A DNA stretch of 64,000 bases from a virus. Its lineage: Duplodnaviria > Caudoviricetes. Numbering within the stretch: the first letter of the stretch is position 1; each line of letters starts with the position of its first letter. Under the pieces are notes generated by a model that was given only the letters and a program-made list of their open reading frames with translations, had not been told where the DNA came from and searched no databases. Shown piece after piece: positions 1-64,000 of the stretch. Both the position numbers and the translations under genes were made by a program. Where the stretch lies: positions 102,767-166,766 of the IMG/VR virus record IMGVR_UViG_3300037249_000709; one strand, written 5' to 3'.

Positions 1-2
1 TC

Positions 3-797
3 TCCATTCTTAAAAGCAAAATGGAGGCTTGGCTTACTAAAAACACAAAAGCCGCAAAAACTTATGGTGCAGCCATTAAAGGACTTATCTCCGAATTAGA
101 CTCTATGGCTGCAAAGGGCGGAGTTTTAGCCACTGAGAACAAACGCATTGCAAGTAGCTTTAAACAAATTGATGCCGCTGCCGGAGCTGCTGGACTTAAA
201 GGAAGAACATTTTTTCAATCAGTCGGAAAAGCTGCTCAAAGTCTTGGGAGATACTTTGGAGTATCAACGCTTATTTATCGCTCGATTGCGACATTAAGAC
301 AAGGAATTAACGATGTCATTGATTTGGACACGGCGTTGGTGGACTTGCAGAAAACGGCAAAAGCTACGAGCGAGGAATTGTCAAATTTTTATTATGATGC
401 TAATGAGCAAGCAAAGGAATTTGGAGTAACAACAAAAGAAATTATTCAGAGTGCAGCGGACTGGTCACGTCTTGGTTACTCTTTGAATGATTCTAAAACA
501 ATGGCGCAAGTTTCATCTATATTCAAATCTATTTCTCCTGGAATGGATATTGATACAGCAACAAATGGACTTGTTAGTACAATGAAGGCTTATGGTATAG
601 AAGCGAACGATGCGCTTGATGGAATTGCAAGTAAAATTAACGCAATAGGTAATAGTCAAGCGTTAAGTAACAATGATATTGTTGATTTCCTAACAAGGTC
701 ATCATCGGCTATGGCAGAAGCAAATAACTCATTGGAACAAACTATTGCAATAGGTACGGCTGCAACAGAAATAACTCAGGACGCAGCAAGTGTCGGT
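3..797 (+). CDS. Phage tail tape measure protein, exon A (5' end lies outside the window)
   Basis: Frame is open from the window edge. TP901-type tape measure core motifs are present (LDTALVDLQK, SAADWSRLGY, INAIGN, NSLEQTIA). Ends at ...ASVG, just before the group I intron P1 helix. Confidence 0.9.
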
Positions 798-2105
798 AAG
801 TAGCGTTGCCGACAATAAAAATAGCTATATCGGTTAAAATCCTGCGGAGGGCAAGACCGAGGAAAGACTTTTTTAGATGTTTATTTATAAAATTCGGAAT
901 AAGGGAAGTGAAATATGAAGAAAAATAGAGTGATATGTAATTGCGATAATTGCGGAAAAGAGATAAGTAAAAAGAAAAGTGAATACGAAAAATCAAAACA
1001 TCATTTTTGTAGTGTAGAATGTCATTCAAAATGGCAGGATAAAAAACTGATGGTTGAGTGCGAAAACTGCGGTAAATCAGTTATACAAACATTCACTCAG
1101 TATAATAGAGCAAATCATCATTATTGTAGTAATAAATGTCAACGAGAATTTCAACACAAACAGAAAACCGAAAAAAGAGTATGTGAAATATGTGGAGTGG
1201 AGTTTGAGGTTAGCAAACTTTCTAAGCAAAAACTATGTTCAGTAGATTGCCAGCACGAATGGCAAAAACTACAAATCGGGGAATTAAGTCCACATTACAA
1301 TAGAGAAACCGTAAAATGTGAATATTGTAATAAGGAATATGCAGTGCCACAACACAAAATAAAAAATGGGCAACATTTATTGTGTTCTGTGGAATGCAAA
1401 CGAAAATGGTATTCAGAGGTGTGGTCGCAAGACGAAGATTGGAAAAAAGAGTCCAGACTTAGAGCAGTCAGAATATTACAAGATGGATTGATTAACACAA
1501 ACACTAAACCACAAAGAGATGTGAATGCTATATTAGATAATTTAAATATACCATATATTAATGAAAGTTCATTTAAATATTACGCCGTTGATAACTATTT
1601 GCCTAACCAAAATTTAATAATTGAAGTAATGGGAGATTATTGGCACGGAAACCCCTAAGATTCGGTTATAATTATAATGAAATACAGGCTAAAAGAATAC
1701 GGCAAGACAAAGCTAAACACACCTATATTAAAAAATATTATGATATTGAAATTTTATATCTTTGGGAAAAGGATATAAATGACAATCCAGTTCTATGTGA
1801 AAAGATTATTAAAGAATACATAGATAATCACGGTATATTAAACAATTATCAATCTTTTAATTATCGTATTGAAAATAATGAATTGAAGCTAAATACAGAT
1901 TTAGTTAAAGCATATTTTGAACAATAACATCTAAAAAGAATCCGTAGAGACTGTAATACTCACTATGGCAACATAACGAGTTCCGCTATTGACAGAAGAT
2001 ACAGTCCGAACTGCAACTATAACCTAAATGAAATTGCAGAGTTAGCCAGAAATGACTAACCGCCGCTTATGCGGTCAGTACCGAAAGGGAAAGTAACAGA
2101 TATTG
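798..2105 (+). ncRNA. Group I intron 1 in the tape measure gene, carrying an endonuclease ORF
   Basis: P1 GTCGGT(792-797)/GCCGAC gives a U.G pair at the 5' splice site. IGS AGCGTT pairs with 3' exon AACGCT (P10). P7 is GACTG(1949-1953)/CAGTC(2002-2006) with J8/7 AAGATA. Terminal G at 2105. Splicing gives in-frame ASVG|NALKTISMRIRG. Confidence 0.92.
915..1927 (+). pseudogene. Intron-encoded homing endonuclease (CxxC..CSxxC zinc-finger repeats plus Vsr/DUF559-like nuclease domain), frameshifted at about 1655
   Basis: ORF 915-1658 has four CxxC...CSxxC repeats and IIEVMGDYWHGNP. The nuclease domain continues in the -1 frame (1640-1927, DKAK...ILYLWE). The ORF is enclosed by the stem TTTTTAGATGTT/AACATCTAAAAA. 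Confidence 0.75.
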
Positions 2106-2679
2106 AACGCTTTAAAAACAATAAGTATGCGCATCCGCGGCTATGACGAGGAAACTTCGGAGTACATAGGTGATGTCGAAGTCCTAAGCGGTAAAATCGC
2201 AAATGTTACAAAAACAGCGTCAAGTCCAGGTGGTATCTCACTATTTACAGATGCAAGTAAAACCGAATATAAATCGACTTATGATTTATTAAAAGATATA
2301 TCCGAGATATATGATGAACTTACGGACAAGCAGCAAGCAGAACTTCTTGAATTACTTGCAGGCAAGAGACAAGGAAATGTAATTGCGTCAATTTTAAATA
2401 ACTTTGAAGCCGCAGAAAACTCAATGACAACAATGGCTCAAAGTGCTGGTTCTGCAATGAACGAAATGGGCATCATTGAAGAATCGCTTGAATACAAACT
2501 TAATGCCCTAAAAGAAACAGGCGTTGGTGTGTTCCAGAATCTCTTTGATAGAGGCGATTTAGGAGCAGCCATCGAATTATTAACAGGCGTATTAGCCGCC
2601 ATCGACAAAATAACCGAAAGTCTTGGTCTATTCGGTACGACCATAGCAACTATCGGAATTGTCAAATTCATTAAGAACT
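2106..2679 (+). CDS. Tape measure protein, exon B
   Basis: NALKTISMRIRG...STYDLLKDISEIY...LAGKRQGN is the continuation of the tape measure core. It is bounded by predicted splice sites on both sides. Confidence 0.9.
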
Positions 2680-3261
2680 TCGATTAACTCATCAGGGTTA
2701 CATTATACACTTCCCAGAGTGTTTAATTGGTCTATTATGGGGGAGAAATTGTCATAATGGCGACAACATTCAATTCCATAAGAAGTAAAGTTCTAAAACT
2801 AAGCAAAAGGAGAAATTGCCTGAACCTATAATGCTCACTACACCATATATTGGTAGCCGAAAAACAAGGCAAATAAGTCAAACCGATGCACACGGGAGTG
2901 AGATTTCTACGGCTAAAAAATAATGCCGGACAGATATATAATTAGGAACTGGCAGCGAACCTACCACCGTTTAGGAGTACAGATAATCCGATAGGGTCAA
3001 AAGTTGCGCAAGCAATGTCGGGATAAGGGTCTAACTGGTAGGAACGTTCAGAGAGCATTATTCCTTGCAGTGAATAAAAGCCATATTTTATTCGCTGTTA
3101 ATGTATGTTCCAAAGTGCAAAAATAAATTCACCGTCGAAACGTTTAGCTTTGTTGTATAAGTTGGTGTGGAGGTGCTGGAAAGGTTTGTAGTGACCCCGT
3201 TTACAACTATGTCTTTAAGATATAAAACTACAATCACAATAATGCTAATGGAGGGAAAATT

Positions 3262-3441
3262 ATGAACGATAATAAAGAAATTAAAGATAATAAAGAGTCC
3301 TTAAATAAGGTCGTAGACTTGATATGTGGGTATATTACAAAGAACACCGATGAAACAAAGGACTATAACCGTTTTGTCGAGGATATGAAAAATGACGAGA
3401 AATTTCAAGAGATAATTAAAGAGATGACAGAACACATATAA
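3262..3441 (+). CDS. Small hypothetical protein (59 aa), intron cargo 1
   Basis: GGAGG RBS before the ATG. Translates as MNDNKEIKDNKESLNKVVDLICG...EMTEHI and is followed by a GCTGTAG/CTACAGC hairpin. Confidence 0.55.
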   Translation: MNDNKEIKDNKESLNKVVDLICGYITKNTDETKDYNRFVEDMKNDEKFQEIIKEMTEHI

Positions 3442-3495
3442 AAAAGCTGTAGCCACGCGACTACAGCCTTATGATTTGAAATAGAAGGGATATAT

Positions 3496-3684
3496 ATGGA
3501 TAACAAATACCATGCACAAGTGTACATCAAAATTTTAGACAAATGGGAAGAATATATTGCCAAACTAAAAGAAGAAAAAGGCGATAGCGATATTTCTCTT
3601 GAAAAAGCTATGGATTATGAAATCGAATTTGGAGTAATCCCGTTTGGTTGGCGACTTATGAATCATAGAGATGACATTGAGTAA
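3496..3684 (+). CDS. Small hypothetical protein (62 aa), intron cargo 2
   Basis: AGAAGGGA RBS and ATG start; ORF track. Confidence 0.55.
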   Translation: MDNKYHAQVYIKILDKWEEYIAKLKEEKGDSDISLEKAMDYEIEFGVIPFGWRLMNHRDDIE

Positions 3685-3700
3685 TTATAAGATTCTATTT

Positions 3701-4168
3701 TTAGCGAAACCTTTTTACGCACCTCTCAAAAATTAAAATTGTTTCTTCGATAGTTGCATTTGAGCCAAAGCCAGCAATAGATGCGGCATTAACACCCAAT
3801 TTATTTGTAAAAGTGTTTACTAAACGCCAGCCTTCCTGTCCGCGTCTTTTTAACTCGTAACATAAAGTGGCAGTATCTATTTCTCCAGTGGGTTTATCAC
3901 GAATAACGACAACATCATATTCGTAAAGGTCATTTATTTCAAGTTTTTTCGCAAGAGATGAGTCTTGTGCTAATTGGAAATTTCTATGAATGTTCTCTCT
4001 TTGTCTGTTATCAATACTTTGTTGTTCTAATCTTGTTGTTCTTTGTTGTTCGCGACGTTTGATTGTAGCAGGAGATATAACCTTTCTGTAGTTATAGTCA
4101 TAATTACAATTAAAGCAAACATCTGCATTGTCGCCAATCCACTCGTTGCAATTCGGACATCTTTTCAT
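3701..4168 (-). CDS. Zinc-ribbon plus DUF4177-like protein, antisense intron cargo 3
   Basis: N-terminal CPNC...CFNC. The C-terminal YEY...L...G.EGW.LV...LIFER pattern resembles DUF4177. Has an RBS (GGGGTGGTG) and its own promoter. Confidence 0.7.
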   Translation of the reverse strand: MKRCPNCNEWIGDNADVCFNCNYDYNYRKVISPATIKRREQQRTTRLEQQSIDNRQRENIHRNFQLAQDSSLAKKLEINDLYEYDVVVIRDKPTGEIDTATLCYELKRRGQEGWRLVNTFTNKLGVNAASIAGFGSNATIEETILIFERCVKRFR

Positions 4169-4190
4169 ACTATCACCACCCTTTTATACT

Positions 4191-4219
4191 ATTTTAATAT
4201 ATTTAAGCATTTATGTCAA
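4191..4219 (-). promoter_or_regulatory. SigmaA-type promoter for the antisense cargo gene
   Basis: Minus strand TTGACA-17 nt-TAAAAT, ending 22 nt upstream of the ATG at 4168. Confidence 0.7.
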
Positions 4220-4234
4220 TATGATTCCTCCTTG

Positions 4235-7200
4235 TTGATTTGCAATTAAAAACTCTGGGACTTCAAGGTGCAAACAGTATTGACATAGTAAGAATTGCTA
4301 CCCAAAATATGTCAAACGCAGATTTTGCGGCAGCATTATCGACTACTGCTCTAACAGAAGCAGAAAGGTTACAGCTTATAGCCGGACGGCAGCTCACAGA
4401 TGCAGAGTTAGAAAAAGCACTGGCAACCAATACATCGAGTGCTGCAAATGTTGGAGCTACCGTAACCACATTTAGCTTGGCAGGAGCATTTAATAGTTTA
4501 AAGACAGCTATTAAGGGCGTGGGTATTGCAATGATGAGCAACCCTATAACTGCCATTATCACAGTTGCTCTTACAGCTATTACCGTTATTTCGCGAGTAA
4601 AAGCCCATATAGATAACGTTGCCACTGAAATTAAAGAAAAATCTGAGGAAGCAGCAAACTCAATACAAGAAGTTAGCGATGCATTTCAAAAAACGACAGA
4701 AACTGTGGATAACATTGGAAAAAGATTTGCAGAATTAGCACAAGGAGTAGATTCGCTAACTGGAAAGAATATTTCTTTAACCACAGATGAATATTCTGAA
4801 TTTTTGAATTTAAGTAATCAGTTGGCAGAATTATTTCCTTCCTTAACAAGACATTATGACGAGAATGGAAATGCCATTGTAAATTTAAGTGGAGATGTAG
4901 ACACTATTGTTGGTAGTCTAAAGAATCTTGTAGATGTTCAACGCCAGGTTGCCAACCAAAATATTGCCGAGCAACTTCCCGATTTGTACGCAGGAACTAT
5001 CCAAAAATCAAGAGAATATCAAGCTGATGCAAAAATGTATCAAGATGAAATTCAGGGTACACTTTCCGCATGGGAAGGGATAAATGGTGGATTTATCAAT
5101 GGAAATATGCTAACAGTTCGTGCGCCTGTTGATACATTGGAAGAGCTTGAAAAAGTTGAGCAAATATATCTATCTGTATTAGATGATTTAGGTATTGCCT
5201 ATCAATATGCAGACAACTTAGATGGTATAAGATATAAAATCAATTCCTTTAGTAATATGAGTGCAAGTGAAATTTCAAATATGACTTCTCAAATTGAGAG
5301 TAGCGTAAAAGAGGCTTTACTTGCCGATACATCGTTAAATAAATATTTTGATGATTCATATAGGGATATTGAAAAATATAGTGGTCTTGTTGAGTCGAGC
5401 ATTAATAAGAACAAATCGAATTGGGCAGGTTTAACGCAAGCGCTCACGTCTTGGTTGTCTACTGATACCACCTATCAGGCATTAAGCGATGAAATGCAGT
5501 CCATTGTTCAGATGATGGTAAACAATGTGGATTTTGCTGAACTCGACTTTGATACTTGGGAAGAAGCGTCGCAGTATATTATAGATAGCATCATTGTTCC
5601 AATTTCTGAGGCTTCTGACGAAGTGCAGCAAGCGTATATCGACTTATTTAGTTTAGACTCCAATCTTTCTTATTCTACATATATGGCAAATGCGCAAAAG
5701 GCAATCAGTGCCATTGCAAGTGGTTTAGGAAAATCTTATGAAGAAATCGCCAAAGCAGTAGGATATGATAATACCCTTGATGATTTGCAAAAGAAAAGGG
5801 ATAAAGTTTTAAATAGCTTATTTTCATACGGCGAAATTCGTTGGGGTGGCGGAGCAAATAAAGCAAACTCGCTTTCCGCTGCGCAAATCAACCAAGCATA
5901 TAGTTATATCACTAATTACGGTGTTAAAACTTGGAAAGAACTCCAATCCGCTTTTGCTAATAATACTTATGGGCAGCTTATAGACCTTGAATCCGAAACG
6001 GAAAGTTTAAAGAACTTTAATACGGCAATTAGCGAGTCGGCATCTGCAACTGGTATGAGCGCAGATTCTCTAACTAATTTAAGCGAAAGATATAAAGACG
6101 TAGAAGGTCACGAAGCTGCTTTATCTAATCTTTACACTAAAACTTCAACAGGCATTCGTGTTAATGTTAAGTCCGCTCGTGAGCTTGAAAAAGCATATAA
6201 TAGTCAGAAGAAAGAACAGCAAATCAAGCAAATAGATTCCTTGAAAAAGAAATACAAGGAATTAACGGACGAAATGCGAGGAACGACCGATGCAACGAAA
6301 TATGCTGAGTTGTATAATCAACGGGCAAACATTGCTGCTCAAATAGATGATGCTACAAGATTAGCCTCACAATACCAAGCATTAGCCTCTTATTATAATG
6401 CTTGGCAAGCGGCAATGAGTTCAAGCAATCCCAGTGACCCATATAGCAACATTCAGTCTGGTTATGATAAAATTGGGGAACTAATCGAGCAAGGCTGGGC
6501 ATACAAAGATGAGGTTGACACTTATTTAGACCTATTACTAAATCCAGACGTTCGCACAAATGATAATGTGGCGGATTATGATAAGTTGGGAGAAAAAATA
6601 GGTAATACAAATTTTTCAATCAAAGATTTCTTTGTTACAGATGACGATGGAAATCTGGTGTCTGATGGAGTATTCAATTTTCTTGATGCTATCAAGGAAG
6701 GATTAGGAGAGGATTATGTAAAAATTCTTTCTGATGGAACATATTGGTGGGATTTAACTGGTGACAAAGCAGAAGCTGTTGCGAAGTATTTAGGTGTATC
6801 AACTGAGTTTGTTGATTGGATGCAACAAGCATTAAAAGATATAACCGGGGACTTTACCGAAGAATCAATGTTCGGTGATTTAGTTATTGATGCGAAAGAT
6901 GCGGAGGAAGCTCTGTCGGGTCTTTTAACAAAAATAGATGATTCCAAAAACAAATATAATCTGGGTAATATTTATTTAAACTCCAATAATTTAAAAGATG
7001 TTAATCAGTATATTGAAAATATCGGAAACCTTATAAAGGACAACTTTTTAGGAAAAGATGGCAAAATCGACATCTCGGTAAATGGTGCAGAAGAAGCTAC
7101 CATTGTTTTAACGGCACTAATTCAGCAAAAAGCCGAATTGACTGCTCCTGCTATAATGTCTATTGATACAGAGGCATTAGACTCCACGGACGTACAGCTT

Positions 7201-10200
7201 GCAAATGCTATCGAGTTATTACAACAATTTATTACTTTGTCTGTACAATTAGAAACACAAAAATCGCTCGGTTTAGATACCACTAATACACAAACACAGT
7301 TGGTTAATGTGTCTAATACTCTTAATGGTCTACCCAAAGAGATAAAAACAAAAATAGGTATTGATGGAGAAGATGTTTCTAAATCTATTACAAATATTGC
7401 CAACACTAATGTGACTGCCGGGGTTAAACTAAAAGACGGAGATATTGATACCGTAAAGAAAACCATCGCAGGAATTGACCCAAAGACCATTGAATTGCTT
7501 ACCAACTCCGATGATACGATAGATGACCTTAATGAGGTCGAGAAATTCACGATTCACGACAAGCCGTTTAAGGTAAAGATGAGCGGTTATTCTGCCGCAA
7601 TGGGAAATATGCGTAATCTGGATTCATTCCAATTTGATACCAAAGTTATTACTATTAGAACAGAATATATTGATGGTGACATAGATGGTTCTGGCAGAGC
7701 GCAAGGCACAGCTCATGCAAGAGGAACAGCATTTGTGTGGGGGTCTGCATATCAAAGTGGAGATTGGGGAGTCAAGAAAGATGAAGTTGCGTTGGCATCT
7801 GAGGTCGGCACTGAAATAGTTGTACGAGATGGTCATTTCTTTACAATCGGAGAAAATGGTGCAGAGTTCTTCCATTTCAAGAAGAACGATATTGTATTTA
7901 ACGCTGAACAGTCAAGACAACTTTTGGAGAATGGTAAAATAACAAATGGCAAAAAGCGTGGAGTGGTATATGCAAACGGCACAGCCTATGCAAACGGAAC
8001 TCCATATGCAAGTGGTGGCGGCAGCACTGGAACAGCCAGCAGACGAAGAACTACTATTGAACAACAAGTCGAAGAAGCTACGGCAGAGGAAGTTTCAAAT
8101 GTCATTCCAGATGTAGATGATTATAATGCCGATGATAGCTTTAAATACATAGACCGCGTAGAGATTTTACTTGACAGAATACACCGAAAAATCGACGCCG
8201 TTAAGGATGCAATTAGTGACGTATTTAGTTTGTGGAGTGATAGAGGTGACAATATCACAAAACAAATTGGAAATATAACCGATGAAATTGGAACACAAGA
8301 AGCCGCAGCAAAACGATACCTTGAAGAAGCTCGCAAACAAATTGACAAATACGGATTAGACCCTGACTGGGTAAAGTCTATAGAAGAAGGCAATATTGGT
8401 TTTATTTATTTAACCAACCTTGATGAATTACACGAGGGCTACGAGGAATACAAGAAATGGTACGAAAAGTATCTCGATGCTCGTGACACGATTCAAGGGT
8501 TAAACAATGACTTATCTCAACTTTACAAAGATGAGTTTGATAATATAAAGAGTAATTATGATAATCAAATTGACCTCAATGAATATTTGCAAGATTCAAA
8601 CGAAAAAACATATACTCAAAGCACAACTTACTTTGATGATATGCGCAATATTTATCAAGGGAATTTAGGTTTACTAACAAAGGAAGCGCAAGAACTCGAA
8701 GCTCAACTACAAAAAGCAGTAAATGAAGGTAAAATCGAGGAAGGCTCGGAAGCATGGCAAGAAATGCGGAAAGACATCAATGATGTCAAAAAGGAAATAG
8801 CTTCAACTAATGTAGAACTTGCCAAGTTGTATACAGAGCAATTTGAATATATTGAAAATAATTATAAAAACCAGATAGACTCTTATCAGAGTCTTAACGA
8901 TGCCAACGAAAAGAATTTTACCGCAACCACTAATTACTACAAAGAAATGCGGGAAATATCGAAGAAAACATTGACAGCACAAGAGGATGAGCTTGCCGAG
9001 CTTGAAGATGAATTTGCTAAAGCTATGGATTCCGGCAGAATAGAGGAAGGCTCAGAAGCATGGTACAAAATGCGCAGTGCTATTGATGATACTAAGCGAA
9101 GCATTGCCGCAACCCGTGTAGAACAAAAGCAGCTATACCTGGATGAGTTCAACTATATGCAAGACAACTATAAAAATCAGTTGTCGCTATATGAGCATAC
9201 CGCAAATATGTATAGTAAACGAGCGACTTCTATGGAAACACGTGGCTATGTAACAAGCAGTACGCTTTTAAACAAGCAAGCCGAATTACAGCAAAAGAAT
9301 TATTCGCTTTTGAGAGAAGAACTTATTTCCTTGGAGGACGAATATGCAAGAATAATGGCAACTGGCGAAATTGAGAAATATAGTGCAAAATGGTATGAAC
9401 TAACCAATAGTATCAATGCCGTTAAAGAAGCTATGTACGATTCGAGAATAGAAGCCGAAAAACTCTTTAAGGCTATGGAGCAAGTTGACGAAGATAAATT
9501 TGCTTTGCAGCAAAGTATGATTTCGCAACAGCAGGATGAGAGCGACTTCTTTATAAATCTAATGAGCTTTACCGATTTGCACAACAAAAAAGGAACGCTC
9601 ACAGATGCCGGGCTTGCAACGCTTGGACTTCACAATTACAATGTTGATGTTAATAGCACGCTAAAAAGGGGTTATGATGAAGAAATTGCTCGTGTTGACG
9701 AACGGTATAGACTTGACCCATATAATATAGATTATTTGAAGTACAGACAAGAGCTGGTTCAAAATCGTCGCGAGGCTGTTATCGCCATTGAGAACGAAGA
9801 AAAAGCAATGATTTCTCTTGCTGAAAATGGCATTAAATTGGAACTCAACAAATTAAAAGAGCTTATTCAAACATACAAAGATGGTATAGACCAAGCAAAA
9901 GACTTGTATGACTATTCCAATCAGATTTCCGACAAGACGAAGAAAATTACCGACTTGCAGAAACAAATTTCTGCTTATGCTGGCGATACCTCAGAGGAAA
10001 CAAAAGCCATCGTTCAAAAGTTGCAGGTGGACATAACCGATGCACAAAAAGACCTTAACGATACAGAATATAGTCGTATGGTGACAGACCAAAAGAAGCT
10101 ATTAGATAGCCTTTATGACGAATATGAAGCGTTTTTAAATAGTAGGCTTGATGATAGAAACGCACTTCTTAATGACTTGAAAAATTCTGTTAATAGTGTC

Positions 10201-11361
10201 CCTGGTGCAATCCACGAATCTCTCACCGAAGTGGCTAATGCGGTTGGCGTTCCGCTTTCAGATGGTATGAAAAACACTTGGGAACAAGCGGCAAAAAACA
10301 TTGAAGCGTGGAACGCAACTCACGTAGCAGACCAACAAATAACTGAGCAAGCACTATTAGATACCTCTAATTCGTGGGCGACTTTTGGAGAAGGACTGAA
10401 CACTCGTCAGGACTTCTTGAATACGCAAGAGGGCGAAATTGTACTTGCTACAAATAATACCACCCAAGGTATCAACAAGGTGTGGGGCGACATTGGCGTA
10501 GCCGGCGGTCAAACGCTCGTAGAAAAAGCCGATGAAGATTATGTAAAAATGCGCGGTGATATGACCAATGACAAAAACGATATTGTTGGAGATATTACTA
10601 CGGGTATAACCAATGGTGTGTCCGATATTGATGGGAATGATAGCAATATAAATTCTAATCTAAGCACGGCAAATGATACTTTAAAGGATATTAAAGATTT
10701 TGTTGAGAAGATACAAGAACGTGCAGAAGAAGCAGCTACTCCTTATATGGGAGATGTTAATTTGGATGATAATGTTGACTCTGCCGATGCATTAAAGGTG
10801 TTGAGAGGCGCTGTTGCTCTGGAGAGATTAACGGAGAGTGAAAAAGCTCTTGCAGATGTTAATGGTGATGGTCAGATTGATAGCGCAGATTCACTAATGA
10901 TATTAAGGATGGGTATTGGACTTGAAGATAAAGTCAAGGTAAAAGCGTTTAGTACGGGTGGACTAAATGATACCCCAGGATTAGCAATGCTTCACGGAAC
11001 GAAAGAAAAACCCGAACTTGTTTTAAATGCTAACGACACAAAGAATTTTATCAATTTCAACGATACATTACGCGAGATGGAAAGAAGTCAAACACTTGAT
11101 TTTATGAGTGGTTATGCGGGCATCGAAGCACCACCGCTTCAATTAATAAAGTTGCCATCTTTTGCATCGGGTATGAGTAGTCCAACAATGAGTCAAGATG
11201 TTAGCATTACTAATAACTTTGCGATTGAGCGTGTGCTTGATTATAATGATATAGTTAATAAAATGCGAAACGATAAAAAGTTTGGAAAAGTAATACAAGA
11301 TATGAATATGAGTCAATTAGGTTATGGTAGCGATATGAGCAAAAATAAATATAGGTGGTAA
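4235..11361 (+). CDS. Tape measure protein, exon C (with C-terminal dockerin-like domain)
   Basis: Long helical, coiled-coil ORF with no good RBS or start. It has a hydrophobic segment, about 100-aa repeats (IEEGSEAW), and AFSTGG/ELVLNA motifs. The spliced product is at least 2831 aa within the window. Confidence 0.88.
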
Positions 11362-11364
11362 CTA

Positions 11365-11404
11365 AAAGTGCGGAGATACATTATCGTGTTTCCGCACTTT
11401 ACTT
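11365..11404 (+). terminator. Hairpin, possible intrinsic terminator after the tape measure gene
   Basis: AAAGTGCGGAGATAC...GTGTTTCCGCACTTT inverted repeat followed by a T-rich tract. Confidence 0.55.
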
Positions 11405-11422
11405 ATCCGAAAGGAAATAAAA

Positions 11423-11743
11423 ATGAATCAAGATAGAAAAATCAAACAACAAAGGCAGCGATTGCAAGACCTTTCTCGGCAAATTAAAGACCTTGAAGAT
11501 GAAAATAATTCGCTTAACAAAGAAATTGATAACCTGTATGCGATAAATGATATAAGGAATAAAGAGTTAGCCGAAACAAGAGAAGAATGTGAAACGGCAA
11601 AAAGAAATTATAAAGAATGCGCCGAAAATTTAAAGGAATTGCAGGAGCAGTATAAGACAATATTACAGCTTATGACACGAACAAAAGAACATTACGAAAA
11701 GGCTGTTAAAGAACTTATTGAACAAATAAAAACGGATATTTAA
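11423..11743 (+). CDS. Coiled-coil hypothetical protein
   Basis: AAGGA RBS and a heptad-rich sequence. Confidence 0.7.
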   Translation: MNQDRKIKQQRQRLQDLSRQIKDLEDENNSLNKEIDNLYAINDIRNKELAETREECETAKRNYKECAENLKELQEQYKTILQLMTRTKEHYEKAVKELIEQIKTDI

Positions 11744-11763
11744 AAATAGCAGGAGGTGATTCG

Positions 11764-12585
11764 ATGTTTGCAACAGACTTTATTTATGACAATATCCAAC
11801 TTTCTTCAAAAGGGTATATTGTATGTGATTTTGACGCGCCAAACGGAGTAAATGTGGTTGATATTGGTTCTAATATTACATTCAATAAAGTCAAAAGAGA
11901 TGGCGGACGAATTTATACTCTTGCAAGCGCAACCTATGAGGAATGTGTTACTGCAACCTTTGATATATGTAAAGATGATGAAAATTTCGACAAAAGTGAT
12001 ATGGGGTTATCAACAGAAGAATTTAGAGAGATAGTACAATGGTTAAATCGTAGAGAATTTCTGCCGTTCAGAATTATTGACAATAAAGATACTGTTTGTT
12101 GGTATAATGCAAGTTTTAATGTAGATAAGATAATTGTCGGCGACAAAATTTGCGGGGCAAGACTGACAATGGAAACAGACAAACCATTTGGTTTTGGTGA
12201 TACTTATACAGAAAGTCATACATATGGCAGCGATAAGGCGGTGTGGAAAGTACCCAACAAATCAAACGAAATTGGCTACCTCTACCCTACCGTTAATATT
12301 CATTGTTTAGCAAGTGGAGAGTTACGCATATTCAACGAAATGGAGCATTGCGAAACGGTTATTAAGAACTGTCAACTTGGAGAGAACATTGAAATAAACG
12401 GTGCAACTCAAACAATTAGTTCAGATGTAGCAAGTCATAAAATAAATAATGATTTTAATTGGGAGTTCCCTCGTTTGGGAGTAAGAATAAAAGATGGACA
12501 AGTGCAGCGCTATAATAACATAACCGTTAGCCAGATATGTAGTATCACTATTGTTTATACGCCCATAGTTAAAGATTTACCATAA
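11764..12585 (+). CDS. Distal tail (Dit)-like protein
   Basis: Lies after the tape measure gene with a GGAGG RBS. Motifs DFIYDN, QWLNRR and TDKPFGFG are typical of siphophage tail components. Confidence 0.7.
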   Translation: MFATDFIYDNIQLSSKGYIVCDFDAPNGVNVVDIGSNITFNKVKRDGGRIYTLASATYEECVTATFDICKDDENFDKSDMGLSTEEFREIVQWLNRREFLPFRIIDNKDTVCWYNASFNVDKIIVGDKICGARLTMETDKPFGFGDTYTESHTYGSDKAVWKVPNKSNEIGYLYPTVNIHCLASGELRIFNEMEHCETVIKNCQLGENIEINGATQTISSDVASHKINNDFNWEFPRLGVRIKDGQVQRYNNITVSQICSITIVYTPIVKDLP

Positions 12586-12594
12586 GAAAGGAGG

Positions 12595-15500
12595 GTGTGT
12601 GATGTGGCAATAAAAATTGATTTTGATTCATCGTACAATGTAATCTCTCCAACACTTGTGTTGGCTACAAGAAACGGCGAAAAACTTGGCGGTATTATTT
12701 ACCACAATCTTATTGCAAAAGATGCTATAAGAAATTCGATGGAGATGTCTTTTTCTGTTTACAAGAGCGACTATTCGGAAGCAAATCATAACTCCAACTT
12801 GTGGTCTGCTATTACCGATTTTAAACTTGTATGGGTTAAAGAATGGAATAGTTTTTTTGAGATAACTGTTAGCATAGACGAAGAAGAAACAACTATAAAA
12901 GAAATAACAGCTGTTTCGTTGGGCGAAGCAGAATTGTCACAAATCAATTTATATAATACTGAAATTAACACGGAAAATGACATTGCACGAGAGGATTATG
13001 AGCCGACTGTTTTATATAAACCAGACAATCCGAATGCTTCACTTTTACATCGTATCACAGAGAAAGTACCGCATTACACGATAGCGCACGTTGATTCTTC
13101 TATTAGCAATATTCAACGCACATTTACTTTTGATGACAAGAGTATATACGATGCTTTTCAAGAAATTGCAGAAGAAATAGAATGCGTATTTGAGGTCGAA
13201 TGCAAAGGTGAAGATAATCACGGAATACAGCGAAACATCTATGTTTATGACTTGAAGGACTATGGCAAAGATACCAACATTTTATTAACTACCGATGTTT
13301 TGGCAGATAATATACACTATTCAATAGATACTGGAGCTGTAAAAAACTGTTTTCGCTTAGAGGGCGGCGATGACTTAATGACCGCAACCATAAGGAACTG
13401 CAATCCAAACGGTAGCGGTTATATATGGTATATTTCTGATGAATTAAAATCGGATATGTCAGACGAGCTTGTTGAACGGTTGCAATCATATAATGATTTC
13501 TATGATTATTACCAAAATACATACGACCCTTTTGCACCATCAACTACAGGTCTTTCGGAAACAGATGCTCAAAAGATTAGTAGTAAAATAACAAGCAATG
13601 CTACTTTAAGGACTAAATACAACAACCTTGTAGATAAGTATTCTACTTATTCTACTGATTATCAAAAAATCGAATCTCCATTAGTAGGTTATCCAAGCAT
13701 AATGGAAGCCTATTATAATACGGTGGATTTCTATTATTACCTTAATAACAGTCTAATGCCAACGGTTGCTATGTCTGACACGACCGCAAAAAAGGAAGCC
13801 GAAAAACTAACATTCCAAAGTTTAAAGAATACAGCGGTACAGAATTTATCTGGCACAACATCTGTTGCAACCGTATCATCGGCAATTCTGGCTATGGCAA
13901 AAGCAATCATTGATATAAGATACCAAACAAAAATTGTTGATGAAACCGCAACTTTCACATATTCGGCAACAGGTTCTTCAACTTGGAAAGGCGATATTAA
14001 AGTAACAAATTACTCAGATGAAGAAGATACATATACTATTTCTCTAAGAGGCATTACGATTAGTTCAGATTACTCAAATTTTATTCAACAGAAATTGAAA
14101 GTTGCATTGGCAAACACAAGAGAAGATACTATCGCCAGTATTGATAAATTGTTTGAACTTGATGATAGTCAATTTAAAGGTAAGCTAAAAGAATATTCTC
14201 TACAACGATTAAAGGCTTTTCACGATGCCTGTCAAGGTTGTATTGACGTGTTAATTCAGCAAGGTGTGGCTGACAACAATAATACAGAATCTACTTTATA
14301 TAAAAAAATCTATCTTCCCTATTACAACAAATTGGGTTATATTCAATCTGAAATGGATGTTAGGCAAGACGAAATATATGTAGTGGCAGGAAAATATGAT
14401 TCCGATGGCGGATTGGTCGAAGAAGGTATGCAAGTCCTATTAGAAAGAGAAAGAGATGCCATACAATCTAATTTGGATTTTCAAAAATACTTGGGTGATT
14501 CGCTTTGGAAAGAATTTGTAGCATATCGCAGAGAAGATACATATTCCAACACAAACTATGTTTCGGACGGCTTGGGCAACAATGAGTTGTTTACAAGGGC
14601 AATGGAATTTATTGAAACTGCAAAAGAAGAAATTGAAAAGTCTGCCACTAAGCAACACACTATTGATGCCACACTAAGAAATCTTTTGGTAATGAAAGAA
14701 TTTGCTCCAATAGTTAAAAATTTTACAGTTGGAAATTGGCTAAGAATAAAAGTAGACGGAAAACTATTCAAGTTGCGTTTAGTGGATTATCAGATTGACT
14801 TTGAGAATCTTGAAAATATTGATATAACTTTCTCTGATATTGCCTTAGATAATGGTAACGAGGTTAAGAGTGTTTTAAATCAAGCATCAAGTATGGCAAC
14901 AAGCTATAATTCTGTGTCAAGGCAAGCCCGTAGAGCCGACAAAAATTCAGCAATGGTTGAAAATTGGGTGGACGATGGTTTATCCTTGACCACAACCAAA
15001 ATTGTTGACAAAGCTGACAATCAAGAGGTGTCTTGGGATAAGCACGGACTGATTTGCCGAGAATACGATGCCTTAACTGATTCTTATAGTGACAAGCAAG
15101 TAAAACTAATCAACAAAGGTGTATATATCACAGACAATGGTTGGAGAACGGCAAAGGCAGGCATCGGCAACTTCACATTCTTCAACCCTGCGGCTAACAA
15201 TGGCGACGGTGAATACCAAGAGGCTTATGGTGTTATTGCCGATACGATAGTTGGTAATGTTATTTTAGGAAAGAATGTCGGTATTTACAACACTAAAAAT
15301 AGTATTACTATGGATGAAAACGGTTTCACTTTAACGACTGACGGAACTGGCAGCGATGACCCTCAGTCTGTTTTTACTATCCGGCGTAAGACGGTCAATA
15401 ATGGCGTTAAATCTTTTAAAGATATGTTCTACATTGACTCAAATGGTTTTGTCACAATCAATGGTGGCGTGAAAATCGACATTGATGGGCAAAGCGGTAA

Positions 15501-17991
15501 TTCGACTATGGTAGAAATGGTAGATGGGAAAATTACAACACATATAACAGATGAGCTGGCTGATGGTGGGTTGATAGAAAGCTCCATTTCCCAAACAGCA
15601 GAAAGTATCACAAGTACAGTTAGTGCAACATACGAAACAAAAACAGATTCAAATAGCAAAAAGACTGCGTTGGAATCATCTATTAGACAAACTGCGTCTA
15701 ACATAGCGAGTACGGTTAAAGCCACATCTGGCTGGGATATTTCTTCTCTTGGTTATACAATAAATCTGATTGGAACTATTGATAGAGGTAACGACCATTC
15801 TGCTATTGGTGACTATATAGCGGGAGAACATATCGGAGAATTTTATCTTAATGATTTGACGGGTCACGTTTATGAGTCAAAATTAGAATCTGGCAGCACC
15901 ACTAATTATGCTTGGTGGTGGAAAGCAAATTTAACAAGAGCAGATTCAAGCATTTATTCACGGATTGACCAGACTGCAAACTCTATTACAAGTACGGTAA
16001 GTTCTGCTGTTAGCAAGTATGACACTTCTGGTTACACAATTACATTATACGGATATGGTACTCCTGCCGACAATGGTTATGCTGCTTCAAGTTATAATGG
16101 AAAATACTATTTAGACCAAAAGACAGGAAAACTGTACTTGTCAAACGGAAGTGCGTGGAACAATCCCGCAACACTAAGTCTTATTACTGACAATCTTAAT
16201 TCTCAGATTACGCAAACAGCAAAAGAAATAAAAAGTACAGTTAGTAAAGCATTGCATAAGTACGATGAATCTGGTTACACAATTACATTATACGGATATG
16301 GTACTCCTGCCGACAATGGTTATGCTGCTTCAAGTTATAATGGAAAATACTATCTGAATCAGAATAATGGTAAATTATATTTATCAAATGGTAGTTCTTG
16401 GAGTAATTCAGCAACATTGACTTTATTATCAGATGTACTTGACGATTCTATTTCTGAAATCTCACAAACAGCAGACCAAATCAAAATGAATGTATCAACA
16501 TCTGTAAGCCAATACAATCTATCAAGTTTTAGCGGTGTAATTTCTGTGTTCGGATATGGTGCGCCCACAGCAAGTAATCCTTCTGCATCAACATATAACA
16601 ATCAATACTACTTGAATCAATCTAACGGACAGATTTATAAATCTAATGGTAGTAGTTGGTCTACTTATGGCAACCCATTAAGTGTTATAAGTGGTAGTTG
16701 GCAATCCCAAATTACCGCAAATGCAAATGCAATTACTTCAAAGGTAGGCTCTGCGGATGTACATACTATTATTCAGCAAACGCCAGAAGATGTTAGGATA
16801 GCTTGGAATAAAATTTCAAAATATGTTTCTTTTGCAAACGCTGCATTAAATATTTATGACGGTACATCGCAGGGAGTGTCCCACCTACTTATGAGATTAA
16901 ATAGTGATGGGTTAAGCTATTATGATTACAATTCTTCTGCGGCGTATTCGTTGCAGGTGCTTGGAACACCTGAGAGTACGGGTTATTCTGCAAGCAACTA
17001 TGCGGGGAAATACTATCAAAATCTAAGCAACAACGATGTGTATTTGTCTGATGGTGTTAATTGGAGAAAAGTAGATGGACTTGGTAGTCGATTTAATATG
17101 AGAACGAATAGAAATGGTGCGTTCTATTATTACGAAGGGCTACAGCTTGGAAAAATTGGTACTAACACAATGGGAACAGACCATGCCAATCACTCAGTAA
17201 GGGGATTAGTTTTTGATTTAGAGCCTTATGCTCAATATATGACTTGGGCGGCGAGAGATGACGTGTCTGATGGATATGGCATTAAATTTACTTATTTTAG
17301 AGAGGGTGTTACATTTACAAGCGGGAGTAGTTACTCACGAGGATTTTATTTTGATGACGATGTTTATTTCCGCGACAATGTTCAAATGAATGGTAATACG
17401 CTATATCTCAATTCTGCATCAAGTTCGTATATTGGATTTAATAGTGGTGGTGCATTACAAATAGTAGGCACATCAGATAAGGCTTTAACACTAACTGGAT
17501 ATGGTAGCAAAAGCATAAGCATTGGTGGTAGTGGAGTCAGCATCAATACAGATGTAACCGTTACTGGAACAGTAACATCAGGCTCGGATGCGCGACTTAA
17601 AACAAATATTGTGGATAGTAGAACAAATGCCCTTTCACTTCTATCCGATATAGAGTTAAAAGAATTTGATTGGCTTTCCGATGGCTCTCATACCAGTGTG
17701 GGTATTATTGCACAGCAGTTGAAAGAAGTTATACCTGAATTGGTACACGAGAATCCAGAAACAGGAATGCTATCAATCAAAGTAGATAGGTTCATTCCGT
17801 TTTTAGTAAAATCCATCCAAGAGTTATATGTTCTTTGTGGTGGTAAAAAGCAGAAAAATAAAAATGGGTGGACAGATATTTTATCTGACAAAGATAAACG
17901 TGCATTTGCTTCGTCTATATTAAACAATAAACCTCAACAGCCAGTCAAGCCTCCGAAAACAAAAGAAGAAATTATTTTATTAAATAAATGA
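12595..17991 (+). CDS. Tail tip / tail fibre protein with internal repeats and a C-terminal intramolecular chaperone (peptidase S74-like)
   Basis: Follows Dit. Has ISQTA..I coiled repeats alternating with YGYGTP..YNGKYYL modules, plus SDARLKTNI and GIIAQ motifs. The true start is probably GTG at 12604. Confidence 0.8.
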   Translation: MCDVAIKIDFDSSYNVISPTLVLATRNGEKLGGIIYHNLIAKDAIRNSMEMSFSVYKSDYSEANHNSNLWSAITDFKLVWVKEWNSFFEITVSIDEEETTIKEITAVSLGEAELSQINLYNTEINTENDIAREDYEPTVLYKPDNPNASLLHRITEKVPHYTIAHVDSSISNIQRTFTFDDKSIYDAFQEIAEEIECVFEVECKGEDNHGIQRNIYVYDLKDYGKDTNILLTTDVLADNIHYSIDTGAVKNCFRLEGGDDLMTATIRNCNPNGSGYIWYISDELKSDMSDELVERLQSYNDFYDYYQNTYDPFAPSTTGLSETDAQKISSKITSNATLRTKYNNLVDKYSTYSTDYQKIESPLVGYPSIMEAYYNTVDFYYYLNNSLMPTVAMSDTTAKKEAEKLTFQSLKNTAVQNLSGTTSVATVSSAILAMAKAIIDIRYQTKIVDETATFTYSATGSSTWKGDIKVTNYSDEEDTYTISLRGITISSDYSNFIQQKLKVALANTREDTIASIDKLFELDDSQFKGKLKEYSLQRLKAFHDACQGCIDVLIQQGVADNNNTESTLYKKIYLPYYNKLGYIQSEMDVRQDEIYVVAGKYDSDGGLVEEGMQVLLERERDAIQSNLDFQKYLGDSLWKEFVAYRREDTYSNTNYVSDGLGNNELFTRAMEFIETAKEEIEKSATKQHTIDATLRNLLVMKEFAPIVKNFTVGNWLRIKVDGKLFKLRLVDYQIDFENLENIDITFSDIALDNGNEVKSVLNQASSMATSYNSVSRQARRADKNSAMVENWVDDGLSLTTTKIVDKADNQEVSWDKHGLICREYDALTDSYSDKQVKLINKGVYITDNGWRTAKAGIGNFTFFNPAANNGDGEYQEAYGVIADTIVGNVILGKNVGIYNTKNSITMDENGFTLTTDGTGSDDPQSVFTIRRKTVNNGVKSFKDMFYIDSNGFVTINGGVKIDIDGQSGNSTMVEMVDGKITTHITDELADGGLIESSISQTAESITSTVSATYETKTDSNSKKTALESSIRQTASNIASTVKATSGWDISSLGYTINLIGTIDRGNDHSAIGDYIAGEHIGEFYLNDLTGHVYESKLESGSTTNYAWWWKANLTRADSSIYSRIDQTANSITSTVSSAVSKYDTSGYTITLYGYGTPADNGYAASSYNGKYYLDQKTGKLYLSNGSAWNNPATLSLITDNLNSQITQTAKEIKSTVSKALHKYDESGYTITLYGYGTPADNGYAASSYNGKYYLNQNNGKLYLSNGSSWSNSATLTLLSDVLDDSISEISQTADQIKMNVSTSVSQYNLSSFSGVISVFGYGAPTASNPSASTYNNQYYLNQSNGQIYKSNGSSWSTYGNPLSVISGSWQSQITANANAITSKVGSADVHTIIQQTPEDVRIAWNKISKYVSFANAALNIYDGTSQGVSHLLMRLNSDGLSYYDYNSSAAYSLQVLGTPESTGYSASNYAGKYYQNLSNNDVYLSDGVNWRKVDGLGSRFNMRTNRNGAFYYYEGLQLGKIGTNTMGTDHANHSVRGLVFDLEPYAQYMTWAARDDVSDGYGIKFTYFREGVTFTSGSSYSRGFYFDDDVYFRDNVQMNGNTLYLNSASSSYIGFNSGGALQIVGTSDKALTLTGYGSKSISIGGSGVSINTDVTVTGTVTSGSDARLKTNIVDSRTNALSLLSDIELKEFDWLSDGSHTSVGIIAQQLKEVIPELVHENPETGMLSIKVDRFIPFLVKSIQELYVLCGGKKQKNKNGWTDILSDKDKRAFASSILNNKPQQPVKPPKTKEEIILLNK
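16027..16353 (+). repeat. Exact 84-bp direct repeat (16027-16110 and 16270-16353)
   Basis: Two identical copies of TCTGGTTACACAATTACATTATACGG...GGAAAATACTAT, 243 bp apart. Confidence 0.9.
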
Positions 17992-18248
17992 GAAGAAAAG
18001 AAAAGGGGAAATATATGAATCAGTCTATTTCTGCCGCCCTTTCTGCGGCAAAAATGCAATTAACAAGTACACTTAACAAAATTATTAGTGAGGGCGAATT
18101 GCCTTCTCAACTTTATGAAAGTGTGCTTTTGGAAATGCTATTAGAGATTAAACAACAGAAGGTATCGGAACTTGCGATTGAAAATATTCAATTACATAAT
18201 CGCATTTCTAAGCTTGAAAAAGGTGAATCCAATGAAAAGCAAGATTGA
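17988..18248 (+). CDS. Hypothetical protein
   Basis: ORF track. The likely start is ATG at 18015 after AAAGGGG. Confidence 0.65.
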   Translation: MRRKEKGKYMNQSISAALSAAKMQLTSTLNKIISEGELPSQLYESVLLEMLLEIKQQKVSELAIENIQLHNRISKLEKGESNEKQD

Positions 18249-18504
18249 ATTTAGTAAAGTCTTAGCAATATATCTCTTAATTCTATTGACCGCCATTGTA
18301 GTTTTTACAATGGCGGCAATTTGGCATTTTGGGGATTTATCATATTTAAATGTTTTAATTACTGATATTGCCGCACAAATACTTGTTTATATGATTTACT
18401 GCGTTAAGGCATATCACGGCAAAAAGTCAGAAGAAAAACTAAAATTTGAGAAAGAGAAAATTGAGAATTGTATTAACACAAATGCAGATGATGAAGTTGG
18501 TTGA
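18232..18504 (+). CDS. Two-TM membrane protein, holin-like
   Basis: MKSKIEFSK followed by two hydrophobic helices and a charged tail; lies in the lysis cassette. Confidence 0.6.
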   Translation: MKSKIEFSKVLAIYLLILLTAIVVFTMAAIWHFGDLSYLNVLITDIAAQILVYMIYCVKAYHGKKSEEKLKFEKEKIENCINTNADDEVG

Positions 18505-18518
18505 AAGGAGGCTTGAAT

Positions 18519-18881
18519 ATGGGAGTAAAGATATTTGAGTTTATTCGTGAGAATTGGTTTGTCATTGTAATTTCTGTGGCTGTTGTTATTTACACGGTCG
18601 AAGAATTGCTAATACTTAGCAAAGAAGAAAAAGTTGCGGCTGCAAAATACATAATTGCAGTTAGCATAGATGCCATTGTTGCCGAAGCTGAATTAAAATT
18701 TGCCGACTATGAAAAAGCTGGACATCTCAAAAGGTCTTACGTTATTCAAACGATTTACGAAAAACACCCTGAACTCAACAAAGTTATCGAACAAGAGGAA
18801 ATTCTTGACTGGATTGATAAACTAATTGAAAATTCGGTAGCAAGATTAAAAACAACCATATCCGATATTGACAGAAAGTGA
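18519..18881 (+). CDS. Putative holin (single N-terminal TM)
   Basis: GGAGG RBS, one TM helix and a V.EAE...G..K motif; directly upstream of the endolysin. Confidence 0.6.
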   Translation: MGVKIFEFIRENWFVIVISVAVVIYTVEELLILSKEEKVAAAKYIIAVSIDAIVAEAELKFADYEKAGHLKRSYVIQTIYEKHPELNKVIEQEEILDWIDKLIENSVARLKTTISDIDRK

Positions 18882-18889
18882 GGTAAATT

Positions 18890-19981
18890 ATGAGTATCAC
18901 AATTAAAAAGCAGACAAGCTATAACAAGGTAAATTATTGCCCAAATAGAAACATCAAATACATAGTAATTCACTATACGGCGGGTTCAACTTCAAGAGCA
19001 GGCTCGGCAGTAAACACAGCAAACTTTTGGGCAACATCCCCTTACGAGGGTTCTGCTGATTTTGCCGTAGACGATGCAACAATCGTACAATATAACCCCG
19101 ATTTAAACAACTATTTATGTTGGCATTGCGGCGATGGCTACAATAGCGGAACAGGTGGTGGAAAGTATTATGGGGTTTGTACAAACGCCAACTCAATCGG
19201 TATAGAAATCTGCTCCAATAATAATAATTATAGCGCAAGTGACCCGTGGAACTCGCCTAAATGGTATTTTACAGATAGCGAAGTAACCAATGCCGTTGAA
19301 CTAACTAAGTATCTTATGGCAAAATACAATGTTGATGCCGCTCACGTTATTCGTCACTATGATGTTTCTGGAAAAGTTTGTCCGGGCGTTCTTGGTTGGA
19401 ATACATATAATGGCAGTAACGAGAACAAGTGGCTCGATTTCAAGAAGCGTATTGGCAGTACAACTTCTACCACAAATACAACTACGAGCAGTAAAACTTC
19501 TACGGTTACTGTAACTAATAAGCAGACTACTTCCACGAATAGCACGACTATCAAAGCTGGTTCGGCTGTAAAGATTGCAAGTAATGCTACATATTATGAC
19601 GGCAAAGCTATCCCCTCTTGGGTTAAAGCTAAAACTTGGATTGTAAAATCCATTAGTGGCGATAGAGTTGTTATTGACAAATCTAAGGATGGGCAAAATT
19701 CTATTATGAGTGCAATCAACAAGAAATATATTTCTTTGGCAAAGGCAGCAGCAACATCAACTACTACGACAAATAAGTTCACAGAATATAAAGTTAGAGT
19801 TACAGCAAGTGCATTAAACATCCGCAAGGGTGCTGGCACAAATTATGCTATTACAGGAACTATTACAGACAAGGGTGTTTACACTATTGTTGGTGAAGCT
19901 ACCGGAACGGGTGCTACTAAATGGCTGAAATTAAAATCGGGGGCTGGCTACATTGCAAGCGACTACACGAAGAAAGTTTGA
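18890..19981 (+). CDS. Endolysin, N-acetylmuramoyl-L-alanine amidase (Amidase_2) with SH3-like cell-wall binding domains
   Basis: YIVIHYT, WHCG, NSIGIEIC and RHYDVSGKVCPG motifs, a Thr-rich linker, and a C-terminal LNIRKGAGT. Confidence 0.92.
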   Translation: MSITIKKQTSYNKVNYCPNRNIKYIVIHYTAGSTSRAGSAVNTANFWATSPYEGSADFAVDDATIVQYNPDLNNYLCWHCGDGYNSGTGGGKYYGVCTNANSIGIEICSNNNNYSASDPWNSPKWYFTDSEVTNAVELTKYLMAKYNVDAAHVIRHYDVSGKVCPGVLGWNTYNGSNENKWLDFKKRIGSTTSTTNTTTSSKTSTVTVTNKQTTSTNSTTIKAGSAVKIASNATYYDGKAIPSWVKAKTWIVKSISGDRVVIDKSKDGQNSIMSAINKKYISLAKAAATSTTTTNKFTEYKVRVTASALNIRKGAGTNYAITGTITDKGVYTIVGEATGTGATKWLKLKSGAGYIASDYTKKV

Positions 19982-19991
19982 GGTGTAGTCA

Positions 19992-20450
19992 ATGGACACT
20001 AAGTCTGTCTGGGATTTACTGTCCAGCATTTCAATAGGAACGGCGATAGCGTGGATAACTGTTATCTTCGCTATCATAGCGTTCTTTTGTACTGGAACGG
20101 TAAAGACATACCAGTTATTTGAAAAATATAAACAAGCAAAGGATAAAACTGAAAAACAAGAAAGCGTCATCGAAAGCCACGACAACACTTTAAAAGACAT
20201 AAACAATACACTTCAAGAAATTAAAGAATCACTTGACGAGCAGAAAGAGGTTAATCTCAAACAAATAAGACACACCATTGTACATACTTGTGAGGAAGCT
20301 CTGGAAAAAGGTCAAATCTCCATAAACAAATTGCGCTCGTTAGAGGAAATGTACGAAGAATATGTAGGCATTTTTCACGGCAATGGTTATGTCAAAACAT
20401 TGGTTATCAAGGTGCGCAAATTGAAAGTAGTTGGCAAATTAGATGATTAG
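19992..20450 (+). CDS. Membrane-anchored coiled-coil protein of the lysis cassette (holin-associated)
   Basis: N-terminal TM helix and a C-terminal Y..Y....GNG motif common next to Firmicutes phage lysins. Confidence 0.6.
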   Translation: MDTKSVWDLLSSISIGTAIAWITVIFAIIAFFCTGTVKTYQLFEKYKQAKDKTEKQESVIESHDNTLKDINNTLQEIKESLDEQKEVNLKQIRHTIVHTCEEALEKGQISINKLRSLEEMYEEYVGIFHGNGYVKTLVIKVRKLKVVGKLDD

Positions 20451-20481
20451 TAAATAAAAGTGTAGTTTTATCCACATTTCG

Positions 20482-20528
20482 CCACTATATATTGTGTTGT
20501 TTATTTGCTATATCACAATATATAGTGG
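20482..20528. promoter_or_regulatory. 15-bp inverted repeat whose arms match the NrdR-box consensus
   Basis: CCACTATATATTGTG...CACAATATATAGTGG; the two boxes start 31 bp apart. Confidence 0.55.
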
Positions 20529-20572
20529 AATGTAGTTGAAATTATTTTATTAAGTTTAATTTAGGAGGATGT

Positions 20573-23500
20573 ATGGATATTTTAGTTGATGTAGTTAATC
20601 AAAGACTACATACTGCTACAAGTCTAACTAAATTCATTGCAGGAACGCAAGAGTTTATTAGATTTGTTTTTAACCTTGATAGTGACTGGGAAAACCTTTT
20701 GACTTTTGCTCAGTTCACTCAAAATGGAGAATCTTACAATCAGCTTTTAGATGAAGATAAGGGTGCATATCTTCCACCGGAAATCTCAGTAGGTACTTGT
20801 ACGCTTACACTTTATGGCAGCTATGAAAACAAACGAGCTACAACAGATTATTTAACATTAGAAATATCTGAAAACAATTTTACCGCAGACGCTAACTCTA
20901 CGGAAATAACATTATCATTGTATGAACAGTTGGCAACAGAAGTCCATTCGTTAAGCACATGGAAAAACCAATTTAGAGCTGATTATTCCGAGGCTGATTC
21001 GGCTTTACAGCAACAAATCAACACCAAGGCAAATCAGGCGGATTTACAAAGCGAAATTTCAACTGCAAGAGCAGCCGAACAAGCAAACGCCTCTGCCCTA
21101 TTATTAAAAGCAGACAAATCCAAGGTAGCAGAATTAGAATCAAAAGTTGACCAACTTGCGAACAATGAAGTAGTTGCAAGTGCAATTCAAGAGTCAGTTC
21201 AACAAGAGATTGCCGATTATATTTCTAATGGCACATTAGCGAATATGAGTATTGCGGATGGAAGTATCACACGGTCAAAGGTGGACAGTAATTTTGAAGC
21301 AACACTTCAAAAAGCGGATTCGGCATTACAAGATTCTGATGCAAGCGACATACGTGCTTATGCAAAAGGACAAGTTGATTTGGTTGCTGATGATTTATCA
21401 AATTTGCAAACAGAGGTTCAAGGGGCATATAGATTGGATAGTACCCATATTTATGCCAACTTAGGAGATGCCGTTAGAGGAGCTATCACAATATCAGAAA
21501 CAGATTCTAACGCTTATGCAAGGCAGTTATTGCGTGATTACAAAGCGTTTACAGTTACCATTGTTGATGAGCTTCCTCAAATAGGAGAATCAATGACATT
21601 TTATCTTGTACCAAAAAATTCTGGAGCGGGATATGACAAGTATTGGTGGATTACCGATGCAACTACAGGTCTTTCTAAGTGGGATGTGTTTGGCAGTTCA
21701 ACAACCCAAGTTGTAACAACGCTGCCACAAGCAGGTGATTCTGATGTGGACTACATTTTGCGGACTAATTCAGGCTGTCTTTTTTATAAGTGGATAGATG
21801 GAGTGTGGCAAGTTGTTGCTGGTTCAATAGCAAAAGTAAGTTCTTCGCTGCCGGCAACTGGAGATGAATACACTGATTATTATGTTCTTAATGAATCCGG
21901 AGTCTATGTCCATTATCGCTTTATTAATGGGCAATTTCATTCAATCGGTACTGAAACCTATACAAGCGATGAATTAGATACTCTACTTGCTGGGATAAGT
22001 GATAGAATAGATGGTGTTGCGGCAGATGTGCAGACTAATCAAACCAATATATCTTCTTTAAGTAGAACAGTAGATAGGGTCGCAAGTGACCTTGACAATC
22101 TTGATGTTGAAGGTTATACATATAGTGCCGCAATTTCTCAAAACGACCAAAGTGCTTATGTTTTTACGCTCACAGAAACAAAGGACAACGTAGATACAAT
22201 CAAGAGCCAGTTTGTATTGCCCAGTGGCGGCGGCGGTGGTGGTGCTGTTTCAACAACAACACTTACGGTTGAAAAAATAACTCAATCTCCACTTATCATT
22301 ACTACTACAGACTCAGCAATTATCGAAATAGATTATTCTTCTTTGGATGGAGACGGAGAAACCGTTGATGGTACTTACAGTTGGAAATCTGGCAATACCG
22401 TAATAATGTCTGGTGCTTTAACGCAAGGCAGAAATATTTTTGATTTATCAGAGTTTTGCTCTATTGGAACACAAAAGTTTACACTTATCATCACTGATGA
22501 GGGCGGTTCGACCAATGTAAAAACGTGGACTATTCAGAAGGTTGATGTAAGAATTGAGTCGGCTTTTAACGATAGATACACCACTGCAATAGGTAGAAAT
22601 GTAGCATTTACTTATACTCCTTATGGTGCAGTAAACAAAACTATCCACTTTAAGATTGATGGAGTAGAAACCACCGAAACAACTTCTGCTTCGGGAACAT
22701 TGCAATCACATACCATTACAGCACAAGAACATGGCTCTCACCTGTTGGAAGTATGGGCAACGGCAACAATAAATAGTGTACCGATTGAAACAAGCCATAT
22801 CTACAAAGATATTATATGGTACAATCCCGACAAGGATGATAATGGAGATTATCAAGAAGCGGTTATTGGGTGCATTTATAGATATGATTACTATGGCAAT
22901 GTAACAGCAAGACAATATGATACAACATCTATTATCTATAATGTGTATGACCCTACGACCAACTATCCTACGGTTAGAAGGTATGTTGATAATGTCCTTG
23001 TAGGCACAGAAACTCTAAGCACAGCACAAAACACGTGGAACTTTAAATCCGATGACATTGGCTTGCATACATTAAGAATTGTATGTAGAAATACAAGCGT
23101 AACAATTAAAGTAAATGTAACAGAATTGGGTATAGATGTTAATCCAATAACTGGCGGATTAGAAGTAGACTTTAATCCTACTGGTATTACTAATAGTTCA
23201 AATAATAGATTATGGAGCAATGAAAATTATGCCATGACCGTCTCTCAAAACTTTGACTGGGCTAATGGTGGTTATAGAACGGACGAAAATGGCGACACGT
23301 ATTTCTTAATTAAAGCTGGAACAAGAGCAATATTAAATTATAAAATGTTTTCCGGTGGCATTGATGGAAACCCAAGTGTTGTTGGTGGGGAAATAAAAAT
23401 AGTATTCATGACAGAAAACGTACAAGATGCTAATGCTACTTGGTTTACAAATGTAGAAACAACAACAGCAGAGGTTGACGGAAATGTAGTTACGACCAAT

Positions 23501-26500
23501 ATGGGTATTCAGATGAATGTCCATGAGGGCTGGCTCAAAACAAATAACGCATCAGACTCTGATGTTGAGTCGGGTGAAGGTGAGGGGACTGAAACGATTG
23601 CAGCAACCAATACCTATCTCTATATGCCCTATTCAGAAGAAGATATCATCGAGATGGACATCAATATTGACGTTCTTGATAGAGAGGATGAAACAGCGAA
23701 AGCGTTTGTAATGGCATATGAAGATGGTGTTCCAAGTAAAGCATATGTATATGATAGTGGAGACAGATTTTATCAGTACACGCCACAAGATATGGTTATC
23801 GGTTCTGATTATTGTGATGTTAGAATTTACCGTTTAAAAATCTATTCTACTTCTCTAACAACAAACGGTATTATGAGAAACTTCATTGCAGATTCGCGCA
23901 ACTCTGATACTATGTTAGCAAGGTATGACCGCAATGCAATCTACTATAACAGAGAAACAAACAAGTACACACCTTATAGTGGAGAAGGTAACCTTGACCC
24001 CGAAAAACTTGCTCCAATCATCCCCAATGTAAAGATATTAATGTTGGACACAGACCACTTTACAACCTCTAAAAAGACATTTGTGAAATCGAGTCTTAGA
24101 TGTATTCACGCATCTGGTGGTACAATTTATGAGGGCGACCCATATTATGATAACTGGTTTTTTGAAAAGGGCTTTCATAGCGGACAAGGAACTACTTCGG
24201 ATAACTATGGTAATGCTGGTAGAAATGTTGACTTCTTATTTAACTGTGATGGTGTACATAAACCGAGTGATAAAGTTGCTGCCGAAGCGGGTTATATATC
24301 ACAGGTTACTCTGGGTTATAACACTGAAAACGCAGTTACAGAAACCGTTACCGACTGGAAGGGTAATGCAGGCAAGATTGCACTTACAAGGACTTCTGTT
24401 CCAAATAACTTCTTTAATCTAAAAGTAAATATTGCTTCGAGTGAGAACGTAAATAACGCGCTATTACAAAAGAGATATAATGACTATCTTCCCTATATCT
24501 CACCCGCAAAAAGTAGAGACTCAAAAGTAAAGAATGACATGGAATTTGTTCCTGCAATTCTTTTCATAAGAGAAAATAATCCCGACATTTCTACTCATAA
24601 TGAGTTTTTAGATACAGAATGGCATTTCTATGCACTCGGTAACATAGGGGACAGCAAGAAAACTGACTATACCCGTGCATATGACCCGACCGATATGAAT
24701 GAATTTACCATTGAGATTTCGGATAACACGAAAAACAATGCAACATTTCAGACCGGCGTATATCTCGATGAACATGGAGATAGACAAGTTGAAAGATTCA
24801 CTATAACTGAGTCCGAGGATGACGGAGAAATAATATACACGCCTGTTTCTATAGACAGACCTTCATCGTTTGTTTATCCCATTACAGAAGCCGAATGGAA
24901 TAATGAAAACAATATGCGTCACTGGGCAATCTATAATGAGGCATTTGATGGCGACCATTCGTTTGAACCCAGATATGCTTGTTGTGGTGATTATCGAGAT
25001 GGCAAGCTGGTCAATGACACTTCTGGTCGTGGTAAAGCACAGGTCAAAATCAATAATGATGTGTGGAGAGCTTTTTATCGTTGGGTTATTACGTCAACAG
25101 ACCAAGAGTTCGTAGATGAATTAGACCAGTGGGTAGTACGCAGTGCGGCTGAATTTTTTTATGCTTACACGCATATGTACACTATGATGGATAATAGAGC
25201 AAAAAATACCTTTTGGCATTTCGCTAAGACAGGAGTTTATAGGGAGGTTTCCAAACCTGTTCCTGAATTGCTCCACGTTTATTGCGAGTTAATAAATGAT
25301 GAATATGTAACAACGGAAGATACCGAGATTGATAGTAACAAAACATATTACACGCAATACGCTTTTGACTTCTGGATGTATGATGGAGATACTGGTTTGG
25401 GAATAAATAACAATGGTGAATTAGTATTCCCTTATGGCAAAGAAGATACGGATTACAATATCGAGGGCAACCCCTCATCTGGTTATGTATTTAACGGTGC
25501 AACATCTGTTTTCTGGTGTAGATTACGAGATTTACTCCCTGACGAAATCAAAACAATGTTTAACACGACCGTAGCTGCCGATTGCTTTAGCGCAACTTCT
25601 TTGATAAATCAATTTGATACTTTTCAAGAATGTTTCCCCGAGGAAATTTGGAGGTTGGATATTCAGAGAAAATATATTAGAACATTTACAGGGGAATCCA
25701 TAGACAATTCCAAACCCAAACATGATGTTCAATACCTCCGTGATATGATGCAAGGTAGGAAGAAATATCAACGTAGGCAATGGATGCGAGACCAAGAAAT
25801 CTATTTTGGCACGAAAAATCTAATGAACACAGTCGTAGGCGACAACAATCGCATTACATTTCGTTGCTTTACCCCCACCGGTGATGATATTGTTGTACAG
25901 CCGGATTACACACTTCATATTAAACCTTATTCAGATATGTACTTGTCTGTAATGTTTGGTAATGGTGGTACAACACAGGTAAGAGCGAAAGGTGGTACAG
26001 AATACACAATCGAATGCCCATTAAGCACTATGGATGACACACAGGTAACAATCTATGGCGCTAACCGCATCCAAGAACTAAGTGACCTTTCTGCTTGTTA
26101 TATAGCGGCTAACAACTTTTCGATGGCAACAAAATTAAGGAAACTTGTCCTTGGCAGCACGACGGAGGGGTACAACAATTCTCGGCTTGTATCTTTGACA
26201 TTAGGAAACAATAAATTGCTCGAAGAACTGGACATTCGTAATTGTGGTAGTTTGACTGGGGCTATAAATCTTTCCCAGTGCAACAATTTACTAAAGTTAT
26301 ACGCTGAGGGAACAAGAATTACAGGTGTGACATTTGCAACAAACGGAAAGGTTCGTATTGCCCATTTACCAAGCACAGTTAATACTCTAATCATGAGGAA
26401 TCTGAACGATATGACAGATTTTTCTGCAAATCTCAACGCTCTTGAAACATTAACTTTGCAAGGCGGAACGCTAAATAGCAAAAATCTTGTTTCAAACTCG

Positions 26501-28585
26501 TTGAATACATTAAGAGTGCTTTATTTATATGACATTGATTGGACACTACCTGACACCACAATGATGAATACTATCGCAAATATGTTCTATTCACTACTTA
26601 CAGGTAGTGTATATGTTAGTGGCGAAATTAGAAACCAAGAGCTTTTAACTTATGCAAACAAGTGGAGTGATTTAGAAGTAACATATGATAGCAACAATTT
26701 AGTAACCCAATATTTGGCTACATATGTTAATGCTGATGGAACGACCCTTTATGAAACTTATGTAGACAGAGGCTCAACACCGCCAGATATAGTCACTCTT
26801 GGTTTAATTCCAACACCGACATTATCTCCCACCGCACAATACACTTTTGCGTATAGTGGCTGGGACGACATTAATAGTGTTATGCTCGCCCCAAGAACAA
26901 TTACTGCGGAATACACAGAAACTATCCGTTCTTATACGGTGACTTGGTATTCTCGTGCGGGTTTATCTTTGGGTTCAACAACGGTTAATTACGGCGAAGA
27001 AGCGGTATATTCGGGCAATATTCCGACTAATACGTCGCAAGAAAGTTCCTACATTTACAATGTATTTGGTGGTTGGAATAAGTCAACAGGATTTGTTACA
27101 GAAGATACAGATGTTTATGCTATATGGAATAATGCCGCACTTCCCACAAATGGTAAAGACTTAAAAGATATGACTGTGGGCGAGATATTTGGTGTTATAA
27201 CAGCAGGACAAACTTCATCATTCTTTGAAGATAAAGATTATCACGATATAACTCTTGGTCACGATTTTAACTTCTCTAATGTAGAGAGCGAAGTTATTGC
27301 GCAAGAAATGTATTTAGACGGAACATCGCCAATTAGAACTAATATTAGTTTATTTGGCGAAAACTCTCCTTCTTTTACCCTTGCAATAGATTTTAGATTT
27401 ACAAACCTTAGCGATACTAACAACACGCTTATTGCGTGTTATGACGAAGAAGGTAATGAGGGATTTAGATTAAGATATAATACCAATCCTGATATACAAT
27501 GGGGTGACAAAAACGTAAATGTCGGCTATCAAGGATTTCGTGATATGGTTGTTCTTCGTCATCGTGCAGGTGATGATAAGTTGTATGTTTATAGTTCCAA
27601 CGGTAATAGTTCGACCTTTGCAACAACCACGTCCAGAACAGAGCTTGTGAGAGCACGCAGTACCGCTACTGAACAAAGGCTTGTGCTCGGTGGTATCTAC
27701 TTTGAGGGTGACGGCGGATATGATGACCAAGGTAGTGGCTACATTTACTGGGCAAAAATCTGGTACGATGATTTAGGAGATACGAATGCTCGTGCATTGG
27801 CTTCTTGGTCACACGAAATTATGAGAGTTGAGTATTGTGGCGCAAATCGTTATAGATTGGCTGGTAACACATCACAGCGTTCAAACGCTTCATTTATAGC
27901 CAACACGTGTCTCGTAGATAGACTGCGTGCAATGAATCCAACGAACACAAATGTAGGCGGTTGGGATGCTTCAAAAATGAGAGAGTTTCTAAATTCGAGA
28001 TTACCGGATGCGTTGCCCATTTCTTGGAGAGCTATGCTTAAACAAGTTAAAATCAACGCAACAGAGGGCAATCAATCAACGAATATCACCGTATCAGAGG
28101 ACTACTTCTATTTACCCTCACTATCAGAAATGAGAGGTTCTACAGCTTCTCCATACAACTCAGAGGGTGATGCTATTTCTTGGTTTACAGGAGATATTTA
28201 TAGAGCAAAATTTAGAGGTATGATTATTCCTGATACTGCACATTACTTTACTAATGCAAGCGACCCGACTTTGGCATCTACCAATACCGATTATAAAACA
28301 GGTACAACAGTTACACAGATTGTTTTCGGAGATGTTTGGAAGCAAAACGGCAATGGACGTGTCTATATTTATGCGACAGCAGACGATATTAGATACTATG
28401 GTTTATCGTTGACTGACTCTGTGGCTGCCAATGCTGGTGGTACGTGGGTATCCGCTTACGCCTTCTGGGAGCGTTCGCCTAATGTTGCCAGCTCCGCCTC
28501 CTTCTGGGGTGTCAGCTATAACGGCTACAACTACGGCAACACCGCGGCGAACATGGGTGCGGTTTGTCCCTGCTTCTCTATCTAA
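20573..28585 (+). CDS. Giant DGR target protein (BppU-like N-terminus, beta-rich domains, CotH-like region, leucine-rich repeats, C-terminal CLec/DUF6273-like variable domain), probable receptor-binding/adhesion protein
   Basis: GGAGG RBS. LRR motifs (LEELDIRNC, LSQCNNLLKL). The C-terminus GGW..S.MR...WERSP...VCPCFSI contains the VR. Confidence 0.85.
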   Translation: MDILVDVVNQRLHTATSLTKFIAGTQEFIRFVFNLDSDWENLLTFAQFTQNGESYNQLLDEDKGAYLPPEISVGTCTLTLYGSYENKRATTDYLTLEISENNFTADANSTEITLSLYEQLATEVHSLSTWKNQFRADYSEADSALQQQINTKANQADLQSEISTARAAEQANASALLLKADKSKVAELESKVDQLANNEVVASAIQESVQQEIADYISNGTLANMSIADGSITRSKVDSNFEATLQKADSALQDSDASDIRAYAKGQVDLVADDLSNLQTEVQGAYRLDSTHIYANLGDAVRGAITISETDSNAYARQLLRDYKAFTVTIVDELPQIGESMTFYLVPKNSGAGYDKYWWITDATTGLSKWDVFGSSTTQVVTTLPQAGDSDVDYILRTNSGCLFYKWIDGVWQVVAGSIAKVSSSLPATGDEYTDYYVLNESGVYVHYRFINGQFHSIGTETYTSDELDTLLAGISDRIDGVAADVQTNQTNISSLSRTVDRVASDLDNLDVEGYTYSAAISQNDQSAYVFTLTETKDNVDTIKSQFVLPSGGGGGGAVSTTTLTVEKITQSPLIITTTDSAIIEIDYSSLDGDGETVDGTYSWKSGNTVIMSGALTQGRNIFDLSEFCSIGTQKFTLIITDEGGSTNVKTWTIQKVDVRIESAFNDRYTTAIGRNVAFTYTPYGAVNKTIHFKIDGVETTETTSASGTLQSHTITAQEHGSHLLEVWATATINSVPIETSHIYKDIIWYNPDKDDNGDYQEAVIGCIYRYDYYGNVTARQYDTTSIIYNVYDPTTNYPTVRRYVDNVLVGTETLSTAQNTWNFKSDDIGLHTLRIVCRNTSVTIKVNVTELGIDVNPITGGLEVDFNPTGITNSSNNRLWSNENYAMTVSQNFDWANGGYRTDENGDTYFLIKAGTRAILNYKMFSGGIDGNPSVVGGEIKIVFMTENVQDANATWFTNVETTTAEVDGNVVTTNMGIQMNVHEGWLKTNNASDSDVESGEGEGTETIAATNTYLYMPYSEEDIIEMDINIDVLDREDETAKAFVMAYEDGVPSKAYVYDSGDRFYQYTPQDMVIGSDYCDVRIYRLKIYSTSLTTNGIMRNFIADSRNSDTMLARYDRNAIYYNRETNKYTPYSGEGNLDPEKLAPIIPNVKILMLDTDHFTTSKKTFVKSSLRCIHASGGTIYEGDPYYDNWFFEKGFHSGQGTTSDNYGNAGRNVDFLFNCDGVHKPSDKVAAEAGYISQVTLGYNTENAVTETVTDWKGNAGKIALTRTSVPNNFFNLKVNIASSENVNNALLQKRYNDYLPYISPAKSRDSKVKNDMEFVPAILFIRENNPDISTHNEFLDTEWHFYALGNIGDSKKTDYTRAYDPTDMNEFTIEISDNTKNNATFQTGVYLDEHGDRQVERFTITESEDDGEIIYTPVSIDRPSSFVYPITEAEWNNENNMRHWAIYNEAFDGDHSFEPRYACCGDYRDGKLVNDTSGRGKAQVKINNDVWRAFYRWVITSTDQEFVDELDQWVVRSAAEFFYAYTHMYTMMDNRAKNTFWHFAKTGVYREVSKPVPELLHVYCELINDEYVTTEDTEIDSNKTYYTQYAFDFWMYDGDTGLGINNNGELVFPYGKEDTDYNIEGNPSSGYVFNGATSVFWCRLRDLLPDEIKTMFNTTVAADCFSATSLINQFDTFQECFPEEIWRLDIQRKYIRTFTGESIDNSKPKHDVQYLRDMMQGRKKYQRRQWMRDQEIYFGTKNLMNTVVGDNNRITFRCFTPTGDDIVVQPDYTLHIKPYSDMYLSVMFGNGGTTQVRAKGGTEYTIECPLSTMDDTQVTIYGANRIQELSDLSACYIAANNFSMATKLRKLVLGSTTEGYNNSRLVSLTLGNNKLLEELDIRNCGSLTGAINLSQCNNLLKLYAEGTRITGVTFATNGKVRIAHLPSTVNTLIMRNLNDMTDFSANLNALETLTLQGGTLNSKNLVSNSLNTLRVLYLYDIDWTLPDTTMMNTIANMFYSLLTGSVYVSGEIRNQELLTYANKWSDLEVTYDSNNLVTQYLATYVNADGTTLYETYVDRGSTPPDIVTLGLIPTPTLSPTAQYTFAYSGWDDINSVMLAPRTITAEYTETIRSYTVTWYSRAGLSLGSTTVNYGEEAVYSGNIPTNTSQESSYIYNVFGGWNKSTGFVTEDTDVYAIWNNAALPTNGKDLKDMTVGEIFGVITAGQTSSFFEDKDYHDITLGHDFNFSNVESEVIAQEMYLDGTSPIRTNISLFGENSPSFTLAIDFRFTNLSDTNNTLIACYDEEGNEGFRLRYNTNPDIQWGDKNVNVGYQGFRDMVVLRHRAGDDKLYVYSSNGNSSTFATTTSRTELVRARSTATEQRLVLGGIYFEGDGGYDDQGSGYIYWAKIWYDDLGDTNARALASWSHEIMRVEYCGANRYRLAGNTSQRSNASFIANTCLVDRLRAMNPTNTNVGGWDASKMREFLNSRLPDALPISWRAMLKQVKINATEGNQSTNITVSEDYFYLPSLSEMRGSTASPYNSEGDAISWFTGDIYRAKFRGMIIPDTAHYFTNASDPTLASTNTDYKTGTTVTQIVFGDVWKQNGNGRVYIYATADDIRYYGLSLTDSVAANAGGTWVSAYAFWERSPNVASSASFWGVSYNGYNYGNTAANMGAVCPCFSI
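28449..28575 (+). repeat. DGR variable repeat (VR)
   Basis: 127 nt colinear with TR. By manual count there are 19 mismatches, all opposite TR adenines. Confidence 0.97.
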
Positions 28586-28605
28586 ATATAACATATACAC
28601 ACATA

Positions 28606-28670
28606 ATGCCCACCTTTCAATTTACGAAGGGTGGGTATAAACAATAATATCTGGCGGCTTTGCCCGCCAT
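28606..28670 (+). promoter_or_regulatory. Two hairpins downstream of VR (DGR target-recognition hairpin/cruciform candidates)
   Basis: ATGCCCACCTTTC/GAAGGGTGGGTAT and TGGCGG/CCGCCA inverted repeats immediately after the VR stop. Confidence 0.6.
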
Positions 28671-28689
28671 TATGGAAGGAGGAATATCT

Positions 28690-29478
28690 ATGTCGGTAAT
28701 TCGCAGTAAAAGAAATATTGCAAACACAGAATATGAGGATTATTTTACAAAACTTTACCATTTTAGTGAGGAACAAACGTCAAGAGTGTCAAAGAGAAGG
28801 AAGAAATGGCTATGTAAAGAAATAAATGACTTGATGAATGAATCATATAACCTAATAATGGAAGTAAATGAAAACACTTTTCACCGAACGTGCGATGAGG
28901 TATCTGCAAAAGCGAATATTAAATCCGTGTTATTCAACCTTTACAGACTACAACGACCGCTTTATATTTTATGGAATGTAGAGGGAACAGAATCTAAGAA
29001 AATGGCTGCTTGGTGTAAATATCTTCAAGACGAATGCGAACTACTGATAAAGATGACCGACTTGAATTATGAATATAAATTTAGGATTCTTGACCATAAA
29101 GCTATTGAAAAAGTGCAGTTTCTTAAAAATATGTCAGAACTGCATCGGTTTATTCACGGCAAAGTTGTAAATGCACCGTGCAAATATGATGATAGTTCTG
29201 GTCAGCTTCTTATCAACCTTATTGACTCGGCTTTCTTTTCTGTAGTTAAAGCAAATATTAAAATCCCCGAAACACATAATGAGTATGTAAAAAGAGAAAA
29301 GTGTATTGCAAGAGCAATTTCAGATTTGTATAAACTTCAACGGCAAAGTCTATTTTATTGTAATTTAATGCAGTATAGCGATAATGTGCTAAGAGAATGG
29401 AGCAATTATATCTCTACCGAAATCAAACTCTTAAATGCTTTAAAGAAATCAGACAAGAAAAGATTTGCCGAGCTTTAA
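28690..29478 (+). CDS. avd: DGR accessory protein, tandem Avd-like domains
   Basis: Lies between VR and TR with a GGAGG RBS before MSVIRSKR. Basic, helical, ends W...EIKLL...KKSDKKRF. About twice the usual Avd length. Confidence 0.72.
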   Translation: MSVIRSKRNIANTEYEDYFTKLYHFSEEQTSRVSKRRKKWLCKEINDLMNESYNLIMEVNENTFHRTCDEVSAKANIKSVLFNLYRLQRPLYILWNVEGTESKKMAAWCKYLQDECELLIKMTDLNYEYKFRILDHKAIEKVQFLKNMSELHRFIHGKVVNAPCKYDDSSGQLLINLIDSAFFSVVKANIKIPETHNEYVKREKCIARAISDLYKLQRQSLFYCNLMQYSDNVLREWSNYISTEIKLLNALKKSDKKRFAEL

Positions 29479-29523
29479 TAGTTATATTCTGTCCACTTAG
29501 ACAGTTTATATAGGGTTATATTT

Positions 29524-29650
29524 TATCCGCTTACAACTTCTGGGAGCGTTCGCCTAATGTTGCCAACTCCACCAACTTCTGGAATGTCAACAATAACGGC
29601 AACAACAACAACAACAACGCGACGAACATGAATGCGGTTTGTCCCTGATT
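29524..29650 (+). ncRNA. DGR template repeat (TR)
   Basis: AAC-rich intergenic copy of VR between avd and RT; ends CCCTGATT versus VR CCCTGCTT. Confidence 0.97.
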
Positions 29651-29907
29651 TTCATATAGTAAGTAGCTATGTATAGGAGCGAATCATATGTTTTCAAACA
29701 TTTATATGAGAAGGAAAATATAACCATCTATGTGTGCATAGTAAATATTACAGTTGCCTGTTCTAAGGCGACTATGCTATAACGACATTCTGCATAGGTC
29801 TACAAGTATAAACGCTCTCTTAGCAGCGACTTATTGGTGGTTGGTTAATCAGCCAATAAGGTTGTAAAACCTATTTACGATTACAAGTAATAACCGATAA
29901 TTAAATC

Positions 29908-31263
29908 GTGCAGAGGAAAACAAATTATATAAATAAAAACAAAGAAGTGATGATTACGAATAAATATCAACGCGCCAAGCTGCGTATCTTAAAAGATAAA
30001 GAAGCTAAAGCGGTGCGGTACAATAATAAAAATAAAACTTATGGTGATTTTGATAAAGTAATATCTCACCAAAACTATTTTGAGGCTTTGGGTAAATGTC
30101 GTAAAGGCGTTAGTTGGAAGGGAAGTGTTCAGTGTTATACACAAAATGCCTTTATAGAAATTGATAAAACCATTAGCATTTTAAAATCATTAAAATTGCC
30201 AAAACTATCGAGCAACAAGAAAATCGTGTTATACGAACGAGGCAAAAGGCGCGTTATTGTGCCAATTACAATTAAGGATAGAATGACGCAAAGAGTCCTT
30301 TGTGATAAATCTCTTATCCCTATGCTTAGTGACAAGTTAATCTATGATAATGGAGCAAGCACGAAAGGAAAAGGCGTGAGCTTTGCCCGGAAACGAGTGG
30401 AAAAACATATTCGGCAAGCCATTAAAGAATATGGGGCGGATAATGTGTACGCTTTAGTGTTTGATTTCAAAAGTTTCTTTGATAGCGTTCCGCACAAGAC
30501 TTGTTTGAACATACTGCGTAATACATATGCAGATAAACGTATGGTTGGTTTAATAATGGCAATTATTCGTTCATATCAAAGGTCTGAGATTATGCAAATT
30601 GAGGACAAAACTGAACGACAAAAACGCCTTGATGAATTAAACAATAATAAATGCAATGGAATATGTTTGGGTAGCCAAATCTCTCAAATTATGGCTTTAG
30701 TTGTGCCAAATGAGTTAGACCATTTTGTCAAAGATAAAATGAGGGTAAAACATTATGTACGCTATATGGACGATGGATTCATTTTATCAAATAATAAAGA
30801 GTTCTTGTCCAACTTGTTTCATTTAATGATAGAAGTAACAGATGGGTTGGGGTTGAAATTTAATTGCAAGAAAACCCGAATTGTAAAAATGACAAAAGGC
30901 ATAACTTTTATGAAGATAAAATATCATATAACTTCAAGCGGCAAACTAATTAAGCGATTAACGAGGGCAGGTATTGTGCGTATGCGGAGAAAGTTAAAGA
31001 AACTTCGCAAATTAGTGAACAAGGGTATTGTACTTCTTGATGATGTTTATAATTCCTTTCAATCTTGGCTTGCACACTCATATCTTGCCTGTTCGTATAA
31101 AACAAGAAAAAGTATGTTAAAACTTTATGATGAATTATTCGATGGTTATAGAATAACAAAAAAGTTTTGGCATTTAGTAAACATCAAAAAGAAAGGAAGG
31201 AATGTGCCATATGAGTTTTTACAAACTGATAAATGGGAAAGACTTCGTTGGTGTGTCAACTGA
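29908..31263 (+). CDS. DGR reverse transcriptase
   Basis: DFKSFFDS, GICLGSQISQ and YVRYMDD motifs, adjacent to TR. The start may be ATG at 29950. Confidence 0.95.
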   Translation: MQRKTNYINKNKEVMITNKYQRAKLRILKDKEAKAVRYNNKNKTYGDFDKVISHQNYFEALGKCRKGVSWKGSVQCYTQNAFIEIDKTISILKSLKLPKLSSNKKIVLYERGKRRVIVPITIKDRMTQRVLCDKSLIPMLSDKLIYDNGASTKGKGVSFARKRVEKHIRQAIKEYGADNVYALVFDFKSFFDSVPHKTCLNILRNTYADKRMVGLIMAIIRSYQRSEIMQIEDKTERQKRLDELNNNKCNGICLGSQISQIMALVVPNELDHFVKDKMRVKHYVRYMDDGFILSNNKEFLSNLFHLMIEVTDGLGLKFNCKKTRIVKMTKGITFMKIKYHITSSGKLIKRLTRAGIVRMRRKLKKLRKLVNKGIVLLDDVYNSFQSWLAHSYLACSYKTRKSMLKLYDELFDGYRITKKFWHLVNIKKKGRNVPYEFLQTDKWERLRWCVN

Positions 31264-31963
31264 TGAAAGTTTTTTAACATTTCAAAAAAAACACAATATA
31301 TTATTAGCTTGCGGCGTGGATAAAGCACAGTATATTCAATATTATGACAAGTTCTACCGCGATAATTGGATGCTGCCGCCAACGACCACATTTATCCCAT
31401 ATACAACAGTAAGTGTAATCGAAATTGATGAGGAAGAATATAATGCCTTAAATACTGCCACTAAAAACGGAGAGGAAATACAAATCGAAGAAGAACCAGA
31501 AGAATTTTATGATGAATTATATGTTGATGTTATTGAAGAAATTACCGTTGACTATATGAAAGAACAAAAGATTAAAGAAATAAGAAAAATGTGCAATCAA
31601 ATCATTACTGCTGGTTTTGATGTGTTATTAAGTGATAACCTACATCATCATTTTTCCTTGACTACGCAAGACCAACTTAATTTAACTACATTATCTGCTA
31701 TGGCTGCAAGTGGGGCAGAACAAATTCCATATCACGCAGATGGTGAAAGTTGTAAATTCTATTCTGCACAAGATGTGCAAACAATAGTTCAATCAGCTAT
31801 GGATTTTAAAACATTTCATATTACATATCATAACGCATTAAAATCATATGTGGAATCTTTACACCTTATGGGAGATGTGGAGTCAGTTTCCTATGGTATG
31901 GCAATACCAGAAGAATATCAATCTGAGGTGCTAAAAATAATATTAGAGAAAGGACGGATTTAA
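31202..31963 (+). CDS. DUF4376-like phage protein
   Basis: HFSLTTQDQLNL and YHADGE.C..YS motifs. Confidence 0.65.
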   Translation: MCHMSFYKLINGKDFVGVSTDESFLTFQKKHNILLACGVDKAQYIQYYDKFYRDNWMLPPTTTFIPYTTVSVIEIDEEEYNALNTATKNGEEIQIEEEPEEFYDELYVDVIEEITVDYMKEQKIKEIRKMCNQIITAGFDVLLSDNLHHHFSLTTQDQLNLTTLSAMAASGAEQIPYHADGESCKFYSAQDVQTIVQSAMDFKTFHITYHNALKSYVESLHLMGDVESVSYGMAIPEEYQSEVLKIILEKGRI

Positions 31964-31966
31964 GTT

Positions 31967-32416
31967 ATGAACAAGCAGAGCAAATTTGTGTTTATGTTTG
32001 TATTTGGATTTATGGCATATGTGACGATAGAGTGCTGCTTTCGCGGCTATTCGTTTCCGCTGATGGGCATATGTGGTGGATTAGCATTTGTTCTGCTTGA
32101 TAAAATCAATAATAGAATTTCGTGGAACATAGACATACTAATACAAGGCATTATGGGTTCAGCATTTATTACCTTTCTTGAATTTATAATTGGAGAGATG
32201 TCTCTACATGGGTTAATTCAACCTATGTGGAATTATGCAAACCTGCCATTAAATTATAAAGGCATAATCTGCCTGCCATTTAGTATAATTTGGATAGGTT
32301 TATCTATTATTGCCATTGTGGTTGCAGACTATATAAATTATTACATATTTGATGATAATACTGTTCCATATTATAAACTTTTTGGAATAGTAATATATAA
32401 ATTTAAAAGTAAATAA
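31967..32416 (+). CDS. Multi-TM membrane protein (putative ABC permease/DUF1113-like)
   Basis: IE..FRGYS...M...GG and WNY...P.N..G.ICL.FS..W motifs with four TM helices. Confidence 0.7.
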   Translation: MNKQSKFVFMFVFGFMAYVTIECCFRGYSFPLMGICGGLAFVLLDKINNRISWNIDILIQGIMGSAFITFLEFIIGEMSLHGLIQPMWNYANLPLNYKGIICLPFSIIWIGLSIIAIVVADYINYYIFDDNTVPYYKLFGIVIYKFKSK

Positions 32417-32460
32417 AATAGGACTATAAGACATCAAAATCTTATAGTCCTTATTTTTTT
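32415..32460. terminator. Probable bidirectional intrinsic terminator
   Basis: GGACTATAAGA/TCTTATAGTCC hairpin flanked by A and T tracts at the point where late and early genes converge. Confidence 0.75.
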
Positions 32461-32499
32461 GCGCAACTTTATATTGAAATTGATTAGGAATAAACTCAA

Positions 32500-32865
32500 A
32501 CTTGGGTAAAAGTAGCCGAAGATTCGGGAATTTCGTCTTACCCAATTCTCTACCCAAATTTTACCCAAACACTACCGAAAACTTATGGGAATTTGCGATA
32601 GTTTACGAATTTATCAAAGCGGGTAATGGGTAAACCAAAGGTATGATAAAGTTAGGTTTTATCGGGTTTTAAGCCATTCCTTTATGATTAAGTAGCCGAA
32701 GAACCGATTACTTCACCATAAATGCTAAGTATTTTCAAAAACCTACTGTTAATCGGGATTTTAAGCCTTTCAAAAATACTTCTACCCAACTTTTACCCAA
32801 CATTGTTTTTCGGCAAGTTCTTATACCCAAAATTATTTTTACCCAATTATGATTCTACCCAATTT
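32500..32865. other. attP-like region with arm-type integrase sites
   Basis: Eight direct TACCCAA copies (32539, 32551, 32562, 32783, 32794, 32824, 32840, 32856) and one inverted copy (32502). They form two clusters around a central gap, directly downstream of the integrase. Confidence 0.7.
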
Positions 32866-32878
32866 GAATAAACTCATA

Positions 32879-34084
32879 TTATAGACTTATGTCGGACATT
32901 TTCTTTACTTCATTGTCTGTGCTGTCTTTCAGCAAGTGTGTATATACTGTTGTTGTGGAATAATCTGCGTGTCCCATAATCCTCTGAACAAATAACGGGT
33001 CTAATCCGAGTTCAAAGCACCTTGTTGCAAAAGTGTGTCTGAACGCATGAGGATGTATATGCTCAATAGTTCGCGGCGCTCGATGTTCGTCAATAGCACG
33101 AGTCATCTCAATTATCTTCATATTGCGTTCTATTCGGTTAATCTCGTGTACGATGTTATACCTCGTAAGAGGCGAACCAAGCGTGGTAGTGAAAACAAGA
33201 TTACCAAATTCGGGGTTCGCTCTCCACTTGTCTTTTGAGAGACTACGAAACTCGACCTGCTTTTTCCTCCACTTTTTGAATAGCTCTTCTGCGTTACCAA
33301 AAAATGGTATATTGCGATAACTGTTTACTGTTTTGGGTGGGTGTAGCCGTTCTACCTTTTCGCCGTCTATATACGCAGTCTGCATACCTCTTTTGATGTG
33401 AATACACTTGTGTTCAAAGTCCACATCTTCCCATTGAAGCCCCGACACCTCGCCTATCCTCATACCACTCAATAACATAATGGCGAATACTTCGTGATAG
33501 AAGCCATCTCTTGCTACTTCAAGGTAAAGGTCTTGCTCCCAATGGTCTAAAACTCTGCGTTCTTTCGGTGCTACCATAGCTTTCTTGATAAGTATGTCTT
33601 TGCAGGGGTTGAAAATTATCATCTTGTTGAGTAAAGCTGCATCCATACAGCTTTTGAATACGCTCAGCGCTTCTTTTATGGAACGATTGCTATATTCCCC
33701 TTCAAGTAACTCGTTCGTAGCTTCCTGCACATTGACTTGCGAAATGTCCTCAATTCTTTTCTTGCCGAGTATTCTGATATAAGTGTTGGCGATTTTTCTG
33801 CGATAAACCTTAATCGCCGTCTCACTTTTCAGATTTGGCTTCTTGTAAACATCAAACCATTCGTCGAACCATTCTTCCAACAACATTTTTGAACGATTAC
33901 CTGTTTCACAACGTATCACCTTTGCCTTTTCTTCTTCAAAAGTCTTTCGGAGTTTTGGAAGATTGAGGTCGTACAAACAAATGTTTACACCCTTTACTAC
34001 CGCACGAGCCTCATATCTTCCATCTGGTCTTTGTCTAAATCCTTTGCCTAAATCTTTGCCTTTCAAATCTTTACCCATAATCAA
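32879..34084 (-). CDS. int: Tyrosine integrase
   Basis: SGMRIGE, HAFRHTFATR and MGHADYSTT..Y catalytic motifs; N-terminal arm-binding QRPDGRYEAR. Confidence 0.95.
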   Translation of the reverse strand: MIMGKDLKGKDLGKGFRQRPDGRYEARAVVKGVNICLYDLNLPKLRKTFEEEKAKVIRCETGNRSKMLLEEWFDEWFDVYKKPNLKSETAIKVYRRKIANTYIRILGKKRIEDISQVNVQEATNELLEGEYSNRSIKEALSVFKSCMDAALLNKMIIFNPCKDILIKKAMVAPKERRVLDHWEQDLYLEVARDGFYHEVFAIMLLSGMRIGEVSGLQWEDVDFEHKCIHIKRGMQTAYIDGEKVERLHPPKTVNSYRNIPFFGNAEELFKKWRKKQVEFRSLSKDKWRANPEFGNLVFTTTLGSPLTRYNIVHEINRIERNMKIIEMTRAIDEHRAPRTIEHIHPHAFRHTFATRCFELGLDPLFVQRIMGHADYSTTTVYTHLLKDSTDNEVKKMSDISL

Positions 34085-34136
34085 CCATACCTTTCTAATA
34101 TAAAGATGCGCTAATTATGAGTTTATTCCTATGTAT

Positions 34137-34165
34137 AGTATATCACGAATTGGGTAAATAATCAA
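34137..34165 (-). promoter_or_regulatory. Integrase promoter containing a TACCCAA site
   Basis: Minus strand TTGATT-17 nt-TATACT with a TG extension; TACCCAA lies in the spacer. Confidence 0.55.
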
Positions 34166-34190
34166 CTGCTATTTTGCCTTTGCTTTCTAT

Positions 34191-34379
34191 TTAAAAAGGT
34201 ATCTGGTATTTGGCACATCTCTCAATATGCTCGTCAAACAGTTTCTTGTCTGCGTAAAGCCTATTTCCCATTCTAACAGTAAACTTACTGTCAGGGCGTT
34301 TAAGCATCTCACGAATTTTGGTTTTGCCCCAGCCAGTGTATTCGCATAGGTCGTTTATTGATAATAATCTTTTTTCCAT
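34191..34379 (-). CDS. Excisionase-like helix-turn-helix protein
   Basis: 62-aa basic protein (LLSINDLCEYTGWGKTKIREM) upstream of int. Confidence 0.75.
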   Translation of the reverse strand: MEKRLLSINDLCEYTGWGKTKIREMLKRPDSKFTVRMGNRLYADKKLFDEHIERCAKYQIPF

Positions 34380-34439
34380 ATCTGTAACCTCTTTTCGATA
34401 TGTATGTTCCCGACATTTATGTCGGCGACATATATTCTT

Positions 34440-34961
34440 TTAATTTGTTCCTGTACTTCCAAATCCACCATTTCTAATTGTTGTCACACAATCATCTTCG
34501 GCAACCCCAAACGGGAGAAAAATGCCTTGACATACAGCACTACCAGCTTTAACTTCAACAGGCTTCCCCATTACCCCGTCGTTTACAAATTTAGCCATAA
34601 TATGCCCCTCATTATCTGAGAAGTAGTAATCACTATCTATGATTCCTACAGTGTTTGCAAAACGCACACCAGTCTTAAACCCCATACCAGAACGTGGGTA
34701 CATAGTTAAAACCCAGCCCTTATTCATTTTGCAACGAATACCTGTAGGAAACGTAATCGACTCACCCTTTTGGAGCGTAAAGTCTACAGGAGAAAAGAAG
34801 TCATAACCCGCCGAGCCGATAGTAGCCCTTTTAGGCAAAACAATTTTCTCATATATTTCCCTAATCTTTTCAGGAGAAAAATCAAGCCCTGTTTTCTTAT
34901 TAGCCTCCACAAATTCCTTAATGCTTACCTTTTCAAATCTTGCTACTGTTTCCATTGTCAT
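34440..34961 (-). CDS. dut: dUTPase (trimeric)
   Basis: SAGYDF, PRSG, GIIDSDY and RNGGFGSTG motifs. Confidence 0.93.
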   Translation of the reverse strand: MTMETVARFEKVSIKEFVEANKKTGLDFSPEKIREIYEKIVLPKRATIGSAGYDFFSPVDFTLQKGESITFPTGIRCKMNKGWVLTMYPRSGMGFKTGVRFANTVGIIDSDYYFSDNEGHIMAKFVNDGVMGKPVEVKAGSAVCQGIFLPFGVAEDDCVTTIRNGGFGSTGTN

Positions 34962-35002
34962 CTGTTCCTCTCTTTTGTAAATAATCGTTTAATGTCTTAT
35001 TT

Positions 35003-35221
35003 TTAATTTACTAAAAATGGGTCATTCCACCAGCAATCTTTTTCTTTTACTTCTTCAATGCGTAGGTTGGTATGCCCCTCCATACATCTCTTGTCGTTTT
35101 GTGTAGGGTTGTTAAGCATTCTTTGAAGTACCTTTTTTGCAAAATTTCTATCACCCCTACACACCATTACAAGGCAGCCATCATAGTTTTTAGTGTCGCC
35201 CACAATTACATATTCGCTCAT
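35003..35221 (-). CDS. Hypothetical protein
   Basis: ORF with RBS in a co-oriented cluster. Confidence 0.6.
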   Translation of the reverse strand: MSEYVIVGDTKNYDGCLVMVCRGDRNFAKKVLQRMLNNPTQNDKRCMEGHTNLRIEEVKEKDCWWNDPFLVN

Positions 35222-35239
35222 AATGCCCTTTCTTAATAA

Positions 35240-35689
35240 TTAACATATTTTCATTCCCGCTACTTTTTTCCACATTTCAAGCAACTCCGCATATGACGAG
35301 ATTTCTGTTGTGGTTTTATAAAAGCCGATGTCCGCTTCCCTAAATTCATTTCTATCGGGGTCAAAGCTATATGTATCAATTTCTACACAATATCCATTTT
35401 CTTTTAGTATTTCGGCGAATCTTCTCCACCCGACACCATTGTTACTTATCGTTGCTCGTCCCAAATATTTGATGCCATTATCAAAACCCGTTAGCATATC
35501 ATCTGAATTGACATAAAATATTACCCCCACGTCCCCATCTCTCCTTATGCGGCTACAAACTGTGTAAGCGTTCTCTAATAAGGCGCGGATAATGTCATAA
35601 GCATACTCTTTCTTGATTACAAATGCTCCGACGTGTTTATAAAATCTTTTTGATAAATCCATTTTGTCACTACACCTTCTTGCATACAT
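35240..35689 (-). CDS. Hypothetical protein
   Basis: ORF track; the likely start is MDLSK. Confidence 0.55.
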   Translation of the reverse strand: MYARRCSDKMDLSKRFYKHVGAFVIKKEYAYDIIRALLENAYTVCSRIRRDGDVGVIFYVNSDDMLTGFDNGIKYLGRATISNNGVGWRRFAEILKENGYCVEIDTYSFDPDRNEFREADIGFYKTTTEISSYAELLEMWKKVAGMKIC

Positions 35690-36071
35690 CTTGCTCTTGT
35701 ATTTCTAAGATAGTTACAGCTTCGTCGTCTATATGCACAAAACTTTTCATATTTATTACTCTTTGCAATCTACCCTTTTCGTCAAATTTTTGGTTTTCCT
35801 TGTCAATTAGCTCCAGCTCCCAATAACCTTTTAAATGTTCTAATCGAGTAACATCTTGAATTATAAATGGTAAGCCTTTCTCGATTTCTTTAAAAGTTAT
35901 TTTAAATGGTGTTTTTTCTTTTGTCACACATTTTATCTCGTGAGATACAAACGGTACAGGAGAGTTTTCACTTGTTTGATAAAATACCAAGTATTTTTCT
36001 TGCTCCTTTAGGATTTTTGCTATATTATCCGTGTAACCTATGTAGTTATGCCAATAACAATACATTATCAT
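35670..36071 (-). CDS. Hypothetical protein
   Basis: ORF overlapping its neighbours, with RBS. Confidence 0.6.
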   Translation of the reverse strand: MIMYCYWHNYIGYTDNIAKILKEQEKYLVFYQTSENSPVPFVSHEIKCVTKEKTPFKITFKEIEKGLPFIIQDVTRLEHLKGYWELELIDKENQKFDEKGRLQRVINMKSFVHIDDEAVTILEIQEQDVCKKV

Positions 36072-36505
36072 TCCTCCTCATACGCATCTGGAAGTTCTCG
36101 CCAAGCGACTACTCTATCACAAGCATAATAGCCCCATTCGCTACTATAGCAATACCACCCAGAATTACACCCAGTATCTAAGGACATAATTTCCGTAAAC
36201 TCATTTGCATAACATAACATCGTAACATACGGTTTGTCAGAACCATAACCTTTTACCGTTGCCAAATATTCGCCATCATCAGTAGGCAAACGCTCTTTTA
36301 CTGAAATCCATTTCGATATATCACCACTCTCCTTTGCTATTAGTGCCTCTTTCATTGTTATGGGTGTTGTACCGCAAAAGGCATAAGGATGCAATGCGTC
36401 GTATGCGTAATCATCAGCAGCGTCTATAATGCGATTGGCTCTACAATTATCACTATCATCACAGAGTTCATCATAAACTAAATCAGAAAATTCTTCTCTT
36501 GTCAC
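36068..36505 (-). CDS. DUF551-like phage protein
   Basis: WISVKERLP...VVAWRELP motif. Confidence 0.7.
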   Translation of the reverse strand: MTREEFSDLVYDELCDDSDNCRANRIIDAADDYAYDALHPYAFCGTTPITMKEALIAKESGDISKWISVKERLPTDDGEYLATVKGYGSDKPYVTMLCYANEFTEIMSLDTGCNSGWYCYSSEWGYYACDRVVAWRELPDAYEEE

Positions 36506-36506
36506 A

Positions 36507-36905
36507 TTATTCCCCCTCCGATAAATCTATTGGGTCAATTTCCATATAATAATTTCCCCGAAGCCAACTTGTCCAAGGGTTTTCGTGGAGTTTCTGACCC
36601 TTAATAATCTTCTTGTTAAATTCCCCAATAGAGTTTCCCAAATATAATTCGTGGTTTAATTGGTACACAAGTGCTTCACGTTCTGCTTGTAATTCTGCAA
36701 CTTTTATGTCTTTAAATGAATACTCACTTAATATTCCTACTCCTAAAGCCAGTAAGACTGCCAAATCAACCAATGCTATTAACGCGGAAACGATACTGAT
36801 ATTATTCCAAAACTCACTAAAAAAATGATTCAATCGCAATTCTGATATTATAATCAGAATTATACATAGAGCAAAAATACCTAAGAAGATACTTGTTATA
36901 ATCAT
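36507..36905 (-). CDS. Membrane protein
   Basis: Two N-terminal hydrophobic helices. Confidence 0.65.
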   Translation of the reverse strand: MIITSIFLGIFALCIILIIISELRLNHFFSEFWNNISIVSALIALVDLAVLLALGVGILSEYSFKDIKVAELQAEREALVYQLNHELYLGNSIGEFNKKIIKGQKLHENPWTSWLRGNYYMEIDPIDLSEGE

Positions 36906-37108
36906 TATCGTTCTCCTTTATTCATATCAATAATCGCATCGGCAATATACTCCGCCGTGCTTTCTGCCAATGCCCAACCACTATATTTTCTATGGCAATA
37001 ATCACAACTTTCATCGTTATCATCACTTAAATCGTGCCGACAATTATCGCAATAAGCATAGCTAAGTTCTTTGCACAGCAAGTCAACTATTTTATTTTTC
37101 TCTAACAT
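36905..37108 (-). CDS. Small Cys-rich hypothetical protein
   Basis: CDNC...CDYC motifs; GGAG RBS. Confidence 0.6.
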   Translation of the reverse strand: MLEKNKIVDLLCKELSYAYCDNCRHDLSDDNDESCDYCHRKYSGWALAESTAEYIADAIIDMNKGER

Positions 37109-37160
37109 TTAATACTCCTTTGGATTATACATAGGATTTAACATAAATAAAAGATTAGTT

Positions 37161-37460
37161 TTATTCACTCCACCATTCAAGGGGTTCTTCAATCAATTCA
37201 AGAATATATGAGTCAAAATATTTTGCCCAGTCTCTAAATAAACTTAAATTTCGTTGCCCGGTTGCACAGGACTTATTAACAACTGTAATTAGAATCCTAC
37301 TGGGTTTAGTGGGAAGCCAGCCATCGGGGATATTTGAAAGAAGTAGTTGTTCATTGATATTATCTATTGACTTATATACCTCTGAAAAAGCGCACGGAAT
37401 TTCAATGTGCTTAATTGGTTGATGTACTCCATAGCTTCTATACATTAGTTGAATATACAT
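37161..37460 (-). CDS. Hypothetical protein
   Basis: GGAGG RBS and ATG start. Confidence 0.6.
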   Translation of the reverse strand: MYIQLMYRSYGVHQPIKHIEIPCAFSEVYKSIDNINEQLLLSNIPDGWLPTKPSRILITVVNKSCATGQRNLSLFRDWAKYFDSYILELIEEPLEWWSE

Positions 37461-37484
37461 ATTTGCCCTCCTTTTTTAATGTCT

Positions 37485-37877
37485 TTATATCCACATAGTA
37501 GGAAGAACCTCTGCCCACATATGTGCAGCTCTTTGCAAATTATCAGTTTCTTCATCATACGGAATATTTTGCGGAGCTTTGAGTAGATACTTTTCTAATG
37601 TAGAAATAATGTTTTCAATCATTTCTTTCTGTGTATAGATGTTTCCCTCAAACTCAAATTTATTATATGACAAATCAATGGGAGCTGTTTCTAAGTAAAA
37701 TCGCAATCTCTCATAAAGCCAGCAATAGAACGATACATCTAAGTTCCAGATTTCTCTACCGTCAAACCCAAGTTCTTTTCTCTGTAGTTTCCATTTTGCC
37801 ATTCTTTCTTTATCGTGTTTACAATAAGTGTCTGGGCGATTTGTATAACCTATTTCGTCTAAGTATTTTCGTTTCAA
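37485..37877 (-). CDS. Hypothetical phage protein
   Basis: GFD.RE.WNLD motif seen in phage proteins. Confidence 0.65.
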   Translation of the reverse strand: MKRKYLDEIGYTNRPDTYCKHDKERMAKWKLQRKELGFDGREIWNLDVSFYCWLYERLRFYLETAPIDLSYNKFEFEGNIYTQKEMIENIISTLEKYLLKAPQNIPYDEETDNLQRAAHMWAEVLPTMWI

Positions 37878-38692
37878 GCGATGCCCTCCTCTTTACTTGT
37901 TGCTTTCAAATATGCTTTAAGATTATCGGTGCAATAATCTTGCGGCACACGACTACTACGCAAGTGATTCTCTATGCAATAAAACTCTGCACAACATTCA
38001 TCACAACATTCGCACTTCGACAAGTATTCTCTACAAATTAAGTCCATAGCTAACCTTTGCCATTTTTCTTTCTTTGGTTTCTTAGCCGTGTCATTTTTCT
38101 TAACCGTTTCATCTTGGTCTTTGAATACAAAAGCCCACTCATATGCGTCTGTTGGAGATTTTAGTATGCCACAGCATACTTTGCCATTATAAATTTTACC
38201 TTTCTTGTGTTTGCAACCGCCAGCCCTCATATTCTCACCGCAAATCGAGCAAGAACATTTACCAATTCCACAACCAATACTTACTTCCTTCTTTATACCG
38301 CTATCAATAGCAGAGATTAAGTTCTTGTTTGCTTCGCTCACAGGTATATAAGCATCTGCTACGAGCCGAATATACTCTGCACCATAAGCGGTCTGTTTTG
38401 TGGAAAGTTTTTCTGTTCGGCAACGATAGATGCGAGGGTTCTGATTTTCTTTGAAGGGGTCGCTATCATAAATTCCCATAACGCCGACAAACATTCCCGC
38501 AAGTTTTCCAAGTGCATCTGAGTCAAAATACTCAAAATCCTTGTCAACGTCATTATCACAAAGAACCACAGAAAAAATATATACCTCGCCGGCAGAGTAG
38601 TTCTTATGTGCCACGCTATTTATAAGAGCCAAATCATTATTCATTACAATTCTCCCTCCATCTTTGCGCCACATCTTGGGCAGTAATCGCAA
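37874..38692 (-). CDS. Protein resembling a Firmicutes phage prohead-protease-like domain
   Basis: VVLCDNDVDKDFE, IKKEVSIGC, CSICG and DAYEWAFV motifs. The likely start is MNND (about 38645). Confidence 0.5.
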   Translation of the reverse strand: MRLLPKMWRKDGGRIVMNNDLALINSVAHKNYSAGEVYIFSVVLCDNDVDKDFEYFDSDALGKLAGMFVGVMGIYDSDPFKENQNPRIYRCRTEKLSTKQTAYGAEYIRLVADAYIPVSEANKNLISAIDSGIKKEVSIGCGIGKCSCSICGENMRAGGCKHKKGKIYNGKVCCGILKSPTDAYEWAFVFKDQDETVKKNDTAKKPKKEKWQRLAMDLICREYLSKCECCDECCAEFYCIENHLRSSRVPQDYCTDNLKAYLKATSKEEGIA

Positions 38693-38919
38693 TTATAATA
38701 ATCAGATGTGCTTTCTCCACAAGCTGTACAAACAGTACCAGCCCACCACCCTGTTTTCTGTGGAACACTCGCTACTTCGTCAACAACATACTCTTTAAAA
38801 TGGCACGGTAAATATAATTCTTGTTGGTCTAACTTGTCGAGCTTATGTAATACCTCCTGCCTGCTGATTAAATCATTCTCCATTATATTTCCTCCATTCT
38901 CGCACCGCAATTCGGGCAA
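38644..38919 (-). CDS. Zinc-ribbon hypothetical protein
   Basis: NDLISR...CTACG...YCPRCGAKM. Confidence 0.65.
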   Translation of the reverse strand: MPELRCENGGNIMENDLISRQEVLHKLDKLDQQELYLPCHFKEYVVDEVASVPQKTGWWAGTVCTACGESTSDYYNCDYCPRCGAKMEGEL

Positions 38920-39212
38920 TACTTGAAAAACTGTGTTTCATTGTCTAACACACTATACTTTGCAAGGCACTCCGAACACGCTATATCATCCGTAAAATAC
39001 GGCGTGTACTCATCGACACCTAAACTTCTTTTTTTCAATTCTCCATAGTATGTTTTGGCGTCTTCTATCCAATGCCCTGTTTTCGGCTCAACAGCATTGA
39101 CAGGATTCATAAAGTCGATGTCATCAAACAGGCGACTATACTCCTCAAAATCTGAATAAAAATCATTCAGCAAGTCAAGCACATCGGTTTTGCGTATCAA
39201 CTCGTTGCTCAT
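38883..39212 (-). CDS. Zinc-ribbon hypothetical protein
   Basis: CSEC...YCPNCGARM. Confidence 0.65.
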   Translation of the reverse strand: MSNELIRKTDVLDLLNDFYSDFEEYSRLFDDIDFMNPVNAVEPKTGHWIEDAKTYYGELKKRSLGVDEYTPYFTDDIACSECLAKYSVLDNETQFFKYCPNCGARMEEI

Positions 39213-40060
39213 TTACTCTCTACCTCCTTCATTTTTGCCCCACAATTCGGGCAAAATCTACTTTCCCGATTATTCTTGCAGCCGCACTTTGAACATCTAC
39301 AAGACAAACTACCTACATCGTACCAATAAGCCGTTACCAAATGTTTCTCCAGTAAGTTTAATACATCTTCGAGGCTAATAAATAATTCATTATCACCCTG
39401 AAATCTTTCGTATGTCTGCAATTTTCGTATATCCGATTTTAACCCATATAGTCTTATATTATTTTCTCTGGGATGCAGTAATGGTGTTTTAGGTGTGAAA
39501 CAGTTTTGTCCAAGACCATTATCGTCTACTGGGCGCTTTACATATCCCAACTTATACATCTTCTCTACGGAACTATCATCGACCCGTATGTATGGTTCTT
39601 CTATCCCGTGACCACAACAACATCCCACAGTGTTTACATTATGCTCTTTGCGCAATTTATATATTTCAGTTCTTAAACAGGTGTCAACCGAGAGGTTGTA
39701 AACTCCCTCTGGTGTAGGCATTTTACCTCTTATTATCTTATAACACTTATAACCACCTATTGGACTAAAATGGCACACGAGTTTTTGACGAATTTTTAGC
39801 AATGCGTTGATAGTCGTGTCACTAAGAGTTTTGTCTTGTTGTTCTCTCCCCAAAAGAAAACATATTGATTCTGCCAGATACAACTGTTCATCATTTAGAG
39901 CATTTCTATCAACATTAGATAAATCAATGCAAAATTCATTCTGTAAGGCATTTATAATACGGTTTTTTATTTTACGAAATTCACCTGCATACCATTCAGG
40001 AACATCATCTGGACAACAGATATTTCTTATTTCTTTGATAGCATCAGTATTAGATTTCAT
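39209..40060 (-). CDS. Modular hypothetical protein with C-terminal zinc ribbon
   Basis: TVGCCCGHG and CSKCG...FCPNCGAKM motifs. Confidence 0.65.
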   Translation of the reverse strand: MKSNTDAIKEIRNICCPDDVPEWYAGEFRKIKNRIINALQNEFCIDLSNVDRNALNDEQLYLAESICFLLGREQQDKTLSDTTINALLKIRQKLVCHFSPIGGYKCYKIIRGKMPTPEGVYNLSVDTCLRTEIYKLRKEHNVNTVGCCCGHGIEEPYIRVDDSSVEKMYKLGYVKRPVDDNGLGQNCFTPKTPLLHPRENNIRLYGLKSDIRKLQTYERFQGDNELFISLEDVLNLLEKHLVTAYWYDVGSLSCRCSKCGCKNNRESRFCPNCGAKMKEVESK

Positions 40061-40071
40061 ATATTCACCTT

Positions 40072-40329
40072 TTAATCTCCCTCAGTAAGTTTTAAAACAT
40101 CACTACGATTAATGTATAATTCATCGTCATTGTCAAATAATTTATAGGTTTGCAGTTTGAGTATATCTGCTTTGATTTTGGTTTGAACGCTTGGCAGACT
40201 TTCTAATACCTCTCTGATTTCCGAGGCATTGAGTTCCCAAGTGTCACCCCAATTATACCTTTTTGAATTTTGTCCTTTTTCAATAAATGCTAATAATGCT
40301 GCCCGCTTGCTAATTAAATCGTTTCCCAT
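40072..40329 (-). CDS. Hypothetical protein
   Basis: NDLISK start module; shares a KLQTY segment with 39209-40060. Confidence 0.6.
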   Translation of the reverse strand: MGNDLISKRAALLAFIEKGQNSKRYNWGDTWELNASEIREVLESLPSVQTKIKADILKLQTYKLFDNDDELYINRSDVLKLTEGD

Positions 40330-40511
40330 ATTTCACCGTCTATTGTCAATGTTATTTCCGCTCCCAGCATACCATCGCCTGTACTGGTTACAATGATAGT
40401 AGGATTAGGCATAAAACCCATATCCGTGTCTATAGATATTTCTCTCGGTTTGCCAGTTATTCCGCCAAATTCATTAGCTTTTAATAGTTCAATCAATTCT
40501 GTTGTTGTCAC
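40314..40511 (-). CDS. Hypothetical protein
   Basis: ORF with RBS. Confidence 0.55.
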   Translation of the reverse strand: MTTTELIELLKANEFGGITGKPREISIDTDMGFMPNPTIIVTSTGDGMLGAEITLTIDGEIWETI

Positions 40512-40523
40512 ACATTCACCCCC

Positions 40524-40886
40524 TTATTTTTGAAATTCCCTACACTGATAACCGTTGTTATTTAACCAATTACCAACCAAATGTCTATGGCAAAAGTCGC
40601 TTGGTTTTTCATAACATATCAATGCAAAATCTTCTGTGGGAGATAATTCAGATAATTCTTTAACAACCTCATCGGCGTTTAATTTATCTAAAACCAACTT
40701 ATTAAAATTCTCTATATAGTAGTCATTATCGTGTGTTCGTTTCCAGACCTTGAAGAAAGAATATTTTGGCGCAAGTTTCTTGTATGTTAATCCGCAATAA
40801 AAGTCTGGTGATTTGCCACATATTGCAATGGGCGTAATTGTGTCTGGAAGATTTCTAAGATTTGCGAAATATGATGTGTAAATCAT
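40524..40886 (-). CDS. DUF488-family protein
   Basis: IYTSYF, LAP and LICYEKP..FCHRHLV motifs. Confidence 0.75.
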   Translation of the reverse strand: MIYTSYFANLRNLPDTITPIAICGKSPDFYCGLTYKKLAPKYSFFKVWKRTHDNDYYIENFNKLVLDKLNADEVVKELSELSPTEDFALICYEKPSDFCHRHLVGNWLNNNGYQCREFQK

Positions 40887-40969
40887 TCACTATCACCTAC
40901 CTTTGGCAGTTCTTGCGGTGGATTGTCCATTGCGTATTGTGCTGCAACTTCAATGCCTTGTAAAGCACC

Positions 40970-41288
40970 TCAATCTTTTCTTGTTCCGTCATTTATTTTG
41001 TACTCCTGCATTTTTGCACCACAATCTGCACAATAATTCTTTGGAATATTCGTTCCGCCACATTCCGAACATTTACACCATTGCCCCCCAATATTCTGAA
41101 TCATACTCATATACCCATTCCCCATTTGCTTGATTTGCCGACTTTTCTTCCATACTAATTTGTTCAATTTCTTCACATAGAATCTGGTCAATCCACGCAA
41201 AGCCCTCGTTGAAGTGCTGTGCTATTTCGTGTCTTACGGCGTTGAGCCTTTTAATTCTTTCTTCTTTACTGATATAGCTATTGCTCAT
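40970..41288 (-). pseudogene. Zinc-ribbon family gene frameshifted in a G6 run (41084-41089)
   Basis: Removing one G fuses MSNSYISK...GEWVYEYDSEYWG to QWCKCSECG...YCADCGAKM, matching neighbouring paralogue architecture. Confidence 0.6.
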
Positions 41289-41335
41289 TGTCTCTCTCCC
41301 TTTGATATTTCGTTCTATGCAACTATCTGCATTCA

Positions 41336-41671
41336 CTAACCCAGGCGATTGTACCATTGGGTATTTTTTATTACTTCTTTATGCTCTTTTATAACCCTTT
41401 CCTGGTCTAATGCAAAAATATATTTAAATACAAACGACACATAATATAGCACACAATTTCCGATGTGTTCAATTAGTGTAAAAATCGAGATTGGCAAAAC
41501 AACTATCATCAATATAAATTTACCGCCAGAATTTAGATTGTTGGAGCTTAGTATTTTTTCAAATACGAACTCTCTATTGGCTATTATAATTCCCATATAT
41601 ATAGAGTTAAGCAAAATCCATATTGAGAAGCAAAAGGCAAATAGAATCGTTCCGATTTGGTTATCGAACAT
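41336..41671 (-). CDS. Membrane protein
   Basis: GGAGG RBS and several hydrophobic segments. Confidence 0.6.
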   Translation of the reverse strand: MFDNQIGTILFAFCFSIWILLNSIYMGIIIANREFVFEKILSSNNLNSGGKFILMIVVLPISIFTLIEHIGNCVLYYVSFVFKYIFALDQERVIKEHKEVIKNTQWYNRLG

Positions 41672-41741
41672 TTAGAATACACCTCCTAGTCAGTAGACAT
41701 TTTTATTGTGGTATAAATAAAATTCCTCTATTATTGCTTTG

Positions 41742-41972
41742 TTATGAAAACAATGTACATCCAGACTCTTTGAAGTCCTGCATTTTATTGTATAAATCCG
41801 ATATTTCGCATTCCAGCAATTCACTCATGCAAAAAACACAATAGAATGAAATAGCATTAGGATTTAATATTTTCTTATTTAATCCAACTGTGTCTTTTTC
41901 AGAAAACGATATTTCTACTCCACTATCATTGATATTTGTTATGAGCCGTTCTCCACACTCTCTGCATTGCAT
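41742..41972 (-). CDS. Small Cys-rich protein
   Basis: CREC...GLNKK...FYCVFC...FKESGCTLF. Confidence 0.65.
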   Translation of the reverse strand: MQCRECGERLITNINDSGVEISFSEKDTVGLNKKILNPNAISFYCVFCMSELLECEISDLYNKMQDFKESGCTLFS

Positions 41973-41987
41973 AATATACTATCTCGT

Positions 41988-43832
41988 GTGCGCCAGTTCG
42001 GTGCATAAACTATAGTCTGGTGAAAGTCCAGACCTGATAAAGCCCAGCAAGCAGTCAGTACATAGTCTTGGAGCCGAAGCCGTGAGGTTAGGTTTAAGCG
42101 TAGGTGGTGGAGCACAAGAGCCGCAATGCAAAAGCGTGAAGCCGTTGAGCCTCGTAAAGTATATTCAGTGCGGAAGCCGATATGGTGCTTGACATCGCAG
42201 GCAGCATATATTATATCGTTAAGCGAGATATAGTATATTCCGTCGGGGTCGCAGGGCGTGGCGAGTGTGCAATGTAGTTTATGCATACCTGGGAGGTCTG
42301 ATAAATTCCTGCAAAGGTAGGGGAACCGAAAAGGGTAAAACTTGGAGGAACTCCAATGGTTTATCAGAAGTCGGACTGTCTCATAGTAGTGACGAAAGCT
42401 GTGAAAGCAGTTGGAGCGAAGGGGACAGCAAGTAATCGTTCTCAAAATAGAAACATTTGGACACAGGAGGTCAGAACAAATGGAAACGGAAATGATGAGA
42501 ATAAGCAGTCAGTCTCGAAAATACGTCAAAGTAGAAAACTTGATGTGCAAGGTCAGTGCACAGACGCTTATGCAGCAGCATAAGAAGCAGAAAGCGAAAA
42601 AGGCGGTAGGTGTAGACCACGTTGACAAGGCTAAGTATGATGAACACGCAGCCGAGAATATCAGCGACTTGGTGCGGCGAATGAAGACATTTCAATATAA
42701 GCCGTTACCAGTAAGACGGTCATACATTGACAAAGGCAACGGAAAACAACGTCCTCTTGGGATTCCTGCGTATGAAGATAGATTGGTACAGGGTGCAATG
42801 GCAACCGTACTAAATCAGGTATATGAACAAAGGTTTCTGGAGTGTTCATATGGATTCCGTCCTAACCGCTCGGCTCACGATGTAGTAGCCTACATAAGTC
42901 AGGCTATAATGGTCAAGAAGATAAACTATGTACTGGAAGCGGACATCAAGGGCTTCTTTGATAACGTGAACCACGAGTGGCTAATGAAATTTCTTGAACA
43001 TGATATAGCCGATAAGAGGTTTCTGCGATATGTAAAACGCTTTCTGATTGCAGGAGTAATGGAAGGAACAGAGTACCATGACAGTGACAAAGGCACACCA
43101 CAGGGTGGATTAATTTCGCCAATACTGGCAAATGTGTATTTGCACTACTCATTGGATTTGTGGATTAGATATGTTAAACCTATGCTGAAAGGTGAAGTTT
43201 ACTATGCTCGGTATGCAGATGACTTTATAATCATGCTTCAATACAAGGAAGACGCATATAGAGTGATGAAGGCATTGGTGCATCGACTTGCAAAATTTTC
43301 TCTGGAACTTGCGATGGATAAGACACGCATTATACCGTTTGGAAGATATGCGAAGATAAAAGAGGAATTTGACTTTCTCGGGTTTACATTCTTCAATACG
43401 AAAACACGAGGGGGAAAATATCGTGTCGGAATCCGCTCCAGTAAAAAGAAAATCAAGCAAAAGCGACAAAAGGCTAAGGAGTGGATACGAGGACGTCTAA
43501 ACAAAGACGTAAGAGAGACCATGATGAAGCTGAGAATTAGCTTGATAGGACACTATAATTATTATGGAGTTAATGGGAATTATTTTCAATTGAAGAGTTT
43601 CTACAACTATTTGCGATACACAACATTTAAAATGTTATGCCGCAGAAGTCAAAAGGCGTATATGACTTGGGAGAAGTTTCAGCGGATATGGGATTATTAT
43701 ATCCCGAAGCCGCACATAACCAAAAATATATGGAACTGGAATGTAAAGATTACTTGAAGAGCCGTATGCCTTAATAGGGCACGTACGGTTCTCTGGAGGG
43801 GCGGCGGCAGTAATGCCAGCCGTCTACTCGAC
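41988..43832 (+). mobile_element. Group II intron with RT/maturase ORF, inserted antisense in a phage gene
   Basis: 5' end GTGCG at 41988. Domain V is GAGCCGTATGCC..GGGCACGTACGGTTC and domain VI ends CTACTCGAC at 43832. EBS1 GCGAGA (42223-42228) pairs with IBS1 TCTCGT; EBS2 AGTATATT (42158-42165) pairs with IBS2 AATATACT. Confidence 0.93.
42480..43757 (+). CDS. ltrA: Group II intron reverse transcriptase/maturase, no endonuclease domain
   Basis: RPLGIP, SYGFRP, DIKGFFD, GTPQGG, YADD and FDFLGF motifs plus an X domain (GHYNYY). GGAGG RBS before 42480. Confidence 0.93.
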   Translation: METEMMRISSQSRKYVKVENLMCKVSAQTLMQQHKKQKAKKAVGVDHVDKAKYDEHAAENISDLVRRMKTFQYKPLPVRRSYIDKGNGKQRPLGIPAYEDRLVQGAMATVLNQVYEQRFLECSYGFRPNRSAHDVVAYISQAIMVKKINYVLEADIKGFFDNVNHEWLMKFLEHDIADKRFLRYVKRFLIAGVMEGTEYHDSDKGTPQGGLISPILANVYLHYSLDLWIRYVKPMLKGEVYYARYADDFIIMLQYKEDAYRVMKALVHRLAKFSLELAMDKTRIIPFGRYAKIKEEFDFLGFTFFNTKTRGGKYRVGIRSSKKKIKQKRQKAKEWIRGRLNKDVRETMMKLRISLIGHYNYYGVNGNYFQLKSFYNYLRYTTFKMLCRRSQKAYMTWEKFQRIWDYYIPKPHITKNIWNWNVKIT

Positions 43833-45403
43833 CCTTTCATCATATTTATCGAAAAGTCTTTATTCCAAAGCCACACGGCTGCTGATGTACCAAACTTGTA
43901 AAAACGCGCTACCATCATATCAGCTTTTTCTTGCCCGTATTTCTTTATTAGCTTTTCTATAATCATCTCATCAGAATTTGTCATTACCTTTTTATGGTAT
44001 TCAAAATTGTCGTGGAAGAAATGCCAAAGATAATTAACAATCTTCGGGTCAAAAAACTTATCACAATAATTCAGATTAATTCTTTTGCTATTGGTGTAAG
44101 TGCTATTCGCCCAAGAATATACATAGTTAGCCAAATCCGAATAGCAAGTATTTAATAAGGACAACGGCAACATCTTTCTGCTTCGTTCTGTTGAAAAATA
44201 TGAGAAATATTTCGACATTGCTACATATAAAGTTTTTACGCTTTTTCTATCTGTATTTGTAAGCTCACAAATTATATCAATAATCTCAAAATATTTATTA
44301 CTGGGATAATGTATAAATACTTCTGAGGTAATAGCAAGTACAGACCTATAAAACATCTTAGTGGTAGGATATGGCAATAACATTTCTTCGATAGGCAAAT
44401 ACGGAAGCTCTATTGAACCAGCTCGAACATAGTATAGAGATTTATACTTATTCAGTGCGATTGCTGCGATATATGTGTACCAGTTGTTTTGCATATAACC
44501 ATACGGCGGTTTTGATAATTTGCGATATAACTCGTTGAAATGCACATATCCATTACTTCTAAGATTACTCTCTATATAACCGTCTATTTCATCAATTATT
44601 TTTATCGCCGGAATCGTGCAATCCTGAGAATTACGGTCAAGATTTATACCGAGTTTTTTGTTCTCTATATTGCCCGACAAAACGCTTCTAATAATCTTCT
44701 TCATTGCAATGGTTTTGTAAGCGTATGGTTCAGATGTTGATACTTCTATCCCATAACAAAATACAGATGATATAATGCTTTCTAAATAATCAGAAATTAA
44801 ATCCGAATGTATTTCCTCTTTGTAGACCTCCTGCCCGTCGCAATTATGGTATAATTCTACTATAGTATCTTTCTGGATATCTCTAAGAATTTGTGGTATG
44901 CGAGTTAAATTTTCAACCTCATCAAGTCGTTTTCTTGCTTCATCTCGTGCATCTATTAAGACCCAACGCCCATTTTCTGGGTGCTGCTTAATTTGTTCAT
45001 CGGTAATGCCAGATGTTTTTTTTAACTCGTCAAAAATTTTAGGTCTTACCTCGTTTGTCCCACTTTTCAAAAGTCCTCGTTTGGTTTCTCGTTCTCGTAC
45101 TCTCTCGTTAATTTTTTCGTGTTTTACTACATCATCAAAAACTTTGTTGGCATAATGAACCACCACTATTTTTTGTTCTATTTTAGATAGATAATTTATA
45201 AGAGTTTCGCTTTTTATGCCACCATAGATAAACATAACAATAATGTTATTGTCCATTGCAAACTGCATTGCTTTATTTATATTTGCCCTATACCCATCAA
45301 CGAGAGAGTAGAAAAATACACATCTATTTGAAACGCTTATTGGAAAATCAATATCTATACACCAATCAAATTTGCCACTTTTGTATTCTAAGTCAGTATT
45401 CAA
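43833..45403 (-). CDS. Hypothetical protein interrupted near its 3' end by the group II intron (native tail at 41939-41987)
   Basis: Joining 43833 to 41987 on the minus strand gives INMMKG-RDSILCNAESVENGS*. Contains an L..PPYG motif. Confidence 0.7.
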
Positions 45404-46316
45404 ATAAAAGCTCTCCTATCCTCTTGGAAACATTTTCTATGATGGAAAGTAGTGTACTAATAGGAACTTGAACCTCTCTCGCTTTTGCCTCTGGAAGAAT
45501 CTCGGTGTTTAGTAAATCGTTAATATCATATTGTTCAAGCATTGGTGCTATAGCATTAAAATAGTCGATTGTAAGTTTTAAAAACTGCTTACTTGCATAG
45601 ACTTTTGATTGTGTATTATCCTCCTGTGATTTACCCAACGCAGCTTTTAATCTTGCTATTTCTAAATCCTTATCTCTTAATTGGTTGACATAATTCGTAA
45701 TAGCATTACTTGTGACTTTCTTTTGCTTTGTTGATTGCAACATCTTTATTACTTGCGACTGTTCATCTGGGCTTAAATTTCCAATGATTTTTATTGCGGT
45801 AGTAGGAGTAACTTTGCCATCATCCAAGAGAGATTTTAATTCTGGCGGAATCTTTTCTAACGTTTTTATATATTGCAGGTTTCTTAGACTTATACCTAAC
45901 TTTTCTGCCAATTCTTGCTGTGTTTTGGGGTCGCTTTCTTCTCCATCAGATTTATATATTTCTTCAAGCGTTTTTGCAATCTTAGCGCTTTTAAGATTAC
46001 TTGTACATATAGTACCTCTTTGCCTTAAATTGGTTTCAAGCAGGTCTTTTAACACCGCTATTTCGTCTTTGTATTCTTTAATAATTGCTGGCACAGTTTT
46101 TAGATTTAACTCTTTTGCAGCCCTGACTCTTTGATGTCCCGAAACAACTATGTAGTCTTGGGTTATAACCACAGGCTCAATGATTCCAGATGTCTTTATG
46201 GATTGGAGAAAATCTTGCCACTTTTCTCCAACCATATCGTCAAAAAAGTCTGAATTTTTTGGATGTCCTCTAATTTGGTCTGTTGGCACATTGCCTTTGA
46301 AAATTATCTTGTTCAT
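45393..46316 (-). CDS. ParB/Srx N-terminal domain protein with HTH
   Basis: SIKTSGIIEPVV, VVSGHQRVRA, ETNLRQR and TQQELAEKLGIS motifs. Confidence 0.85.
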   Translation of the reverse strand: MNKIIFKGNVPTDQIRGHPKNSDFFDDMVGEKWQDFLQSIKTSGIIEPVVITQDYIVVSGHQRVRAAKELNLKTVPAIIKEYKDEIAVLKDLLETNLRQRGTICTSNLKSAKIAKTLEEIYKSDGEESDPKTQQELAEKLGISLRNLQYIKTLEKIPPELKSLLDDGKVTPTTAIKIIGNLSPDEQSQVIKMLQSTKQKKVTSNAITNYVNQLRDKDLEIARLKAALGKSQEDNTQSKVYASKQFLKLTIDYFNAIAPMLEQYDINDLLNTEILPEAKAREVQVPISTLLSIIENVSKRIGELLFEY

Positions 46317-46331
46317 TTAAAAATTCCTTTT

Positions 46332-46988
46332 TTATTTTGAGTTTGACTCGTCTGTGCTGTCAATATCTATGTCGCTAATGCTTTCAATTAGCATTTTCAT
46401 ATATGATGTGTTCCACCTTGCGAGTTCCACAGCATCATCATAACGCTTTTTTGCTCTTTTAACATCTTCTTCTGCTGCTTTAATGTATTCATCGAATAAG
46501 TCGTTCCATTCTTCTTGACTTCGCACGGTATTTGAACGCTCAATGATTTTTTCTGACCAAGAAAAGTAATCTTCTGAATAAATACTTTTATCAATTTGTT
46601 CAAGCGCAAACTCCTTTAAACCTTCGTGAGAAGTTGTAGGCGGATTCCACTTAGAAATAACTTCTCTTATTTGCAGATAACGCTTATTTGCAGACTTCAT
46701 TTCTTTGATATGTTCCCGTGCAAACTCGGCACTTCTCTGCATAGAATGTTTTTCACGCTCAATAAACTCATCTATCGTCATTTGTTTTGATTCTTCAAGT
46801 TCTTGCTCTCTTCTTTGAAGATTTATTTTATAGTATTCGTCCGGCTCAAACTCCATAGGTGTAGGCGTAGATAACGATTCGTCTTTTAAATCTATGGCTA
46901 CACCAAAAGCTCGTGTACATAACAATAAAAAATCTTTGGCGTTAGTTATTTTCCCATCTTCAATTTGTGCAGTATATCCCGTCGGCAT
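46332..46988 (-). CDS. Conserved phage hypothetical protein
   Basis: MPTGYT...F...C.RAFG start seen in phage proteins; coiled coil. Confidence 0.7.
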   Translation of the reverse strand: MPTGYTAQIEDGKITNAKDFLLLCTRAFGVAIDLKDESLSTPTPMEFEPDEYYKINLQRREQELEESKQMTIDEFIEREKHSMQRSAEFAREHIKEMKSANKRYLQIREVISKWNPPTTSHEGLKEFALEQIDKSIYSEDYFSWSEKIIERSNTVRSQEEWNDLFDEYIKAAEEDVKRAKKRYDDAVELARWNTSYMKMLIESISDIDIDSTDESNSK

Positions 46989-47007
46989 TTTGTAACTCTA
47001 TCCTTTG

Positions 47008-47529
47008 CTATTTTTCTATTTCTTCAAACACCATACGTTCCGGCAACATTTTATGACACACATAAACGCTGCTAAATGGAGGATTAAGCGAAGGCTTGCT
47101 GTCGGCATAATCCTTAAAATATGAAACACGTTTGTTCATATATAAGATTTCAAATTCATTTTTTTTGAAAAGATTGAAATGAAATTGACTTTCAAATAAA
47201 CCAACAACGCCAACCAACATAGCAAACGGTTTGTCAATTTCAAAAAGCCTTTGCAAAACCTCGCCCTTTACTGAATATGGAGGGTTTGATATTATGTAAT
47301 CACATTCAGGAATATCAATTTTGAAAAAATCTTGATTGTTCTGAATATGCGTTGCTATAACTGTAAATCCCAACTCTCTAAATCTTTTTACGAATAAGCT
47401 ATCCTCCGTATCAAACGGACACCAAATCCGTCCGTCCGGAGGAGAAATATATTTTTCGATTGGTTTAATCGCGTATAGTGGCGTATAAAACTCATCATTT
47501 TTACTTCCTGCTACTATATCCATTTTCAT
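47008..47529 (-). CDS. Putative DNA adenine methyltransferase
   Basis: DEFYTP, IWCPFD and IISNPPYS motifs. Confidence 0.75.
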   Translation of the reverse strand: MKMDIVAGSKNDEFYTPLYAIKPIEKYISPPDGRIWCPFDTEDSLFVKRFRELGFTVIATHIQNNQDFFKIDIPECDYIISNPPYSVKGEVLQRLFEIDKPFAMLVGVVGLFESQFHFNLFKKNEFEILYMNKRVSYFKDYADSKPSLNPPFSSVYVCHKMLPERMVFEEIEK

Positions 47530-47553
47530 TCTTAAATAAATCCTCCTATTTTG

Positions 47554-48102
47554 TTATGGATGATAATGTATAATATGTTTGCTCTTTAAAGTTTCATTAA
47601 CATCAATTAACCTTTGATTTTCGCTACCACGAAAAGGAAGTGTCGTATCTCTTTGGCTTTCGATATAAGCTCCATCAACAACAACATCGCATTGGCAAAT
47701 GATTCCTGCTCTCAAATTTGAATTATACTCACTGTCATTCTTTTCAGCCATATTTGGGTTATATATAAAATCTTTATAGTTTAGTTCTAAACCCGTGTAC
47801 AGCCAAATATTTTTTTGTGGAAATCTATTTCTTATCTCGCACACCAAAGAAAAAACATCTTCAAGGTTTGCATCTTCCAAAGGATGCCCGCCAGACAAAG
47901 TAACCCCTTGTATATATGGTTTTGACAATGCATCAAATAACTCTTGTTTAGATTGTGTGTCGAATATCTTCCCACTATTGTAATCCCAAGATTCAGGATT
48001 GTGGCAACCCCTACAATGTATGGAGCAGCCACTAACCCACAATACAACTCTAACTCCTTTCCCATTGGTTAGAGATGCTTTTTCTATTGATAAATAATTC
48101 AT
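47554..48102 (-). CDS. nrdG: Anaerobic ribonucleotide reductase activating protein
   Basis: Radical SAM motif CxxxCxxC (GCSIHCRGCHN) and FRGSENQR; adjacent to nrdD. Confidence 0.95.
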   Translation of the reverse strand: MNYLSIEKASLTNGKGVRVVLWVSGCSIHCRGCHNPESWDYNSGKIFDTQSKQELFDALSKPYIQGVTLSGGHPLEDANLEDVFSLVCEIRNRFPQKNIWLYTGLELNYKDFIYNPNMAEKNDSEYNSNLRAGIICQCDVVVDGAYIESQRDTTLPFRGSENQRLIDVNETLKSKHIIHYHP

Positions 48103-48103
48103 A

Positions 48104-50407
48104 TTACCCGTTAAAATGTTTTACTCTCATTTCTACTTCTTCTTGTTTGCCCTCGTTAAATGCTTCCTTGTAGTCACCCGTCAAATATCCTGTTACTCGG
48201 CGCAATCTACGAATCTCATCGCAACCACACATAGGACACATATTTTTAATTTCATCTGTATATCCGCAATCTACACACATATCATTAGGAACATTTGCAG
48301 CAAAGTACGGAACATCACTATCCATAGCATAATTCACAATCTGTTCAAGCGCATCAATGTTATTTTTTATGCCAGCATTTAATTCAACATATGTAATACA
48401 ACCAGCACTTGAATATCCCGTGAGTTGCGATTCAATATCAATTTTTTCAAACGGAGTAATTTCCTTCCACACCGGAACGTGAATGGAATTTGTGAAAAAC
48501 TTTCTGTCTGATATGTTAGGAATTTCGCCGTAAGTTTCTTTGAATTTGGTCATAGCTGTAAAACACAAATTCTCAGCAGGTGTATAATACACTCCAAAAT
48601 TCAGTTTATATTCTTGCTTAAATTCTGCACAACGGTCTTTAAATAGTTGCTCAATTCTCTTTGCTACTTTCATACCTCTGGATTCTGTGTGGTCGCAGCC
48701 TATAAGAATTTGTAGTGTTTCAGCCAAACCAATTTGACCCATTGCAAGAGTTCCGTGTTTAAGGGCAGAAATAATATTTTTACCATCATATCCTGCCATT
48801 GTGCCGTTTTCATACATAAACTTCGCAGATTCTGGCGGTTGAGAAGCTATGTATTCAAATCTTTCGATAAGCATATCTTTTGCTTCGTGAATTTTTACAT
48901 CAAGATATGTTAAAAATTCTTCAACAAGCAATTCACCTTGCTTACCAGTTGCTTCCTTGCATTTCATCGCAAGTGTAGGCAGAATAATTGTAACTGGACA
49001 AATATTGCCACGCCCATCTTTTAACTGTCCAAAGCCGTTAATATCAAATCCATTCGCAGTTCTACAACCCATCGTGCTGAAATAAGTTTGTGGGTCATTA
49101 CGGTCATAGCCGCTATTGCCGCTCCAATCAACATTTGCATAATTGGGGTATAGCCTTCGGGACGTTGATTTTAGTGCCAATCTATACAAATCATAATTAG
49201 GTTCACCTTTTTTACGATTAACACCCTTCATCATTTGGAATATTCCGCAGGGAAATATAGATGTTTTACTCTTTTTCCCAATACCCTTTATTGAAATTTC
49301 CAAAAGTGCTTTTGTAATTAGTCTACCTTCGGGTTCTGTACAAGTACCATAGTTGATTGAGGTAAACGGTAGTTGATTTCCTGAACGACTTTGTAGCGTG
49401 TTTAGGTTATGGTACATTCCTTCAACAGCTTGTTTTACTTCGTTGATTGTATCATATAATGCACATTGATAATATCTTCTGTTAAGTTTCTTGTTCTGTA
49501 ACCGAAAGTCTGATTCTACTGTGCTTGTTTCCTCAAAAAATTCTTTTTTATGCTCATCTACCCACTCATCGAATCTATCTCGAACAATCGTAATACCATC
49601 AATAACTTCTTCATATGTTTCAAACATCATTTCGTACAAATCTAATTCTTCAAACTCTGGTCTATCTTTAAGCCAAGCAGATATGTAATGTTTTAAAAAA
49701 CTTTTACGAACATATGGCAACATAGTCCAATCTAAATGCGTGGCTGAAACACCGCCAAATTGTTGTAGACTTTGTAACTGAAAAATAACTGCTACGAGCT
49801 GAAAGGCTGTCCCCACAGATTGTGCTGGTCTAACATCAGTCTGCCTTGTGTTGAAACCTTCTTTAAGCAATTTGTCAAATGGAATGCTTAAACAGTTGTG
49901 GTCGCCAATAGCATAATGGTCTAAATCGTGGATATAGATTTCATTATTCAAATGGTTGTTCATTGCCATTTCTGACATACATTCTTTTAGGGCATAATCT
50001 TTCGTAACAACACTTGTTGCTGCCCCCATTCTTCCGCCAAATGAACCCTCGTCTACATTTGCATTTTGCTTTTCAATATTATTTGCTGTAATTTTAGTTT
50101 TGATTTGTTGGTTGAGCCGACTCTTTTTTTCCCTATTCCTTGTTCTGTCATTTCTATAAATTATATATGCTTTTGCAACATCTTTACGAGAACCTTGCAT
50201 TAGCTTCTTTTCGACTATATCTTGTATTTCCTCAACCGATAGCGCCGCTTTCTTTATTCCAGATATATCGTTTGAAATGCTATTTATAATCTTTAATGAT
50301 TTATCTGTAATTTCACCGTCAACCTCGATAAATGCTTTTGATAAGGCTGAAATTATTTTCTTGTTGTCAAATCTAACGGGTCTACCGTCTCGCTTCTGTA
50401 CTATCAT
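48104..50407 (-). CDS. nrdD: Anaerobic (class III) ribonucleoside-triphosphate reductase
   Basis: ATP-cone (VQKRDG), YIHDL, MGCRT, TPAE and glycyl-radical RRVTGYL motifs. Confidence 0.96.
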   Translation of the reverse strand: MIVQKRDGRPVRFDNKKIISALSKAFIEVDGEITDKSLKIINSISNDISGIKKAALSVEEIQDIVEKKLMQGSRKDVAKAYIIYRNDRTRNREKKSRLNQQIKTKITANNIEKQNANVDEGSFGGRMGAATSVVTKDYALKECMSEMAMNNHLNNEIYIHDLDHYAIGDHNCLSIPFDKLLKEGFNTRQTDVRPAQSVGTAFQLVAVIFQLQSLQQFGGVSATHLDWTMLPYVRKSFLKHYISAWLKDRPEFEELDLYEMMFETYEEVIDGITIVRDRFDEWVDEHKKEFFEETSTVESDFRLQNKKLNRRYYQCALYDTINEVKQAVEGMYHNLNTLQSRSGNQLPFTSINYGTCTEPEGRLITKALLEISIKGIGKKSKTSIFPCGIFQMMKGVNRKKGEPNYDLYRLALKSTSRRLYPNYANVDWSGNSGYDRNDPQTYFSTMGCRTANGFDINGFGQLKDGRGNICPVTIILPTLAMKCKEATGKQGELLVEEFLTYLDVKIHEAKDMLIERFEYIASQPPESAKFMYENGTMAGYDGKNIISALKHGTLAMGQIGLAETLQILIGCDHTESRGMKVAKRIEQLFKDRCAEFKQEYKLNFGVYYTPAENLCFTAMTKFKETYGEIPNISDRKFFTNSIHVPVWKEITPFEKIDIESQLTGYSSAGCITYVELNAGIKNNIDALEQIVNYAMDSDVPYFAANVPNDMCVDCGYTDEIKNMCPMCGCDEIRRLRRVTGYLTGDYKEAFNEGKQEEVEMRVKHFNG

Positions 50408-50417
50408 TGCTTCTCCT

Positions 50418-50846
50418 TTAAATTAGCAGAAAGTTGTTTATTATTTCTGCCGCATCTTGTACAGTATCAGCTTTATAAGATAACCCTTCCGTAACCCACA
50501 AGTGGTCTGTGTTTGGTTTCCCAATCCCTATGACTTCGATTTTCTTTTCTCTTACCCTATTTATGCCTTCCACTATGCCGAGTTCTATGTGCGTGCCAAT
50601 ACTATCTTTTATTGTTGGCAAATACATTATGATAATATCGCTATTCGCTATTTGGTTTATCTCCCAGTGCCTTGCTAATTTCAAGTCTGAATTTCCAAAT
50701 CCAAAATATTCAGGCGGATGAATAAAAACAACTTTCTTATCCGTGAGGTCTAAAATAACGTTTTCAATTTCTCTCCGCCAGTTCATTGATTCTTCATAAG
50801 ACAGACCACTCATTTTGCCGGATGTAAAAATTTTATATTCAGTCAT
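50418..50846 (-). CDS. Nucleoside 2-deoxyribosyltransferase-like protein
   Basis: IFTSGKMSG...SDIII...SIGTHIELG motifs. Confidence 0.7.
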   Translation of the reverse strand: MTEYKIFTSGKMSGLSYEESMNWRREIENVILDLTDKKVVFIHPPEYFGFGNSDLKLARHWEINQIANSDIIIMYLPTIKDSIGTHIELGIVEGINRVREKKIEVIGIGKPNTDHLWVTEGLSYKADTVQDAAEIINNFLLI

Positions 50847-51410
50847 TTACGCAACCTCTGTTTCTATTGCTTTTCTTATTTCTCTAAATACTTCATCAAC
50901 ATTTTTCTCGTAACAATCATTATGAATTGTAAAATCAGCTTCGTTTTCAAAAGCATCAAACTGCCCGACATCTGATAAGCTCCTACGGTATGCTTCCTCT
51001 ATATCATCACCGCGTTCAAGCATTTTTGTTAGCCGTGACCGTCTGTCCACCTTGACATAGACGACTTTATTTTGTCGAATAACTCGATTATATTTTTTAT
51101 CCCAGTTTCTTTTCATTGCCCTTGCTCCTGCTGGCGTTAAAACAACTATTTTATTCCCTTCAAATAAAGAATCTATAGCTGTTCCATACTTCCAACCTCG
51201 ATATTCGGCGTGTTCTATAAACTGACCTTTTTCATTCATTTCATCAAATTGTTTATCGCTAATGAAGTGATAATCTACACCATTTTCCTCACCTTCCCTC
51301 ATTGGTCTTGTTGTATATGTAATCACCCTTGAAAAGTCTGTTTCTTCTTCAAACTTTTTCGCAAGTGTTGTTTTTCCACTGGCACTTTCGCCGACTAATA
51401 CTAATATCAT
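50847..51410 (-). CDS. gmk: Guanylate kinase-like protein
   Basis: GESASGKT, TTRPMREGE..GVDYHF and YG motifs. Confidence 0.88.
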   Translation of the reverse strand: MILVLVGESASGKTTLAKKFEEETDFSRVITYTTRPMREGEENGVDYHFISDKQFDEMNEKGQFIEHAEYRGWKYGTAIDSLFEGNKIVVLTPAGARAMKRNWDKKYNRVIRQNKVVYVKVDRRSRLTKMLERGDDIEEAYRRSLSDVGQFDAFENEADFTIHNDCYEKNVDEVFREIRKAIETEVA

Positions 51411-51413
51411 ATG

Positions 51414-51659
51414 TTATCCCCATATATCACTCATATCTATATCTAAAAGCTCTGCTTTCTCGTAAAGGGAAAGACTGCTTGCAACCTCTTGTATGTATTC
51501 TTCTGCACATTTCTCGCAATAGTGTTCACCATCTATTTCGTAATCTGCATTATTGCCGCAGGAGTCACAATAATAATCCACTCTCTGATAGTGAGAGCAG
51601 GAACTGCCCAAGCAGGGTAGTCCGCAATCCACACAATCAGAGGAATATTCTTTGCTCAT
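51414..51659 (-). CDS. Small Cys-rich protein
   Basis: CVDCGLPC.G..C and CDSC...CEKC motifs. Confidence 0.65.
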   Translation of the reverse strand: MSKEYSSDCVDCGLPCLGSSCSHYQRVDYYCDSCGNNADYEIDGEHYCEKCAEEYIQEVASSLSLYEKAELLDIDMSDIWG

Positions 51660-51675
51660 TTAATTCCTCTTTTCG

Positions 51676-52347
51676 TCATATTTCAATATCATCAAATATA
51701 ATCGGAATTTTTTCTTTTAGCTCCTGTAAAAGCGGTGTCATTACCTCTCTGATTTGTGGGTGAGCATCAAGGGCAGTTCTAAGCCTAAAAATGTTTCGCC
51801 ACTCACGGTAATTTGCTGTTATCGTTAATGCTGTCCTTGTGGAATTAGGCAAAACAGAACGTGCAATCTGCGGTGTAGCTCCGAGTTCAATCATATTCAT
51901 ATAGTGCTGCTCTGCGTCTGACATTGCAAGCAACCATTCTGAATAAATTGAACCGAGTACATCAGCGTCCATCTGCGACATTTTCTTGTCTAAAAGCATA
52001 CCACCTTCAAGGTCAATCACGCAGATTTCGCTACCGAACTTATCTTTTGAATAGTTTACATAGCGCGTACTTTCTTGCGCAAAACTCGACAATCTATGTC
52101 TAACCGCTTCGTGCGACACCCCACGGTCTATTGTAAACATCACAGAAAGCGTACTATGTTCAATCATTGCTTCGTGACCGTGATTGATTAACATTTTTAC
52201 AAACTTTTTTGCGCTCTCACCATCCGGCGTTATTCTATCTTCTGATTTGTAGCACACCCTGCCAATTTTTTCGATAAATTGTAGTTCCTCAATTCCACCA
52301 TTAGATATATCCGTTAATATTTCGTATGTTGGTTTTATTACTTTCAT
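51676..52347 (-). CDS. thyX: FAD-dependent thymidylate synthase
   Basis: GHEAMIEH, RHRLSSFAQESTRY and AHPQIR motifs. Confidence 0.95.
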   Translation of the reverse strand: MKVIKPTYEILTDISNGGIEELQFIEKIGRVCYKSEDRITPDGESAKKFVKMLINHGHEAMIEHSTLSVMFTIDRGVSHEAVRHRLSSFAQESTRYVNYSKDKFGSEICVIDLEGGMLLDKKMSQMDADVLGSIYSEWLLAMSDAEQHYMNMIELGATPQIARSVLPNSTRTALTITANYREWRNIFRLRTALDAHPQIREVMTPLLQELKEKIPIIFDDIEI

Positions 52348-52359
52348 TTGAATCCTCTC

Positions 52360-52842
52360 TTATTGTTCATCGTACATTTTTGCAGTATTGATAAAGATTT
52401 GCTTTAACTGCGGACTGATTTTAAATCTGTTAGCGTTGGTTTCGATGCTTTTTAATATATTGCCATCTAACTGTCTTGCACAAGAGGCTTTCCAGTCACA
52501 AAACATTTCTACAATATCCACAAGGTTCATATCATTTATACCTTTTTCAAAGTGTTCTGGGTGGTGTCGATAATTTGCATAATGATGTTTTAATGCTCCA
52601 CTCATCTCTTGAAGATATGTATTGTATTCCTCGCTACCATAAGTTGTTTCGCTCAGTTTAGGAGTGTATTCTGCAAATGTTTCTACTTCTGGACTTTCTA
52701 ATTTTAGCTTATCGTGTTCAAATGCCCTTGTAGTTAGCTTAGATATAAAAATTCGCATCAACTCTCGGACTTTTTCAATGTGTTTCCAAGTTTCCACTTG
52801 GCATTCGGGGATTGTCATTGTTATCACCGCCCTAACCCCCAA
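52360..52842 (-). CDS. DUF5662-like HD-type protein
   Basis: HDKLKL, HHY..YRHHPEH and EMFCDW motifs. Confidence 0.7.
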   Translation of the reverse strand: MGVRAVITMTIPECQVETWKHIEKVRELMRIFISKLTTRAFEHDKLKLESPEVETFAEYTPKLSETTYGSEEYNTYLQEMSGALKHHYANYRHHPEHFEKGINDMNLVDIVEMFCDWKASCARQLDGNILKSIETNANRFKISPQLKQIFINTAKMYDEQ

Positions 52843-52959
52843 TAATTGGGAACTTTCAAAGGCAAAAGTGTAAATAAAAGTAGTATTTTATCTACATAAT
52901 TTAATTACTTGGGTTGTTTCTTAAATGTCACACTAATGCCTTTGTTTCCCTTTAATATT

Positions 52960-53007
52960 ATTATATCACAAAATCACAATTTAGTCAAGTAGTTATTTGT
53001 GTTTATT
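52960..53007 (-). promoter_or_regulatory. Strong sigmaA-type early promoter, copy 1
   Basis: TTGACT-17 nt-TATAAT with TG extension and a conserved upstream AATAAACACAAATAA. Confidence 0.8.
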
Positions 53008-53008
53008 C

Positions 53009-56000
53009 TTATAAATTTTCGACTTTTTCATATTCGGTCAGCCAACAATCAAACACTCCTGGGACTGGCACAAACTCACCATCTGCCGTTCGTCTAACCT
53101 TTTGCTTTGTGTTTCGTTTCGACACTCTAATAATGTCGCCTTCTTTAACCTTTTTCCTATTGAAAGTTCTTTTGTCGATTTTGACTTCAAGTGTATTTCC
53201 GTTTTTCAAAGCATATACTTTTAATCTGGGAGAATATTTGGTATCTACCGAAAGTATAGCCAACATTCGACTATATCTCTTGTCTACTATATCCACATAT
53301 CCGAGATGTTTAATTTGAGCCGAAACCTTATCTTGCAACGTCCTTTTTGGAACTTTTATGGTTCGCGACATACAAGTTAATAGACTTGCGGTATTTACTT
53401 TTGTAAACATCTTCTCCGTTTCATTTTGGGAACAAGAACGCAAGATGTCAAAGGGTATTCCGTATAATGCAGCTTTATCTTTGGAGATTTGGATTTTGCT
53501 ATAGAAGTTATTGTATAAATTTAATATCTGTAACAAGTAGTTTGCATCTCCAAACTCTTCAAAAAAGTCCAATTCGATTAAAATAGGAAGCTGCCGCGAG
53601 TTTAAAGTAGTTTTTGCTTTAAGGTCTATCAATAAGTCAAAGAAGCTGCTATATCGGTTATTCCTCAATGCGTACATTTCATTGGCAACCGCATCATTCA
53701 TATATTTAATGGACGAAATTCCTTTAAATATTGTATTGCTTTTTTTATCAAAATTGTACTTTGCTGTTGAATGCCTAAATTTAATCGGGGATATAGTAAT
53801 GTTCTGCTTTTTCGCATAATTAATAATTGCAAGGGTTTTTTCTTCTTTATTCTCGAAAATATTTAGTGCTGATGTGATAAATTCAAGGGGATAGTAATAT
53901 CTTAAATAGCCACAAATATAGCCTATCCAAGAATATGGGTCTGCGTGGTTTTTAGAAAAAAGATAAGAACTTGCATCCTCTATTACCTTAATAAAACTAA
54001 CAATAATTTTGTCAGATTCTTCTTTGGGTACTCCGTACCTCTCCAGCATAGTCCTTTGGAAACCTTGCTTTATTTTGGGTATATATTTTTCTGTTCCTGT
54101 TTTTTTAGCAAAACCTCTACGTACAACATCTGCTTCTCCCATTGTATATCCCGAAAAACTATGTAGAAACTCAATAATCTGCTCTTGATATACAAGCCAG
54201 CCAAGAGTGGTTTTTAAAAAGTCATCAAGCGCGGCGTTACCGTATGTAGCATATTCACCTCTCGCAAGTTTATCCCTGTACGATTCGCCCGCTGGTCTTA
54301 TTGCTCCGTTGCCAATAGAAAACAAATCCATATAGGAGAAGTTTGGATTTTGCTTTTTTATCTTTTTAATGGTTTCATCACTAAAAAGCTGTTTTAAATA
54401 AGCTGTAGCACTTTGCGACTCCCACTGGAATATCATCGTTGTATCTTCTTTGATGCTTTCCCATACTGCTTTGTCATCAGGTGGTATATTATCGGGTGTA
54501 GCAAATGGTATTCCTGCTGCATCGCAAGTTTTATAAATCAATCCGATATTATCCAAACCGAGAATATCCAACTTAACAAAATTAAGAGAATCAATCTCCT
54601 TCATATTTAACATCGAGATTTGATATTCATTTGTGGATGTTGTAAATGTGCCAAACCACTCGTCTACAGGGTATGGAGATACAACACATCCGGCTGGGTG
54701 ATTTCCAACAGAAACAACTACTCCGTTCACAAGGTCAACATATTTAAATACCTCTGGATATTTTTTTCTTGCAGCTTCTTCGTCTACATCGCACATTGCA
54801 ATAATTTCTTCTGATATTTTAAGATAGCCGCCGCCAGCTACTTTGTCAATCTCAGCCTCTAAATCTTCGGGTATTCCAATAGTTTGTCCTTGCCCACTAT
54901 AATAATTGTAATCCTTTTGATATGCATCATACTTTTTCTTCCACTTCGGACTTAGCTTAGAATAAAAGTCTGCGTTTTTGTATAAGGCTCGGCAAACATC
55001 TCGAATTGCACCTTTAAGTGCTATTGTATTAAATGTGACAATATCGCAACAATACAAGCCCTTTTTGTTATATAGATAATCTTTTACAGCCTTTCTATCA
55101 TCGGAATACCAGTCTGTATCAACATCAGCCAAACTTACTCTCTCTTTATTCATAAATCTCTCAAAGTTAAGATTGTATTTGATGCTATCAATTTCGGTAA
55201 TGTATAAGAGATAGGCTATGATACTTCCAGAGACAGAACCACGCGAATATCCATATTTAATACCTTTTTTTCGCATAGCAGACTTATAATTTTCTTCCAA
55301 AAGCATAAAATCTATTGCGCCGTTATGCTTGTAAACCTCATACTCATATTTTATTCTGTCGAGATATTCTTGGTAATTCGGATATTTGTCAATACCTCTT
55401 TTCTTGATGCCCTCTTTAATTTTTGCCTTGAATACCGCTTCGGAGTCATCATAGAGTTTGGGATATTTAGGACTATAATCAATCTCGAAAGGTTCTATCA
55501 TATCTGCCATTCTATTAGTATTCTCAATGGCTTCATAAATCACTTCTGGCGGAAGCGAACATTGTAGCCTATATGCTCCGATAAGCTGTTCTAAACTCTT
55601 AAAAGTTAAATTCCAACTTTCTTCATTAGCAAAATACACATCTTTTGCTTTTTGCAGTATAGCTCGTCCGTCCATATGCTCATCATTTAGTGCGTGAGTA
55701 TCTGTTCCTGCAATTAAAGGAATACCATAAATTTTATGCATCTCATAGAGCAACTGATTATATTCAATTTGGTCTGGAACATTGTGATGCTGTATTTCTA
55801 AAAAGCACCTATGTTTTTCTCGCTCCATAAACGCCAAAAATCTTTCTTTTGCCATTGGAGTACCATTGTGGAGAACTCCACCCAAGCAGGCACTTGTTAT
55901 AATTATGTTGTCGGAAGTTTGAAATAACTCGTCAAAACTTATTCTTGGTACATAATAATAATGATTATCTTTTCTATTAAATGAGAGCGAAACAAGTTTA

Positions 56001-56326
56001 TTAAGTTCTTTTACTCCTTCATAATTTTTTGCAATTAAAACACAGTGGTAATTATCTCTTTTCTTTTCAGAAAGCGTTTCAGTTAGATATGCCTCGATTG
56101 CGTGGATATACTTCATTCCTTTGGATTCAATATACTCTTTCTTTTTTAGCCAAGCAAATAATGAACCGTGTTCGGAAAATCCAAACGCTTTCATACCTAA
56201 ATCTGCCGCCATATCGACATACGAATGGAAGTCAGTAATACTATCAATATTGGTTACTCCATTACTTAGCATCGTATGAATATGATAATATGTAAAATTT
56301 TGCGGTATCATTCCTTTAACCCCCAA
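53009..56326 (-). CDS. dnaE: DNA polymerase III alpha subunit (family C) with PHP domain
   Basis: HIHTMLS, SACLGG, RGSVSGS, FERF, DVDTD, KLDILGL and YLFSKNHA motifs. Confidence 0.95.
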   Translation of the reverse strand: MGVKGMIPQNFTYYHIHTMLSNGVTNIDSITDFHSYVDMAADLGMKAFGFSEHGSLFAWLKKKEYIESKGMKYIHAIEAYLTETLSEKKRDNYHCVLIAKNYEGVKELNKLVSLSFNRKDNHYYYVPRISFDELFQTSDNIIITSACLGGVLHNGTPMAKERFLAFMEREKHRCFLEIQHHNVPDQIEYNQLLYEMHKIYGIPLIAGTDTHALNDEHMDGRAILQKAKDVYFANEESWNLTFKSLEQLIGAYRLQCSLPPEVIYEAIENTNRMADMIEPFEIDYSPKYPKLYDDSEAVFKAKIKEGIKKRGIDKYPNYQEYLDRIKYEYEVYKHNGAIDFMLLEENYKSAMRKKGIKYGYSRGSVSGSIIAYLLYITEIDSIKYNLNFERFMNKERVSLADVDTDWYSDDRKAVKDYLYNKKGLYCCDIVTFNTIALKGAIRDVCRALYKNADFYSKLSPKWKKKYDAYQKDYNYYSGQGQTIGIPEDLEAEIDKVAGGGYLKISEEIIAMCDVDEEAARKKYPEVFKYVDLVNGVVVSVGNHPAGCVVSPYPVDEWFGTFTTSTNEYQISMLNMKEIDSLNFVKLDILGLDNIGLIYKTCDAAGIPFATPDNIPPDDKAVWESIKEDTTMIFQWESQSATAYLKQLFSDETIKKIKKQNPNFSYMDLFSIGNGAIRPAGESYRDKLARGEYATYGNAALDDFLKTTLGWLVYQEQIIEFLHSFSGYTMGEADVVRRGFAKKTGTEKYIPKIKQGFQRTMLERYGVPKEESDKIIVSFIKVIEDASSYLFSKNHADPYSWIGYICGYLRYYYPLEFITSALNIFENKEEKTLAIINYAKKQNITISPIKFRHSTAKYNFDKKSNTIFKGISSIKYMNDAVANEMYALRNNRYSSFFDLLIDLKAKTTLNSRQLPILIELDFFEEFGDANYLLQILNLYNNFYSKIQISKDKAALYGIPFDILRSCSQNETEKMFTKVNTASLLTCMSRTIKVPKRTLQDKVSAQIKHLGYVDIVDKRYSRMLAILSVDTKYSPRLKVYALKNGNTLEVKIDKRTFNRKKVKEGDIIRVSKRNTKQKVRRTADGEFVPVPGVFDCWLTEYEKVENL

Positions 56327-57117
56327 TCTGTACTCTTTGCATACTCACAACTATTTCGGAAATTACAAAGATGAGTGCAATAAAAAAAGTCCAAATTAGG
56401 TTCATAATCTTCTTCCTTTTCTATCGCCTTAATGGTGGTCAATATATGTTCGATAGCAGTATCACACTCTTTTTCATTAAATGGAATAGTTGCAATCTTT
56501 TGGTCTTTAAAATGATTCCACATAATCAATTTTGGATATTCCCCATATTTATCTTTAATAGCATAGCTATATAAATACATTTGCTGCTTGTAAGTTTCAA
56601 AACTTGCTTTAGCTTTTGCCTTAACCTTCCCGTCAAGCCTGAATGGATATTCGCTCGACTTGTTATCAATAACAATCAATCTCCCGTCTGTTTTATCTCT
56701 TACGAGCAAATCTATAAAACCAGTAAATTTATACCCTTTTATTTCAAAATTAACCTCTTGCTCAACCCCAATGATTTCACAGTTTTCAAGCCAAGCGAAA
56801 TCTTCTTCTGCAAAATAATTGGCACAGGCTTCATAATTCTTATCCATTGTTGATTGCTTTGTTTTGTAAAAGACATTATCATCAAAATGGTCGGTAAAAT
56901 ACTGTGGAGAATCATCAATCGACAGTTCTTTGTTGTGGATTTTCGCTAAGATTTCGTGTACGAAGCTGCCGACCTCTGCATAGTAATTTCCCTCGCACAA
57001 GTATAAATCATCATCAATTAAATAATTTAAATAAAATTCATATTTACAATGCTCATATGTAGTTAAACGCGAATGCGACCAAACCATCTTGTCAATCTCG
57101 TTTTTATACTCACTCAC
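56308..57117 (-). CDS. PD-(D/E)xK nuclease (RecB/Cas4-like exonuclease)
   Basis: GFIDL, IDNKS, QMYLY and a C-terminal Cys cluster. Confidence 0.85.
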   Translation of the reverse strand: MSEYKNEIDKMVWSHSRLTTYEHCKYEFYLNYLIDDDLYLCEGNYYAEVGSFVHEILAKIHNKELSIDDSPQYFTDHFDDNVFYKTKQSTMDKNYEACANYFAEEDFAWLENCEIIGVEQEVNFEIKGYKFTGFIDLLVRDKTDGRLIVIDNKSSEYPFRLDGKVKAKAKASFETYKQQMYLYSYAIKDKYGEYPKLIMWNHFKDQKIATIPFNEKECDTAIEHILTTIKAIEKEEDYEPNLDFFYCTHLCNFRNSCEYAKSTDWGLKE

Positions 57118-57120
57118 TTA

Positions 57121-58188
57121 TCAAACCACCTTCTTTTTGTGTTCATATACATACCTCCATACTTCTTGTCCACAATCTGCTGGCGAGTTTTTGCTTTCAA
57201 TGCCACCAAGCATATCTTCTATATCCTCAACAATATAAACATTCGTAACACGTTTGAGCTTGTCTATGCTTTTTTTGACATCTGAACTTTTGTAATCAAC
57301 ATCTGTATCATATGCAAGTACAACATTAACACGCAGTCGAACAAGCAATTCTACTTGTTCTTTTGTCAGCGTGTGCTTTTCCGCAGAAACACAATTTTTA
57401 TATCCCCAACCATATGCTTTCATAACCGACTTGATTGACTCAAAAATTATTACCTCATTGGCTTCTTTAATGTAAGGAAGTGTAATATTCAGGCTTTGAA
57501 AATAGTCCATCACGCCAACAGAATAATAGTTAATATACTTAGGGATTTTTAACATTTTATATTTTGGATTTCTTGTCCTTGCCTTTATATTTATAAGTTC
57601 TCCCTCAATATTACATACTGGATATATAATGCGATTTTGAAACTTATCAATCCTCACTCCAAATAAATCCAATGTTTCTTGGCTTATACCTTCATCTAAC
57701 CATTCAGGAACAGGCTCTTGCGAGTATTTTTCGTATTCAGCTTGGCTTATTATTGGATGAGCATATGGTTCTTTTTTCTCTTGTTTCAAAGAGCGTAATT
57801 TGCGTAAAAAATTCATCGTTTCAGAATGACAAATGGTAGACATATCTACATTCGCCAAACCAGCAGCTTTTTCGACTGCCGACTTAAAATCCAGACCTTC
57901 AAAGTCCATTAAAAATCCAATTATGCCACCCGACGCTCCACAAGAAAAACAATAATAAGAGTTTTTTGTGGGCGTAAAAGAAAGAGAGGGCGTTTTATCA
58001 ATATGCTTTGGGCAATTTGTAAAATAGTCCTCTCCCCTTTTGCACAGCTCCATTGTTCGACTGGCATATTCTACAAGGTCAGCGTGTTCGTTGATTTCTC
58101 TTAAAGTATCATCATCATAAGTAAACATCAACGAATGCCCCCCTCTTTTAAAATGCTTCATTTCTGTCGTGTTGTTCGGCTTCAACAA
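57121..58188 (-). CDS. DNA primase (CHC2 zinc finger plus Toprim)
   Basis: CPKH.DKTPS...CFSCG, IIFES and LAYDTD motifs. The likely start is MFTYD. Confidence 0.88.
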   Translation of the reverse strand: MLKPNNTTEMKHFKRGGHSLMFTYDDDTLREINEHADLVEYASRTMELCKRGEDYFTNCPKHIDKTPSLSFTPTKNSYYCFSCGASGGIIGFLMDFEGLDFKSAVEKAAGLANVDMSTICHSETMNFLRKLRSLKQEKKEPYAHPIISQAEYEKYSQEPVPEWLDEGISQETLDLFGVRIDKFQNRIIYPVCNIEGELINIKARTRNPKYKMLKIPKYINYYSVGVMDYFQSLNITLPYIKEANEVIIFESIKSVMKAYGWGYKNCVSAEKHTLTKEQVELLVRLRVNVVLAYDTDVDYKSSDVKKSIDKLKRVTNVYIVEDIEDMLGGIESKNSPADCGQEVWRYVYEHKKKVV

Positions 58189-59491
58189 TAGTCATTGTGT
58201 CTCCCGAAAAAACAAAATCTATATAATCGTCCTCATCATCTTCTTGCATTTGCCTACCAAGTCTATTTACATAAATCTTTGCATAGGCATTGCCGCATTG
58301 CATACCATCTTTTGCAATCATAGCTTGTGTTTTATATTCCCATTTAATACCCACTGACAAATATCTATTGATTTTCATACTATCAGCGACCTCTCCATTT
58401 CGGTTAAGCTGGCAAGCTGCTAATACTGGAATATCCATTTCTCCGGCAATGTTGTTTTTTAGAAAATCGCATTTTGCACCAAGTAGGTTATAGTTATCGC
58501 TCGAAGATGTGGCGTTACTCTTTAGGTAGTCATATACGACAAATCCTAACCCCATTTTGTTTTGTAGCATTTTACAAATAGAATATAGCCGTTCCATTGT
58601 AAGATTGGGGTCATAAATATGTACAAATGGTTGTTGCTTTATCCAACCGATACTTTCTTTTATTCTTTTTTCTTCTTCCCTGTCGTACCTTCCGTTCTTG
58701 ATTTTCTTCATATCTATACCGGTTAGATGTGATAGTAGTCGTTCTACATACAATCTTGTTGGCATTTCACTATCGACAACTAATGTTGGAACGCCATTTT
58801 TTAGCTTGTGAACAACCTCATTCATCAAGAATACTGATTTGCCTTGTTTGTACTTTGCCTGTATAACTACTAATTCCCCTGGTTCATATGTAAAGTAATC
58901 CATAAACAAGGGGTATTTTGATGGTATTCCGTATATACCATCAGCCGTTCTTCTACTAATAATATCTTCCCAAATCGCATCAATATCGCTACCCAAAGTG
59001 TGAATGTCGCCAGTAACAATATATTTCTGCGTTAATGAATCCAACTCTCGATAAACCGAATTACTTAAATCCTCTAATGAGAAATCTCTACGATAACAAA
59101 ACGCAGTTGATTGATTAAGTGTTTTTATCAAATCTCGCTTGAATGCAAGTGTAACTACATTTTCCGCAAGCATTTTGTATTCATCAACCGTATGTCGAGC
59201 TGCTTCCTTATATAGGTCTACGAACTCTTGGACAGACGGAAGATTATATTTTGCTATCGTATTTTTTACGCCTTGATGACTTTGAATTTTATTAGAAATA
59301 TTGTACGCATCAATATTGGTTATTCCCTCTTTATATAACTCTTGAATGCTCCAATAAATACAGCCGTTTTCTTTCCCATAAAAATAATTAGGCTTTAAGT
59401 AGTCGGTATGTGCTATAAATTCGGGGTGATAAATTAACGTGCCAATAACGCCGCTTTCTGATTGGATGTCGGATAGTTCCGATATATCCAT
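58148..59491 (-). CDS. dnaB: Replicative DnaB-like helicase
   Basis: Walker A KQGKS, DSEM, VYDYLK and CQLNR motifs. Confidence 0.88.
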   Translation of the reverse strand: MDISELSDIQSESGVIGTLIYHPEFIAHTDYLKPNYFYGKENGCIYWSIQELYKEGITNIDAYNISNKIQSHQGVKNTIAKYNLPSVQEFVDLYKEAARHTVDEYKMLAENVVTLAFKRDLIKTLNQSTAFCYRRDFSLEDLSNSVYRELDSLTQKYIVTGDIHTLGSDIDAIWEDIISRRTADGIYGIPSKYPLFMDYFTYEPGELVVIQAKYKQGKSVFLMNEVVHKLKNGVPTLVVDSEMPTRLYVERLLSHLTGIDMKKIKNGRYDREEEKRIKESIGWIKQQPFVHIYDPNLTMERLYSICKMLQNKMGLGFVVYDYLKSNATSSSDNYNLLGAKCDFLKNNIAGEMDIPVLAACQLNRNGEVADSMKINRYLSVGIKWEYKTQAMIAKDGMQCGNAYAKIYVNRLGRQMQEDDEDDYIDFVFSGDTMTIVEAEQHDRNEAF

Positions 59492-59503
59492 TCTCCACCT
59501 CCC

Positions 59504-60019
59504 TTATTTGTCCTTTTTGAAAATACTTGAAAATCCTTTTGGTTTTGAACTAATTGAAAACTTGGGTGAGATTTCTTCGCTATCTGCAATCTTAGGCAGT
59601 GGAGATTGTCTCATTTTTGCTATTTTAGTTCTCGCATAAGCATCTTTTATTTCTTGCCTGTCAACATAATATTTAAATCCACCAGGATATTGCAATTTAT
59701 ACTTATGAAGAATACAGTATTGCAACACAAACAATAGATATTCAGACTCAACACCTCTTTGGAGAAAGCCGTTAAGCATTTGGAATAATTGAGAATAAAT
59801 CACGGTATCATTGATATGTTCTATCCACAAATTTTTTATGGTCTGCAAATCCTGTTTGGTTTTTTCGTCTTTCCATTCTCCCTTGATTTTTGCTTTATAA
59901 CAGTCTTTGTGATAATAGATTTTTCCCTTTTGCGTGTATTCATCAACATCTAAATTGATTTCTTTGGTCGGGTGATTGCATTGAGCATATCTACACATTC
60001 TAATGTTTGATTTAGCCAT
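59504..60019 (-). CDS. Hypothetical protein, possible helicase loader/replication factor
   Basis: C..C...YHKDC zinc motif; directly upstream of the helicase. Confidence 0.6.
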   Translation of the reverse strand: MAKSNIRMCRYAQCNHPTKEINLDVDEYTQKGKIYYHKDCYKAKIKGEWKDEKTKQDLQTIKNLWIEHINDTVIYSQLFQMLNGFLQRGVESEYLLFVLQYCILHKYKLQYPGGFKYYVDRQEIKDAYARTKIAKMRQSPLPKIADSEEISPKFSISSKPKGFSSIFKKDK

Positions 60020-60022
60020 AAT

Positions 60023-60637
60023 TTATTCTTCTTCCTCTAAAAGATAGGTTGACTCTATGTCGGCTTCGTGAAGTGCAAGAATGAAAGGATATTTCTTGAT
60101 TGCAGCACTTAAATAGTTCCAATTCTCTTTCGGCTCTGTCCAGCCCATATGCCATCTAATTGCATATCGTTCAACGGGGGCGAGTTTAATAAATGACTCA
60201 ATCATCATTACTGATTTCTCTCCGTGACCATAGGGTGCTCTGTCATCCACTGTGTAACCATTAACAACCACCCAATCATACTTGCCCTTGCTATCTATCT
60301 TTTTACCTTCATCGCTATAAACTTTCTTATTTCGTGGCTCGACAATATAATAATTTGTCTTACAAATATCGTGCAGCAATGAACAAAGAATTAGGCTTTC
60401 TTCTCCAACATTATCAAGAATTTTACTCCAAATGGGATTACTTCTTTTGTTCAAAAGGGTTTCCATAACATTTAAACTATGTTCGAGTAAGCCTCCCTCG
60501 TGACAAGAATGGTATCTGGTGCTTGCCGGCGCAGTATAGAAATCAGACTTTCTAATGTACGCCAGCAACTTGTCCATACCCTCTCTATCAATTTTGGAAA
60601 GCAATGACTCAAACTTTTCAATATTCGTTTGTGCCAT
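60023..60637 (-). CDS. HD-domain hydrolase
   Basis: APASTRYH, GGLLEHSLNV, LLHDICK, GHGEKS and IRWHMG motifs. Confidence 0.88.
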   Translation of the reverse strand: MAQTNIEKFESLLSKIDREGMDKLLAYIRKSDFYTAPASTRYHSCHEGGLLEHSLNVMETLLNKRSNPIWSKILDNVGEESLILCSLLHDICKTNYYIVEPRNKKVYSDEGKKIDSKGKYDWVVVNGYTVDDRAPYGHGEKSVMMIESFIKLAPVERYAIRWHMGWTEPKENWNYLSAAIKKYPFILALHEADIESTYLLEEEE

Positions 60638-60649
60638 TATGTACCTCCA

Positions 60650-61096
60650 TTAAAAAGGCAAATCTTCGTCCTCATCTTCTATTGGTGTTTCAACCTTCTT
60701 TTTTACAGTTTTTGTCGCAGTTTTCTTTGCCGTAGTTTTTTTTGCGCTCGATTTTGCTGATTTCTTTGAATTATCAGAAGAATCATCGGATTCATTGCCA
60801 GGCAACTCAAATTTAAACACATAGAAGTTCGTGTACATCTTCTTTTTCTCTTTGACGTACTTGTTTCTGGTGTCGGTATATACGAGTCTAACGCTTAACC
60901 CGTTTTCGGGAATATCATCTATTTCTGAAATAGCTTCGTGGGCATTTCCGAGAAACATTACATATCCATCCTGAAACTCGACCTCATACTCCCCTGTTTC
61001 TTGGTTTTTCTTCGATACGCTTACCTGACAGGTAGTGTATTTTTCGTGTTCTTCCTTGCTCCAAATTTTTGCATATGCGCCATTAGTAAATCCCAT
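60650..61096 (-). CDS. Single-stranded DNA-binding protein
   Basis: OB-like N-terminus and an acidic tail ending EDEDLPF. Confidence 0.75.
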   Translation of the reverse strand: MGFTNGAYAKIWSKEEHEKYTTCQVSVSKKNQETGEYEVEFQDGYVMFLGNAHEAISEIDDIPENGLSVRLVYTDTRNKYVKEKKKMYTNFYVFKFELPGNESDDSSDNSKKSAKSSAKKTTAKKTATKTVKKKVETPIEDEDEDLPF

Positions 61097-61103
61097 ATTA
61101 TCC

Positions 61104-61754
61104 TCACTTTCTTACTGCCAAAAGCTGCTTTTCCAAGTTGGTTAGTATCTCTACATCGTCAATATTCTTGTAGTTACCCGAAATCAAATCGTCGCCAAAC
61201 TCAGGGTTAGCTTGCTTTTCAGCGGCTACACATAGCTCTTTAACTTTGGCTTTTGCCTTATCAGATAATGCAACCTTCTTATCAACCAAATTCTTAATCT
61301 TTTCTTTGAGTTCCATAGACTTGCTAACATCTTCGGGGACATCCTCATTCATATAGATGTAAATGCCCAGACCGTGTAATGCACAAGCCTTAACTAAGCA
61401 GCGTTTCATACTTTTATTGGCATCAACGCTTGTTATCTGGTCTGCTGCGACAGCTTGATTTTTGAAATTCATTACCGAGAGTGTTTCTATCATCTCTTGA
61501 CCCTCGATTGTTACTCCGACCTCGACCCATCCGGTATGTCCATCATCGTGCCAGAAACGGGTATTTCCGCCATCATCTATAATTTGTGGATAAACCTTAT
61601 AAGTAGCATTTGGATATTTCTTTTTGATTTCCGCCCAAGCCGCTGCCCACGGCAAATATTTAAGACCGTTTTTCTCTTTAATCTTATCAGAAACATCAAT
61701 GGAACTAAGAACGTCAAATACGCTTTTGTTTTCTATACTTTTGCTTTCGCTCAT
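61104..61754 (-). CDS. Sak/Rad52-like single-strand annealing protein (DUF1071)
   Basis: LKYLPWA.AW and RCLVKA.ALHGLGIYIY..ED.P motifs. Confidence 0.85.
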   Translation of the reverse strand: MSESKSIENKSVFDVLSSIDVSDKIKEKNGLKYLPWAAAWAEIKKKYPNATYKVYPQIIDDGGNTRFWHDDGHTGWVEVGVTIEGQEMIETLSVMNFKNQAVAADQITSVDANKSMKRCLVKACALHGLGIYIYMNEDVPEDVSKSMELKEKIKNLVDKKVALSDKAKAKVKELCVAAEKQANPEFGDDLISGNYKNIDDVEILTNLEKQLLAVRK

Positions 61755-61913
61755 ATTTAAAATTAAATTTCCTTTCTTTGTCTATCTTTATAATATAGTT
61801 ACTTGGGTTGTTTCTTAAAGGTTAAAAATATACATCGGACTCACCCTCTTTCTATCCCATATATCTATATAAACACCAATTAAAGGTGGAATTGTATTAA
61901 CTCCATACTATTT

Positions 61914-61961
61914 ATTATATCACAATTTCTAAATTTAGTCAAGTAATTATTTGTGTTTATT
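61914..61961 (-). promoter_or_regulatory. Strong sigmaA-type early promoter, copy 2
   Basis: TTGACT-17 nt-TATAAT with TG extension; near-identical to the 52960-53007 copy. Confidence 0.8.
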
Positions 61962-63070
61962 TATAATAAAATTTCTTTCATTTCAAGAACAACCTTATCT
62001 ATCACATCTTTGGTTATATCATCTGGCATACTTATTCTTATGGTCTGCTGTATTTCTTCAATAGATAATCCCATTGCCTTTAGCACATAAGATGGAGAAT
62101 TGAGGTTGCAAGCCGAACCTGTCGATATGTATATCCCCCGTTTAGCCAAAGCATAAAGCATAAGCTCTCCAACCATATTTGGCAATTCGCAGCTAATAAC
62201 ATTTTCCAGTCTATCCGATTGTTTACAATGAATCTTACAGCCAATGCTTTCTAATTGTTCTTCAAAATATAACCTTAGTTCATATAACTTGTTATTTATT
62301 GTTGGATTAAAATTCCTACCTATTACTGCCACAACCAGCCCCTCAATATAAGGCATATTTTCTGTGCCGCCACGCATACCATTTTCTTGTGAACCAAAAA
62401 TCAAGGGAGATATTTTTCTTTTCTCTTTGATATACGCGAATCCGATACCTTTCGGGCAGCCAAATTTATGACCGCTAATAGTCATAAAGTCTATATTCTC
62501 TTTCTTAACATCAACAAAATGATAAGGAAACCATTGAGTGGCATCTGTATGTAACCAGACATTTTCATATTTCTTGATTGTATCGGCAATTTGAGCTATT
62601 GGCTGAATTACGCCTGTTTCATTATTTGCATATTGCACTGATACCAATTTTGGCTGAGTATTGCCTTTATATTCTTCCAAAATTTTTTCTATGTTTTCAA
62701 CCTTTACAACTCCATTTGAGTCAACTGGAACAATATGTACTTTACCATTATGCCGCTGAATATACTTGCAACACTCTATTATGGATTTATGTTCTACTTC
62801 TGATACAATTATATGTCCTTTTGGGTATTTATCAAAGAAACCCCGCAAAATCCAATTATTGCCCTCTGTTGCTCCACTTGTAAAATATATTTCATTTGGT
62901 TTGGCTTTAATATTATTTGCTATATGAGTTCTTGCACCATCCATCATTTTTTTAGTATTCATAGCGTACAAAGATGATGGGTTAAACCAAAAATGCTCAT
63001 AAAAATATGTCATTGCCTGTATTACATCTTTACGTGGTTTAGTGGTTGCTGCATTATCCAGATATATCAA
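61961..63070 (-). CDS. Cysteine desulfurase (IscS/NifS family)
   Basis: IYLDNAATT, FTSGATE, HTDATQ, SGHKFG (PLP lysine) and STGSAC (catalytic Cys) motifs. Confidence 0.92.
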   Translation of the reverse strand: MIYLDNAATTKPRKDVIQAMTYFYEHFWFNPSSLYAMNTKKMMDGARTHIANNIKAKPNEIYFTSGATEGNNWILRGFFDKYPKGHIIVSEVEHKSIIECCKYIQRHNGKVHIVPVDSNGVVKVENIEKILEEYKGNTQPKLVSVQYANNETGVIQPIAQIADTIKKYENVWLHTDATQWFPYHFVDVKKENIDFMTISGHKFGCPKGIGFAYIKEKRKISPLIFGSQENGMRGGTENMPYIEGLVVAVIGRNFNPTINNKLYELRLYFEEQLESIGCKIHCKQSDRLENVISCELPNMVGELMLYALAKRGIYISTGSACNLNSPSYVLKAMGLSIEEIQQTIRISMPDDITKDVIDKVVLEMKEILL

Positions 63071-63885
63071 TCCACATCAACTCCAATATATTCTAAAACT
63101 TCTCTCATATTTAATCCGCTTTTTCTCATACAATAATCCCACAATTTTGGGTGTGTCTGTTTTAACCTCTGAAAACGGTTTGGTGCTTTCTCTAAATGAC
63201 AGCCAAAGCCACAATATACGCAACCGCTGCGTTGCAATCCAGATAGCCTTAATTTGCCATTATCTTCAATTATTTGCCCATAAATGCTTGCATATTCGAG
63301 GTTGTTATCTTTTATGTATTGCAAAACATCTTGTTCAGTCCAAAAAGACATAGGAGCTGATTTTGCACTTCTTTTATCATACATATTGCAACCGTGTTGA
63401 TACCAAACCAATTCTCTCATTCTACTTTCACACGCCATAGTACCAACTATTGGAACTCTGCCTGTTTCTTTTCCATACTTCTTCATTGGCTTCTTTTTCA
63501 TAATGTCGCAGCATTTTTCCGAAATGTCAAATGGGGCTTCTATCAAATATTGCCACTTCTTCGCAAGCATACCATATCTGCCACGCTCATCTCCATTAAG
63601 CAAATAATTTCTATACCTATCGCTTAATTTACTATGCCTTAATTTGCGGATTTTAGCGGCTTCTTGTTTGCTTATCAATGGATAACCATATTTTTCTATA
63701 ACCTGTTTAAAACCCATTTCTGGTCGTAAGATTATTACATTGTCCTGCTTCTTGACAAACTCTTTTATTTCCGGAAACTCTAATCCAGTATCTGTAAAAA
63801 CAGCAGGCGCATTGGGAAGCACACTTCTTACTAAATGTAAAAGCACCGTACTATCCTTCCCACCACTAAATGATACATAGATTTT
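63067..63885 (-). CDS. PAPS reductase family protein (N-terminus missing in this orientation)
   Basis: SFSGGKDS PP-loop, DTGLEFPE, CC..MKK.P and RSGCVYC motifs. There is no RBS at the TTG start given by the ORF track. Confidence 0.85.
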   Translation of the reverse strand, partial: KIYVSFSGGKDSTVLLHLVRSVLPNAPAVFTDTGLEFPEIKEFVKKQDNVIILRPEMGFKQVIEKYGYPLISKQEAAKIRKLRHSKLSDRYRNYLLNGDERGRYGMLAKKWQYLIEAPFDISEKCCDIMKKKPMKKYGKETGRVPIVGTMACESRMRELVWYQHGCNMYDKRSAKSAPMSFWTEQDVLQYIKDNNLEYASIYGQIIEDNGKLRLSGLQRSGCVYCGFGCHLEKAPNRFQRLKQTHPKLWDYCMRKSGLNMREVLEYIGVDVD

Positions 63886-63904
63886 ATAGACAAAAGGAGC
63901 ATAA

Positions 63905-64000
63905 ATGGAAGAATTGACAGATAAATCAAACAATAAATATACAAATAAAGACCTAAAAGAAATGCAATCGTGGGATTTATCCCGTAAAATTCAAGTTTCT
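63905..64000 (+). CDS. Partial ORF resembling the N-terminus of phage PAPS-reductase proteins, on the opposite strand
   Basis: AAAGGAG RBS, then MEELTDKSNNKYTNKDLKEMQSWDLSRKIQVS, open to the window end. Confidence 0.6.
   Translation, partial: MEELTDKSNNKYTNKDLKEMQSWDLSRKIQVS

Follow-up and report, generated by a model that had tools for sequence, protein, structure and literature searches.

The tape measure gene of the virus record IMGVR_UViG_3300037249_000709 (Caudoviricetes) is best explained as carrying a group I intron, intron 2, which splices at U2684 and C4243 and whose P9 loop bears an antisense cargo instead of a homing endonuclease gene. To this explanation as a whole we assign a probability of about 0.8. 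All positions refer to the analysed window, a stretch of 64,000 nucleotides (positions 102,767 to 166,766 of the record). The explanation is carried by the anatomy of the insert, the covariation of its RNA, an insertion site common to relatives, and cargo that varies among them. It is proposed that the 5′ exon would be gripped twice, by a short P1 (GAU/GUC, with a U.G wobble) and by a 7-bp AGAACUU/AAGUUCU helix, and that the 3′ splice site would be chosen by G4242 together with the 8-bp P10 of the guide sequence with the 3′ exon CAAUUAAA. A P9.0-like helix (3113-3125/4200-4212) probably helps to select this site by looping out the sequence in between. Ligation of U2684 to C4243 would restore ..FIKNFD-QLKTLG.. 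in a tape measure protein of 3199 aa. The looped-out part would hold a separately transcribed antisense unit, complete with promoter, ribosome-binding site and terminator hairpin, and the two small sense ORFs next to it would be readable from unspliced or excised intron RNA alone.

Judged by reading frames and profile matches, the tape measure gene is one gene in three exons, A, B and C, with two inserts between them, all on the plus strand. Exon A (1-797 in the window, which holds its last 265 codons) comprises 632 codons, its ATG start lying 1098 nt before the window begins. Exon B (2100-2684) has 195 codons and ends in ..FIKNFD, while exon C (4243-11361) has 2372 codons and starts with QLKTLGLQG, so that the predicted spliced product amounts to 632+195+2372 = 3199 aa. 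That these are parts of a single gene follows from the profile coordinates, which are continuous across both gaps: phrog_4211 positions 551-771 fall in exon A, 772-942 in exon B and those from 960 on in exon C, and the Pfam PhageMin_Tail match is divided between exons A and B. Exons A and B are uninterrupted in most relatives. In the relative L012 it is exons B and C that are uninterrupted; its protein reads KNFGELKLLGIQG and is colinear, residue for residue, with KNFD-QLKTLGLQG. The intron-less target site is ATTAAGAACTTCGAT followed directly by CAATTAAAA. A blastn search of window positions 1-8000 against GenBank phages gave no match, and tblastn found distant tape measure proteins only. The insert between exons A and B, intron 1 (798-2099, plus strand, read from the sequence), is a separate HNH-bearing element. 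It shows a P1-like pairing of GUCGGU (792-797) with GCCGAC (808-813), its ORF at 915-1658 matches a PHROG HNH endonuclease, and it is missing from most relatives.

Intron 2 (2685-4242, plus strand, 1558 nt) begins with U2685 and ends with the terminal guanosine G4242. The ribozyme from P1 to P8 occupies its first 427 nt, and the 3′ splice site lies 1.1 kb beyond. The structure, which spans P1 to P8 and includes the P3/P7 pseudoknot, was built by hand and tested on 10 homologous sequences (7 at an earlier stage). In this alignment, 98.1% of the cells are paired and 30 pairs have changed on both sides; none of 500 shuffles did as well, and slid controls reached 36-46% pairing with at most six two-sided pairs. 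P4, P5, P5a, P6a, P6c and P8 all include two-sided changes. P3 and P7 are fully pairable across the alignment, and because they and P6 are nearly invariant, the pairing of these three fits the data but lacks proof by covariation. The catalytic core (2807-3111), whose pairings are conserved in the alignment, consists of P3 (2807-2812/3061-3066), P4 (2817-2822/2949-2954), P5 (2825-2828/2943-2946) and P6 (2955-2957/3045-3047), both with extensions and the latter with a GNRA loop at 3008-3011, P7 (G3051, bulged A3052 and 3053-3057 with 3106-3111) and P8 (3067-3079/3086-3098), followed by J8/7 at 3099-3105. G3051, the bulged A3052 and the pair G3053-C3110, which would be the G-binding pair, are conserved in 10 of 10 sequences. 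Other hallmarks are J3/4, an AAA followed by UUGC, and the AA found at both J4/5 and J5/4. Upstream of the core there is a P2/P2a domain (2735-2781, helices 2735-2742/2774-2781 and 2749-2753/2762-2766), and just after the 5′ splice site a hairpin (2685-2700) in which 4 of 6 pairs have changed on both sides. The extra exon-intron helix was found by RNAalifold: AGAACUU of the 5′ exon (2674-2680) pairs with AAGUUCU of the intron (2788-2794) over 7 bp, with one compensatory change from G-C to A-U in L035. Three other RNAalifold helices (51-54/64-67, 146-149/525-528 and 468-472/479-483 of alignment A1) were rejected in favour of P1, the P3 pseudoknot and P7.

The Rfam group I covariance model (RF00028, Intron_gpI), a search with which had been suggested together with the intron itself in the sequence-only reading, yielded nothing at either the gathering score or E≤10, whether run on the window, both inserts, the whole genome or seven relatives. 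This seems to reflect insensitivity of the model and not absence of an intron, since the HNH-bearing intron 1 also went unrecognised at both thresholds.

How the remote 3′ splice site is brought to the core may be explained by the P9.0-like helix predicted by RNAcofold, the strands of which (3113-3125 and 4200-4212, both plus) would in the window form 11 bp and enclose all of the cargo. In L002, G001, L001 and L027, J7/9 is predicted to pair with the 3′ end in a comparable way, with different sequences, and predicted stems of 11-21 pairs enclose the ORFs in L001, L002, L013 and G001, with one paired change between L001 and L002. The long, loose duplexes that RNAduplex gave for the region after P7 against the 3′ end were non-significant (z from -2.4 to +1.3). 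The window's nearest relatives are too alike at the predicted helix for a covariation test.

The region that would be enclosed in this way holds three ORFs. A sense ORF of 59 aa (3262-3441, plus strand) with a GGAGGG ribosome-binding site is 98.9% identical at the nucleotide level in L026 and L028. It is followed by a G+C-rich hairpin (3443-3470) that resembles a terminator on the minus strand (12-bp stem, then a T run); on the plus strand, where its 3446-3467 part could impede transcription through the intron, it is weak. A second sense ORF, of 62 aa (3496-3684, plus strand), keeps its frame in L028 and L029 at 82-83% nucleotide identity, where 11 codon differences are synonymous and 20 non-synonymous; at its position in L026 gene calling yields 46 aa only. 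The main ORF is antisense (3701-4168, minus strand) and encodes 155 aa, with a zinc ribbon (CPxC..CxxC) at the N-terminus, then a long helix, and at the C-terminus a beta-alpha-beta-beta DUF4177 domain (Pfam PF13783, 29.8 bits at residues 82-129, the gathering threshold being 25). Its homologues bear the same precomputed domain, the nearest Atlas clusters are DUF4177/zinc-ribbon proteins, and L026-L029 carry homologues with 53-58% identity in the same antisense position. The gene is probably expressed independently: its ribosome-binding site GGGTGGTGA (4174-4182, minus strand, read from the sequence) is preceded by a predicted sigma-70-type promoter, TTGACA-17-TAAAAT (4191-4219, minus strand), which matches the consensus at 11 of 12 positions, starts 23 nt inside the 3′ splice site and is directed into the intron. 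Transcription from this strand might disturb splicing.

Homologous ribozymes, with 69-99% nucleotide identity, occupy the same tape measure codon in at least 10 lineages. The cargo differs among them, being an antisense multi-zinc-ribbon ORF (98-161 aa), an antisense zinc-ribbon/DUF4177 ORF alone, or the latter accompanied by two sense ORFs. A conserved ribozyme with variable cargo at one site, the comparison set by the sequence-only reading, is thus found among relatives, and the contents which it described for the 1.1 kb or so between P7 and the terminal G, namely two small sense ORFs and an antisense zinc-ribbon/DUF4177 ORF with no recognisable homing endonuclease, are present. Its proposal of a slot for swappable moron genes holds in part. 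The cargo does vary at the shared site, but in every inspected copy an antisense zinc-ribbon gene starts some 50-110 nt away from the 3′ splice site (74 nt away in the window), so the cargo is not arbitrary, and this gene may be part of how the element itself works. The functions then suggested, superinfection exclusion or host modulation, remain pure conjecture, there being no family, defence-system or fold match. Nor is the term "domesticated" supported for the ribozyme. The presence of intron 2 varies among relatives, G001 shares 76% nucleotide identity in the intron while its exons reach 30-42% at the amino acid level, and about 18 nt of exon on each side are 72-100% identical compared with about 50-60% farther out. 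With such patchy presence, conservation above that of the exons and near-identical flanks, the element looks mobile, and horizontal transfer may be suggested. Recombination breakpoints lie within the intron. A ribozyme profile (nhmmer) gave a single copy in the 166-kb genome and no match in L030-L033, L037 and L039.

These signs of mobility also bear on the role of the antisense protein. We consider an accessory, moron-like role the likelier one; it is unlikely, though to be taken seriously, that the protein is the element's own mobility or maintenance factor, either as a novel type of homing protein or as the partner of a trans-acting nuclease, binding DNA or RNA. Such a function would agree with the distribution described above and with the position of the antisense ORF, the sole intron ORF in most lineages and always near the 3′ splice site. 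Nucleic-acid binding is common for zinc ribbons, and some nuclear group I introns are known to carry homing endonuclease genes in antisense orientation (PMC3679873). However, Pfam, PHROGs, NCBIfam and PADLOC gave nothing nuclease-like, the last three gave nothing significant for any cargo ORF, and the two small sense ORFs match no family. Neither LAGLIDADG, GIY-YIG, HNH, His-Cys box, PD-(D/E)xK nor EDxHD was matched by profiles, which could miss a new class, and the cargo proteins had no transposase or TnpB match. Fold searches with the model of the 155-aa protein (best Foldseek E 0.07, best VIA-align Z 5.3) gave only weak matches to generic small alpha/beta (beta-alpha-beta-beta) folds, none of them nuclease-like. 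A resemblance of the relatives' ORF to the LITAF-like membrane-dipping zinc ribbon was also dropped as too weak (Pfam E=0.46). Moreover, two unrelated C-terminal architectures occur at the same position, and the P1, P10 and extra-helix pairings offer another explanation for the conserved exon flanks. The commoner type of cargo protein has homologues away from this intron as well, one of them next to a CI-like repressor and an integrase and another among unrelated bacterial genes, which is a moron-like occurrence. Tentatively, and with the balance of probability somewhat against so broad a statement, the copies may represent an undescribed, widespread class of composite mobile element in Firmicutes phages, in which a divergent group I ribozyme whose 5′-exon binding site has two parts makes insertion in an essential tape measure gene harmless and the P9 loop is a portable slot for an antisense cassette of one to several zinc-ribbon genes with its own transcription.

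The preferred explanation, splicing of intron 2 with cargo in its P9 loop, presupposes an active ribozyme. A ribozyme that has decayed and has stopped splicing, the record then being a defective phage or dependent on a host or phage splicing factor, would be compatible with the short P1, the remote 3′ splice site and the antisense transcription across the intron. We consider this improbable, as the core pairings and junction nucleotides are intact with compensatory evolution in 10 lineages, the exon frames are open over 3199 codons and CheckV rates the record as 100% complete. Splicing is also suggested by the exon contacts. The internal guide sequence (2722-2732, plus strand) forms P1 via 2727-2732 (UUGGUC), which pairs with G2682, A2683 and U2684 of the exon and U2685, A2686 and A2687 of the intron, the cleavage-site wobble being U2684.G2730. 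The exon part is short, three pairs only including this wobble. The U at -1 is paired with G in 10 of 10 sequences, and an adjacent change of A to G still pairs with U. The same guide sequence forms P10 via 2722-2729, with 4243-4250 (8 bp) in the window and with 3-8 contiguous pairs across the 8 tabulated lineages. Covariation of P10 with the 3′ exon is seen in the pairs CAA/UUG (most lineages), CGA/UCG (L001) and CGU/ACG (L035). A terminal G is present in all copies, and as the triplet before the exon is ATG, TTG or TAG, only this G is invariant. The comparative data therefore place the predicted junction, with the product KNFD-QLK, between U2684 and C4243. It is the sole join that matches the intron-less relative, it is favoured by the P10 covariation, and it also holds in G001, where TAG is followed by CAATTT.

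The same data bear on the possibility that the tape measure is truly split, with exon C translated alone from TTG 4240 (ATG in relatives) and the 5′ element a structured RNA that does not splice. The sequence-only reading had correctly noticed that the frame stops at KNFD (TAA, 2685-2687) and resumes, near 4240, without a Shine-Dalgarno sequence, and a possible start codon (ATG or TTG) does stand ahead of exon C in 9 of 10 lineages, with Rfam giving no group I match. Nevertheless, a split gene is very improbable. In G001 the triplet is TAG and an in-frame start codon is lacking in the vicinity, which rules out translation of exon C by itself in that relative; a Shine-Dalgarno sequence precedes the triplet in no lineage; and P10 covariation with the first three bases of exon C, the full set of group I core features and the continuous protein of the intron-less relative all point to splicing. 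On the first two grounds, an exon C with its own start codon, ATG in four lineages, was ruled out. ATG at this place in four lineages is above chance expectation, a point against the preferred explanation.

The least credible option, with hardly any probability left to it, is the architecture first proposed, an intron joined from 2679 to 4235 with a guide sequence at 2691-2699 and P10 on TTGAT: the window alone does allow AACU/GGUU and UUGAU/AUCAG pairings and an in-frame KNFDLQLK, but 2691-2699 is the loop and 3′ strand of the hairpin at 2685-2700, which covaries in relatives, the relatives have neither TTGAT before the 3′ exon nor that pairing and cannot form that P1 with the equivalent sequences, such a join would add one residue relative to the intron-less homologue, and the alternative 8-bp P10 covaries. 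Of the group I core placed there at 2680-3111, the conserved and covarying structure and the end stood, the 3′ strand of P7 ending exactly at 3111, while the start moves to 2685.

Phage group I introns are typically selfish elements with homing endonucleases as their ORFs; in the T4 nrdD/sunY intron the core sits at the 5′ end, with the 3′ splice site far off, past the ORF. Introns of this kind (T4 td, nrdB and nrdD/sunY; SPO1 and Moonbeam DNA polymerase and terminase; reportedly also the capsid and tail introns of cluster J mycobacteriophages) share with intron 2 a group I ribozyme in an essential gene, a patchy presence among relatives and an ORF in a peripheral loop. In contrast to them, intron 2 has no recognisable endonuclease family, its main ORF is antisense with a promoter of its own, its cargo varies, RF00028 misses its core and there is an extra exon-binding helix. 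The Moonbeam group I introns have been described (PMC4299906). The IStrons CdISt1 and BcISt1 are group I introns fused to an IS200/IS605 or IS607 element, with ribozymes of class IA2 that have P7.1 and P7.2 (PMC4227781). They resemble intron 2 in the 5′ ribozyme, the non-endonuclease ORFs past P9, the 3′ splice site at the far end and the varied ORF content. In relatives of intron 2, a predicted inverted-repeat stem may enclose the ORFs; the hosts are Firmicutes and their phages (PMC4227781), and the insertion after T-rich ..TCGAT recalls the group A target TTGAT. The composite class proposed above would thus parallel IStrons, with accessory or novel homing genes replacing the transposon. Intron 2 differs, however, in having only 3 nt (3058-3060) between P7 and P3′ and an antisense ORF, in lacking TnpA and TnpB, and in a 3′ end other than TCAG or CGG; it has a single copy in the genome, at one fixed site in one gene, as opposed to many genomic copies. 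A protein gene on the strand opposite the ribozyme is found in the Didymium nuclear rDNA intron Dir.S956-2, which carries an antisense homing endonuclease gene with its own expression signals (PMC3679873). That system concerns His-Cys box endonucleases in eukaryotic rDNA, whereas here a zinc-ribbon/DUF4177 protein is encoded in a phage structural gene. A fungal mitochondrial rnl group I intron houses rps3 and is similar in hosting a non-endonuclease gene, but that is a single fixed sense host gene and not a variable antisense cassette.

What sets the present case apart is one tape measure codon at which a ribozyme recurs in many uncultured phages, with a promoter-equipped antisense zinc-ribbon cargo that changes between copies. 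If the intron splices, the ribozyme would place independently expressed genes within an essential late gene at no cost. This may be relevant to the discovery of new anti-phage or homing functions and to engineered "safe-harbour" introns, and the recombination breakpoints within the intron make it of interest for the mosaicism of phage genomes. The extra 7-bp exon-binding helix is a directly testable ribozyme feature. Since standard covariance models miss this class of intron, similar split structural genes are probably mis-annotated widely. In public assemblies, gene callers set the start of exon C at downstream ATGs.

The record from which the window is taken, as its final 64 kb, is 166,766 bp long and rated complete. 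On the plus strand, the long frame stops, as already noticed from the sequence alone, at KNFD-TAA (2685-2687), and the next frame, of 2373 codons, opens at TTG 4240. In a profile search, positions 551-771 of PHROG 4211 matched the window at 3-803, positions 772-942 at 2103-2687, and those from 960 on at 4240 and beyond, and the Pfam PhageMin_Tail match is divided between the first two pieces. Since these profile matches continue from one frame to the next, the frames flanking the inserts belong to a single tape measure gene. Its start, an ATG preceded by a ribosome-binding site, lies 1098 nt before the window. The gene consists of exon A (to 797), exon B (2100-2684), and exon C (4243-11361), separated by putative intron 1 (798-2099, with HNH-like ORFs) and probable intron 2 (2685-4242). 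Exon B, scanned against viral contigs, matched at 17 loci, with which the three exons were then compared by tblastn. Exons A and B are contiguous in most of them, L012 has exons B and C contiguous, reading ..SFIKNFGELKLLGIQG.., and in seven loci an insert lies precisely between exons B and C; later look-ups added G001/L025, L026, L027, L035, and L038. In all insert-bearing loci, the 5' exon ends in G(A/G)U and the 3' exon starts with C(A/G)(A/U)U, and the triplet before the latter is ATG, TTG, or (G001) TAG, with G alone invariant. The join of U2684 to C4243 gives KNFD|QLKTLGLQG, residue-for-residue colinear with the intron-less KNFGELKLLGIQG. The join 2679|4235, proposed in the sequence-only reading, is in frame in the window but needs a TTGAT that relatives lack and is wrong, as is its guide sequence, which belongs to a covarying hairpin at 2685-2700. 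It was correct that the gene resumes without a ribosome-binding site: no Shine-Dalgarno sequence precedes exon C in any lineage. Translation of exon C from its own start codon, suggested by the ATG found there in four lineages, is excluded because the 3' junction of G001 is TAG|CAATTT with no start codon nearby. That the insert is a group I intron spliced at 2684|4243 is given a probability of about 0.9.

The conserved part of the insert is its first ~440 nt (2680-3126; 76-85% identity in blastn), the remainder being not conserved. The RNAalifold fold of eight sequences contains many compensated pairs, and the group I structure was assigned by hand from the alignment. In this structure, the guide sequence UUGGUC (2727-2732) forms P1 with GAU|UAA, placing U2684.G2730 at the cleavage site. 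P2/P2a is present, P3 pairs AAGGAG (2807-2812) with UUCCUU (3061-3066), and J3/4 (AAA), P4 ((U)UGCCUG), J4/5 (AA), and P5 with a branched extension follow. The P6 extension ends in a GNRA loop, the R-like stretch is GUUCAGAGAGCA, and P7 consists of G3051, bulged A3052, and GAGCA with the partner UGUUCC (3106-3111), G3053-C3110 being the presumed guanosine site; P8 has 13 bp, and J8/7 is UAAUGUA. The sequence-only observation was correct in most respects, and the end it gave for the core, 3111, agrees to the nucleotide. Standard pairs occupy 98% of cells with seven and then with ten sequences, and changes on both sides were found for 23 and 30 pairs, respectively. None of 500 shuffles reached the same pairing, and sliding the partners by 1-3 columns left 36-46% paired and at most 6 pairs with both-side changes. 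As P3, P6, and P7 are nearly invariant, their pairing is compatible with the alignment, not proven by covariation. A group I covariance model had been proposed as a check; Rfam Intron_gpI matched neither intron 2 nor its relatives, even at E<=10, and missed intron 1 as well.

By sequence comparison, the strongest single argument for splicing is the putative P10. Exon C begins with eight bases that are perfectly complementary to nucleotides 2722-2729 (UUUAAUUG), which partly overlap the guide sequence and extend 5' from it, and the pairing follows sequence change (CGA/UCG in L001, CGU/ACG in L035). An extra 7-bp helix pairs exon nucleotides 2674-2680 (AGAACUU) with intron nucleotides 2788-2794 (AAGUUCU); nine sequences show no change in it, and in L035 G-C is replaced by A-U. 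Together with P1 and P2, this helix would create a three-way junction gripping the 5' exon at two places, an arrangement of which we know no description for group I introns. RNAcofold also predicts pairing between the J7/9 stretch and sequence close to the 3' end, as 3113-3125/4200-4212 in the window, AAAGUAC/GUACUUU in G001, AAGUGCA/UGUAUUU in L002, and GUACAA/UUGUAU in L001, and in the shorter introns of relatives the ORF sits inside a second predicted stem, of 11-21 pairs. For the window, this predicted pairing may serve as a P9.0-like closure looping out the cargo.

The cargo, between 3112 and 4242, comprises three ORFs, as the earlier description of two small sense ORFs and an antisense zinc-ribbon/DUF4177 gene had it: orf59 (3262-3441, plus strand, with a GGAGGG ribosome-binding site), orf62 (3496-3684, plus), and a 155-aa ORF (3701-4168, minus). 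Because the minus strand also carries a promoter (TTGACA-17-TAAAAT, 4219-4191, 11/12 consensus matches) beginning 23 nt from the 3' splice site, a ribosome-binding site for the 155-aa ORF (GGGTGGTGA), and a 12-bp hairpin with a T run (3470-3443), the antisense gene is a putatively self-contained unit. The explanation as a whole, with independent expression of the antisense cassette as part of it, is considered likely. In the 155-aa protein, a CPxC..CxxC zinc ribbon is followed by a 45-residue helix and then by a DUF4177 domain (Pfam 29.8 bits, cut-off 25). Its predicted model (pLDDT 81) retrieved from solved structures only generic beta-alpha-beta-beta folds (Foldseek E>=0.07; VIA-align Z<=5.3). 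PADLOC, NCBIfam, and PHROGs gave no match for the cargo, and these and the fold searches agree with the claim that it holds no recognizable homing endonuclease. A search with the 155-aa protein listed 22 proteins at E <= 0.001, the window's own cluster among them, and all four homologues inspected in context occupy the corresponding antisense site, flanked by tape measure pieces. The gene is alone in the L027 intron and accompanied by the same two small ORFs in L026 and L028/L029. In L001, L002/L004, L013, L017, G001, L035, and L038, it is replaced by another antisense ORF of 98-161 aa with two to four zinc ribbons and the end ..QWHCNNCKSDF. The family of this protein has >600 members, of which seven contexts were sampled: members lie within the same intron in L035/L036 and L038, in L037 the gene stands on its own next to a CI-like repressor and an integrase, it lies among unrelated bacterial genes in L033, and in L039 it adjoins a tape-measure-like gene, with neither upstream tape measure piece nor ribozyme found within the locus. 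At the same tape measure site (IKNVG|), L030-L032, also among the contexts sampled, have a different, G+C-richer 5' RNA of ~540 nt, containing CAGAGAGCA and without a match to the ribozyme profile, with two to five antisense zinc-ribbon genes behind it; in L030 (reverse complement, ~2531-5434) these include three 101-aa genes, at least one a family member. The pattern predicted for the proposed cargo bay, a conserved ribozyme with variable cargo at one site, is observed among relatives.

Phage group I introns usually carry homing endonuclease genes, e.g., in Moonbeam (PMC4299906), and introns in phage tail genes are reported (PMC3706429). The closest architecture to intron 2 is that of IStrons, which likewise have a 5' ribozyme and a 3' splice site far away from it; their non-endonuclease ORFs lie after P9 within an inverted-repeat stem, for which intron 2 and its relatives have predicted counterparts. 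However, IStron ribozymes belong to class IA2, with P7.1/P7.2, and the ORFs encode IS200/IS605 or IS607 transposition functions; neither applies to intron 2 (PMC4227781). Group I introns in myxomycete rDNA also have antisense ORFs, but these encode His-Cys box endonucleases (PMC3679873). Full-text literature searches on introns together with morons or accessory genes did not turn up any account of the intron 2 arrangement. That the cargo is a moron is plausible at somewhat below even odds; the functions suggested for it, superinfection exclusion or host modulation, found no support. That it is part of the element's own mobility machinery is less likely, and some other role is also conceivable.

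The term "domesticated", applied to the ribozyme in the sequence-only reading, is not supported, as the intron is variably present (some close relatives have it, some do not), the ribozyme outlasts exon similarity (G001 vs. window: exons 30-42% aa, ribozyme 76% nt identical), and the flanks are conserved. Identity across lineages is 72-100% over the 18 nt on either side and falls to 47-68% over the 60 nt beyond, the 5' flank of near-identical L026 excepted. Homing would be expected to leave such a pattern, as would exchange at a conserved site; P1, P10, and the extra helix also demand some of the flank conservation. Between L026 and the window, nucleotide identity on the 5' side of the cargo is 87% for the final 450 nt of exon B and rises to ~99% for the ribozyme and orf59, yet exon C is 26% identical in aa; a recombination boundary therefore lies inside the intron. 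No endonuclease is evident in intron 2; in this phage, the HNH gene of intron 1, which lies 585 nt upstream, might act in trans, but most relatives lack intron 1. The post-P7 region with orf59 (3112-3441) is ~99% identical among the window, L026, and L028 (orf59 98.9% nt vs. 68-80% for the antisense gene), phages whose exon C shares ~26% aa; either strong nucleotide constraint or recent module exchange would account for it.

Inserts of 0.5-1.9 kb were found by tblastn at other tape measure positions in relatives, and the gene is an insertion hotspot among these phages. L012 has inserts at 2506-3518, 3628-4100, and 4306-6001, L014-L016 at exon B residue ~95, and L017 at 3136-4962. In L007, L008, and L010, an unrelated sequence (..GCT|TGACCCGAAATCATGGGTGA..) breaks the gene at ~6573, at the homologous codon (IKSIA*), where L006 and L009 are uninterrupted; this may be a different element at the same site. 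Intron 1 has a clean P1 (GUCGGU 792-797/GCCGAC 808-813), a terminal G at 2099, and an HNH-like ORF apparently split across two frames (915-1658, 1640-1927); in L003/L005, too, an insert occupies this site. Rfam group-II-D1D4-6 (42023-42258, plus, 119.5 bits) and Intron_gpII domain V/VI (43757-43832, plus, 40.1 bits) delimit a group II intron at 42023-43832, and with introns 1 and 2 there are therefore three putative self-splicing introns of two classes in one 64-kb window. Directly upstream of the tape measure gene, an odd position, lies a tyrosine integrase (Phage_integrase) in L027 (8287-9345), L035 (7135-8187), and L038 (6920-7432), which suggests temperate phages. Also upstream of this gene, L001 has an Rfam skipping-rope RNA (2376-2442; 39.2 bits, gathering score 36.7). 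Dockerin-like repeats, DVNGDGQIDSADSLMILR and an earlier copy immediately preceding it, occur in the C-terminal part of exon C (~10600-10800), and Pfam Dockerin_1 matches the L028 homologue weakly; the repeats hint at a clostridial host that makes cellulosomes or at an unusual function of the tail tip.
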